Of a stretch of DNA of 44,303 bases, positions 1-44,303 are shown in pieces. The position numbers and the translations under genes were made by a program. The stretch is from an uncultured Novosphingobium sp. (lineage in GTDB: Bacteria > Pseudomonadota > Alphaproteobacteria > Sphingomonadales > Sphingomonadaceae). Where the stretch lies: assembly GCA_964658585.1 (NCBI GenBank), contig CAZZZX010000001.1, positions 1 to 44,303 of the forward strand, given 5' to 3'. The notes beneath the pieces were generated by a model. That model did not search any database and was not told where the DNA came from. It saw only the letters and a list, made by a program, of their open reading frames with translations. Numbering within the stretch: position 1 is the stretch's first letter; each line of letters begins with the position of its first letter.

Positions 1-242
1 GCGTTGGTTCGAAGCTGCCACACGGATTCGCGCACATCGCGGGGAAAGGCATCGCGCTTAGCTTCGACCAGCAATTGCATCGGCCGTCCACCCACCACGA
101 TATCGACGAGCGCGTCGGCGCGTCCATTGCGGCCGATCGGAACCTCCCGCGCTCGCAGAATGGCCTGCCCCTCGGGCAATTTGCTGATCGCGGTGACCAA
201 ACTTTCCAGCAACTCGCCTTCTTCAATCTCGAACTTGAGCAT
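1..242 (-). CDS. Partial (5' end) probable type IV TA AbiEi-family antitoxin / PD-(D/E)xK-like protein
   Basis: Not in the ORF track because it runs off the window. Manual translation from ATG 242 gives MLKFEIEEGELLESLVTAISKLPEGQAILRAREVPIGRNGRADALVDIVVGGRPMQLLVEAKRDAFPRDVRESVWQLRTN... The D..LLVEAK...PRDVRE..WQL pattern resembles AbiEi-type antitoxin N-termini. Confidence 0.55.
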   Translation of the reverse strand, partial: MLKFEIEEGELLESLVTAISKLPEGQAILRAREVPIGRNGRADALVDIVVGGRPMQLLVEAKRDAFPRDVRESVWQLRTN

Positions 243-270
243 ATTTGATGTCCAGTGAATATGATCCAAA

Positions 271-286
271 TAGCGAATGTTCGCTA
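271..286. promoter_or_regulatory. Palindrome TAGCGAA-TG-TTCGCTA, candidate operator of the gene starting at 242
   Basis: Perfect 7-bp inverted repeat about 30 bp upstream of ATG 242 in an AT-rich spacer. Confidence 0.35.
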
Positions 287-327
287 ATATGTCCATATTT
301 ACTGCGCAGGGAATTTGGGCAGGACGG

Positions 328-1287
328 TCAGCGTGATCGGTTTCGCTCCGGCGGCTTGTGATCACGTCCTTGCCGAGCTTGCAACACGCGTTCCGCCCCG
401 GGCCCGCGTTGTACGGACGCACCGGTATCGCGAACGACCGCGGGCTGGATCGTCCGACCTGCTGCTACATGGGCATCGAGTTGGGCGCGCGCGACCGTCA
501 TCACCCGCGTCACCGCCTCGGGGTTATCGAACAGGGTCCGCCGGATCACCGCCTCCATGACGCGCATTTGACTATCGACGGCGCGATCGTTGGGCAGCGA
601 ACGTCTATCGACATGCTCACCAAGTTGGCGGGCAGGGGCAGGGGACTCTTCCGATCGCTGCGCCGAAGCCGGGTTGCGGCTTTCAGTGGCATCGCGCGCG
701 ACCATCGGTGCAATCGTGTTCTTGCTCGCGTCGCTGCGCAGCCGGTCGAGTTCCTGCAAATCACGATCATTCGGCTTATAGCCCCGGACTTCGAGCCCCT
801 TTTGGCCCGCCTCCAACCACACCGATCGCCGGAATGCCTCGGTTCCGGTGACATGGATTCTGTCCCACGAACGATGCTGGGCGATGGCGACGAGATCCTT
901 CACCACCTCCTGGCTCTCGGTCGCCGTGACCAGTCGACGCCCCTGATCGCGAAACGCCGGATCCTTCGTTTCCGCTGAGGTAAAGTATGCGGGATCGCCC
1001 GACCATTTCGCCTTGTCGGCATAATAGCGTTTGCGCACCGCCTCGGGCATGTCACCCGCCTCGACCGAGGGAGCTTTCAGCTTCTTGTCGGTCCCGACAT
1101 TGCGCTCCGTGACGCCCGGGTCCTTGGCCCTTCGCTCCACGCCCTTCGATTGCCCGACCGCTTCAGGCTCGGGCATGACGGCTCCAGACGCTACCCTGTT
1201 GCTGCGATCCTTGTCGTCGATGGCGACGCCGTTGGTCCTGCCACGCGGCTTGGTCGCCGGCGCCTTCTCCTTATCGGCCATGGTCAT
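328..1287 (-). CDS. LPD7 (large polyvalent protein-associated domain 7) protein
   Basis: AFRDQGRRLVT...DLVAIAQHRSWDRIHVTGTEAFRRSVWLEA...LEVRGYKP pattern; overlaps the virD4 stop. Confidence 0.75.
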   Translation of the reverse strand: MTMADKEKAPATKPRGRTNGVAIDDKDRSNRVASGAVMPEPEAVGQSKGVERRAKDPGVTERNVGTDKKLKAPSVEAGDMPEAVRKRYYADKAKWSGDPAYFTSAETKDPAFRDQGRRLVTATESQEVVKDLVAIAQHRSWDRIHVTGTEAFRRSVWLEAGQKGLEVRGYKPNDRDLQELDRLRSDASKNTIAPMVARDATESRNPASAQRSEESPAPARQLGEHVDRRSLPNDRAVDSQMRVMEAVIRRTLFDNPEAVTRVMTVARAQLDAHVAAGRTIQPAVVRDTGASVQRGPGAERVLQARQGRDHKPPERNRSR

Positions 1288-3268
1288 GCCTCCCAGTCAC
1301 TAGGTTTTGAGAAAGGTCGCCAGCGTCCTCCGGCTCAATCGCCGCGCGGGCGGTCATCGCCATCACGAAATCGAGTGCCGCCTTCTCGTCGCCGGGCGGC
1401 GGCAACGCCTCAAGCTCACCCAGCACCAGCATGTCATCGGTGATCTCGGCATAGCCGGACAGTTCATCGTCGGTCAGAGTGCGCGTCACGACAGGCTCTT
1501 GCTTTGGTGGTGGCGGCGCGTGCAGGGCGGCGCGCTTCGCTTCAATCGCCTGCGCGAGGATGTCGCTACCGGTCGCTGCGCCTGCCTGTGTCGGGTTGGA
1601 TTTGGGCTCGCGCATCAGGATCAGCCGCGGCGCGACCTTCGGCGGATCGGATATCCTGTCGGTGAAGCGCTTTGACCGGAAATACTCGATCTTGCGCGCG
1701 CGAACCGGCGGAATACCACCACGCAGCAACAACAGATCGCCCTTGGGCATCTGCATCAGCTCTTGCGGCATCATCAATGCACGACGCTGGTCGGACTCCG
1801 AAATGCTGCGATTGGCGAGCATCCCGTGAATCGTGCGGCTCCTTGATTTCACGTTCATCGTGAAGAAGCCGAGCCGTTCGGACAGCTCGTTCGCCACCCG
1901 CAATTCCTTGGGCGTGAACACCACCTCTAGGCCGCAATTGGCGATGATCTCGTCGGTGACGTCGGGGCCGTATATGCCCCGCGGCTGCGACCGGCTCTGG
2001 ATCACCGGCAGCAACCGCAGGCCGTATCCCGCGACATAGGAAAAGGCCGACGCGATCACTGGGGCCTTGCCCAGGCGCGCAAACTCATCGAGCAGGACCA
2101 GAACCGGCACCTGGCCGCCGGTCGCTGGCAGTTCCCGCGTGTTGAGGTCGATCAGTTGCTGGAGGAACAGATTATAGACCGGGGCGATCCGGTCGATATT
2201 GTCCGGCGAGACCCCCAGATAGATCGACATCCGCTCGCGGCGCACCTGCCGCAGATCGAAGTCGGTCTCCGAAGTCGCCGCGTCGACATAGGGGTTGAGC
2301 CACAGATTGAGCTTGGATGTGATGGTCTGCTTGATACCGGAAAACGTGTTGTCCGACGCGGACGTGAAATCGCTCAGTGCCGAAACGCATGCCTGGCTCA
2401 ACCGCTGCCCGCGCTTCTGTGCTTCCTCCACGACCTTGGGCAGTTCGACCTTGGGATCGCCTTCGGTCAGCCGTCGGTAAATCTCGCCGATCGTGAAGGG
2501 CAAGGCAGGGTTGGCCGCAACCAGCGCGCCGACCCCCACAAACGCCGCGCGGGCGGCTTCGGCCCAGAAGGGATCGGACTTTTCAGGCGCGGGGAACAGC
2601 ATCCCGCCAATCTTCTGCAACTCGTTGACCACATCGGTGTCATCGAGCCGGTCAATGAAGCTCAGCGGATTGTAGCGCGCGGTGCGCCCCTCGGGATCGA
2701 GCGGATCGAAGAGATGGACCTTCTGCCCATGCCGCGCCCGGAACCCTGCGGTGATGTCCCAATTCTCGCGCTTTACATCGAGTACAACGACCGAGTCCGC
2801 CCAGCTGAGCAGATTGGGGATCACGACGCCGACACCTTTACCGGCACGGGTCGGTGCTTCGAGCAGAACGTGCTCGGTGCCTCCAAAAACGAGATAGCGG
2901 CCGCCTTTTTGTCCTACGATAATCCCGGACGTGCTGCGCAACTGCTCGCGCCGGATTTCGCCCTCGTTTGCAAAGCGTGCCTCGCCGTGCAGGGAGCGGC
3001 CGCGCTTGAGAATGACAAGCAGGATCACGAACGCGGTGGCGCCGCTGACCAGCGCGCCGCGCTTGAGCCAGAGGTGCAGGAGCGGATCACCGCGATAATA
3101 CCAGAGCCACGCCGGCACGGCCGAGACGTCCATCTGCGGCCCGATCTGTTTGAGGCCGACCAGCGCGACCAGCACGGCGCAGAGCGCGCATGCCAAAAGC
3201 GCCGCTGCAAGAATCCCGGCAATGATCGCGACCTTAGTGAGCGGCCGCGCGTCCGACAGGCGGATCAA
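1271..3268 (-). CDS. virD4: Type IV coupling protein VirD4/TraG
   Basis: N-terminal TM helices, LHGEARFA, Walker A APTRAGKGVG, Walker B LLDEFARLG. Start reassigned to TTG 3268, which has a perfect SD AGGAGGT at 3280-3274. Confidence 0.93.
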   Translation of the reverse strand: MIRLSDARPLTKVAIIAGILAAALLACALCAVLVALVGLKQIGPQMDVSAVPAWLWYYRGDPLLHLWLKRGALVSGATAFVILLVILKRGRSLHGEARFANEGEIRREQLRSTSGIIVGQKGGRYLVFGGTEHVLLEAPTRAGKGVGVVIPNLLSWADSVVVLDVKRENWDITAGFRARHGQKVHLFDPLDPEGRTARYNPLSFIDRLDDTDVVNELQKIGGMLFPAPEKSDPFWAEAARAAFVGVGALVAANPALPFTIGEIYRRLTEGDPKVELPKVVEEAQKRGQRLSQACVSALSDFTSASDNTFSGIKQTITSKLNLWLNPYVDAATSETDFDLRQVRRERMSIYLGVSPDNIDRIAPVYNLFLQQLIDLNTRELPATGGQVPVLVLLDEFARLGKAPVIASAFSYVAGYGLRLLPVIQSRSQPRGIYGPDVTDEIIANCGLEVVFTPKELRVANELSERLGFFTMNVKSRSRTIHGMLANRSISESDQRRALMMPQELMQMPKGDLLLLRGGIPPVRARKIEYFRSKRFTDRISDPPKVAPRLILMREPKSNPTQAGAATGSDILAQAIEAKRAALHAPPPPKQEPVVTRTLTDDELSGYAEITDDMLVLGELEALPPPGDEKAALDFVMAMTARAAIEPEDAGDLSQNLVTGRHDHGR

Positions 3269-4238
3269 AATACACCTCCTCGACTTCGAATTTGCCGGCG
3301 CGCTTGCGCGTCTGGACGACGACATCGACCAGCATGCGGAGCAGGCCACGAATGTCGTCACGGGCGAGATCCCGGCCGCCCTCTGACTCCTTCACCAACA
3401 AGGTCAGCTGTTCGAAAGCGCCCATCGCCGAGCCGGCATGGACCGTCGTAATCGATCCGGGGTGGCCCGAATTCACGTTGCGCAGGTAGAAAAAGGCCGT
3501 CCCGTCGCGCAGCTCCTGCAGCAGGATGCGATCGGGCCGCATCCGCAGCGCGCTTTCGAGCAACTGCTTGGGGCCGACCTTGGCCAGGCCCTGTCGCTCG
3601 CTTGAATAGACCATATGAACGACGTTGCGATGCTCGACGACGAGCTCGCGCGTATCCTCGATCGTCAGCAGCCGTTCGTCGGACGGGATCAGCTGGATCA
3701 GTGCCTTGGCGAACGTGGTCTTGCCCGAACCGGTCGCGCCGCTGACCAGGATATTCTTGCGGGCGGCGACGGCCGTTCGAAAGAAAGCGGGCCAATCGCC
3801 GAGGTCGCGCTGCGCGATAAGCTGCGCATCGACTTCGCCAAGGCCTTGCGCCGCGGCGCGCGTGCCCGCGAACAGACCCGATTGTGCGAGTTGGTCTATC
3901 GCGAGGGTTACGCGCGAAGGCTTGCGGACGGTGAAGGACGGCGCGCCCGTCGGCGTCACCGACGGGATCACGATCTGGCAACGCTCGCCCCCTGGCAGGA
4001 TCGTCGAGCAGATCGGCGTTTCCGCATTCACGTCCTGCCGGGTAAAGCTTGCGGCCGCGACGGCGAGGGTCGCGAGCCATTCGCTGTCGAGTTCGGGGAC
4101 AGTGTGCCAATGCCAGCCCAGATGGTCCTCGATTCCGACCTCGCCGGGCTTGTTGATCACAAGCTCGGTGACCTCGGCCGGCTCGAGCAGCGGCAGGATC
4201 GGCGCGAGATAATGGCGCAGGACCGCGGTGTCGCTCAC
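3234..4238 (-). CDS. virB11: T4SS ATPase VirB11
   Basis: GATGSGKTT Walker A, IEDTRE, LRMRPDRILLQELR, SGHPGSITTVHA. Confidence 0.96.
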   Translation of the reverse strand: MSDTAVLRHYLAPILPLLEPAEVTELVINKPGEVGIEDHLGWHWHTVPELDSEWLATLAVAAASFTRQDVNAETPICSTILPGGERCQIVIPSVTPTGAPSFTVRKPSRVTLAIDQLAQSGLFAGTRAAAQGLGEVDAQLIAQRDLGDWPAFFRTAVAARKNILVSGATGSGKTTFAKALIQLIPSDERLLTIEDTRELVVEHRNVVHMVYSSERQGLAKVGPKQLLESALRMRPDRILLQELRDGTAFFYLRNVNSGHPGSITTVHAGSAMGAFEQLTLLVKESEGGRDLARDDIRGLLRMLVDVVVQTRKRAGKFEVEEVYFDPPVGRAAAH

Positions 4239-4240
4239 GT

Positions 4241-5473
4241 TCAGCGCCGCAGCTCCAGATTGTAGACGTCGGCGAAGTTGAAATCCTTGGCGACGAAGAT
4301 TCCGACCTCTTCGCCCTGGTTCTTCTTCAGAACGGGTCTGATGTTGATGCTGTTCTGTAGCGCGATCCCAGCGCCCTCGCTCGGCGTCCGTGTGGTGTTG
4401 TTGAAGTTGTTGCTGCCACCCGAAACCGATTGCCCCGCGATGTAGGCGGCGTCATCGACCAGCGAGAGCAGCAGCGCACTGCCGAACCGCGCCCAGAAGA
4501 AGGTGTCGACGGATCCGGCGATGCCCGCCCGGCCAAGCGCGTCCGAGCCCGGCGAAGCCAGGTCGATGCGAACCCCCTGCGGCGTTACCGCGCGCGTCCA
4601 GAGCACGAACAGACGGTTCTGCCCTTGCTGGATGCCGCCATGATACTCGCCGAGCACCTTCGTGCCCTTCTCCATCAAGACGACACGGCCATTTTCGGAA
4701 TAGACGTCGCGCGGGATCAGGCAGGATGTGTAGCCGGGTTGGGCCGAATTCATCGCGGTTTGCAGGATGCACGGGATCAACGTGCCGGCGGTGACGAGAT
4801 AGTTGCGATTGGGGAGCATCGCTGCGCGCGCTTCCCCGACGGCCGAGCTCTGCCGCAGCGCATCGAGCGCATTCGGGGTGCCGCGGGCGCCTGGTGCTGC
4901 CTGCCCGTCACCGCCGCCCGCCTCGCTGGGGTCAGCCGGCGCGCCATTGGCAGCGGCCGAACCTGGGATCGGCGCGCGACCGCCATAAGCGATCAATGTC
5001 GATCGCCGCGCCTGGTCTGCCAGGTTCTGGCCTTTGGTCGGTGCGGTCGCCGTCGGCGCGGCCCCAGGCTGCATTGCCGGTACAATCTGACCGTCCGGGC
5101 CGACGTCGCGGGCGCCGGGTGGCGGGTTGATGACGGGCGCATTCGGGTCCGGGACCGCGCCCAGGGGTTTCGGCCGGACCGCGACCGCATCATAGGCAAC
5201 CGTCTCGCGCGCTGCCAGATCGGTGCGTCGGGCGGTAGCCTCGGGCTTTGCCATCAGGTTGCCAGCGGTCTTGCTACCCGTTCCTGAATTTACCCACAGA
5301 ATGCCGAGCACCATCGCGGTGCCGGCAAAGATCAGGGCACCGTTTCGCTTCGCCGGCGTCATGCCACCGATCGGATCGATGCCGCGTTCGCGGACGATCT
5401 CGTCGCGTTCCGGGGTCGGATCACCCTGTGGGCGACGGCGGTCTTCCCGCGCAAATTCGTCCATAGCGCTCAC
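4241..5473 (-). CDS. virB10: T4SS core protein VirB10/TrbI
   Basis: TM helix, Pro-rich linker, GTLIPCILQTA, DALGRAG, FWARFGSALLLS, IFVAKDFNF. Confidence 0.95.
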   Translation of the reverse strand: MSAMDEFAREDRRRPQGDPTPERDEIVRERGIDPIGGMTPAKRNGALIFAGTAMVLGILWVNSGTGSKTAGNLMAKPEATARRTDLAARETVAYDAVAVRPKPLGAVPDPNAPVINPPPGARDVGPDGQIVPAMQPGAAPTATAPTKGQNLADQARRSTLIAYGGRAPIPGSAAANGAPADPSEAGGGDGQAAPGARGTPNALDALRQSSAVGEARAAMLPNRNYLVTAGTLIPCILQTAMNSAQPGYTSCLIPRDVYSENGRVVLMEKGTKVLGEYHGGIQQGQNRLFVLWTRAVTPQGVRIDLASPGSDALGRAGIAGSVDTFFWARFGSALLLSLVDDAAYIAGQSVSGGSNNFNNTTRTPSEGAGIALQNSINIRPVLKKNQGEEVGIFVAKDFNFADVYNLELRR

Positions 5474-6327
5474 TCCTTCGGGTCTTGCATGGTGCGCTCG
5501 ACGTGCGGCGATGCGGTGTTCGTGCCGTGATCGATGCCGTAAGGTGTCGGGGCCAGGTTATAGATGCAGAGCACTTCCCGGTTTCGCCGCAGTCGGAGTT
5601 GGGCTGTGACAATGTGCACGACCACGAACTCGTCCCGAACGTCGAAGGGGACCAGCGTCTCGGTCCCATCTGGTCGCACCATGTAAATGGCTGGGATCTC
5701 GTGATTGCCGGGGAAGCGCAGAACCGTGAACTGGCCATTGTCGGAAATCTCCGATGGCTGCAGATCGCTCGATCCCTGGACCTTGTAGTTCAGATTGCGC
5801 GGACCCTCGATCACGCCATGGTCGAGGGCTCCCCGGACGACGCTTGCCTGCAGCGCTGCCACGCGCTGCGCCTCCCGTGTCGCCTGCATACGCGCCGCGC
5901 GCTCGGCCTCGTCACGCGGATACCGGAAGCGAACCTGAAAATAGGTATTGGCGCTCTTGCTGCTGATCGGTCCTCGACGCGCGGTAAGCTCGAAGGCGTA
6001 GTTGCGGAGCTCACCGCCCCGATTGGTCGTGACGATGAGGTTGGTCGGCCCCGCACGTTCGCGTGGTTTCAGGAACAGGATATGGCCAGCGACAGCAACT
6101 TCCCACGACACCGTGTCGCCGAGCGCCACATGCTCAATCGTCTCATCGGCACCGAGCACGATCTGGGTCGCGGTGCGGAAGGTGCCGACAATCCGGTAGA
6201 CCTGCGTTTCCTGATACTCGACGAACTTTACGCGCGGGTCCGAGGGGCCGCCGCGCGGCGTATCCTCGGCAAGGGCAGGGGCAGCGATCAGCGCGACAGC
6301 GCTTGCGAGGCAAACGAGCCGGTTCAC
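5470..6327 (-). CDS. virB9: T4SS outer-membrane core protein VirB9/TrbG
   Basis: Signal peptide, DPRVKFVEY, LFLKP, TNLIVTT, C-terminal LRRNREVLCIYN; operon position. Confidence 0.93.
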   Translation of the reverse strand: MNRLVCLASAVALIAAPALAEDTPRGGPSDPRVKFVEYQETQVYRIVGTFRTATQIVLGADETIEHVALGDTVSWEVAVAGHILFLKPRERAGPTNLIVTTNRGGELRNYAFELTARRGPISSKSANTYFQVRFRYPRDEAERAARMQATREAQRVAALQASVVRGALDHGVIEGPRNLNYKVQGSSDLQPSEISDNGQFTVLRFPGNHEIPAIYMVRPDGTETLVPFDVRDEFVVVHIVTAQLRLRRNREVLCIYNLAPTPYGIDHGTNTASPHVERTMQDPKE

Positions 6328-7013
6328 CGCACCACCTCCGGGTCGGCCCGGTAGTTCTCGACCTGAAAGCCTAGCGGATTGCGGTAGCGATCCCCTTCGG
6401 CCATCGGCGCGTTCGTATAACGGAACGTCACGGTCGCGATCCAGTCGGTGCTCTGCGTGTCGGTGTCGGTCTGGACCGTGCGCGTGAAGCGCACATTGGC
6501 GACGCGATCGTTGATAAAGGCGATGTTGCGAACGCGTGCCTGGACGGTCGCGCCCTTGCCCCAGACGACCTGCGGGCTGTTTTGATTGTTTGAGCTGAAG
6601 AAGCGGCCCCAGCGCTGCTGTTCGCCAGGCTCGGACAAGATCGTGACCGCTCTGAAATTCTCTTCGGCCGCGGCCGACAGCCAGCTCTCGCGTGCCCTGA
6701 CGTACTGGGCCAGGAAGAATTTCGTCACCGCCTCGTCATAGCGCATCGGCTTTTGGGTGAGCGTGGTCTGGACGTCGACGGCGCCCGTCGTCTGGTTGAC
6801 CCGGATGATATAGGGCATCACCGTCTTGAGCGGAGCAAGCCCGGCGAGAGCGAAGCCCTCGGCCGCTGATACCATCAATGCCAGGGCAGCCACGATCCAC
6901 GCAATGCGTTCGGACCGCAGCGATTTGCGCTGCCGGTCCTGGTCCCAGGACCGCGCCTGACCGAAATAGAGTTCTGCGTCCTTCGCGGGTACGCCCTCGA
7001 CCTGGCTGCGCAT
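6324..7013 (-). CDS. virB8: T4SS inner-membrane protein VirB8
   Basis: Single TM helix, LAPLKTV.PY, YVRARESW, NPLGFQVENYR. Confidence 0.94.
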   Translation of the reverse strand: MRSQVEGVPAKDAELYFGQARSWDQDRQRKSLRSERIAWIVAALALMVSAAEGFALAGLAPLKTVMPYIIRVNQTTGAVDVQTTLTQKPMRYDEAVTKFFLAQYVRARESWLSAAAEENFRAVTILSEPGEQQRWGRFFSSNNQNSPQVVWGKGATVQARVRNIAFINDRVANVRFTRTVQTDTDTQSTDWIATVTFRYTNAPMAEGDRYRNPLGFQVENYRADPEVVR

Positions 7014-7015
7014 GG

Positions 7016-7333
7016 TCAGCAGCTCCCATGATTGCGGGGCGCATCCCGCATGGATGTCTTGTCGGGCGCGGGAACCGGAACCGGTGGCGGCGCTGATGCA
7101 CCTTCGGGCGGTTGCATGACTGGCGGGACAGGCGGCGGGGCAGGGGGCGCTACGACGCCCGGGATCGGCGAGCCGGGTAGGACGCTCCCGTAAATATTCA
7201 CGTAGCGCATGTGCTTCCCGTCACAGACGGGCAGCTTTTTCGGGCCAGAAGCCCCGCTCGACATGGAAGGAAGGATCATCAGCAGTGCGACCGAACTGCG
7301 CAGGATGTAGATCGGCGTTGATGAACTCGTCAT
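7016..7333 (-). CDS. VirB7-position small exported protein (Pro-rich)
   Basis: Lies between virB6 and virB8. ATG 7333 gives 105 aa with a hydrophobic N-terminus, a LPVCDGKHMRYVN VirB7-like motif and a poly-Pro tail. Confidence 0.6.
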   Translation of the reverse strand: MTSSSTPIYILRSSVALLMILPSMSSGASGPKKLPVCDGKHMRYVNIYGSVLPGSPIPGVVAPPAPPPVPPVMQPPEGASAPPPVPVPAPDKTSMRDAPRNHGSC

Positions 7334-7350
7334 GGAATTTTCCCTGGTCA

Positions 7351-8295
7351 TTAGGCGCGGCTGACCGAACCACCGCGAGCGGCGGCACGTTCGAGATTGC
7401 GGCTGTTGCGTGTGGCGCGGGCTTGCTGGAACGGTGCCGCCATGGTTCCCCACGCGGACCCCGCAAAAGCTCCGACCCCGGCCGCAGCGCCGCCGGCGAT
7501 GCCCGTCGCGATCGACGGCGCCTGGAAAAAGAAGATCGTGCCGAGGAAGATATATACCGCGAACAATACAGCGCCGATCGTCACGTCAGGCGTGCCTTCG
7601 GCCGCGGTCAGTGCTGTAGCGCCGAGATCGGTGATCAAGGCCGTGATGGCGATGATCACAGCCATCAGGACGATGTAGTTGAACACCTGGCCCAGCCACC
7701 CGTAGAAGAACCGCCGGGTGGTCTCGAAGAGCGCGAGCGCGATAAAAATCGGCCCGAGCGCGATCACGACGGCGAGCGCCACCTTTGCGAACACGGTGAT
7801 CGCAAACCCGATCGCCGCAGAGAGGCCCGCTAAACCGTAAATCGCTACCGCCAGCGTGAGCAGGACGAGCTTCCAGGGGTTGATGTCGAGATAGGTCGCG
7901 GCTTCCGTCCGGATGATCAGGACGATGGAATCGACCTGCCCGAAATAATCGTCGAACACCGCACCGACGCTGGTGATGGTCTTGCCCGCCAGCGCCTGGG
8001 AGATTGCATCCGGCATCCCGTGAAAAAGCGGGTTCGTGATCCACTCCGAATAAGCGACCGTCGTGGCCGCAACGTAGAGCAGGCACAGCTTCACCATCCG
8101 GTAGACCAGCTCGCCCCAGGGCTCGCTGACGATACCGCGCATCACCATGTACCCGAACAGCGCGATGTAGATGACCAGGCCAAGCGCCAGCGGTCCTCTC
8201 ACGACCTCAATGACGTTGTTGAGACGCTCGTTGAGGAAGAGATCGAGCTTGCCGTCGATGTTGGTGTAAATATCCGCGAAGAGTGTGGACGCCAT
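7351..8295 (-). CDS. virB6: T4SS polytopic membrane protein VirB6/TrbL
   Basis: Multiple TM helices, LGPIFIALALFETTRRFFYGW, QAPSIATGIAGG. Confidence 0.92.
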   Translation of the reverse strand: MASTLFADIYTNIDGKLDLFLNERLNNVIEVVRGPLALGLVIYIALFGYMVMRGIVSEPWGELVYRMVKLCLLYVAATTVAYSEWITNPLFHGMPDAISQALAGKTITSVGAVFDDYFGQVDSIVLIIRTEAATYLDINPWKLVLLTLAVAIYGLAGLSAAIGFAITVFAKVALAVVIALGPIFIALALFETTRRFFYGWLGQVFNYIVLMAVIIAITALITDLGATALTAAEGTPDVTIGAVLFAVYIFLGTIFFFQAPSIATGIAGGAAAGVGAFAGSAWGTMAAPFQQARATRNSRNLERAAARGGSVSRA

Positions 8296-8309
8296 GGCCA
8301 GTTCCTCGC

Positions 8310-8528
8310 TTATTTGTGACCCAGCGAACGCTCGAGCTTGTCAGCGTTCTCGACGTCCTTCGCGTTGCTGCACTCCTGGGCATTATTGTGAGTGCCGTTG
8401 GCGCAGGCGACGAGGATTTCAGCGCGCAGCTTGGGATCGGACTTCAGGTCGGCCTTGCCGACCGACTGCCCGCAACCACTCAGGAGTGTGGCCGTCAGAG
8501 CAGGGAGGAACGCAGCGATCCGCTTCAC
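8310..8528 (-). CDS. Entry-exclusion lipoprotein (EexN-like)
   Basis: Lipobox LSGC, Cys pair C..G....ECSNA, located between virB5 and virB6. Confidence 0.75.
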   Translation of the reverse strand: MKRIAAFLPALTATLLSGCGQSVGKADLKSDPKLRAEILVACANGTHNNAQECSNAKDVENADKLERSLGHK

Positions 8529-9241
8529 GGCCGACTACTCAGGCTCTGCTGAAGTTTGGCGAGGCCGCTTTCATCATCTCGCTGCGAACGCAGTCTCGCC
8601 TCGGCGGCCTGCCGCATCTGAAGCGCCTGAAGCTGGACGGCGTCGTTTTGAATATGTGCGTTTTCGACGCCAATCCGGGCCTGAATGTCCATGACTTCTT
8701 TCGCGTCTGAGGCGCTGTCGAGTGAGGAGCGAAGCTCCTCGAGACCGGTCGTCCGTTGGGCGGTGACCCCGTAAGCCGCTTCGGCGATTGCCGCGTCGCG
8801 GGCGGCCATCTCGCCATTTTGTAAGATGGAATCGCGATTGGATCGCTCGAACGCCGTCGCGCCCGGCCGAAGGTCCGGCAGTTCGACACGATTGCTGCTG
8901 CGAATTCGCGCGGCGGACGAACCCAGGCTCCCCAAGCCTGACATGTCGGACGACATCAATTTCTGTATGTCGCGCGCCTCGCGTGGGAGCAGGTGGCGAA
9001 CGGCGTCAGTATTGAGCGACGACGCGATCTGGTTGACGTTCGTCAGTTTGTTGACGCTGTTGTAGAGTTCAGTTGCCTGCGAAATCTGCTGCTTGCCCTG
9101 CTCGATCATCGACAGCGTGTTTTTCACCGTCGAGAGCGTCTGCAAGAACGTTGCAGTGTCGTGGACGGGTATCCCCTGCGCATAGGCCGGCGCCGACATC
9201 GCACACGCGCCGACGATCGCCAGCGTTCGAATAGCCTTCAT
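8525..9241 (-). CDS. virB5: Minor pilin VirB5
   Basis: Start ATG 9241 (MKAIRTL...), signal peptide then AQGIPVHD, coiled coil, KEVMDIQARI. Confidence 0.9.
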   Translation of the reverse strand: MKAIRTLAIVGACAMSAPAYAQGIPVHDTATFLQTLSTVKNTLSMIEQGKQQISQATELYNSVNKLTNVNQIASSLNTDAVRHLLPREARDIQKLMSSDMSGLGSLGSSAARIRSSNRVELPDLRPGATAFERSNRDSILQNGEMAARDAAIAEAAYGVTAQRTTGLEELRSSLDSASDAKEVMDIQARIGVENAHIQNDAVQLQALQMRQAAEARLRSQRDDESGLAKLQQSLSSRP

Positions 9242-9245
9242 GACC

Positions 9246-11663
9246 TTATCCTTTCCTTCTGGTGGTTGCGCGCCGACGCTCGTGGAACACGGGCAGCCAG
9301 TCGCTGGGATCATCGCCAAGCTCAGCCCGGACCTGATCGAGGATGCCGACGGTCTCGGTGGTGCCCGAGAGGACGGCCAACTCGTCCGACAGACCGCCCA
9401 GGTCGAGTTCCACAACGATGGAATCGTGGCCCTGCTTCACCAGGAAGCGCCGGCTTTCGGGAATGAGGTCGTTCCTGATGAGCTTGAATTCGGCGCGCGT
9501 GAGACCGAGGCCGTCGATATAATCGACCTCGCGGCCATAGGGGTTGGGCAACAGGATCTTGGTGGCGACCTGCTCCATGATGCTGTGCGAGATGTCCGAG
9601 CGAAGCGCGTCAGCCGGGCTCTGGGTGCCGAACACCAGAAAGGCATTCTGCTTGCGGTAGGTCTTCAGGCCGTCTTGCGCGAAGGCGCGGAAGGCGTCGT
9701 CACCGAGTGCCTTCCAGAACTCGTCGATGTCGATCACAAGCCGGCGACCGTCGAGCAGCGCATCAATGCGATGGAACATGTACATCATCAGCGGCGTGCG
9801 GATCTCTGGGTTGTCGAGGAAGTCCGTCATGTCGAAGCCGATGAACCGGGCCTCGAGCGTCAGCTCGTCCCGGTCATTGTCGAACACCCAGCCAAGCGCC
9901 CCGCCGCGGGACCATTTCTCCAATCGCGCGCCGATCCCTTCCGGATCGCGTTGTCCAAGCAGCTGGCGCAGCGCGAGAATTGACCTTTCTTCCGGAGGGA
10001 GACGCCCGATCGAGAGGATACCCTCGTCGATCATCCTCTCTTGGGTAACGCCGAGCTGCGATCCAGCTGGCGTCACGAGATGCCGGATCAGTCTGCCGAG
10101 GAAGACAATATTGCCGGGCGTCTGATCGAGCGCGCGGAGCGGGGCGAACCCGGTCGGCACACCGTTTCGCAACGCGAGGTAGGTGCCGCCCGAGGACCGC
10201 ACATAGATCTCCGCGCCGCGATCCTTGTCGATAAAGATCTGCTGCGCGCCGGTCTTCTCGAGCTGCGCCATCAGGAAGTTCTGCACCACGGTCTTGCCGC
10301 CGCCCGAGGGGCCGATGATCAGCGTGTGCCCGAGATCGTTCACATGGAAATTGAAGTAGAAGGGAGATTGGGCAGCGGTCTTCATCAGCGCGATCGCCGC
10401 GCCCCAGTGATTGCCATCGGGCTTTCCGGCCGGGAAGGTATGGAACGGCGATAGCGCTGCGAAATTGCGCGACGTGATCGCGGCCGGCCGCGCCCGCCAC
10501 GAGAAGTTGCCGGGTAGCTGCGACCAGAAGGCGGCTTCGAGCGCCGGGCCTTCACGCGCCGATACAAGACCGGCGTCCGCCAGCGCAGCCCGGGCCGTCG
10601 ACAGGTTCTCGGCCAGACGCTTCTGGTTTTCACCGAATACCGCGAGAGAGAAATGATGCTCGCCGAGCACGAATCGATTGCTTTGAAGGTCGTCGGCCGC
10701 ATCCGCCAGTTCGATTGCCTGGCTGGCAGCGGCATCTTCGGTCGATGCCATCTGGTTCTGACGCCGACGCAACCGCTCCGACGCCCGTGCCTTGCCCATG
10801 AACGCGAAGGATTGCGTCACGACGAATGCAAAATCCTGTGAGAGCAGGGCGTTCATCTGGCCCGGCCGGGTCATGGCCGGATACTCGCGAATGCCGAACA
10901 AGCCGACGAAGCGACTTTCGTCATGCGCGCGCACCTCAACGGTCTCACGGCCGAAGATGACGCGCTCACCGTAAATGGCAGAGCCCAGATGACCACGTAC
11001 GAGCGGGACGCGCGCCGCTCGGCCCATCATCACGAGTTCCAGCACCTCAAGGGGCTGTGAGAACATCAGGCCATTGTGTTCGTAGAGGCTGAGCCTGAGC
11101 GGCCGGCATCGGGCCAACAGCTTCTCGATGTCGCGCGCCTTGTCCTCAAAGCGCGCAAGCTCGTCTTCGTCGACCTCCTCGCCCTCCTTGCGGGCAGTAG
11201 AGAGGCGTCGCAGCAAAACCCCCGTCCGATCGGCCGAACCAACGGACGGGCGCATGATCAGGGTCAGATACAGTTCGTTGACGAACATACGCTTGGCCGT
11301 GACCCGGGCGCGGTACTTCGCGTCCAGATCTGCAGCGAAATCCGACCGGAACTCTCCTTGCGGATAATCGGTAATTGGGCGGCGCACGATGTGGGTCCAG
11401 ATCGCGAGACGATCGTCGGCAATGTTGCGCAGCGTGCCGTTCAGCTTCTCGTGCCAGTCGTTGAGATGGAGGGGGTCAGCCGTCTCGAACGCGAGACCGT
11501 CGAGCTTGAACATCATCATCAGATCGCGGCCATCAAGCGCGATGACGTGATCGTCGATATGGCGCGCATAGGGCAGGTAACGCGCGGGGTCGGCCTCGTT
11601 CTTGAGGATCCGCCAGGGCGTTCGGGCTGACGTGGCACCGAGCGAGATCGCGCCACTAGCCAC
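9246..11663 (-). CDS. virB4: T4SS ATPase VirB4
   Basis: 805 aa, AFWSQLPGN, GHTLIIGPSGGGKT Walker A, IDEFW Walker B, GTQSP. Confidence 0.97.
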   Translation of the reverse strand: MASGAISLGATSARTPWRILKNEADPARYLPYARHIDDHVIALDGRDLMMMFKLDGLAFETADPLHLNDWHEKLNGTLRNIADDRLAIWTHIVRRPITDYPQGEFRSDFAADLDAKYRARVTAKRMFVNELYLTLIMRPSVGSADRTGVLLRRLSTARKEGEEVDEDELARFEDKARDIEKLLARCRPLRLSLYEHNGLMFSQPLEVLELVMMGRAARVPLVRGHLGSAIYGERVIFGRETVEVRAHDESRFVGLFGIREYPAMTRPGQMNALLSQDFAFVVTQSFAFMGKARASERLRRRQNQMASTEDAAASQAIELADAADDLQSNRFVLGEHHFSLAVFGENQKRLAENLSTARAALADAGLVSAREGPALEAAFWSQLPGNFSWRARPAAITSRNFAALSPFHTFPAGKPDGNHWGAAIALMKTAAQSPFYFNFHVNDLGHTLIIGPSGGGKTVVQNFLMAQLEKTGAQQIFIDKDRGAEIYVRSSGGTYLALRNGVPTGFAPLRALDQTPGNIVFLGRLIRHLVTPAGSQLGVTQERMIDEGILSIGRLPPEERSILALRQLLGQRDPEGIGARLEKWSRGGALGWVFDNDRDELTLEARFIGFDMTDFLDNPEIRTPLMMYMFHRIDALLDGRRLVIDIDEFWKALGDDAFRAFAQDGLKTYRKQNAFLVFGTQSPADALRSDISHSIMEQVATKILLPNPYGREVDYIDGLGLTRAEFKLIRNDLIPESRRFLVKQGHDSIVVELDLGGLSDELAVLSGTTETVGILDQVRAELGDDPSDWLPVFHERRRATTRRKG

Positions 11664-11991
11664 GAGCGAAGCCCTGACGCTTGGCGCCGGCGATCGGCAG
11701 CGGCGAATAGGAACTGCCGCCCCACCAGGCGCGGTTTCGGCAGCGCGCCTTCGTCATGGTCCAAAGCCACAACAAGCGAAAGGCATTGGTGTCGTGGCGA
11801 ACGATCAACCGCGCAATGGCGAGGAAGGCGCCTGCCAGTGCCATCGCATAGAGTGGATTGCCGGTGATGATGAGGGTCAGGCACGCGGCCAGCGCGATGG
11901 GCAGGGATGCCTCGATCGGCACACCCAGCCACATCGTTGGCCGCGTCACGGCGAGGAAGAGCGTTTCTTCCCGGAGCCTTTCGTCGTCCAC
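11656..11991 (-). CDS. virB3: VirB3
   Basis: LFLAVTRPTMWLGVP, two TM helices, WGGSSYSP. Confidence 0.93.
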   Translation of the reverse strand: MDDERLREETLFLAVTRPTMWLGVPIEASLPIALAACLTLIITGNPLYAMALAGAFLAIARLIVRHDTNAFRLLWLWTMTKARCRNRAWWGGSSYSPLPIAGAKRQGFARG

Positions 11992-12001
11992 GGCGCCGTA
12001 C

Positions 12002-12343
12002 TCACGCGCCGCCGGTGATGGTATCGACGATCCACTGCGCGCTGAACACGATGAAGATCCCGACGATCACCGTGACCAGGAGCCCAAGGCTTGCCCGACC
12101 AGTAAAAAACATGAAGCCAACGATGACGACCGCGATCACCGCAATCGTCTTGGCGAATGTCCCGGTCAGCCATGTCTTGATGTTCTCGGCCATCGAGGTG
12201 ACGCCGTCTGCCGCCTGAGCATAGGCCGGATCGGTCAGCAGCAACGACACCGCCAAGACGGTGACGGCCAGCGCCAGATATTGTGTGAACGCGCGTCGGC
12301 GCGGAGTGAGCCAAACGGCGGAGGTTGTCGCAAAAGCGGTCAT
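12002..12343 (-). CDS. virB2: Major pilin VirB2/TrbC
   Basis: Long signal peptide ending PAYAQ followed by two hydrophobic helices. Confidence 0.92.
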   Translation of the reverse strand: MTAFATTSAVWLTPRRRAFTQYLALAVTVLAVSLLLTDPAYAQAADGVTSMAENIKTWLTGTFAKTIAVIAVVIVGFMFFTGRASLGLLVTVIVGIFIVFSAQWIVDTITGGA

Positions 12344-13005
12344 TCGGATTGTCCTTTCTTTGAGCTGCTGGATGCACTGCCGAAGACCATCAATTTGGCC
12401 GTTTGCGCATCCGCCGATGTGTCCCAGTCAACCGTGATGGTCGGCGCCGATGCCGCTGGTGCTTGCGTGCCAAGAGCTGGTGGCGGGGCAGGGGTGGTGG
12501 TCGTGGTCGGCGCTAGGCCGTGCCGGATTGCCGGGACGACGACAGTCGATGAGGCATAGACGCGGCCGACATAGCCATTGCCAAAGCCGCGCGAGCGGCT
12601 GCCGGTATTGTACATCGACACAGCGGTCGCGATCGCCGCTTCTGTCGACGGGCTCGAGCGGACGACGCTCAGATAGTTGCCAGACAACACGCGCGCTGCG
12701 GCGGCAAGGTTGCGGCAGGGGTCAAAAGCATCTTCTACCGAAAGGCCGAGCCATTTGAGATTGGCGCTGTTGATCTGCCCCAACCCCAGATCAATGTTAT
12801 AGCCGCGGGCGATCAATGTCCGTGCGGCGGCGGCCGCCGATGCCCGATTAGCCGGGTCAGGGGCTGCAACGCCCTTGGCGTTAATGCCGATCGCATAGGG
12901 ATTGAAATGGCTTTCGGTGTGGACGACCGAAACGAGCGTTTCCGCCGCCACCGACGGCGCACATTGGTGTGCAAGCGCGACGACGGTGGCGATATCGAGG
13001 ATCAT
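12340..13005 (-). CDS. virB1: Lytic transglycosylase VirB1
   Basis: CAPSVA, catalytic ES (HTESHFNPYAIG), DLGLGQINS, FDPCRNL, SMYNTG. Confidence 0.93.
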   Translation of the reverse strand: MILDIATVVALAHQCAPSVAAETLVSVVHTESHFNPYAIGINAKGVAAPDPANRASAAAAARTLIARGYNIDLGLGQINSANLKWLGLSVEDAFDPCRNLAAAARVLSGNYLSVVRSSPSTEAAIATAVSMYNTGSRSRGFGNGYVGRVYASSTVVVPAIRHGLAPTTTTTPAPPPALGTQAPAASAPTITVDWDTSADAQTAKLMVFGSASSSSKKGQSE

Positions 13006-13094
13006 CGCCGACCGCCTGGGTTCGTGGACGCTGGTGCCTCTAACAAGCAGATCGCCTTTGACGGCGTGGCTAAGGCGTAACGACGGCGCGGCAT
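13002..13094 (-). CDS. Putative 30-aa leader ORF translationally coupled to virB1
   Basis: MPRRRYALATPSKAICLLEAPASTNPGGRR*; SD GGAG 7 nt upstream; the stop overlaps the virB1 ATG (ATGA). Confidence 0.3.
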   Translation of the reverse strand: MPRRRYALATPSKAICLLEAPASTNPGGRR

Positions 13095-13195
13095 CTTCTC
13101 ACTCCATGTCGCGACCCCAAACAGGGCTTGGATTGCGGCATTTGAAATCTCGAAATCGCTAGCCTTTTGAACCGATTATGCCGCTCCGGGACAAT

Positions 13196-13212
13196 CCCCC
13201 CGGTCAGGGGGG
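13196..13212. promoter_or_regulatory. Palindrome CCCCCC-GGTCA-GGGGGG, candidate LuxR-type box for the virB promoter
   Basis: Inverted repeat between luxR and virB1, adjacent to TTGTCC and CATAAT promoter-like hexamers on the minus strand. Confidence 0.3.
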
Positions 13213-13451
13213 TCACGCGGTTTTCTACTCGCGATGAGAGAAATGCCGGGGGTGGTGCCTGTGGTCACCCGGCGACGGCAAAGTGATCGGTGCGTCGTGC
13301 TGACGTACACGGTGATGCTGATCGCAAAGGCTATGACCGGCAACGCATCGGTCTGCGGGGAACGCGCTCGAACCCCTACCGCTAGTTCTGCCACTACGGG
13401 TCGGTTGATAGGATCACGGCATAAAAATGGAGCGGTCTGAGCCGCGCGCGG

Positions 13452-14210
13452 TCAGATCAAGGCGTCGATGTTCAGATGGCCGTCACGAACTGCCCGCAAG
13501 ACCAACTGGGTTCGCCGGCGAACACCGTAGCGTCGGCGGGCAGCCTCGACATATTCGTGTACAGTGTCGCGGCCGAGGCCAAGGATCTGCGCGCACTCCC
13601 AATCGCTCTTGCCCTGCGCGACCAGCGCAATACACTCAATCTGGCGAGGGCTGAGCGCCACTGGCGCATATACCTGGCGATCGTCGCCAAGGATCGACCG
13701 TCCGCGATCGAAGGCCACAGTGCCGATGAGACGAGCCACCAGCACTTCGTCGCTCGTCACTTCGTGGTCGCCTGACCGAGACACCGTAAACATCGCCTCT
13801 GGCTCATCGCTGACGCGGATCGGCATCGTGAAACCCGCGTCCAGGCCATGAGCGCGGCCCCGCTCGAGGATCGTGGCCTGCCGCGGGCTCATCGTGATGA
13901 AATCCCCGATCCGGTCCCAAGTCAAACCTGAAGGCGACCGTGTACAGGCGGCGTGGACTGGGTCGTCCAGATAAAGTCGATTTTCGATTATCTCCTCGAC
14001 CCACGCTTCCGGATAGGTCGTCAGCAACAGGGCCTTGTTGCTGCGTCTGGCCAAATCGACATTGTGAACCAAGGCAAACCATCGGAAGCCAGCTTCTCTG
14101 ACGATGGCATCGACTAGCGCCGACAGTTGATCGAGCGTCTCTGCGTGCTTTGAGCGTTGCTCGAATTCGCTGATCGCCGCCAGCGGCCCGCTGTCGCAAA
14201 GGTTTGTCAT
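13452..14210 (-). CDS. LuxR/TraR-family regulator (autoinducer-binding domain + HTH), LuxR solo
   Basis: YPEAW, DDPV, LTW in the ligand domain; C-terminal LSPRQIECIALVAQGKSDWE.AQILG...TV HTH. Confidence 0.9.
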   Translation of the reverse strand: MTNLCDSGPLAAISEFEQRSKHAETLDQLSALVDAIVREAGFRWFALVHNVDLARRSNKALLLTTYPEAWVEEIIENRLYLDDPVHAACTRSPSGLTWDRIGDFITMSPRQATILERGRAHGLDAGFTMPIRVSDEPEAMFTVSRSGDHEVTSDEVLVARLIGTVAFDRGRSILGDDRQVYAPVALSPRQIECIALVAQGKSDWECAQILGLGRDTVHEYVEAARRRYGVRRRTQLVLRAVRDGHLNIDALI

Positions 14211-14511
14211 GACGACGATTTTGGGTCGAATGGTCGGTCGATCTACCCCTTGCTCGTTGAAAAGCGGCAGAAATGCGGCGAACTGCGAATGGCTTTCATC
14301 TCCTTTGGCGGGCGGCCCGACTGACCGCGTTTCAATTGCTTATGGGTCGCCACCGACCAAGTGTTCGAGGAAGAGCCCTGCTAGCTAACAAACCCGCCGG
14401 GCATTCGGCCCCGGTTGCGATCGAAATTGCTAGTTGGCAGACGCTGTATGTCGACATGGTGCATTTGCGTGAGCATGTTGCGTCTGCGGGTAACAGATCC
14501 CGGGGGGCAAG

Positions 14512-15558
14512 ATGAAGCTGGTACGCGATGCGCGAACGCTTAAGACCAAGGCGATCGAGTCGCTTCGGACCGCAATGACGGCGTTCAACAGCTACGACGA
14601 CACCGGACGGGTCACCACGGTCCTGATGCACACCCAGCACGCCTGCGAAATGCTGCTCAAGGCTGTCCTCGTCCAGGGTAAAGCGAAGGTCTTCGACAAA
14701 GACAGCGGCAAATCAATCGGCTTTGAAAAGTGTCTGCGCCTTTGTCAGTCGCACCACGACCTTACGGCCGACGAGGCTGGCATAATGCGGGCTATCGACG
14801 CTCAGCGGGACGCGGCGCAGCACTGGTTTGTCTTCGTGTCAGAGGACTTGCTTTACATGCAACTTCGGGCGCTGATCACTGCGTTCGATGCCTATTTGAA
14901 GCGCAACCTCGATGTGGCTCTGCAGGAGCACATCCCACCCCGGGTCTTACCGATCTCGAGCAAGCCACCGGGCGACTTCGAATTCCTCGTCGATATAGAG
15001 TTCAATTACGTCAACGAGCTGCTGCAGCCCGGCCGTCGAGCGCGCGACGAGGCGCGTGCGCGAATCCGCGCTATGCTGGCCATGGAGGCGATCGTGACAG
15101 ACAAGGTCGAGATCTCCGAACGGGACATCGACCGGATCGAGAAAGCAATGCGTGGTGGCGCGGAATTCACCGCGGTATTCCCGCGCCTAGCGACCGTTGG
15201 CACCACCACGGAGGGTGACGGAGTGAACTTGGTCGTCCATTTCACGAAAAAGCAGGGTGCGCCCGTTCACTACGTTGGTGGCGACGATCCGGCGGCAGCG
15301 GGAGCCGTCCGCGAAGTCGATCTTCGCAAGAAGTTTCACCTTCAGCGAAACGAGCTTGCCACTGAGGTCGGCCTCAGCCAGCCCAAAGCCAAGGTTCTCC
15401 GCGTACATCTCGGCATCGACGACGACCCGAATTGTTGTCACGTTTTCGAATTCGGAGCGCAGAAGATTCCGTGTTTTTCCGATAACGCGAAGCGACGGAT
15501 GAAGGAGGCGCTCCCAAACATCGACATCGCCGAGCTCTGGGCCAACCGGAACGGCTGA
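14512..15558 (+). CDS. DUF3644-like / HEPN-domain protein, candidate defence toxin
   Basis: N-terminal KAIESL...AFN....GR....L....HACEMLLKA pattern and an Rx4H motif (RDAAQH). Confidence 0.65.
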   Translation: MKLVRDARTLKTKAIESLRTAMTAFNSYDDTGRVTTVLMHTQHACEMLLKAVLVQGKAKVFDKDSGKSIGFEKCLRLCQSHHDLTADEAGIMRAIDAQRDAAQHWFVFVSEDLLYMQLRALITAFDAYLKRNLDVALQEHIPPRVLPISSKPPGDFEFLVDIEFNYVNELLQPGRRARDEARARIRAMLAMEAIVTDKVEISERDIDRIEKAMRGGAEFTAVFPRLATVGTTTEGDGVNLVVHFTKKQGAPVHYVGGDDPAAAGAVREVDLRKKFHLQRNELATEVGLSQPKAKVLRVHLGIDDDPNCCHVFEFGAQKIPCFSDNAKRRMKEALPNIDIAELWANRNG

Positions 15559-15612
15559 CGCACGCTATAGGGGCTCATCCAGACCAAAAGCCGTGGATAG
15601 CGGAGGTGGACG

Positions 15613-15665
15613 AACGGCGGAAGTTGGGGAGCAGCTTGGATACGCTGACTGTCGCCTTATGGGTC
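15613..15665 (+). repeat. Degenerate 53-bp direct repeat, copy 1
   Basis: AACGGCGGAAGTTGGGGAGCAG-N16-GTCGCCTTATGGGTC; matches 18160-18212 at 18/22 and 12/15 with identical spacing. Confidence 0.5.
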
Positions 15666-15843
15666 ACTCGCAGCCGCGAAGCTGCCGGACGACGACCGCC
15701 CAAAAGTCGTCGTTCTTCCCCTCGACAAGGCAGACCAAAAGCGGTCAGTTATGTCCGCCCGCTCCGCGGCGGTATGGGACCCCGAAGATGTCTATTGTCG
15801 CCGTCATAGTCCTTCAGGTTGCGCAACGTTATCTGCGCCACTG

Positions 15844-17028
15844 ATGGCAACCACGCGCCCGCCCATACCACGCACAGTCTGGGCACTTGGGCTGGTCAGC
15901 CTGTTTATGGATCTGTCGTCGGAGACGATCCATGCGCTGCTGCCGCTGTTCCTGACTGTGACGTTAGGCGCGAGCGTCGCCCTTGTAGGGCTGATCGACG
16001 GGATCGCCGAGGCGACGGCCTCGATCGCCAAGGTTTTCTCAGGCTACCTGTCCGACCGGCTGCGTAAGCGCAAGGCGCTCATCCTGATCGGCTATGGCCT
16101 GGGTGCCGTCTCCAAGCCGCTATTTGCGCTCGCTGGGTCGCCCGCCGTTGTGTTCGGCGCACGTTTTGCCGACCGCATCGGCAAAGGCTTGCGAGGCGCA
16201 CCGCGCGACGCACTTGTCGCCGACGTCACCCCGCCCGAAATCCGCGGGCGCGCGTTCGGGCTGCGCCAGTCGCTCGATACGGTCGGAGCGTTTGCGGGGC
16301 CGCTGCTTGCGATCGGGCTAATGGTGCTGTTCGCCAATGACATCCGCATGGTGTTCTGGATCGCAGTATTCCCGGCGGTGCTCGCGGTGGCGTGCGTTGT
16401 GTTCGGCGTCGAGGATGTGCCTGCCGCGACCGCTCCGGTGCCCGCGCCGCCCGTCCGGCTCAACGACCTGAAGCGATTGCCGCGCGCGTTCTGGATAGTA
16501 ACGTTAATTGGCGTCGTCTTTACGCTCGCACGTTTCAGCGAGGCGTTTTTGATTCTGAAAGCAAGCACCGAGGGGCTGCCGCTGGCGCTTGCACCGCTCG
16601 TGCTCGTCGTGATGAACATCGTCTACGCAGCTGGTGCCTATCCGGCTGGAATATGGTCAGATCACGTGCCCGCACGGTGGCTGTTCGGATGGGGCTTGGT
16701 CGCGCTGATCGCTGCCGATCTTTCGCTAGGACTGGTGCCGGGCCTCGGCGGCGCGTTCCTCGGCATCGCGCTTTGGGGTGTCCACATGGCGCTGACCCAA
16801 GGGTTGCTCGCCAAGCTCGTCGCCGATCACGCCCCGGCCGACCTGCGCGGCTCGGCGTTCGGCGCGTTTAACTTGATGACCGGCGTCGCGATGCTGTTCG
16901 CCAGCGTCATCGCCGGGCTGGTCTGGGACCGCTTCGGCGCGAACGCGACCTTTCTGGTCGGTGCCGGGTTTGCGTCTGTCGCATTGCTGATAGCCGCTCA
17001 GTTGAGGGCTGTCGCTGAAACGGTCTGA
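15844..17028 (+). CDS. MFS transporter
   Basis: About 12 TM helices, motif A SGYLSDRLRKRK, DRIGKGLRGAPRDAL; start taken at ATG 15844. Confidence 0.9.
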   Translation: MATTRPPIPRTVWALGLVSLFMDLSSETIHALLPLFLTVTLGASVALVGLIDGIAEATASIAKVFSGYLSDRLRKRKALILIGYGLGAVSKPLFALAGSPAVVFGARFADRIGKGLRGAPRDALVADVTPPEIRGRAFGLRQSLDTVGAFAGPLLAIGLMVLFANDIRMVFWIAVFPAVLAVACVVFGVEDVPAATAPVPAPPVRLNDLKRLPRAFWIVTLIGVVFTLARFSEAFLILKASTEGLPLALAPLVLVVMNIVYAAGAYPAGIWSDHVPARWLFGWGLVALIAADLSLGLVPGLGGAFLGIALWGVHMALTQGLLAKLVADHAPADLRGSAFGAFNLMTGVAMLFASVIAGLVWDRFGANATFLVGAGFASVALLIAAQLRAVAETV

Positions 17029-17167
17029 CTAGGACGACATTACCAGATGCATATTGAAAGTGCTAAATTCCAGATGCCGTTATGTCGACAATTGGCTTCC
17101 GGTCGATCCAGGGACTTCTGAGCTTACAGGTGTTAAGCAGTACGAGCAGAACAGATAGGATCTCGCG

Positions 17168-17980
17168 ATGAATCCGAACAAGGCTTTGTGGGAGAAGGGC
17201 GATTTCACCCGACTCGCCGCGACGATGCGCCAAAACGGCGACGACCTCGTCGAGAGCCTGGGCGTAACGCCTGGGATGGACGTGCTAGATCTGGGCTGCG
17301 GTGACGGAACGACGGCGATCCCAGCAGCGCGGCGTGGGGCAAACGTCCGTGGCGTTGACATTGCGGCGAACCTCGTCGCTGCTGGCAACGCTCGAGCCGC
17401 AGACGCGGGACTAGACAATATCCAGTTCGAGGAAGGCGATGCGTCCAATCTGGATGGTATTGCCGACGAGAGCTTCGACTTGGTCGTAAGCATTTTCGGC
17501 GCCATGTTTGCGCCGCGGCCGTTCGACGTTGCCCGCGAAATGGTGCGCGTTACGCGGCGCGGCGGCCGGATCGTGATGGGCAACTGGATTCCCGGCGACC
17601 CTACACTCGTCGCGCAAATACTGAAGATCAGCGCTGCCTACACGCCGCCGCCGCCGGACGGGTTCATCAGTCCGGTCACATGGGGCCTCGAGGAAAGTGT
17701 TCGTGAACGCTTCGAATCGGCCGGCGTGAGCCCGGAAAACATTTCTTGCGAACGCGCCACCTTCGTATTTCGGGATGAGCGATCGCCGTCCGCATTTTTA
17801 GGGCTCTTTCGGGATTATTATGGGCCGACGATGAATGCGTTCGAGGCGGCAGCCAAAGACGGCCGCGAGCCGGAGCTTGCTGCGGAGCTAACAGCACTAT
17901 TTCAAAGTCAGAACCGGGGTGGCCCCAATGCCACCGATATACCTGCCACATACCTGAAAGTGACTGTTCAGCGGACTTAA
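17168..17980 (+). CDS. Class I SAM-dependent methyltransferase
   Basis: VLDLGCGDG motif I, GVD, EGDA, SFDLVVSIFGAMFAP. Confidence 0.92.
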   Translation: MNPNKALWEKGDFTRLAATMRQNGDDLVESLGVTPGMDVLDLGCGDGTTAIPAARRGANVRGVDIAANLVAAGNARAADAGLDNIQFEEGDASNLDGIADESFDLVVSIFGAMFAPRPFDVAREMVRVTRRGGRIVMGNWIPGDPTLVAQILKISAAYTPPPPDGFISPVTWGLEESVRERFESAGVSPENISCERATFVFRDERSPSAFLGLFRDYYGPTMNAFEAAAKDGREPELAAELTALFQSQNRGGPNATDIPATYLKVTVQRT

Positions 17981-18159
17981 CGTTGCGGGCCTCTCAATGC
18001 GGCCTCTGAACCGCCGATGCCATCCTCCTCAGTTTTGACAGCCCGGGCGACGATTGATCCACCTCGATAAATTGACTCATGGCTATTAAGCGATCCAATC
18101 TTACTCGGCACCGGATCGTGCCAAACCGGTCGATCCGCGCCGAGAACGCAGTCTGAACA

Positions 18160-18212
18160 AATGGCAGAAGTTGGGTAGCCGTTAGAGAAGCTCGGACGTC
18201 GGGTTCTGGGTC
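18160..18212 (+). repeat. Degenerate 53-bp direct repeat, copy 2
   Basis: AATGGCAGAAGTTGGGTAGCCG-N16-GTCGGGTTCTGGGTC. Confidence 0.5.
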
Positions 18213-18329
18213 GAACCTACCAGCCGATCACTCCACTCGGCAAAAAGCCAGGTCCTGACTTCACCCACAACGGTTTCTACCGAGGTCTTCTCACCGGTCC
18301 ACGCAGCGCCTGTGCACCAATTAATCGGT

Positions 18330-18357
18330 AGGTCCGATAATATATCTTATGTTAAAT
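18330..18357 (+). other. dif-like XerC/XerD recombination site
   Basis: AGGTCCGATAA-TATATC-TTATGTTAAAT has 11-6-11 architecture; the right arm is identical to the canonical XerD arm TTATGTTAAAT. Confidence 0.8.
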
Positions 18358-18421
18358 CAATGTCTTAGCGTCATATTAGCATTACCGCATTTTGACGCCG
18401 TCGTAAATAATCACGCGTCGA

Positions 18422-19048
18422 TCAGCCGACCTTTCCCAGAACGCGCCTCACGACCGGCGCGATCGTGTAGACCGCTTCTCGCTGCGCCCCGCGATTTTTG
18501 TGGTCGACGCGGAAACCCTGATAGTGCCGGCGGATAAGCCCGGCGCGTACGAGATCGGACACGGCGCGGCTTACATTTGTGCGGCCGGAACGCAAAATTC
18601 GAGCGCGGACCTCCTCGCTGATCGCTTGCTCCGCCAGTAGCGAATCAGCGGGCAGCACATTTCGCTGCTCGAGATCGGCACGGACCTGGGCGAAGACGAC
18701 GCGGCGGCGTGCATCTCGCTGCGCCATCGGCATGAGGGCTGCAGTAAGCCAGTCTCGAACAGGGGTCGCCACTCCGGCTTCGCGTACATAGGGACCGGCA
18801 CTGTCCGTCTGACCCGCCGCGCGCGCGATCAGGTTCAGGACCATGTATGTATAGCGAGGTCGAGCCGACACGCCTGCCAGGCGCTCTAGAACTGCAGGAA
18901 GGTCGAGATCCTCGTCTAATGGAGAACCCCGCGGCGACGCTGCGTCAGGTTGGAAGCTTGAAAAAGACTGCGTCACACGCTCGATTTCGAGCGGAATCTC
19001 GCCTTCGCCAGCAGGCGCATTCTTGATGAAGAGGTCCGGCTGGAACAT
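18422..19048 (-). CDS. Hypothetical protein with C-terminal winged-HTH-like segment
   Basis: TNVSRAVSDLVRAGLIRRH...YTI resembles a wHTH; start taken at MFQPDLF (19048), alternative 19066. Confidence 0.65.
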   Translation of the reverse strand: MFQPDLFIKNAPAGEGEIPLEIERVTQSFSSFQPDAASPRGSPLDEDLDLPAVLERLAGVSARPRYTYMVLNLIARAAGQTDSAGPYVREAGVATPVRDWLTAALMPMAQRDARRRVVFAQVRADLEQRNVLPADSLLAEQAISEEVRARILRSGRTNVSRAVSDLVRAGLIRRHYQGFRVDHKNRGAQREAVYTIAPVVRRVLGKVG

Positions 19049-19113
19049 GGAACATTTCAAGCACATCGAAGGCGGTTTGTGAATCCTCTCCGTGACGATT
19101 AATGTCGTTTAAT

Positions 19114-19159
19114 CACCAGTGACACTTTACCAAGTGGACCTGGTAAAGTGTCACTGGTG
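19114..19159. repeat. Perfect 19-bp inverted repeat (hairpin) directly after the CBASS effector stop
   Basis: CACCAGTGACACTTTACCA-agtggacc-TGGTAAAGTGTCACTGGTG. Confidence 0.85.
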
Positions 19160-19163
19160 TTCT

Positions 19164-20690
19164 TTAGATACCCTCGAACGGCATTGACAGGGACGGAGTA
19201 TAGGACCCCGACCGGTCCGCCTGAAAATCAAACTCATAAAGCGTCAATCGGCCGATCAACGCCTGTCTCTGACCCAAAAAGAACGTAAAGCCATTCGGTG
19301 CGGCAATAAACAGATGGACGAGGCTCCCGCTCTTTCCGGCCTTAGCAGTTCTGATTTTTGTGGTAACATCAGCAGCGAGATCGAAAGCGTGCCGACCGCA
19401 TACTACCGATTGCGCTCCCGACCCGCTTGTCGGACGACATACTAGAACCTGACCAACTTCAGGCAGCGCCTTGGCGACGTAAGCTCGGACATCTGCGGCA
19501 ATTTCGTGGGTCAGGCCAATGGCGATCGCGACATCATTCTTCCCCCCGGCGAGGTCGATTGTCTCAACGTCGAACGTGGGCCAGCTTGCCTCTGGCGGTC
19601 GGTCGTCAGCCGACCAGATTGCCTGCCCAACTGTGCGCTGCTCGATGTCGATTGCTCGACCCGACTTGAGATTCAAGACCGATCCAGCTGCAAAAGCCAG
19701 GCTTGTGTGCGTGTCGAAAACTACCTGGAGCCGCGGCGCGAACGTGGCGGCCGCGGTCAGGAAGCTTTTGAGCGCGGGGTAGAGCTTAACCGACCAGTCA
19801 TGCTCATCGCGGATGAATCGGTCATCAAACTCGGACGTGAGGTCGAGCACTTCGGTGCAGCGGTCCTCCAAAGGGTCGAAGGGATGCTCAAACGATTTGA
19901 CGCCAATGCTGAAGCTACGTCCGGCTTGAGTGGCGAGCAGGCCCTCGCTCACGCATGCCTTCCGGAAGGTGTCGGCATCGAATTCCAAGCGTCCCTGTCC
20001 CATCCATTGAAAGATCAGGTCGTCATAGAAAAAGGCGCTCTCATGGCTGGAAACCCGACGCAGTCCGCTCGAAAGAAAAAGCAGGTCGAGATGATCTCGC
20101 AACTCGTCAAGCGAATGCCAACTGCCGCCGAACGCCAATGCGGGAGCGAAAGCTTCGAGCGCATCCTCGTCGATGCCAAGGTGTTCACGCCAAAGTTTGC
20201 GTACCGCACCCGCTCCGCTATTGTCCGTTTTCGTGGCAAAAAGCCTGTCGACACGGAGCGCGCTCGATCTCGTTCCGACCATCAAGCGCAGTGGATCCTC
20301 CCGACCAATCTGCCAATTCGTAACCAATTTGAAACGCACGCCTGCGGCTCCGGTGGGCAACAGCCCATGCGCTCCGTGCGCTCGCTGAAGGAGCGACTTT
20401 GCATTGGCGTTTATGAATTCCGGGTCGATGAGGTCGGCGTAACCGAATGTGCCGGGGGTGCTGTGCCATTTGCATTGCGCATGTTCGCGTACAAGCGGCG
20501 CACCATATTGGTCACGGCGCGCCCTACCTGGTTGGAAGTCCACCCAGATATCGTCAAAGCTCTTCGGACCGATCTCAAATCCGACCCGCTGAATATCAGT
20601 GTCTGGCAGCAGAAGCCTAGCTGCGCGCAGCCAGAACATCCGGGCCTGAAAAATATCGCCATCGCGTCGGATCGTGACCGCTTGCGTCAT
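19164..20690 (-). CDS. CBASS effector: Cap4-like PD-(D/E)xK endonuclease + SAVED cyclic-oligonucleotide sensor
   Basis: N-terminal GDIFQ...FDDIWV...AQCK nuclease-type motif; C-terminal SAVED signature VHLFIAAPNGFTFFLGQ...LYEF; last gene of the CBASS operon. Confidence 0.85.
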   Translation of the reverse strand: MTQAVTIRRDGDIFQARMFWLRAARLLLPDTDIQRVGFEIGPKSFDDIWVDFQPGRARRDQYGAPLVREHAQCKWHSTPGTFGYADLIDPEFINANAKSLLQRAHGAHGLLPTGAAGVRFKLVTNWQIGREDPLRLMVGTRSSALRVDRLFATKTDNSGAGAVRKLWREHLGIDEDALEAFAPALAFGGSWHSLDELRDHLDLLFLSSGLRRVSSHESAFFYDDLIFQWMGQGRLEFDADTFRKACVSEGLLATQAGRSFSIGVKSFEHPFDPLEDRCTEVLDLTSEFDDRFIRDEHDWSVKLYPALKSFLTAAATFAPRLQVVFDTHTSLAFAAGSVLNLKSGRAIDIEQRTVGQAIWSADDRPPEASWPTFDVETIDLAGGKNDVAIAIGLTHEIAADVRAYVAKALPEVGQVLVCRPTSGSGAQSVVCGRHAFDLAADVTTKIRTAKAGKSGSLVHLFIAAPNGFTFFLGQRQALIGRLTLYEFDFQADRSGSYTPSLSMPFEGI

Positions 20691-20701
20691 CGCTGTTCAG
20701 C

Positions 20702-21640
20702 TCAGACCGTACTGTCACGGAAGGGTGGTGTGGGTTCGATCGTGCGTGCTACCGCCAACGCGCCTGTCCCGTCGATCTTCCGGTGCGGGTAGGCGTCGAG
20801 CACGATCGACGGAAGCAATCGCTGTGTCAGATCCGAGAAAGTGAATCCGGCCTTGCCCTTCTGTGGACCTGTCGTTGCCACAAGCTGTTCGATTTGACCG
20901 GAAAGTAGGCCTAGCGGCTGCAATCTCGAGGTCAGAATATGCCGGCGCTGATCATCGTTGGGCCGCGCGAATTCTAAGATGTCCGCTGCACGCCGACGGA
21001 TGGCGGGGTCGAGAGCGTTCAATCGATTGGTGCACATGATCACTGCCGCCGGAAGCTTGCCGTTCGCAATTCGGTCGATCCCGCGAATGAACGCGTTTAC
21101 GCCAGCGCGGTCCTCATGGTGCATCTGGGTGGATTCCCGGGATTGGGCGAGGGCGTCCGCTTCATCGACCAGCAGGATAACAGCTCCGCGAGATCGGCCT
21201 GTGGCTGATTTAAGCTTGCTTGCCTCAGAGACGGTATAATCGAAGGCTGCGGCCACCAGCTGGGTCATCTCGCCGACCCGTCCTTGACCTCGCGCAGCAA
21301 GGCTCAGCGGGAGCAGAGTGATGTCGATGCCCTCCTGGCGCGCGACAGCGTCGCCAATCGTCTCAGCGAGTTCGGTTTTGCCGGAACCGACGTCACCGGC
21401 GAGCACGATCAACGGCGGCCGTCTCAAGACGGTGTCGAGCAATTGCTCGGCACCGGGATGATTTTTTGCCGCCCAGCTTTCGAGCCCGGCCGGGTTGACC
21501 AACAGACCAAGGATCTTGGTCAACCTTGTCTTCTGCGCGTCAAGGCCGACAAGCCGCGCCAGCCGGGCTTGCGGATCGAAATCGGGATAGGTGATTCGCC
21601 GTTCGAACAGCTGATCAAAATTGGGCTTATCAGTCATCAA
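20702..21640 (-). CDS. cap6: CBASS TRIP13/Pch2-like AAA+ ATPase Cap6
   Basis: Walker A GDVGSGKT, Walker B LLVDEAD, QMHHED, TNR..LDPAIRRR; follows the HORMA gene. Confidence 0.9.
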   Translation of the reverse strand: MMTDKPNFDQLFERRITYPDFDPQARLARLVGLDAQKTRLTKILGLLVNPAGLESWAAKNHPGAEQLLDTVLRRPPLIVLAGDVGSGKTELAETIGDAVARQEGIDITLLPLSLAARGQGRVGEMTQLVAAAFDYTVSEASKLKSATGRSRGAVILLVDEADALAQSRESTQMHHEDRAGVNAFIRGIDRIANGKLPAAVIMCTNRLNALDPAIRRRAADILEFARPNDDQRRHILTSRLQPLGLLSGQIEQLVATTGPQKGKAGFTFSDLTQRLLPSIVLDAYPHRKIDGTGALAVARTIEPTPPFRDSTV

Positions 21641-22152
21641 TAGCTCCTCACGGTGGACCTGCCGAGTGACCGTCCGCCAGCGGAATATGTACGATCCGCT
21701 TCGAGATAGCCGCTGATTGCCGGTTGCGCGGCCCCGCCACGATAGAGGGGCAGCGATTTCTTGAAGGCGTCGCGCTTATCTGCGGTGAGCGCATCCCATG
21801 CGGCGGTATAAGTGAGATAGCTGTAGAAGCTGGCGCCGGAGACGTCCTTGCCCGGTTTGATCTTGCCGGGATCGTCATCAAGCGCGGATCCACCCATCAG
21901 ATCTTTGTCGGTGTAGATTAAGGTCGGCTCAATCCAGCTACCGTTGCGATGGAAGCCGTAGCTGACGGTTCCGAGATAGCCGGCTTTCATCAGCGCGACC
22001 ACTTCCGCCTCATAGGTGAGAATATCACTGTCGCTCGGCGAACCGTAAAGGCGCTGCATCCGCTTCAGGTCGGCCGCCACCTTCGCTGCCATATGCCGGG
22101 CATGGGTAACGGTGAAGCTCTCAGTCGCGCTGATCGTATAGCTGGAAGCCAT
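21637..22152 (-). CDS. cap7: CBASS HORMA-domain protein Cap7
   Basis: MASSYT...FTVTHARHMAAKVAADLKRMQRLYGSP...DDDPGKIKPGKDVSGASFYS...YSAGGRSL.R; closely resembles the E. coli CBASS HORMA protein as recalled. Confidence 0.9.
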   Translation of the reverse strand: MASSYTISATESFTVTHARHMAAKVAADLKRMQRLYGSPSDSDILTYEAEVVALMKAGYLGTVSYGFHRNGSWIEPTLIYTDKDLMGGSALDDDPGKIKPGKDVSGASFYSYLTYTAAWDALTADKRDAFKKSLPLYRGGAAQPAISGYLEADRTYSAGGRSLGRSTVRSY

Positions 22153-22157
22153 GGGCG

Positions 22158-23123
22158 TTACACCTGAAATGAAGGACCGAAGACCTTCTGCCAATAATAG
22201 AGGGTTTCCTGTTTGGTCGGCGCGTAGAGCGCGGAGTCGATAGCGTCGCCCGCTTCGAGCGCCGCTTCGACGATCGCCGCGATGTTCGCGGACGTATAGA
22301 GTCGGCTCACATTGTTGATCTCGTTGACCGGATCAATGATCTGCATCGGCTCGCTGAAGCTGCCGAGCTTCGACGCCGGGTAATAGTCGGTGAAGCTGAT
22401 TTTTTCGCGCAGACCGCTGGTGGCGATGTAGGTGAAGAAATGCTGGAGCGCGTCGGGATAATCCGAAAGGTCGAGCCCCTGATCACACAGCTTGGCCATA
22501 ATCAGTTCGATCATGAACGATTTGAACCGGAAGCCATCCTGTTCAGCCTTCATCCGGCGCGCCCAAAATTTGATGAGGCGGACAACCTGCGAGAAATGCT
22601 TCTCCTGCGCCTTTTTGCGCTTCGAGCAGAAGTCGAGATGGAGCGGAATGCTAGTTTTGAGGAATGAGCCGTCGTCCTGGCTGACAAGGTTGCCATACCA
22701 GCTGGGGTCACCGTCATAGAGGATGGGTACGATGTCGACATCGAGACCGGAGCCACGGAAGGAGACAGTGACGCTGTAGGTTTGCGGTGTCACCTGATCG
22801 GCCGTGAAGTTCGGAAAAGCTTTGCGAAGCCGCTCAGCGAGGTAGGAGAGTAGTTCGGATACCTTGTGCGGCGCGTCGGCGCCCGAGATGTAACATGCGA
22901 CGTCGATGTCGTTGAGCGACCGCAGGGCCGTCCCCTTTGCGAGGCTACCCGAAAGCTGCATGCGCTTGAGGGTGAAATCAGGATGATCGCTGACATAGCT
23001 TTCAAGGCGCTCGCGCAACCGCCGGGCTTGCGCGCGATATTCATCAGCTTTGTCCTTCGGCAAATTGACCTTGTCCTGCGCGAACGCGGCGATCTCACGG
23101 TGGTTCACATGCTCGCGGGACAC
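22158..23123 (-). CDS. cdnC: CBASS cGAS/DncV-like nucleotidyltransferase (CdnC-like, probable cyclic tri-AMP synthase)
   Basis: SGSLAKGTALRSLNDIDV nucleotidyltransferase motif, DVDIVP, FKSFMIEL, DPVN..NNV, WQKVFG. Start GTG 23123 has SD AAGGAG. Confidence 0.92.
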   Translation of the reverse strand: MSREHVNHREIAAFAQDKVNLPKDKADEYRAQARRLRERLESYVSDHPDFTLKRMQLSGSLAKGTALRSLNDIDVACYISGADAPHKVSELLSYLAERLRKAFPNFTADQVTPQTYSVTVSFRGSGLDVDIVPILYDGDPSWYGNLVSQDDGSFLKTSIPLHLDFCSKRKKAQEKHFSQVVRLIKFWARRMKAEQDGFRFKSFMIELIMAKLCDQGLDLSDYPDALQHFFTYIATSGLREKISFTDYYPASKLGSFSEPMQIIDPVNEINNVSRLYTSANIAAIVEAALEAGDAIDSALYAPTKQETLYYWQKVFGPSFQV

Positions 23124-23165
23124 AAAATTCTCCTTACGGCCACGACTCATTGGCCAGTTTCAGCG

Positions 23166-23194
23166 TATGTAGCAGCTAGTTTTTGGCTATGCAA
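23166..23194 (-). promoter_or_regulatory. Candidate sigma70 promoter of the CBASS operon
   Basis: Minus strand TTGCAT-N17-TACATA upstream of cdnC. Confidence 0.45.
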
Positions 23195-23217
23195 TGCATC
23201 TAAATTAGCTGTTAATC

Positions 23218-23246
23218 GTTGACAGGCTATGGAGCTTTATCTATAT
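23218..23246 (+). promoter_or_regulatory. Candidate sigma70 promoter of the RHH-GNAT-HTH-peptidase operon
   Basis: GTTGAC-N17-CTATAT, near-perfect match to the rhizobial CTTGAC-N17-CTATAT consensus; SD GGAGG at 23262. Confidence 0.6.
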
Positions 23247-23268
23247 GGAATGCAGGCGGTTGGAGGAT

Positions 23269-23484
23269 ATGGTGGTGATCAAGCGAACGATGACGCTCAA
23301 TCTCACTGACGCCGAAATGCGCGTCCTTGATGATCTATCGGAACGAAAGGATCTGTCGAAGACGGCCGTGCTTCGACAGGCGCTACGCTTATATCAGGCC
23401 ATCGACGTGCGCGTGGAAAAGGGCGATAAGCTCGTTTTCGAGAATGACGTCACGCGTGAGAAAGCTGAGCTGATGCTGGTCTGA
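23269..23484 (+). CDS. Ribbon-helix-helix (CopG/Arc-like) protein
   Basis: KRTMTLNL strand followed by two helices (DAEMRVLDDLSERK, SKTAVLRQALRLYQ); start at ATG 23269 or GTG 23272/23275. Confidence 0.8.
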   Translation: MVVIKRTMTLNLTDAEMRVLDDLSERKDLSKTAVLRQALRLYQAIDVRVEKGDKLVFENDVTREKAELMLV

Positions 23485-24101
23485 TGGTCGATATATCGAC
23501 TATCTATTTGACGATCGGCGGCACCGACGATTCGGTGGAGGCCGAGTTGCGTGATGCGATCGAGCCTCAGCAGCTCGCCGATTGGAAATTGCTATGGCAG
23601 CCAGCTTTGATCGACGTACTCAAACAACGCTACCAGGCGAGCGGTTTTAAGGACTTCCCCGAGAACTGGCACTGGGACTGGCAGGGCAAAATGGCCGCCG
23701 TCGCCGGACTCCTTGCGTATCAAGGGTTTTCTGTCGTGTTGGGCGGTGAAACCCAGGGGCTGAGCCGTGTCGATCTGACGGGACACGGACGTGAGTCATC
23801 CCAGGTCGGCAAACCAATCGTTTATGTCGATTATCTGGAGGTCGCGCCTTGGAACAGGCGCGACCTTGGCTTCGACCCTCCCCGCTATGGCGGCGTGGGA
23901 AGCGCTTTGCTGGTGGCGGCTGTCGCGCTCAGCGAAGGCGAGGGTTTTCACGGTCGCGTTGGACTGCATTCGCTGCCGCGCGCCGATGACTTCTATCGCA
24001 AATGTGGTTTTTCGGATCTTGGCCCAGATTCGACTGTTCAGAACTTACGCTATTTCGAGATTACCGCGGAGCGGGCCCGGGCGTTCCTCGAGAAGGAGTG
24101 A
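23484..24101 (+). CDS. GNAT-family N-acetyltransferase
   Basis: VYVDYLEVAPWNR, acetyl-CoA loop RYGGVGSALL, LHSLP.A..FYRKCGF; TGATG overlap with the RHH gene. Confidence 0.85.
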   Translation: MVDISTIYLTIGGTDDSVEAELRDAIEPQQLADWKLLWQPALIDVLKQRYQASGFKDFPENWHWDWQGKMAAVAGLLAYQGFSVVLGGETQGLSRVDLTGHGRESSQVGKPIVYVDYLEVAPWNRRDLGFDPPRYGGVGSALLVAAVALSEGEGFHGRVGLHSLPRADDFYRKCGFSDLGPDSTVQNLRYFEITAERARAFLEKE

Positions 24102-24106
24102 CGAAA

Positions 24107-24601
24107 ATGAAACTGGAGCGAAGCAAGGAATGGTGGCTCGCACGTGCTCGCTGCGAGGGTGAAACTGTGCCTGGTGCCGGTCCTTTGGCCTTCGACCCCG
24201 TGCCGGACGAACGATCTGCCGCCGCAGTGGTACCCGAGGAAAATAGGATTGCTTTCGGCAAGTTCGTCAACATGATGCGGCGGCGCCAAGGCCTTTCGAT
24301 CGAGCAGTTCGCAGACGCCTCCGATTTGGACGCAAGAGAGCTTCTCGTTATTGAAGATGATCTGCATTATGTGCCGCCTCCGCGGACGGTCTTTAAGCTG
24401 GCTCAAATATTCAAGGTGCCTCAACCCCGGCTTATGCAGCTTGCCGGTCTAACCGTTGCGAACGATCAGGGATTAAGCGATGAAGCCGTGCGGTTCGCCG
24501 CACGGTCCGAGGCGGTACAGAGGTTGTCGCGTGAGGAGAGTGCGGCGCTCGAAGCATTTGTCGCAGTGTTAAGCAAACAGGAGCACCCGCGTCCGACGTG
24601 A
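24107..24601 (+). CDS. XRE-family HTH regulator (CapH/ImmR-like) with N-terminal extension
   Basis: FGKFVNMMRRRQGLSIEQFADAS...IE...P...VFKLAQIFKV....LMQLAG; SD AAGGAG before ATG 24107. Confidence 0.85.
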   Translation: MKLERSKEWWLARARCEGETVPGAGPLAFDPVPDERSAAAVVPEENRIAFGKFVNMMRRRQGLSIEQFADASDLDARELLVIEDDLHYVPPPRTVFKLAQIFKVPQPRLMQLAGLTVANDQGLSDEAVRFAARSEAVQRLSREESAALEAFVAVLSKQEHPRPT

Positions 24602-25527
24602 AGAATGTTAGCCTCGATTCACGCACCGTTCGGGATATCGATGACCAGGTCGCCAAAGTGCTGCGTGGCCTGGGAAATCCTGCGCCGCCGCTTGATCTGA
24701 GAATGGTCCGCGAGCTGTTGAAGCTCGATCGCGGTTATTACAGCACTACCGACGATGGCTTGCTGCGGGAGGTCTTCTCAAAGCTGAAGGTCGCCGGAAT
24801 TCAGGTACTGAAGCGACCTACCCTGCTTCGTGATGCGGTACGTGAGCTCAGTTTGAAGGCGCTCTATCTTCCCGATCAGAAGCGCATCCTGCTCGATAAA
24901 GATCTGCCGATCCTCAAGCACCGCTGGAATGAAGCCCATGAGGTTGGTCACGACATCATCCCGTGGCACGAAGGCATGATGTTGGGCGACACCGAGCAAA
25001 CTTTGACCCCGGCTTGCCATGAAATCATGGAGGCGGAGGCCAATTACGCGGCGGGCCAACTCTTGTTTCTCTCCGATCAGTTTTTGACCGAAGCAGCGTC
25101 CGAGGAGCCGACCATCAACTTCGTCAAGCGGTTGAGTGGTCGCTTTGGCAACACGATCACTTCAACAATGTGGCGGCTAATCGAACAGGCGCATCGCGAC
25201 CGACCGCTGGTGGCGCTAGTTAGCGCGCATCCGCATCCGGCCCGCCGGAAAGCATCGTTCGATGCCGCAAACCCCTGCCGCTATTGCATCCAGTCTCCCC
25301 TGTTCCGGCAGAGATTCGGCGGCTTTTCTGAAGTCGAGCTTTTCGCGATCTCGGCAGGCTATGCAGGAGCGCAGCGCGCGGGCCCCCTGGGCGAGAGTGA
25401 AGTTGCGCTGCGCGATCTCAATGGTGGCCGCCACAGCTTTCGCTTCGAAACCTTCTTCAACGGGCATGAAGCGCTGACGATCGGGACTTGGCAACGCGAA
25501 CTGGAAATCAGCGTATCGCTTGCGTAG
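24598..25527 (+). CDS. ImmA/IrrE-family Zn metallopeptidase (CapP-like)
   Basis: RWNEAHEVGH (HExxH) plus EAEANYAAGQLL third ligand; GTGA overlap with the HTH gene. Confidence 0.88.
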   Translation: MKNVSLDSRTVRDIDDQVAKVLRGLGNPAPPLDLRMVRELLKLDRGYYSTTDDGLLREVFSKLKVAGIQVLKRPTLLRDAVRELSLKALYLPDQKRILLDKDLPILKHRWNEAHEVGHDIIPWHEGMMLGDTEQTLTPACHEIMEAEANYAAGQLLFLSDQFLTEAASEEPTINFVKRLSGRFGNTITSTMWRLIEQAHRDRPLVALVSAHPHPARRKASFDAANPCRYCIQSPLFRQRFGGFSEVELFAISAGYAGAQRAGPLGESEVALRDLNGGRHSFRFETFFNGHEALTIGTWQRELEISVSLA

Positions 25528-25565
25528 CATGCCGCACTTCCGATCTCTCGATCGCATCACACCAT

Positions 25566-26807
25566 CTATACGATCTTCGCCATGAGGCGCCCCGCCGCGC
25601 CATGTTCCGCGGCGAGGTTACGATTATAGGCGAGCGGCATCCGTGGCGATTTCCACCGCAAAGCGTCCATTATTCCCGCCAAATCCTCGCCACTCGCGAA
25701 CAGGTCCTGATTGAGCCCGATCCGCGTAGAGTGCGCGCTGATCCCCTTGAGCAAGCGGGCCAGATCTTCGGCCGTAAGATCGGGCAAAGCACCGCGATCG
25801 AACGCTCGCTGGATGATGGACCGGAAGATCGGCCCGATCGATCCCGGATGCAGCGCAACGGCACCGATGTCATATTCGACGCGCGCCTTCACCGCCGGCT
25901 TGGAGAGCGTCTTGCGCAGATCCCACGTCTCCCGTCCGGAGATGCTGTCGATCGGCCGACCGCGCACCGCAGCGCGGGCTTTGTAGCGCCGCACCTGCAC
26001 CCGCCGGAACAGCGGCCCCGACGTGATCTCTGCCGCTTCGGTCCAGGCCGCGATCGCCGCGACCGTGCGCGGACTGAGGTAGGCGGTCGCCCCCTCCCCG
26101 TCCTGATCGCCTTTGCTACGCAGGATCTGTAGCAGACGCGCTTCGGGATCGATCGCTTCCTCGATATGCTCGACCGCGACCGCCACCAGCTCGGAGGCGC
26201 GCAGCCCGGTGTCATAGGCGGCCGACAGCAGCGCCCGATCGCGCAGCCCCGGCAGATCATCGCCGCAGCTCTCGAGCAGCGCGCGGATATTGAGCCCGCG
26301 CGCCTTGTCGCGCTCGACGTCGCGCACGGGGCCCTTAAACCGCAAAGGTCGCGCCTGCTTCTGCGCTGTGCCCTTCTCCCGTCGCACCGCTGCGAGCCGA
26401 AGCTTCACCAGGGGTGCTGACGTCGGATCCTTGAGGTCGAGTAGCTGGTGGATCTTGGCGATCGACGCCTTGTAGCGACCGAGCGAGGCAGGCTTGCTCC
26501 CCTTCCCTGCCCGCGCATCGAGATAATCGGCAACGGTCTCGGCCGCCGCCGGCAGCGCGATCCGGTTCATACGCCGGCACCAGGCATCGAACGCTTCGAC
26601 GTCCAATTTCAACGCTCGGATGCTGTGGGGCGACGACGAACGCTGGTAGGCGGCGATGAGCGCCTCGTTGATGACTATGCGCTCGCCGGCGCGCATCTGC
26701 ACAATCGACCAGGCGAGGTCACTCTGCGCCGCAATGGCCGGCAGGGCCGCCTCCGACTGCGCTACAGCGGTTTCTTGCCCTTCCAAGGCGGTTTCGATGC
26801 CCATCAC
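25566..26807 (-). CDS. Tyrosine recombinase/integrase (plasmid resolvase type)
   Basis: RDRALL...TGLRASEL, RSKGDQ, HSTR, RW.S..M...Y. Start GTG 26807 or ATG 26804 with SD AGGAG at 26820-26816. Confidence 0.9.
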   Translation of the reverse strand: MMGIETALEGQETAVAQSEAALPAIAAQSDLAWSIVQMRAGERIVINEALIAAYQRSSSPHSIRALKLDVEAFDAWCRRMNRIALPAAAETVADYLDARAGKGSKPASLGRYKASIAKIHQLLDLKDPTSAPLVKLRLAAVRREKGTAQKQARPLRFKGPVRDVERDKARGLNIRALLESCGDDLPGLRDRALLSAAYDTGLRASELVAVAVEHIEEAIDPEARLLQILRSKGDQDGEGATAYLSPRTVAAIAAWTEAAEITSGPLFRRVQVRRYKARAAVRGRPIDSISGRETWDLRKTLSKPAVKARVEYDIGAVALHPGSIGPIFRSIIQRAFDRGALPDLTAEDLARLLKGISAHSTRIGLNQDLFASGEDLAGIMDALRWKSPRMPLAYNRNLAAEHGAAGRLMAKIV

Positions 26808-26846
26808 GCGCCACGCTCCTCGGCGGAGCTTGTAACGCACCTTATA

Positions 26847-26884
26847 GGGGTCGGTACATAGAACGGACCCAGATATACGCTAAG
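26847..26884 (+). repeat. Tn3-family left inverted repeat
   Basis: GGGGTCGGTACATAGAACGGACCCAGATATACGCTAAG. Confidence 0.95.
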
Positions 26885-27184
26885 CGCCGACAGGTCTGCT
26901 TGAGTGTCCGAAAACACCCGTTTGTCGCGCATCTGCGATGGCGATAGGGTTTTCCGTCATCCCTGGTGCCTAGCGACGACTTTTGGGACAAAGCCGTCGT
27001 AGCAAGCTCAGCCACATTGAGTCGATCTACGGGAAAGGCTGTCTTGCACTCGGCGCCTCTTGCGCGACGGCATGGCGATCGCTCCCCCCGTCTAGAAAGG
27101 GATAGGCTATCGAAAGAGTCTGGGTGACATCGTCCAGCCAAACGATCAATTTCGCTATTGATTTCATCATGGTAGGCCGCTTGC

Positions 27185-28270
27185 ATGACCACATCCGATC
27201 GCGCCGAACAGAATCTAATCCTCCGCTGTCCGGAGCCGCTCAATGCGGAAACGCCTCCGGATAAACTGATCACGTCCTTCCTGACGCCGCAGGCGAATTT
27301 CTACATCCGCAGTCACGGACCTACGCCGGAGCTGGCCGACGATCATCGTATAGCGCTGGACGGCTTGGTCGACCGCCCGCGCTCCTACACGGTCGCCGAA
27401 CTTCAAACGGCATTTGCGACCCGGACAGTGACCGCGACCATGCAGTGCGCCGGCAATCGTCGGGCACATCTTCAAGACGTGGAAAAGACTTCGGGCGATC
27501 CCTGGGACGTGGGCGCGATCGGCAATGCGGCTTGGACCGGCGTCGCACTGTGCGACGTACTCGCCGCGGCCGGCATCCAAGATGGCGCGTCGTTCGTCGG
27601 CACTACGGGGGCCGACGACGTGGATGTCGATGGTGAGACGGCGCCGTTCGGTGCCTCGATCTCGATCGCCAAGGCGCTAGAGCCGGACGTGCTCATCGCC
27701 TGGGGCATGAACGGCGAGGTGCTGGCCCCCGAACATGGCGCACCGCTGCGGCTCGTCGTGCCGGGCTATGCGGGCGTTCGTAGCGCCAAGTGGCTGACGC
27801 GCATCGAGGTGCGCGATCGCCCGTCCGATGCGCCGATCCAGGCCAAGGACTACAAGCTCTTTCCGGCGTCGGTAGCGAAGGAGGACGCGGATTGGGACCG
27901 GGGCCTGACGATCGAGGAGATGCCGCTCAACGCTGCGATCTGCGCCCCCGTGGACGGCGCGCATATCGGCGCCGGCGCATGCGAAATCGCGGGCTATGCG
28001 GTCGCCTTCGGCCGAGCGGTCTCGCGCGTCGAGGTCTCCGTCAATGACGGCACCGACTGGCTGCAGGCGGAACTGACCAGCCAACCGGATTCACCCTGGA
28101 GCTGGACGCAGTGGCACGTCACGGTCGATCTCTCGCCCGGGCTCCACGTCCTGGTCGTGCGCGCCGTCGACGGTGCCGGGCAGATGCAGCCCGAACGGCC
28201 CGAAGCGATCTGGAACTTCGCCGGCTATCTCTCGACGGCTTGGCATCGCATCACCGTCACCGCCGGCTGA
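27185..28270 (+). CDS. Sulfite oxidase-family molybdoenzyme (cytoplasmic, no signal peptide)
   Basis: NAETP, FYIRSHG, MQCAGNRR (Mo-ligating Cys), HGAPLRLVVPG..G.RSAKWL, C-terminal dimerisation domain with WN..GY. Confidence 0.9.
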   Translation: MTTSDRAEQNLILRCPEPLNAETPPDKLITSFLTPQANFYIRSHGPTPELADDHRIALDGLVDRPRSYTVAELQTAFATRTVTATMQCAGNRRAHLQDVEKTSGDPWDVGAIGNAAWTGVALCDVLAAAGIQDGASFVGTTGADDVDVDGETAPFGASISIAKALEPDVLIAWGMNGEVLAPEHGAPLRLVVPGYAGVRSAKWLTRIEVRDRPSDAPIQAKDYKLFPASVAKEDADWDRGLTIEEMPLNAAICAPVDGAHIGAGACEIAGYAVAFGRAVSRVEVSVNDGTDWLQAELTSQPDSPWSWTQWHVTVDLSPGLHVLVVRAVDGAGQMQPERPEAIWNFAGYLSTAWHRITVTAG

Positions 28271-28710
28271 TGGACGCGCCGCACGACGCCGATCGGGCCC
28301 ATGCGAAGCTGGCGGAGAGCGCGAGCACGCTGAAGGACAGCGCAGTCCAGCAGGTGGACAGCGCTGATCGTCGCACGGAGCTTGCCGCAGACCGCACAAT
28401 CCTCGCCGGTGAACGCACCTATGCCGCCTGGGTGCGTACCGGACTGGCGGCGCTCGCTTCCGGGATCGGCGCGCGCGCGCTGCTCAAGGACGTCGTGTTC
28501 CCGTGGCTGGCGACGGCGACCGGGACCATGCTGATCCTGTTCAGCGCCTTTTGCTTTGTCGCCGCGGTGTGGCGCGAGATGGGTGCCGGCGCCCCGCCGC
28601 CACGACCCGACATCAAGCGCCTGCCAGCGGCGTTGCTCCTGGTAATGAACGGGTTTCTTATGCTCGTGTCGCTGGCCGCGCTCGTCGGCATCTGGACGGC
28701 GCGCTCGTAG
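28270..28710 (+). CDS. DUF202/YidH-family membrane protein
   Basis: LAADRTILAGERTYAAWVRTGL followed by three TM helices; TGATG coupling to the oxidase. Confidence 0.85.
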   Translation: MDAPHDADRAHAKLAESASTLKDSAVQQVDSADRRTELAADRTILAGERTYAAWVRTGLAALASGIGARALLKDVVFPWLATATGTMLILFSAFCFVAAVWREMGAGAPPPRPDIKRLPAALLLVMNGFLMLVSLAALVGIWTARS

Positions 28711-28729
28711 CGCAGCAGCGCTAACCACG

Positions 28730-28850
28730 CTACGGGCCGATCAGACCCGGCAGCGCATCGGCGGCTTTCGTGCGGTATCGCCCCTTGTGACGCAGCCCGA
28801 AAACGACGCGCGGGTCGAAACCGATCGGTCCCGCATGTAGCGTACCCGGG
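28730..28850 (-). pseudogene. C-terminal remnant of a LysR paralogue
   Basis: GTLHAGPIGFDPRVVFGLRHKGRYRTKAADAL resembles the C-terminus of LysR 33415..34287 (GTLHDLPLGLPRRPFYALRHKERYRTRAADAL). Confidence 0.65.
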
Positions 28851-28959
28851 TCGGTCCATATAACGGGCTCAGATAGACCCTGGCGACTGACAGGTCCGAG
28901 CATTTGCCCGACCAACATGCCCATTGACGGTTGGGGCCAACGTCTCATAGATCGACCTC

Positions 28960-29021
28960 GGCAATGGATTTCTGCCGGGCAATTTGGCCGAACCGCTCTG
29001 ACATGAGCTGATGATTCCTAC
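28960..29021 (+). ncRNA. Fluoride riboswitch (crcB motif)
   Basis: GGCAATGGATTTCTGCC...AACCGCTC...GAGCTGATGATTCCTAC matches the GGCGATGG..GCC / AACCGC / GCTRATGAyyCCTAC consensus; directly upstream of a CLC-F gene. Confidence 0.9.
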
Positions 29022-29050
29022 TTGGCGCCGTCAGGCAGCAAGGAGGAATT

Positions 29051-30415
29051 GTGCGCGCTACCTTTCGCAATCTGGTCGACACGCTGAACGTTGCGGCATT
29101 CGTGCGCGATCGTCACGACCATGCGATCTCTGTCCTGCGCTGGGCGCTGATCCTGCTGCCCATGGCGGCACTCGTCGGGACGCTATGTGCGGCGTTCCTG
29201 TTGAGCCTCGATACCGTTACGCGACTGCGGTTCGCATCGCCCTGGCTGCTCTATCTGCTGCCGGTGGGCGGGTTCGTGGTCGGATTGCTCTACCATCTCA
29301 CCGGGCGCTCGGTGGAGGGCGGCAACAACCTGATCGTGGAGCAGATCCACGAGCCTGGTGGCGGGGTGCCTCTGCGGATGGCGCCGCTCATCTTCTTCGG
29401 CACAGTGGTGACGCATCTTTTCGGTGGCTCGGCCGGACGTGAGGGCACCGCCGTCCAATTGGGCGGAAGCCTTGCCAGCGGTTTCGGCCGCGCGCTCCGC
29501 CTCGATGCGGGCGGCACGCGCATCCTGTTGATGACGGGTATCGCAGCCGGGTTCGGCGCGGTCTTCGGCACGCCGATCGCAGGCGCGGTCTTCGCGCTCG
29601 AAGTGCTGGCGATCGGCCGCGTCGAATACTCCGCGCTAGTGCCTTGCCTCGTTGCGGCGCTGGTCGGAGATTGGACGTGCCTCGCCTGGGGTATCCATCA
29701 CGGTGTCTACCCGATCGGCGCGTCGATACCGGTCGATGCGCTGCTCGTGACGGAGGCAGGTGTTGCGGGGATCATATTCGGACTGGTTGGTCTGGCCTTC
29801 GCCGAAGCCAACCACCTGGTCGGGGGATGGCTCAAGCGGATTGTTCCCTATGGTCCGCTACGTCCAGTGATCGGCGGGGTCTTCGTTATCGCGCTCGTCT
29901 TCTTGTTCGGCACGCGCGACTATCTGGGCCTGGGTGTCCTGGCAGCGAGGCCCGACAGCCTTACCATCGCCAGCTTCTTCGGACCGGACACGCATCCGTG
30001 GAGTTGGGCGATCAAGCTCCTGTTTACCGTCGTTACGCTCGGCGCGGGTTTCAAAGGCGGTGAAGTCACGCCGTTGTTCTTCATCGGCGCAGCGCTCGGT
30101 AACGCGCTGGCGCCTTTCTTGGGCGTGCCGACGGGCCTGTTCGCCGCGATCGGCTTTGTCGCGGTCTTTGCCGGGGCCGCCAATACCCCGCTCGCCTGCA
30201 CCTTCATGGGAATCGAACTGTTCGGCGCCGGCTATGCGGTGCCGATCGCCGTCGCCTGTTTCGTGGCCTATCTCTGCTCGGGCCACAACGGCATCTACCT
30301 GTCGCAGCGCGTTGCGATACCCAAGGTGCCCGCGAACGGCCTTGCCCCCAATGCAACACTGCGCGAGACACGTACACGCTGCACAGCACTTCGCGCGCAG
30401 AACCGCGTGCCGTGA
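29051..30415 (+). CDS. eriC: CLC-F fluoride/H+ antiporter (EriC-F)
   Basis: CLC-F signature motifs GNNLI, GREGT and GEVTP; fluoride riboswitch upstream; SD AGGAGG. Confidence 0.92.
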
Positions 30416-30425
30416 GTTGATGGGC

Positions 30426-30902
30426 CTAGCCTGATCCCCCCGATACGTCGGGCGCAGCCTTCGGATCGGGGTCTTGCGCCTTGCCCTTCGCGGCGCCCGG
30501 CTGCTTTGCGCTCATGGCGGTCAGATAAGCAACGATCGCCGGCACGTCAGCCTGTGCAACGGGAGCCTTGTAGACCTCGCGCATCTTGGTGACCTCCGCG
30601 GTCCACTGATCGGAAGAGAGTGGCGGCTGGTTCAGCGCCATGCTCGCCGAATGACACGAGGTGCAGTTGGCGTTGATGACGTCGGCATGCGGGCCGGCGG
30701 GATATTGGCCTTCGTCGGTCGGGAAATCGACCGTAGTGGACACCAGCGAGAAGCCGCGCGCCGAGACGCTTGGCGGCGGTGGTGCGGTCGGGGCGGCAGG
30801 CGGCGGGGCGACGCGGCTGTTCGGGGCACCAATCGCGAGCAGAAGAACGACGGTCGCGCCGACGAACCCGAACGACAGCGTGCCGATGGAAGGCGTTTTC
30901 AT
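30426..30902 (-). CDS. sorB: Monoheme cytochrome c, sulfite dehydrogenase SorB-like
   Basis: N-terminal anchor/signal, CTSCH, QPPL...W.AEV.KM..VY.AP; follows sorA. Confidence 0.85.
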   Translation of the reverse strand: MKTPSIGTLSFGFVGATVVLLLAIGAPNSRVAPPPAAPTAPPPPSVSARGFSLVSTTVDFPTDEGQYPAGPHADVINANCTSCHSASMALNQPPLSSDQWTAEVTKMREVYKAPVAQADVPAIVAYLTAMSAKQPGAAKGKAQDPDPKAAPDVSGGSG

Positions 30903-30915
30903 GGGGGAGCGCTCC

Positions 30916-32160
30916 TCAGCCGACGACGATGTTGGTGGTTTCGATGTTGCCGCGCATGAACCCGCCCGGGTTCCAGATCGGCGTCATCGGCTGCGCGATG
31001 CCGGCGGTGTTCCAGCAGCGCGACATCAGTCTGGTCGGACCCGCATGCGTGAGCGGCACCTGCGCGTCCCAGCGGCGGAAACTGTATTTGCCGTGATCGG
31101 GGCCGAGCGTCGTCTTGTACCAGGTCTTGCCGTTGTCGGTCGACACATCGACCTTGGCGACGCCGCAGTCGCCCCCCATCGCAATGCCGCCCAGCGGGAT
31201 CGACCGGTCGAACGCGATCGCCTGCCCTTCGTCGAGGCTCGTGACCCAACTGCGCGGGATCATCTTGTTGATCGGGACGGCCGGGAAATCCTTCTGGCCA
31301 GGCCGCACGTTTGCGCCGGGCGTGTCAGGGACCTTGTACGCCTTGGCCATCCAGTAACTCTCGTCGGGTGCGGCGAGCACCTCGATGTCGTTCAGCATCT
31401 TGACCCAATATGTCGAATACCAGCCGGGTACGATCAGCCGGACCGGGAAGCCGTTGAGGAGCGGCATCTGCTCGCCGTTCATTCCGAACGCCAGCATCAC
31501 TTCGCCGTCGCGCGCATGGTCGATCGACAGCGACTTGGCGAAATCCGGTCCGCCCGCGACCACCGGCTGGTCGAGCGCACCGAACCGCACTGCAACCGCA
31601 CCCGGCTTCACGCCGGCGATGTCGAGCACGTCACGCAGGCGCACGCCGAGCCATTTGGCGTTGCCCATCGCCCCGTGACGCCACTGCGCACCGGCAACGG
31701 GCGGCTGGAACAGCGCACGCGAATTGCCCGAGCATTGGTTGATTGCCGCCAGTTCGACGCGCGGCAGCTTCAGCAGTTGCGCGAGCGAGATCGACAGCGG
31801 CCGCGTGACCGCGCCGTGCACCTTGATCCGGAACGCCTCGACATCGATCGCGGTCGGAATGTCAGCCCAGTGCCAGCGGACGAAGAACTGGTCGTTGGGG
31901 GTGAAGACGTCGCCATTGAACACGCTCATCGGCGTTTCCAGCAGCGGCGGATGGATCCGCTGGAGGATCATGTTGCCCTTGCCGGGGAACGCACTGGTCA
32001 TCGGCCGTTCCGACGGACCGCCCGGCAGGTGCAGATCGACCATGCTCTGCGCCAGCGCGGGTGCGGCGATCAGCGCGCCGCTGCCGATCGCAGCCTCTGC
32101 GAGAAAGCGACGGCGGTTCGTCGCCTGCGCCAGTTTCATATCCAGGCTGTCCACCAGCAT
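30916..32160 (-). CDS. sorA: Tat-exported sulfite dehydrogenase molybdoprotein SorA-like
   Basis: Twin-arginine NRRRFL, FFVRWH, QCSGNSR, NGFPVRLIVPGWYSTYWVK, WNPGG..RGNIE. Confidence 0.88.
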   Translation of the reverse strand: MLVDSLDMKLAQATNRRRFLAEAAIGSGALIAAPALAQSMVDLHLPGGPSERPMTSAFPGKGNMILQRIHPPLLETPMSVFNGDVFTPNDQFFVRWHWADIPTAIDVEAFRIKVHGAVTRPLSISLAQLLKLPRVELAAINQCSGNSRALFQPPVAGAQWRHGAMGNAKWLGVRLRDVLDIAGVKPGAVAVRFGALDQPVVAGGPDFAKSLSIDHARDGEVMLAFGMNGEQMPLLNGFPVRLIVPGWYSTYWVKMLNDIEVLAAPDESYWMAKAYKVPDTPGANVRPGQKDFPAVPINKMIPRSWVTSLDEGQAIAFDRSIPLGGIAMGGDCGVAKVDVSTDNGKTWYKTTLGPDHGKYSFRRWDAQVPLTHAGPTRLMSRCWNTAGIAQPMTPIWNPGGFMRGNIETTNIVVG

Positions 32161-32266
32161 TCTCCCGTTATCTCATGATCTGTATGCGCGATCCGTCCGA
32201 CGGTCTGCCCGGTACGGGTCGATCGGATGCGCCGGTTCGATCCGGCAGGACGATCAGTTCGGCCCA

Positions 32267-33418
32267 TCAATTGGCTTGGGCGATGCAGGGCGACACGAAC
32301 AGGTTTCCGCGCCAGCCGCCTGCGACCGTCTTGGCGCCGACCAGCAGCCACATCGCTGCGAGCGCGATGGTGAGGACGGTGCCGACGATCCCGAAAAAGC
32401 CGAGCTGGAGCGTCGTGCCGAGCTTGAAGGTGGCGACCGTGTAGACCCCGAGCGGAAAGGTGTAGCCCCACCACCCGAGGTTGAACGGAACGCCCGCGCG
32501 CCAGTAGCGGATCGTGATCAGCGTCGCGAGCGCCAGCCACCACAGGCCGAAGCCCCAGAGCAACAGCCCGGCGATCGTGCCGATTCCTTGCGCTACCGCG
32601 CCGATCTGGCCGAGGCCGTTGGCGGCGAGGATCGCGGGCGCGTCGCTGCCGAGCACCAGCATGCCGAGCGCGCCGGTGCCGATCGGGCCGAGCGCAAGCC
32701 AGCTCGAGGCGGCCATGCTCTCGTGCGGCAGTTTGTGGAGAGCCATCCGCAGGATCAGGATCGCGAGAATGCCGAACGCGACCGGCACCGAATAGGCCCA
32801 CAGGACATAGGAGGTCGCCAGCACCACGAACTGATGATGCGCGTTCGCCAGATGCGGTGCGAGCAGGCCTCCGCTCGCACCTGCGACCTCGGCCGCGACC
32901 ACCGGCAGCAGCCACACCGCGGTCATGCCGTCGAGCGAATGTTCGTGCCGGGTAAACATGAGGTAGGGGATCGCTACACCGCAGGCGAGCGACATCGCGA
33001 CGTCGATCCACCACAATGTCTCGGCGATCGGGATCACGCCCGCGCCGAACCGCGGCAGGCCGAACGCCAGGAACCCGTTGATGATCGTCGCGAGGCCCAT
33101 CGGGATCGTGCCGATGAACATCGACACGGTATTGTGCCCGAAGATTCGACGCGCCTCGTGCCCGAACATCGTCCAGCGCGCGGTGTAGAGCCCGGCGAAC
33201 AGCGTGAAGAGCGCGATGTTGAAATACCACAGCGCCTCGCCGACCGGGTGCAGCGATGCGCCGACGCCCGGCACCTGCGGCAAGGCCAGCGCGAGGATGC
33301 CCGTGCCCATCGTAGCGGCGAACCAGTTGGGGGTGAACTGGCGGATCATCTCGCGCGGAGAATCAAGCCGGCTGAGCGGCTTCAGACCATCGAGAACGGG
33401 TTTCAGATCGGCGGTCAC
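32267..33418 (-). CDS. TDT/SLAC1-family transporter (Ssu1/Mae1-like; sulfite or dicarboxylate export)
   Basis: FTPNWFAATMGTG, WLLPVV, LGPIG, WWGYTFPLG; about 10 TM helices. Confidence 0.9.
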   Translation of the reverse strand: MTADLKPVLDGLKPLSRLDSPREMIRQFTPNWFAATMGTGILALALPQVPGVGASLHPVGEALWYFNIALFTLFAGLYTARWTMFGHEARRIFGHNTVSMFIGTIPMGLATIINGFLAFGLPRFGAGVIPIAETLWWIDVAMSLACGVAIPYLMFTRHEHSLDGMTAVWLLPVVAAEVAGASGGLLAPHLANAHHQFVVLATSYVLWAYSVPVAFGILAILILRMALHKLPHESMAASSWLALGPIGTGALGMLVLGSDAPAILAANGLGQIGAVAQGIGTIAGLLLWGFGLWWLALATLITIRYWRAGVPFNLGWWGYTFPLGVYTVATFKLGTTLQLGFFGIVGTVLTIALAAMWLLVGAKTVAGGWRGNLFVSPCIAQAN

Positions 33419-34287
33419 TTCCCAGTCTCCTTGATCAGATCGGTCAGCGCATCGGCCGCCCGGGTACGATAGCGCTCCTTGTGCCGCAGCGCGTAGAACG
33501 GACGCCGCGGCAGACCGAGCGGTAGATCGTGCAACGTTCCGGCGGCGATTGCAGGTGCGACGACATGCTGCGACAGGACCGCGACGCCTGCGCCAGCCTC
33601 GACCGCGCTACGCACCGCCTCGTTCGACGGCAGGGTCAGCGCGGTGGTGAGGTCCGACGGATCGACGCCGCGCTGGCGCAACACCTCCTCGAACGACGAG
33701 CGCGTGCCCGATCCCTGCTCGCGGACGATCCAGCGCGCGGCGCGGATCCAGTCCTCGTCGATCGTGTCGGCAGCGCGGTTGCTAACCAGCACCATGCGGT
33801 CGTTCGCGACCGTCCAATGCGCGAGCGCGGGCTCGTCGATCACACCTTCGACGAAGCCGAGCTCGACTGCGCCGTCGAGCACGCGCGCCGCGGCCCCTTC
33901 GGTGTTGTCGATCGCCAGTTCGATCGTGATCGCGGGGTAGCGCACATGGAACGCCGCTAGCTGGCGGGGCAGCCAATAGCCCGCGATCGTCTGGCTTGCG
34001 ACCAGCCGCAGTGTGCCGCGCTCCAGCCCGGCATATTCGGCCAGTGCAAGTTCCGCGCTAGCCGCACGGCCAAGGACGGCGCGCGCGTCGACCAGAAACA
34101 TGCGGCCCGCTTCGGACAGTTCGATCCCGCGGCCGACCCGGTGGAATAGCGGCACGCCATGCCGGGCTTCCAGCGCGGCGATGGCAGCGCTTGCGGCTGA
34201 CTGCGTCACATTGAGCGCTTCGGCAGCGCGCGTCATGTGCTCGCGCTCAGCGACACCGACGAAAATCCTGAGTTGTTCCAGGGTCAT
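33415..34287 (-). CDS. LysR-type regulator (CysL/YeiE-like)
   Basis: MTLEQLRIF...TRAAEAL..TQSAAS HTH; ASQTI, GFVEG, REQGSGTR of the CysL/YeiE subfamily. Confidence 0.92.
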   Translation of the reverse strand: MTLEQLRIFVGVAEREHMTRAAEALNVTQSAASAAIAALEARHGVPLFHRVGRGIELSEAGRMFLVDARAVLGRAASAELALAEYAGLERGTLRLVASQTIAGYWLPRQLAAFHVRYPAITIELAIDNTEGAAARVLDGAVELGFVEGVIDEPALAHWTVANDRMVLVSNRAADTIDEDWIRAARWIVREQGSGTRSSFEEVLRQRGVDPSDLTTALTLPSNEAVRSAVEAGAGVAVLSQHVVAPAIAAGTLHDLPLGLPRRPFYALRHKERYRTRAADALTDLIKETGK

Positions 34288-34375
34288 GCCCGATCTCCTT
34301 GCCCCAATGATAGGGAAAGGAGATCAATCGCACCAACTAAAGATTACGGTCATTCCAATCAGATATACCGATCTT

Positions 34376-35359
34376 TTATTTCAGAATGTCGATAACCGCC
34401 TCACGTTCATCGACCAGTTCGGCAATCGTGCGATCGAGCATCGTTCGCTGGAATGGATCGAGGATCAGTCCTTCGATGCGCGCATACCCACCGCTTTTGC
34501 AGTGCACCGGCACGCCGCACACCAGCCCTTGCGGGATACCGTAGGAGCCGTCTGACACCACGCCCATCGACACCCAATTGTCGCCTGCGCCGTGCACCCA
34601 ATCGCGCAGATGGTCGATCGCCGCATTTGCTGCCGACGCGGCCGAGGACGCACCCCGTGCTTCGATGATCGCGGTTCCGCGCTGCGCAACGGTGGGGATC
34701 AGGGTCTCGCGGTACCAGGCCTCGTCTCCGATTCGGTCGGCGAGCTTTTGGCCATCGAGTTCGGCATTTCCCCAGTCGGCAAACATCGTCGGCGAATGGT
34801 TTCCCCAGACGACGAGCTTCGTAATCGCATCGACACCGACACCCGCTTTGGCCGCAAGCTGTCCCTGCGCACGATTGTGATCGAGGCGGATCATCGACGT
34901 GATGTTTTCGGCAGGAAAACCCGGCGCGCTTTGCGCAAGGATCCAGGCATTTGTGTTGGCGGGATTGCCGACGACCAGGATCTTGGCGTCGCGTTTGGCC
35001 ACTGCGTCCAATGCTGCGCCCTGCATCTTGAAGATCGCTGCGTTGGCAGCGAGCAAATCACGGCGCTCCATGCCCTTCGAGCGGGGACGAGACCCAACCA
35101 GCATGGCCGCATCGATGTCCTTGAAAGCCACCATCGGATCATCAGTAATGATCACATCTGCCAGCAGCGGGAACGCGCAATCCTCCAGTTCCATGACCAC
35201 GCCGCGTACGGCGTCCATCGCCTGCGGCACGTCGAGCAGTTGAAGGATAACGGGCTGGTCCGGTCCGAACACGTCACCCTGCGCGACCCGGAAGAGCAGC
35301 GAATAGCAAATTTGTCCTGCGGCACCGCTGATCGCGATCCTGACGGGGGGCTTGGTCAT
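34376..35359 (-). CDS. mdh: Malate dehydrogenase (dimeric cytosolic-like type)
   Basis: [48 protein letters not shown]; start ATG 35359. Confidence 0.93.
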
Positions 35360-35405
35360 TTTGGAAAGGGCTTTCGTTGGAAGATTACAGACGGTGTGAG
35401 ACCGA

Positions 35406-36575
35406 TCAACGCGCCGCGAGGGCAAGCGCCGCATCGCGCCCGGAGGGCACCAGATTGGCGAGACCTTTTCCTGATCTTACGGCACCAGGAACGTAGATCA
35501 GGCTTTGCACATCCGTACTGATCGGGGTCGTAGACACGGTGGTGTACGTCAGCGTGTCGATCCCAGCGACCTTGTTGGTTCCGGCCAGGCTGGCATAGAT
35601 CCTCGTACCATCGCCCGACGGCCAAACCGCACTCGGAGCCGCTTGTAGCGGGATGGTTGCCACAGCCTCCAGGCTGTCGGTTCTATAGACCTTGATTGCA
35701 GGTTGATCGCCGCCAACGCTGACATAGGCAAAGGAATCGTCCGCGCGCTGGGCGAAGTTGACCGCGCCTGTTGCGGGACCGGTCTTTAGCACTTCGCGTA
35801 CCGCAAACGGTGGTTTGGCAGCAAAGACCGTGGTCGTGCCGCTCTCGTGGCGTGTCGCCCAGATCTGTTTGCCATCTGGCGAGACCGCGATTGCTCCCGC
35901 ACCTGCACCGTTGCTGGCAACGTATCCGACGACGCGCCGATGCTCGACGTCGACAACCAGGATGGACGGCCTTTCAGTAAGCGATACAAAGGCATAGCGT
36001 CCGTTTGGCGACAGGATGGTCGCGCCCGCTCCGCCACTTGCTGGTACGCGGGTGATCTCCCGCGCGGTCTTAGGATCCACGACCGCGATGGCATGTTCAT
36101 CGCCGAGCGAAACCCAGAGTTCGTGCCCATTGGGCGTAAACGCGACGGCGGTAGGCGGCGTCTGGAACACGGTCCGGCCTCGTTCCGTGTTCGTGGCCAG
36201 ATCTACGAGCGTCACACTGTGCTGCGCTAATGCCGATACCGCCAGGGTCCGCCCGTCACGCGTTGCAGCCAGATGCTGGACTTTGGGGCTGGAAAAGCTG
36301 GGCTCAGCTATCGCGCTTTTGGCGAGGTCTATGCGTCCCAGTTCGTTGCCCGCTGCAGGATCGATGACAACGATCTTCGTCGATGTCGGGTCAGACACAT
36401 AGATCCGGTCATGATGGCTGAGGTCGATATCAGCCTTCGACCACGGTGCCTGAACCGCCTTGATATCGTAGGGAAAGTCGTCCGCCGCAGGTGCAGCCCA
36501 ATAGGCCTGAGCGATCGCCGGGACTGGCGCTACGGAGGCCAACATCGCGGCAACCAGAACGATCGTGGCTTTCAT
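35406..36575 (-). CDS. Exported YncE/YVTN beta-propeller protein (paralogue 1)
   Basis: Signal peptide, seven approximately 42-aa blade repeats (..SPDGK.IW, WPSGDG.RIY). Confidence 0.85.
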
Positions 36576-36819
36576 CGTTTGATCCTTATCGCGGATCCGG
36601 CGGGTGATCGTGCCAGTCCGATGCCGCTAGATCGACCGATATGTCCCCTGCGTCCAACGCATGGTCGCGATGGTTTCAATACGAAAACGCGATCATAGAT
36701 TGTCTACCGTTCTTGTTAGATGATCGGAATGACCGTGGTTATGCGTTGGACCGACCGCCCCGCCGCAATCATCTATCCTGTCACGCTCGGCATTCATCGA
36801 GACGCGCGGAGACTTCCTC

Positions 36820-37299
36820 ATGGCAACACAGCCGATCTACGATCTCGCTACCGAGACACTCGTTGCTCCTACGCCTGTGCGTCGACATCTCGCAATCGTG
36901 CCGGATGCAGGCAATTATGACGACCTGGAAAGAACCGCTCCAGGCATCGCATCGCGCGGCGTCCATCCTGCCACGTTGGGCTTGCTCGTCGGCGTGTATG
37001 CAGTAATGTTGCTGACTTTCTGGACCTTCTTCGCACGTGATGCAGCTACGGCGCTCGTCCTGACGGTCGTGTCGGTCTTCATGATCCTGTATTTCGGTCT
37101 GATTGCTGGCGGCATCGTACTCAGCGATACTCCCGCCCCCGGCGAACATCTCCGCTCGTTCCCGGAGTTCATCAAGGGCCCGGTCGATATTCTGACGGGC
37201 ACGATCACAGGGCGCGAAGCGGCTATACAGATGCTCTTTCTCCCGGCCTGCATGGCCGTGCTAGCAACGATCATCGGCATCATCGCTCGCGTGTCGTAA
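36820..37299 (+). CDS. Hypothetical membrane protein (3 TM)
   Basis: SD GGAG, hydrophobic segments, GC-typical codon usage. Confidence 0.7.
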   Translation: MATQPIYDLATETLVAPTPVRRHLAIVPDAGNYDDLERTAPGIASRGVHPATLGLLVGVYAVMLLTFWTFFARDAATALVLTVVSVFMILYFGLIAGGIVLSDTPAPGEHLRSFPEFIKGPVDILTGTITGREAAIQMLFLPACMAVLATIIGIIARVS

Positions 37300-37322
37300 A
37301 CAGGAAAACTAGGGACAGGACG

Positions 37323-37703
37323 ATGAGATCACGCATGACCTTGCTGATGGCGATAGGCTTGTCCGTATCGACCGCTGCTATAGCGCAAACGGACGGCTTC
37401 GCGTCCGCGATGGATGCGGCGATGACGCGGATGCACGGCGCGATGATGACCGGCTATTCAAACGATCCCGATCGCGACTTCGCAAGGATGATGATCCCGC
37501 ATCATCAAGGCGCGATCGACATGGCCGAAATCGAACTGCGCTATGGCAAAGACGAACGCCTGCGCCGGCTTGCGCAGGGAATCATCGTCGAACAGCGTCA
37601 GGAAATCGCGGTGATGCAGGGCATCCTATCCGAAGGCGGCGCGTTGCCACGTCACACCGAACCGACCGCGACCGGTCACCCCCATCACGGAGACCGTCCA
37701 TGA
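37323..37703 (+). CDS. DUF305 / CopM-like Met/His-rich metallochaperone
   Basis: Signal peptide, Met-rich helix, DRDFARMMIPHHQGAIDMA, LAQGII.EQ.QEI..M. Confidence 0.9.
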   Translation: MRSRMTLLMAIGLSVSTAAIAQTDGFASAMDAAMTRMHGAMMTGYSNDPDRDFARMMIPHHQGAIDMAEIELRYGKDERLRRLAQGIIVEQRQEIAVMQGILSEGGALPRHTEPTATGHPHHGDRP

Positions 37704-39118
37704 AGCGTTTCACCCTAACCGCCTGCGCCGCCTTGTGCTTTTCAGGCCCTGCGTTTGCCCAGCAAGTGCCCAATGCGACCCCCGACATCCCTGTCAGCGC
37801 GCAGGACCGGTTCTACACGTCGGACCAGTTCTCCAACACCGTGTCGGTGATCGACCCATCAACCAACACGCTGCTCGGCGTCATCAAGCTCGGCGACCAG
37901 ACCCCCGCCAACCTCAGCCCGCTCTACAAGGGGCAGCTGCTTGTCCACGGCATGGGGTTCTCGCCCGATCGTAAGACGCTGGCGGCGATCTCGATCGGTT
38001 CGAACTCGGTGACGTTCATCGATACCGCGACCAATGCCGTGAAGCACACGACCTATGTCGGGCGCTCGCCGCATGAGGCGTTTTTCCGCCCCGACGGTCG
38101 CGAAGTCTGGGTCGCGGTGCGCGGCGAGGATTATATCCAGGTGCTCGACGGCAAGACCTTCGCGCCGACCACGCGCATCCCCGTCCCCAACGGCCCCGGC
38201 ATGACGATTTTCTCGCCGAACGGAAAATACGGTTACGTCTGTTCGAGCTTCACACCCGAGACCGTGGTGATCGACACCGCCTCGAAGAAGATCGTCGGTC
38301 GCGTCAAGCAGGCGAGCCCGTTCTGCCCCGACATCGCCGCGACGCCCGACGGCAAGCAGGTCTGGTTGACGCTCAAGGACGTCGGCAAGGTCATGGTGTT
38401 CGACGCCAAGCCACCCTTCGCAGTGCTGAAGACGTTCGACACCGGCGCGATCACTAACCACGTCAACATCGCCCGCACCAAGGCCGGCCAGTTCGCCTAT
38501 GTGACGGTCGGCACCGAGAATGTCGTGAAGGTGTTCCGCACCACCGACTTCGTGCAGGTCGCGAGCATCCCGGTCGGCGCGCTGCCGCACGGTCTGTGGC
38601 CGTCGGGCGACGGCTCGCGGATCTATGTCGGGCTGGAGAACGCCGACGCTGTTGCGGCGATCGACACCGCCAGCAACACCGTCATCGCGACGATTCCGAT
38701 CGGTCAGGGGCCGCAAGGCGTGGCCTATGTTCCCGGCGCGGTGCCGGTAGGCGAAGGCCGTGCAAACCTGATACCGCTCGCACAGGCCGGCATGAAGATC
38801 CAGCTGACCCTCGCCGGGACTGGCCGCAGCCAGGTCACGCTGTTCGATCAAGGCCAAGTCCAGATCCTGCAGGCGGCGGTTGCGGGCCTCAGCCCAAAGA
38901 TGCCCTATGTCCTTGGGCTATCCTCCCGCGCTGATGGTGGCGGCGTGATCCAGCCTCTGGCAAAGTTCATGACCAATCCGGCGGGCGGCGCGATCGTCAA
39001 CACGCTCGGACCGCTCCGCCAGATCGTCAGCGACGCGAAGGGCGACATGCGCCGGTACCTCGTCATTGCGTCAGGCGACCCGATGATGCCGAGCGCTGTC
39101 GTTCAGGTGCAGAAATGA
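37700..39118 (+). CDS. Exported YncE/YVTN beta-propeller protein (paralogue 2, His-rich)
   Basis: Signal peptide, seven blades (SNTVSVID, HGMGFSPD, PHEAFF.PDG, PHGLWPSGDG) and an extra C-terminal domain; ATGA overlap with DUF305. Confidence 0.88.
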   Translation: MKRFTLTACAALCFSGPAFAQQVPNATPDIPVSAQDRFYTSDQFSNTVSVIDPSTNTLLGVIKLGDQTPANLSPLYKGQLLVHGMGFSPDRKTLAAISIGSNSVTFIDTATNAVKHTTYVGRSPHEAFFRPDGREVWVAVRGEDYIQVLDGKTFAPTTRIPVPNGPGMTIFSPNGKYGYVCSSFTPETVVIDTASKKIVGRVKQASPFCPDIAATPDGKQVWLTLKDVGKVMVFDAKPPFAVLKTFDTGAITNHVNIARTKAGQFAYVTVGTENVVKVFRTTDFVQVASIPVGALPHGLWPSGDGSRIYVGLENADAVAAIDTASNTVIATIPIGQGPQGVAYVPGAVPVGEGRANLIPLAQAGMKIQLTLAGTGRSQVTLFDQGQVQILQAAVAGLSPKMPYVLGLSSRADGGGVIQPLAKFMTNPAGGAIVNTLGPLRQIVSDAKGDMRRYLVIASGDPMMPSAVVQVQK

Positions 39119-39203
39119 GGGTTCAGGTGAACCCTGCGATCTCCTGTTCGTATCCAGTATCTTGGTCATGACGCCGGTATAGGTTGCCGCAGCGTCTTGA
39201 GAC

Positions 39204-39336
39204 TGTCGGAAAACACATGATAGCCGACACCCCTGACCTGGGCCTTCGCCGAACCACACGCGCCTCGGCCCATAACGATCGACAAACCCTGTCGCTTTGA
39301 TAAAGTGTGCGACAACATGCTTTTGATGGTTTGTCG
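39204..39336. promoter_or_regulatory. Probable res site of the transposon
   Basis: Inverted repeats TGTCGG..CCGACA (39204-39229), TGTCGC..GCGACA (39290-39314) and CGACAA..TTGTCG (39310-39336) directly upstream of tnpR. Confidence 0.65.
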
Positions 39337-39339
39337 TAC

Positions 39340-39924
39340 ATGCTCGTCGGATATATGCGGGTATCGTCGGCTGACGATCGCCAAACGGTCGATCTCCAGC
39401 GGGACGCGCTAGTCGCAGCCGGCGTCGATCATCGGAATCTCCATACCGACAAGGCATCCGGCGCGCGCGACGATCGACCGGGCCTGAAAGCCTGCCTCGA
39501 CTATCTGAACGCGGGCGACACGCTGATCGTGTGGAAGCTCGACCGGCTCGGGCGCTCGCTGCCGCACCTGCTGACGATCGTCACCGACCTGAAGGCGCGC
39601 GGCATCGCGTTCCGGTCGCTGACCGAGCAGATGGATACGACCACGCCGCACGGCGAGTTGCTGTTCTCGCTGTTCGGCGCATTGGCGCAATATGAGCGTG
39701 CGCTGACTCGCGAACGGGTGATGGCGGGACTGGCCGCTGCCAAACGCCGGGGACGCCAGGGCGGTCGCCCGCCGATGATCGACGCCGAAACGCTCGAGCG
39801 GATCACCGCCGCGCTGGATGGTGGGGCGAGCAAGGCGTCCGTCTGCCGGACCTTCAAGGTGCCGCGCTCGACCCTGCTCGGAACGCTGTCGCGGATCGGC
39901 TGGACCGCACCGGCCAAAGTCTAA
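39340..39924 (+). CDS. tnpR: Serine recombinase / resolvase
   Basis: MLVGYMRVSS catalytic Ser, DRPGL, VWKLDRLGRS, GRQGGRP, C-terminal HTH. Confidence 0.95.
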   Translation: MLVGYMRVSSADDRQTVDLQRDALVAAGVDHRNLHTDKASGARDDRPGLKACLDYLNAGDTLIVWKLDRLGRSLPHLLTIVTDLKARGIAFRSLTEQMDTTTPHGELLFSLFGALAQYERALTRERVMAGLAAAKRRGRQGGRPPMIDAETLERITAALDGGASKASVCRTFKVPRSTLLGTLSRIGWTAPAKV

Positions 39925-39928
39925 TTCG

Positions 39929-42907
39929 ATGCCGCGTCGCGCCGTCCAGTCGGATGAGCAACGCGCGGCGTTGCTTGCGCTTCCCGACGACGAAACCCTG
40001 CTCGTCCAGCACTGGACATTGAGCCAGGACGATCTGGCTGTCATCGTGCGCCGGAGACGGCCGCATAACCGGCTCGGTTTCGCGATCCAGCTTTGCGCGC
40101 TGCGCTATCCCGGCCGCCTGCTTCGCCCCGGGGAACTGATTCCCGATACCCCGCTCGCATTCGTTGCCGAGCAATTGCAGGTCGAACCCGATGTGCTGGC
40201 CGACTACGCGACGCGCGGCCCGACCCGGTACGAACAGCTCGATGCGCTGCGCGACGCGTTCGGTTTCACGCCGCTCAGTCGGCCGCTGCGAACAACATTG
40301 CAGGAATGGCTCCTGCCGATCGCGCTAACGACCACCAGCGGGCCCCGGCTCGCGCGGGTGCTGCTGGATGAGTGCCGGCGACGGCGCATCATTGTGCCGG
40401 GCATCAGTTCCGTCGAGCGGATGGTCGCCCAGGCGTTGCTCGATGCCGAACGCCATGTTGCCGAGCATCTCACCCGAGGACTGGACGCCGGGCAACGCCA
40501 ACTGCTCGACGCCCTTCTTTTGCCTCATGCCGGCACGAACCAGAGCGATCTGGCCTGGGTGCGGCAACCACCCGGCAAGCCGGGCCGCAAGACGTTTGCC
40601 GCCATCATCGAGCGATTGACACTGCTTCGAGCGATCGGGATCGATCCCGATATCGCCGCAGGCGTACATCCCGAACGCCTGCGACGCCTGTGCCAGGAGG
40701 GTGCGCGGCTGACCGCGCAGCACGTTCGGACGCTGCAAGCGACACGGCGTCGCGCCACATTGGTGGCGACCATACTTGAAACCATAGTGACGCTCACCGA
40801 CGATGCGGTGCTGATGTTCGATCGCCTGCTGGGCCAGATGTTCCGGCGCGAGCAGAACAGCGCGGACACGGCGCTAAAGCGTGACCGACGTACCATCAAC
40901 GGCAAAATCCGGTTGCTCGCCCGGCTCGGCGATGCCCTGCTTGCCGCCAGGGTGTCGGGCGGCGACATCGCCGCTGCGGTCGAGGCCGCGATCGGATGGG
41001 ACGATCTCGGCCGTGAGGTCGATGAAGCCCGCAAGCTGATCCGCCCCGATGCCGTCGATCCCGTCACGATCGCCGCGACCCACTACCCCGTTCTCCGACA
41101 GGTCGGCCCCTCATTCATCGCGTCGTTCACGTTCGGGGCGGTGCCGGCCTGCCATGCGCTCGCGCGAGCGGTTGCGATCATCCGCGACCTTCATCTCGGT
41201 CGTTTGCGAAAACTGCCGTCCGATGCGCCGGTCGGCTTCATCCGACAGGCCTGGCGTCGGACGATCGGCTCCGGCCTTCCTGATCGCCGGACCTATGAAC
41301 TGTGCGTGCTGGTGGAGCTTCGCGACCGGCTGCGCGCCGGCGACATGTGGGTCGAGGGAAGCCGGCGCTATCGTGCCATCGAACAACAACTCATTTCCGG
41401 TCCCGTCTTCGCCGCCATGCGCGCGGCCGGTCCCCTGCCGATCCCGGCACCGGATACCGCCGGTGCCTGGCTGGCGGAACGACGCGCCCGCCTTGCCCGT
41501 CGATTGGCCGAGGTCGAGCGAAAGGCGGAGACGGACGCGCTGGAAGACGTGCAGCTCAGCCTCGGCAGGCTGCGGATTTCGCCGTTGAAGGCGATCACGC
41601 CCGAAGAAGCCGATACCGCGGTCGCACCGCTTTATGCCCATCTGCCCGCGATCCGCATCACCGACCTTCTTGCTGAAGTCGATCGATGGACCGGATTCAG
41701 CCAGTGCTTCACGCATCTGCAAAGTGGCCGTGTCGCCGATGAACCGCGTGCGATCCTGACGGCGGTGCTCGCGGATGCGACCAATCTGGGCCACACGCGC
41801 ATGGCGGAAGCCTGCAATGTCGTGACCCAGCGCCAGCTTGGTTGGCTCGCCTCATGGCATCTGCGCGAGGAGACCTACGGCCGCGCTCTCGCCCGGCTGG
41901 TCGATGCCCAGCACACCGCACCGCTCGCCGCCCTGTTCGGGTCCGGCACCTCGTCCAGTTCGGACGGTCAGAACTTCCCGCTCGATCGCCGCGCCCAGGC
42001 AACCGGCGCGGTCAATCCGCACAAGGGGGCAGAGCCTGCCGTCTCCTTCTACAGCCATGTCTCGGATCGCTACGCGCCGTTCCATTCCACCGTCATCTCG
42101 GCGTCCGCGAGCGAGGCCGCGCAGGTGTTGGACGGGCTGCTCCACCACGGTGCCGATCTGCATATTGAGGAGCACCACGTCGATGGCGGGGGCGTGTCGG
42201 ATCATGTGTTCGCGCTATGCCATCTGCTCGGATTTCGATTCGCGCCGCGCATCCCGAACATCGCCGCGCGCCGTCTGCACCTGTTCGACGGCATTGAGCC
42301 CGGACCCGATATCGCGCCGCTGGTCGCGGGCGGGATAGACGAAGCCCTGATTGCCGCGCACTGGAACGACGTGCTGCGTCTGGGAACATCGATCCGCACC
42401 GGCGTCGTGAGCGCGTCGATCATGCTCGAACGGCTCGGCTCCTATCCCCGCGCCAACGGCCTGGCACTCGCATTGCGCGAGATCGGCCGCGTCGAGCGTA
42501 CCCTGTTCACGCTCGACTGGATCGAGCAGCCCGAACAGCGGCGTCGCGCTACCCGCGAACTCAACAAGGGCGAGGCCGAAAATGCGCTGAAACGCGCCAT
42601 CTTCTTCCACCGGATCGGCCGTATACGCGACCATGCGCTGCAAGCGCAGAGCCATCGGGCGAACGCGCTCAATCTCGTCGCAGGTGCCATCGTCCTGTGG
42701 AACACGACCTACCTGCAAGCCGCCCGGAAGCATCTCGCCAACCTCGGCCGGCCGGTCTCCCCGGACCTGCTGCAACACCTTTCGCCGCTCGGCTGGCAGC
42801 ACATCAACCTCACCGGCGATTATCTCTGGACCGATCCCGACGCGCCATCGAAAGCCCTCAGGCCGCTCCGCCAGACCCGCGCCGTAGAAGGCCCGGCGAA
42901 ACCTTAG
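39929..42907 (+). CDS. tnpA: Tn3-family transposase
   Basis: 992 aa from ATG 39929; NRLGFAIQLC.LRYPG, SSSDGQ, H.VD..G, LNKGE, HLSPLGW.HINLTGDY; the stop lies inside the right IR. Confidence 0.97.
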   Translation: MPRRAVQSDEQRAALLALPDDETLLVQHWTLSQDDLAVIVRRRRPHNRLGFAIQLCALRYPGRLLRPGELIPDTPLAFVAEQLQVEPDVLADYATRGPTRYEQLDALRDAFGFTPLSRPLRTTLQEWLLPIALTTTSGPRLARVLLDECRRRRIIVPGISSVERMVAQALLDAERHVAEHLTRGLDAGQRQLLDALLLPHAGTNQSDLAWVRQPPGKPGRKTFAAIIERLTLLRAIGIDPDIAAGVHPERLRRLCQEGARLTAQHVRTLQATRRRATLVATILETIVTLTDDAVLMFDRLLGQMFRREQNSADTALKRDRRTINGKIRLLARLGDALLAARVSGGDIAAAVEAAIGWDDLGREVDEARKLIRPDAVDPVTIAATHYPVLRQVGPSFIASFTFGAVPACHALARAVAIIRDLHLGRLRKLPSDAPVGFIRQAWRRTIGSGLPDRRTYELCVLVELRDRLRAGDMWVEGSRRYRAIEQQLISGPVFAAMRAAGPLPIPAPDTAGAWLAERRARLARRLAEVERKAETDALEDVQLSLGRLRISPLKAITPEEADTAVAPLYAHLPAIRITDLLAEVDRWTGFSQCFTHLQSGRVADEPRAILTAVLADATNLGHTRMAEACNVVTQRQLGWLASWHLREETYGRALARLVDAQHTAPLAALFGSGTSSSSDGQNFPLDRRAQATGAVNPHKGAEPAVSFYSHVSDRYAPFHSTVISASASEAAQVLDGLLHHGADLHIEEHHVDGGGVSDHVFALCHLLGFRFAPRIPNIAARRLHLFDGIEPGPDIAPLVAGGIDEALIAAHWNDVLRLGTSIRTGVVSASIMLERLGSYPRANGLALALREIGRVERTLFTLDWIEQPEQRRRATRELNKGEAENALKRAIFFHRIGRIRDHALQAQSHRANALNLVAGAIVLWNTTYLQAARKHLANLGRPVSPDLLQHLSPLGWQHINLTGDYLWTDPDAPSKALRPLRQTRAVEGPAKP

Positions 42908-42940
42908 CGTATATCTGGGTCCGTTCTATGTACCGACCCC
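42903..42940 (-). repeat. Tn3-family right inverted repeat
   Basis: Exact reverse complement of 26847-26884. Confidence 0.95.
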
Positions 42941-42964
42941 CTTATAAAGAGGGGTCAATTCCGC

Positions 42965-42992
42965 TTATGTGATAAGTGCAATTATCACGTGT
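42965..42992. other. Candidate tyrosine-recombinase core site
   Basis: TTATGTGATAA-GTGCAA-TTATCACGTGT has 11-6-11 architecture with a perfect GTGATAA/TTATCAC core; upstream of the integrase once the transposon is removed. Confidence 0.55.
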
Positions 42993-43047
42993 TCATCTTG
43001 CGCTAGCACCGGCATGGTAGACGTGAGGTATCCTTTCAGGATACTCT

Positions 43048-44085
43048 TTGTCCATGTCGAGCGCTTATCGCGATCTTTCTGAGCCTGAGTGGACCCCGAA
43101 GCTTGCCACCGTTCTTGAGCGAGCGGCAGCGGCGATTGCTCGCCTTGATGCCCGTATTTCCGTCAGTCCCGTCGCAACGCCGTGGCAGCAACGTGCGGCG
43201 TGGACAGGCTATACAACGGCACTTCAAGCGCAAGGCGCCGAAATCGACGAAATCGATATTTTTGGCCGGGAATGTGCCGTCACATTGCCCGGACGGTCAA
43301 AGATGCCGAGCCATCTTGATGATGACCACGCACTGCGCAATTGGCACGCGCAACTGGCATCCCGGAAAGCTCGCCACTGGCGGGATGAACTCCCCATCTC
43401 TACTAAAGTCGCCGCGGACTGGGCCGAGCGTCCAGCCTTGTTGCGGGCGCTCGAGATTGTCGCCCGCCATGCACGGGCCGACAGTACGATCACACCATGG
43501 CTCACCGTCCCGTGGCTCCTGAAATCGATGAAGATCACGCACGCCGCCCTTCCATGCCTCACGATCGGTGACAAAGCCCTGCGGCTTGCTCCGCGCGACG
43601 CGCAGACGATCATCGTTCGGAATCTCCGAGCATTCGCAGATCGTGCCGAGGAGGGCCTCGTTCGACTGCGGGCGCTTGAGGACAACAGATTGCGGGCGGC
43701 CGACGCCATCCGTGATGCTCACCGTCCGGGGAAGCTCGCGACGCTTCTGAGCCTCATGCAGTTCGCGCCTGTGGCGAGTCCTCGCTTGGTCGCAGAAACG
43801 TTGGACCTGACTATTTCTGGTGCCGGAAAACTGCTGGCCCGAGCCGCAGACCTTGATCTGGTTGTCGAGGTGAGCGGTCGACAGGCCTGGCGGACCTATG
43901 TCGCGCGGGATCTCGCTTTGTCGTTTGGCTTCGTGCAGCGGTCGGTGGGACGCCCGCTTGCTCCACCAAAATATTCCGCCAATCTCGAGCCGGTGCTCCA
44001 GATGTTCGATCGCGAGATGGCGGAACTCGACGCAAAGCTGGCGAGCCTTGGACGCGCGGGTCCCGTTCACTTTCCCGGGGCGTAA
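43048..44085 (+). CDS. Hypothetical plasmid protein with C-terminal HTH (DUF1612/HTH_13-like)
   Basis: AAAAIARLDAR N-terminus; PVASPRLVAETLDLT.SGA..LL...EVSGRQAWRTY wHTH; divergent from the integrase in the empty-site reconstruction. Confidence 0.65.
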   Translation: MSMSSAYRDLSEPEWTPKLATVLERAAAAIARLDARISVSPVATPWQQRAAWTGYTTALQAQGAEIDEIDIFGRECAVTLPGRSKMPSHLDDDHALRNWHAQLASRKARHWRDELPISTKVAADWAERPALLRALEIVARHARADSTITPWLTVPWLLKSMKITHAALPCLTIGDKALRLAPRDAQTIIVRNLRAFADRAEEGLVRLRALEDNRLRAADAIRDAHRPGKLATLLSLMQFAPVASPRLVAETLDLTISGAGKLLARAADLDLVVEVSGRQAWRTYVARDLALSFGFVQRSVGRPLAPPKYSANLEPVLQMFDREMAELDAKLASLGRAGPVHFPGA

Positions 44086-44110
44086 TTTCCTATGATCTGC
44101 CAGCCGGTGC

Positions 44111-44303
44111 TCACGCCCAGTGTGCGTCCAGCACCTCTCGAATCGCCTTCTCGGCATCCTCGCGTGAAGCACCGCCTTTGTTGAGCAGCGTCAATCGGAC
44201 TCCTTTACGATCAGCTCCTTCGATGCGCAGCACCGCTTTACCGGCCGCGCTCGAGACGGTCTGCGCCATTCCTGACTTCTTGGGGGATCCTGACCTTTTG
44301 GGG
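44111..44303 (-). CDS. 3' end of a gene entering from the right, possibly a ParB/RepB C-terminus
   Basis: Manual translation PKRSGSPKKSGMAQTVSSAAGKAVLRIEGADRKGVRLTLLNKGGASREDAEKAIREVLDAHWA*; the identity is only a guess. Confidence 0.4.
   Translation of the reverse strand, partial: PKRSGSPKKSGMAQTVSSAAGKAVLRIEGADRKGVRLTLLNKGGASREDAEKAIREVLDAHWA

Follow-up and report, generated by a model that had tools for sequence, protein, structure and literature searches.

The constant partner of the GNAT acetyltransferase described here is a motif of about 25 residues at the N-terminus of the XRE protein encoded 3' of it. Both belong to a four-gene cassette (RHH, GNAT, XRE and M78 peptidase) in the window, the whole 44,303-nucleotide stretch of Novosphingobium DNA that was analysed. 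We suggest, tentatively and at a little short of an even chance, that the cassette is a relay triggered by DNA damage, in which the peptidase frees the GNAT from the XRE, the GNAT acetylates the RHH and the adjoining immune operon is derepressed. One option in a preliminary description of this DNA, that the GNAT tunes the regulators, corresponds to this model. Somewhat more tentative still is the wider proposal of a new class of immune controller, a protease to degron to acetyltransferase to repressor cascade in which lysine acetylation of the RHH would switch on CBASS, Bub and Bil. It would be built on a portable anti-acetyltransferase peptide of about 25 residues, grafted to the XRE, an M78 peptidase, a DUF1508 domain and a cyanobacterial domain.

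The four genes are all present on the + strand at 23269-25527 (Table 1). Their junctions (TGATG, a 5-bp gap and GTGA) are those given in the preliminary description, as is the divergent region of about 145 bp, which we measure as 145 bp between the GTG start of cdnC (23123, - strand) and the ATG of the RHH. On the divergent side lies a type III CBASS operon, as had been proposed, with CD-NTase, HORMA, TRIP13 and endonuclease-SAVED effector together. The XRE has an alternative GTG start at 24098 that overlaps the stop codon of the GNAT. Neither the RHH nor the GNAT is named by any NCBIfam or PADLOC model.

Table 1. Features of the cassette, the divergent operon and the region between them
Feature	Position	Strand	Details
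RHH (CopG-like)	23269..23484	+	71 aa; start preceded by GGAGG; PF01402 E 6.7e-4, just under cut-off
GNAT acetyltransferase, unnamed family	23484..24101	+	205 aa; Acetyltransf_10 E 1.8e-4, under cut-off; GNAT fold
XRE-HTH protein	24107..24601	+	164 aa; HTH_19 E 1e-9
GNAT-partner motif (XRE N-terminus, residues 1-26)	24107..24184	+	residue conservation, model
CapP/IrrE-like M78 zinc peptidase	24598..25527	+	309 aa; HEVGH; PF06114 E 4.7e-4; PADLOC capP E 3.4e-11
CdnC-type CD-NTase	22158..23123	-	GTG start 23123; NF041116 425 bits, cut-off 200
HORMA (Cap7)	21637..22194	-	bacHORMA_1; ORF limits, true start probably slightly inside
TRIP13-like AAA ATPase (Cap6)	20702..21640	-	profile matches
Endonuclease-SAVED effector	19164..20690	-	profile matches
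Operator dyad (box-N5-box, consensus TAGCTA-N5-TAGCTA)	23173..23189	.	fills spacer of inferred cdnC promoter
Inferred cdnC promoter	-35 23194-23189, -10 23171-23166	-	elements read off consensus
Third operator-like box	23206..23211	.	just upstream of cassette's own -35
Inferred cassette sigma-70 promoter	23219..23247	+	TTGACA-17-TATATG; conserved in most homologues

The arrangement is not due to chance, since the same gene order recurs across plasmid, genome and metagenome loci. All 14 of the proteobacterial plasmid loci examined have it, one with a broken peptidase, and it is present in most of the 160 genome and metagenome loci taken together. Each of these two sets consists of the best 80 loci by similarity, drawn for the genomes from 412, so that the counts barely sample the distant branches of the family; a metagenome scan aimed at those branches gave mostly the same four-gene clade. 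Among the best 80 of the 412 genome loci, 78 have the RHH ahead of the GNAT, 79 have the XRE behind it and 71 have the peptidase 3'. For the four proteins, identities between pairs of loci rise and fall together (Spearman 0.74-0.88 over 69 loci), for which shared descent alone would suffice. On viral contigs, none of eight GNAT pattern matches was confirmed as a relative, and a seeming RHH-GNAT fusion (P0186) looks like a frameshifted read and was left out. Such loci are entered in a published table as plain CapH+CapP, and narrow and broad literature searches for the four-gene combination found no description of the extra genes among the records listed.

The gene-neighbourhood search with the GNAT that the preliminary description had proposed shows the four genes beside defence operons. 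A divergent operon of defence type is found in 66 of the best 80 of 412 genome loci and is recognisable in 49 of the 57 metagenome loci long enough for judging. The 66 comprise 34 CBASS, 28 Bub, two Bil-like and two TIR operons. Because all four types occupy the same divergent place, the cassette is likely a general immune controller, and a role specific to CBASS control is rejected, Bub operons being about as common. For the same reason it is unlikely that the GNAT acts on CBASS proteins, as had also been suggested. Every full-length genome locus that lacks the peptidase (8/8, about four independent losses) also lacks a defence operon, as do 5 of 70 loci that bear it. Five related genomes (L055, L062, L063, L080 and L094) keep RHH, GNAT and XRE intact with neither peptidase nor defence operon, which is the state that an addiction module would show and which we count against the relay.

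A motif gene lies 3' of the GNAT in all of the best 80 of 412 genome loci and in all 76 metagenome loci with room for one; no intact RHH-GNAT pair without it was seen in 156 assessable loci. Within the motif W9 is invariant and A14, E17, A24 and G25 are each found in at least 90% of sequences. It occupies an extension of about 48 N-terminal residues that the XRE has beyond CapH. Elsewhere it stands alone in genes of 66-72 aa (L091, L160 and L161) or is fused to an M78 peptidase (L140), to DUF1508 (L102) or, in five cyanobacterial loci, to an unrelated domain. The distant cyanobacterial GNATs are also trailed by the motif, as a two-gene plasmid module, a link that depends on rank, position and inspection by eye: the profile of the proteobacterial XRE motif scores the cyanobacterial motifs weakly (0.8-7.6 bits), and ranking 536 ORFs with it placed five of the six cyanobacterial downstream genes in the top nine, with L100 outside the top 16. 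An RHH-like gene, recognised by eye and without a Pfam RHH match, lies upstream in two of these six loci, and none of the six has an annotated defence operon. With so few RHH-like genes and no annotated defence operon, the cyanobacterial GNATs are probably aimed at another target, which counts against the relay.

A model of the GNAT with the XRE N-terminus supports a direct complex, scoring 0.89 as against 0.02 for the best control; at the mark used for this score 116 of 157 solved complexes pass, as do 2 of 215 mismatched pairs, figures that hold only roughly here. The runs share at least 65% of contacts, with a partner pLDDT of at least 54. The motif is predicted to add a strand to the N-terminal strand of the GNAT and to lay a helix on the outer face beside the active site, touching G136-G137, S140-A141, F170 and K173-G175, which adjoin motif A. 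E17 and A24-G25 are placed without confidence, which counts against the relay, and the motif has no conserved lysine.

Beyond the extension, the XRE profile matches the N-terminal domain of CapH (7t5u, E 1.6e-4), and the HTH domain is followed by C-terminal helices, as in CapH. The DNA-reading helix is acidic and looks poorly suited to DNA binding. In 63 homologues the median net charge of residues 63-92 is -8, compared with -1 and 0 in two ordinary XREs, and the position of CapH R40 is Asp or Glu in 58/63. Some DNA-reading features are kept, which we count against the relay: R93-T94 is near-invariant, the position of CapH S32 is Ser in 26/63 and that of R44 is Arg or Lys in 31/63. The C-terminal helices carry F130-A131-A132-R133. 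By alignment column A131 is found in 62 and A132 in all 63 of the homologues, while the next residue varies. CapH cleavage falls before an Arg, and this stretch is a likely cut site and cryptic degron. The host has clpX (TIGR00382 over cut-off at G000:C80).

The dyad in the spacer of the inferred cdnC promoter is a recurrent feature. It was found over the immune promoter in 116 of 144 upstream regions, compared with 0.19% of shuffles, although the pattern was derived from the same sequences in which it was counted; a stricter pattern has one match in the 3.8-Mb genome of the organism itself. Operator presence tracks the RHH gene. The operator is kept at L091 and L160, from which the HTH domain has gone, and at L096, where the RHH alone remains, and none of the four XRE+peptidase loci that lack an RHH has it. 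The L096 locus may be what a deletion left behind. From this pattern, the RHH is likely the repressor of the divergent promoter; its K31 and K65 are invariant (77/77 rows).

The GNAT is a family of its own (1,793 clusters at 50% identity), as the preliminary description had supposed from the Trp-rich N-terminus. Across 133 sequences W38 and W66 never vary, and at least 90% have W64; in and beyond motif A (R134-G139), G139 and Y171 are invariant and H162 is kept in at least 90%. The structure is predicted with a pLDDT of 97.9. A profile search of the PDB gave a single weak match, SACOL1063 (E 0.6), and by fold the best match is PA3270 (Z 14.1). The toxins TacT3 (Z 13.1, rmsd 2.7, 150 aligned), AtaT (12.2) and TacT2 (12.1) follow at rmsd 2.7-3.2 over 144-152 aligned residues, with TacT3 tied with many other GNATs. 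Among the fold neighbours are N-terminal, lysine and small-molecule acetyltransferases, and no one GNAT subfamily stands out in these searches. The protein has a net charge of -9 (family median -3, range -17 to +15).

The peptidase, described earlier as CapP-like, is by its model CapP/IrrE-like across the whole length. The model (pLDDT 82) matches 8sln, 3dte and 7t5t over 309-320 columns (E 4e-9 to 5e-8, TMq 0.55-0.56) with a peptidase-HTH-GAF architecture. The zinc site of H114, E115, H118 and E145 (HExxH and a downstream Glu) is invariant in 47/47 and aligns to IrrE and CapP. The switch cysteine of CapP, a feature that is not universal in the family, aligns to G130, which counts against the relay; D131 and C140, in or after the low-confidence loop of G130, are invariant. 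Of the residues linked to ssDNA activation in CapP, only K107 is invariant, at the spacing of CapP R90 by count. At a sister locus, L097, where the peptidase shares 43% identity with that of the window, there is a sigma-like gene and the XRE has a different N-terminus; by analogy we read this as release by the same logic, with transcription as the output.

Our model assembles these elements as follows. RHH dimers would occupy the TAGCTA boxes observed within the CBASS promoter, and the first 16 or so XRE residues would dock on the GNAT beside the acetyl-CoA site and inhibit it. As homology and fold suggest, ssDNA would activate the CapP-like peptidase. By analogy, cleavage between A132 and R133 would expose a C-terminal Phe-Ala-Ala and commit the XRE to ClpXP, and the freed GNAT would then acetylate K31 or K65 of the RHH and lift repression. 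This last step is the least supported, argued from logic and analogy; what links GNAT and RHH is adjacency alone, which counts against the relay.

The main rival, which we consider unlikely, casts the GNAT as a toxin with the XRE N-terminus as antitoxin: a damage-activated peptidase would cut the antitoxin, which would then be degraded, a host target would be acetylated and growth would arrest in parallel with the immune operon, the RHH merely regulating both promoters. An intact GNAT always has the motif behind it, while HTH domain, peptidase and defence operon can each be lost, and GNAT and motif form a two-gene plasmid module in cyanobacteria; both fit this reading, as does the presence of TacT3, AtaT and TacT2 among the fold matches. 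There are precedents in VapKSC (PMC13373217) and in the proposed three-part M78-XRE-toxin systems (PMC2701414). However, dozens of other GNATs score level with the toxins in the fold search, with PA3270 at the top, and no route leads from peptidase to immune promoter, yet peptidase and defence operon are lost together. The acidity of the GNAT is a further objection, as tRNA-acetylating toxins are typically basic. A small chance falls to a reading in which GNAT and XRE N-terminus form one enzyme, or the motif is a substrate, the product being an acetylated small molecule, phage protein, immune protein or XRE fragment, with cleavage switching off or redirecting the activity. The modelled contact lies beside the active site and is not shown inside it, strict co-occurrence suits a required subunit as well as an inhibitor, and the variety of fold neighbours is compatible with it. 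Yet the motif offers no conserved lysine, the adjoining immune proteins are mutually unrelated, so that a shared immune substrate is unlikely, and the RHH is left unexplained.

Least probable, in our view, is that repression of the CBASS promoter falls to the XRE, acting as an ordinary CapH until CapP cleaves it, with RHH and GNAT as a co-induced pair of the AtaRT/TacAT type; the preliminary description had proposed such a fusion. AtaRT has the same order, RHH then GNAT. The CapH match, the published scoring as CapH+CapP and the fact that the dyad is also a 17-bp palindrome, readable by an HTH dimer, are consistent with this. It is opposed by the model and co-occurrence, which make the XRE N-terminus the partner of the GNAT, by the acidic recognition region, by the failure to find an intact RHH-GNAT pair without the motif gene in 156 assessable loci, and by an operator that outlasts the HTH domain and is missing where XRE and peptidase occur without RHH.

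If the relay is correct, a cassette so far counted as CapH+CapP would use its XRE as inhibitor and adaptor, not as repressor, and acetylation would become an immune switch alongside ligand binding, proteolysis and phosphorylation. The large unnamed GNAT family (1,793 clusters at 50% identity) would gain a partner and a function. The cassette also offers a way of inducing Bub operons, and with operator, candidate lysines and candidate degron named, each step of the relay is directly testable. Should the GNAT prove to be a toxin, the cassette would represent a new protease-gated toxin-antitoxin family.

Among known systems, CapH+CapP (10.1101/2022.04.27.489752; 10.64898/2026.05.16.725639) shares the M78 peptidase, with a full-length fold match to CapP and IrrE, the C-terminal XRE helices with an Arg after the likely cut, and the divergent placement beside CBASS, Bub and Bil. 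The cassette differs in its two extra conserved genes between promoter and XRE, in the predicted GNAT-binding extension and acidic recognition region of the XRE, in an operator that tracks the RHH and in the CapP switch cysteine, which is not at the aligned position. With AtaRT, TacAT and KacAT it shares an RHH directly before a GNAT and the common fold (Z 12-13). Unlike those self-contained two-gene modules, its GNAT is always followed by a partner-motif gene, whose product is a modelled GNAT binder. The GNAT itself is acidic, has extra N-terminal strands and a Trp-rich region, and drew no sequence match in the PDB profile search beyond the weak one to SACOL1063. RptR, a small four-helix protein that represses a defence island, binds TAGCTA hexamers repeated over a promoter (PMC12255303), a site like the one seen here. 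As RptR is four-helix and absent among the matches listed in PDB sequence searches with the RHH and with the XRE, the common hexamer is probably convergent. The relay model resembles CapK+CapS, parts of which can be co-opted to gate a toxin, as in VapKSC (PMC13373217), in that a DNA-damage signal would have a repressor covalently modified and the adjacent immune operon derepressed; the cassette would use acetylation in place of phosphorylation, would place a protease step in front and shares no homology. Closest in inferred logic are CalpL-CalpT-CalpS and RseA-sigmaE (10.1101/2024.05.08.593097), where a cut likewise exposes an Ala-Ala degron and loss of the inhibitor frees its partner. In the cassette the protease is M78 rather than SAVED-Lon, the signal would be ssDNA rather than cA4, and the partner released would be an acetyltransferase rather than a sigma factor.

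The sequence bears out the four tightly coupled genes of the preliminary description, with their junctions (TGATG, a 5-bp gap and GTGA) and the 145-bp gap to cdnC, and the type III CBASS to their left is complete (CdnC, HORMA, TRIP13 and an endonuclease-SAVED protein). CBASS and cassette (RHH, GNAT, XRE and M78 peptidase genes) form an eight-gene island of low GC content (57.7% versus 67.6% for the genome) that adjoins a tyrosine recombinase. As this gene and a winged-HTH-like gene flank the island, we suggest that it is a plasmid or mobile element. The source genome (83% complete) holds one cassette copy. Window 14512-15558 (+), 3.6 kb from the CBASS, encodes a candidate defence protein (PADLOC PDC-S19, E 2.5e-168, plus DUF3644 and weak HEPN matches). 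A LuxR-type regulator, in which autoinducer-binding and GerE domains are recognised, is encoded at 13452-14210 (-).

Features of the window around the CBASS and the cassette
Feature	Position	Strand	Remark
Winged-HTH-like gene	18422-19066	-	flanks the low-GC CBASS-cassette island
Operator dyad	23173-23189		fills the spacer between the inferred cdnC -35 and -10 (minus strand)
Third operator box	23206		from the window sequence
Tyrosine recombinase	25566-26840	-	flanks the low-GC CBASS-cassette island

Clustering at 90% leaves 993 relatives of the GNAT, and clustering at 50% gives 1,793 clusters. Species genomes were scanned for the GNAT, which yielded 412 confirmed loci; our genome counts refer to the closest 80. 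RHH precedes GNAT in 78 (the misses are one contig edge and one truncated locus), XRE follows it in 79, and the peptidase is present in 71, a few of these cut or broken. On the divergent side the 80 loci face CBASS (34), Bub (26, plus two partial), Bil-like operons (two) or TIR genes (two); the other 14 have no such operon or end too early. With two edge loci excluded, peptidase and defence operon occur together in 65 loci, the peptidase alone in five, neither in eight (five of them one clade), and the defence operon alone in none. Among 80 of the 579 metagenome loci, RHH is found in 73 (five others lie at edges and two, with a broken GNAT frame, were left out), a full XRE in 71 and the peptidase in 54; these loci face Bub/Ubl (41), CBASS (4), Bil-like (3) or DUF2188 (1) genes or no operon (8), and 23 are too short to judge. 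We opened 20 of the 54 plasmid records with the GNAT (14 proteobacterial, six cyanobacterial); all 14 proteobacterial ones carry the four genes, one with a broken peptidase. RHH and XRE searches matched 19 and 18 plasmid records, all with the cassette except one RHH record. The neighbourhood check proposed earlier returns the four genes together, beside CBASS or other defence operons, and the cassette is real and widespread among proteobacterial mobile elements.

The facing genes vary. In three loci (L013:5415-5645, L015:5317-5541, L056:7288-7512) the divergent genes begin with a small DUF2188 gene, which in one of them precedes a Cap12/Pycsar TIR gene; several related sphingomonad loci, including L086 (7433-7642), have a conserved gene of ~69 aa without a Pfam match ahead of their Bub operon. 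Behind a close cassette, L020 (1582-5158) has a different type III CBASS (TRIP13, unknown, HORMA2, CD-NTase, DUF6602); DUF6602 replaces the SAVED effector in four further loci. The complete cassettes of L129 and L137 face first ORFs that are unrecognised but related to each other (that of L137 is about 400 aa long) and that may represent a new defence gene. In L009 (5783-12073), an IS separates cassette from operon, and an adjoining ordinary XRE-peptidase pair has its own Bub operon. In L057, from a record titled Leptospira interrogans, both the cassette and the Bub operon closely resemble those of proteobacteria, which may reflect transfer or contamination.

As a unit, the cassette is apparently undescribed: we found no description in the literature searched, which includes few subscription papers. 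GNAT, acetyltransferase and ribbon do not occur in the main text of 10.1101/2022.04.27.489752, whose supplement or journal version may annotate the loci, nor do the first two terms in the accessible text of the Bub/Bil papers (PMC11601596, PMC10557695, 10.1101/2024.11.21.623966) or the CapK+CapS paper (PMC13373217). Table S1 of PMC11601596 scores Rhizobium sp. CIAT894, Sphingobium wenxiniae and S. faniae as CapH+CapP, and in these rows two or three unlisted gene numbers lie, uncommented, between CapH and Ubl; our searches found the cassette in all three. Makarova 2009 noted GNAT-RHH, GNAT-Xre and COG2856-Xre links, each separately (accessible text of PMC2701414).

About 48 residues precede the HTH of the XRE, and across 63 homologues they show a motif with W9 invariant and with A14, E17, A24 and G25 each conserved in 90% or more. 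All 80 of the closest genome loci, and all 76 of the 80 metagenome loci with room for it, have a gene that begins with this motif behind the GNAT. The rest of the gene is exchangeable: it is missing in L091, L160 and L161; in L140 (6644-8663) a different M78 peptidase carries the motif as a direct fusion, and a Beta-protein gene (PF14350) comes next, with a multi-Ubl and DUF6791-ThiF divergent operon and TGGCCA operator boxes; in L102 (4160-4477), behind a Leptolyngbya GNAT, it is fused to DUF1508; and in five cyanobacterial loci it sits on an unrelated domain. The cyanobacterial matches have weak profile scores and are judged by rank, position and by-eye reading. A model of GNAT, CoA and XRE 1-40 scored 0.89 (best control 0.02), against a mark that 116 of 157 solved complexes attained, as did 2 of 215 mismatched pairs; these counts are a rough guide here because our own alignments were supplied and the ligand was included. 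At least 65% of contacts agree between runs, with partner pLDDT of at least 54. Modelled XRE residues 1-16 pack on the GNAT first strand and motif A helix (G136-G137, S140-A141), F170 and K173-G175, which supports binding; from this position, we suggest that the XRE N-terminus would inhibit GNAT. RHH and GNAT had been described as a paired module; co-occurrence and the modelled complex instead make the XRE N-terminus the predicted GNAT partner.

The intergenic regions contain a dyad (consensus TAGCTA-N5-TAGCTA, further boxes frequent) in 116 of 144 distinct regions versus 0.19% of doublet shuffles, the pattern being derived from those same regions; under a stricter pattern, only the window site matches in the whole genome. 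The dyad is kept at L096, where RHH alone remains, and at L091 and L160, whose partner gene has no HTH, and is absent from all four XRE-peptidase loci that have no RHH (L097, L098, L099 and the second pair of L009). By this distribution the operator tracks RHH. RHH dimers are well matched to short palindromes spaced by one helical turn. The median net charge of the XRE HTH region is -8 (-1 and 0 in two ordinary XREs), and 58 of 63 XREs have an acidic residue where CapH has R40, yet S32 is kept in 26 and the R44 position is basic in 31; we therefore regard loss of DNA binding by the XRE as likely.

If RHH, not XRE, holds the immune promoter, the peptidase signal could reach it only via GNAT, and K31 and K65 of RHH are invariant (77/77 rows). 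For these two reasons we chose as the best explanation, though held at somewhat under even chances, a relay in which ssDNA would activate the peptidase, XRE would be cut and degraded, and the freed GNAT would acetylate RHH, switching on the immune operon. The genes, their conservation, the operator sequence and the folds are observed and the GNAT-XRE contact is modelled; all activities in the relay we infer. The peptidase zinc ligands are invariant (47/47) and its model matches PprI/IrrE and CapP along the full length. CapP cuts CapH between F82 and R83 on binding ssDNA (accessible text of 10.1101/2022.04.27.489752 and 10.64898/2026.05.16.725639). XRE has F130-A131-A132-R133 where its C-terminal helices begin (A131 in 62 and A132 in 63 of 63, R133 more variable), and if the cut fell before R133, the GNAT-holding fragment would end in Phe-Ala-Ala. 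In CalpT and RseA, cleavage-exposed Ala-Ala ends lead to degradation that frees sigma factors (10.1101/2024.05.08.593097, accessible text); clpX is present in the source genome. Such a degron could allow a cut more than 100 residues away to free GNAT.

For most cyanobacterial GNAT-motif pairs no RHH is evident, and in one clade RHH-GNAT-XRE persists with both the peptidase and the defence operon absent. These observations speak against the relay and fit GNAT being a toxin that an antitoxin peptide restrains, a reading that we consider rather unlikely. The fold searches do not separate toxin from relay, since many GNATs score as high as TacT3 (Z 13.1; top match PA3270, Z 14.1, rmsd 3.0, 164 aligned). 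With a net charge of -9, against a family median of -3, the GNAT is an acidic protein. That GNAT and the motif form a holoenzyme with another substrate seems improbable. Least credible, given the modelled GNAT partner, is the original pairing of an ordinary CapH+CapP with an RHH-GNAT toxin-antitoxin of AtaRT/TacAT type.

On a planctomycete plasmid (L097:4628-6628), a peptidase 43% identical to, and of the same clade as, that of the cassette and an XRE whose N-terminal extension differs accompany a sigma-like gene in the place of GNAT (Sigma70_r2 E 0.026 only), upstream of a ThiF-JAB gene; this is a probable anti-sigma version of the release logic of the relay. According to the CapH+CapP paper, 24 systems include a sigma factor (10.1101/2022.04.27.489752, main text). 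The cassette operator (window 23173-23211) shares its hexamer with the RptR site (PMC12255303, accessible text), with no homology to RptR seen. The cassette itself is a variant of the CapH+CapP kind, in which the wiring is probably different.
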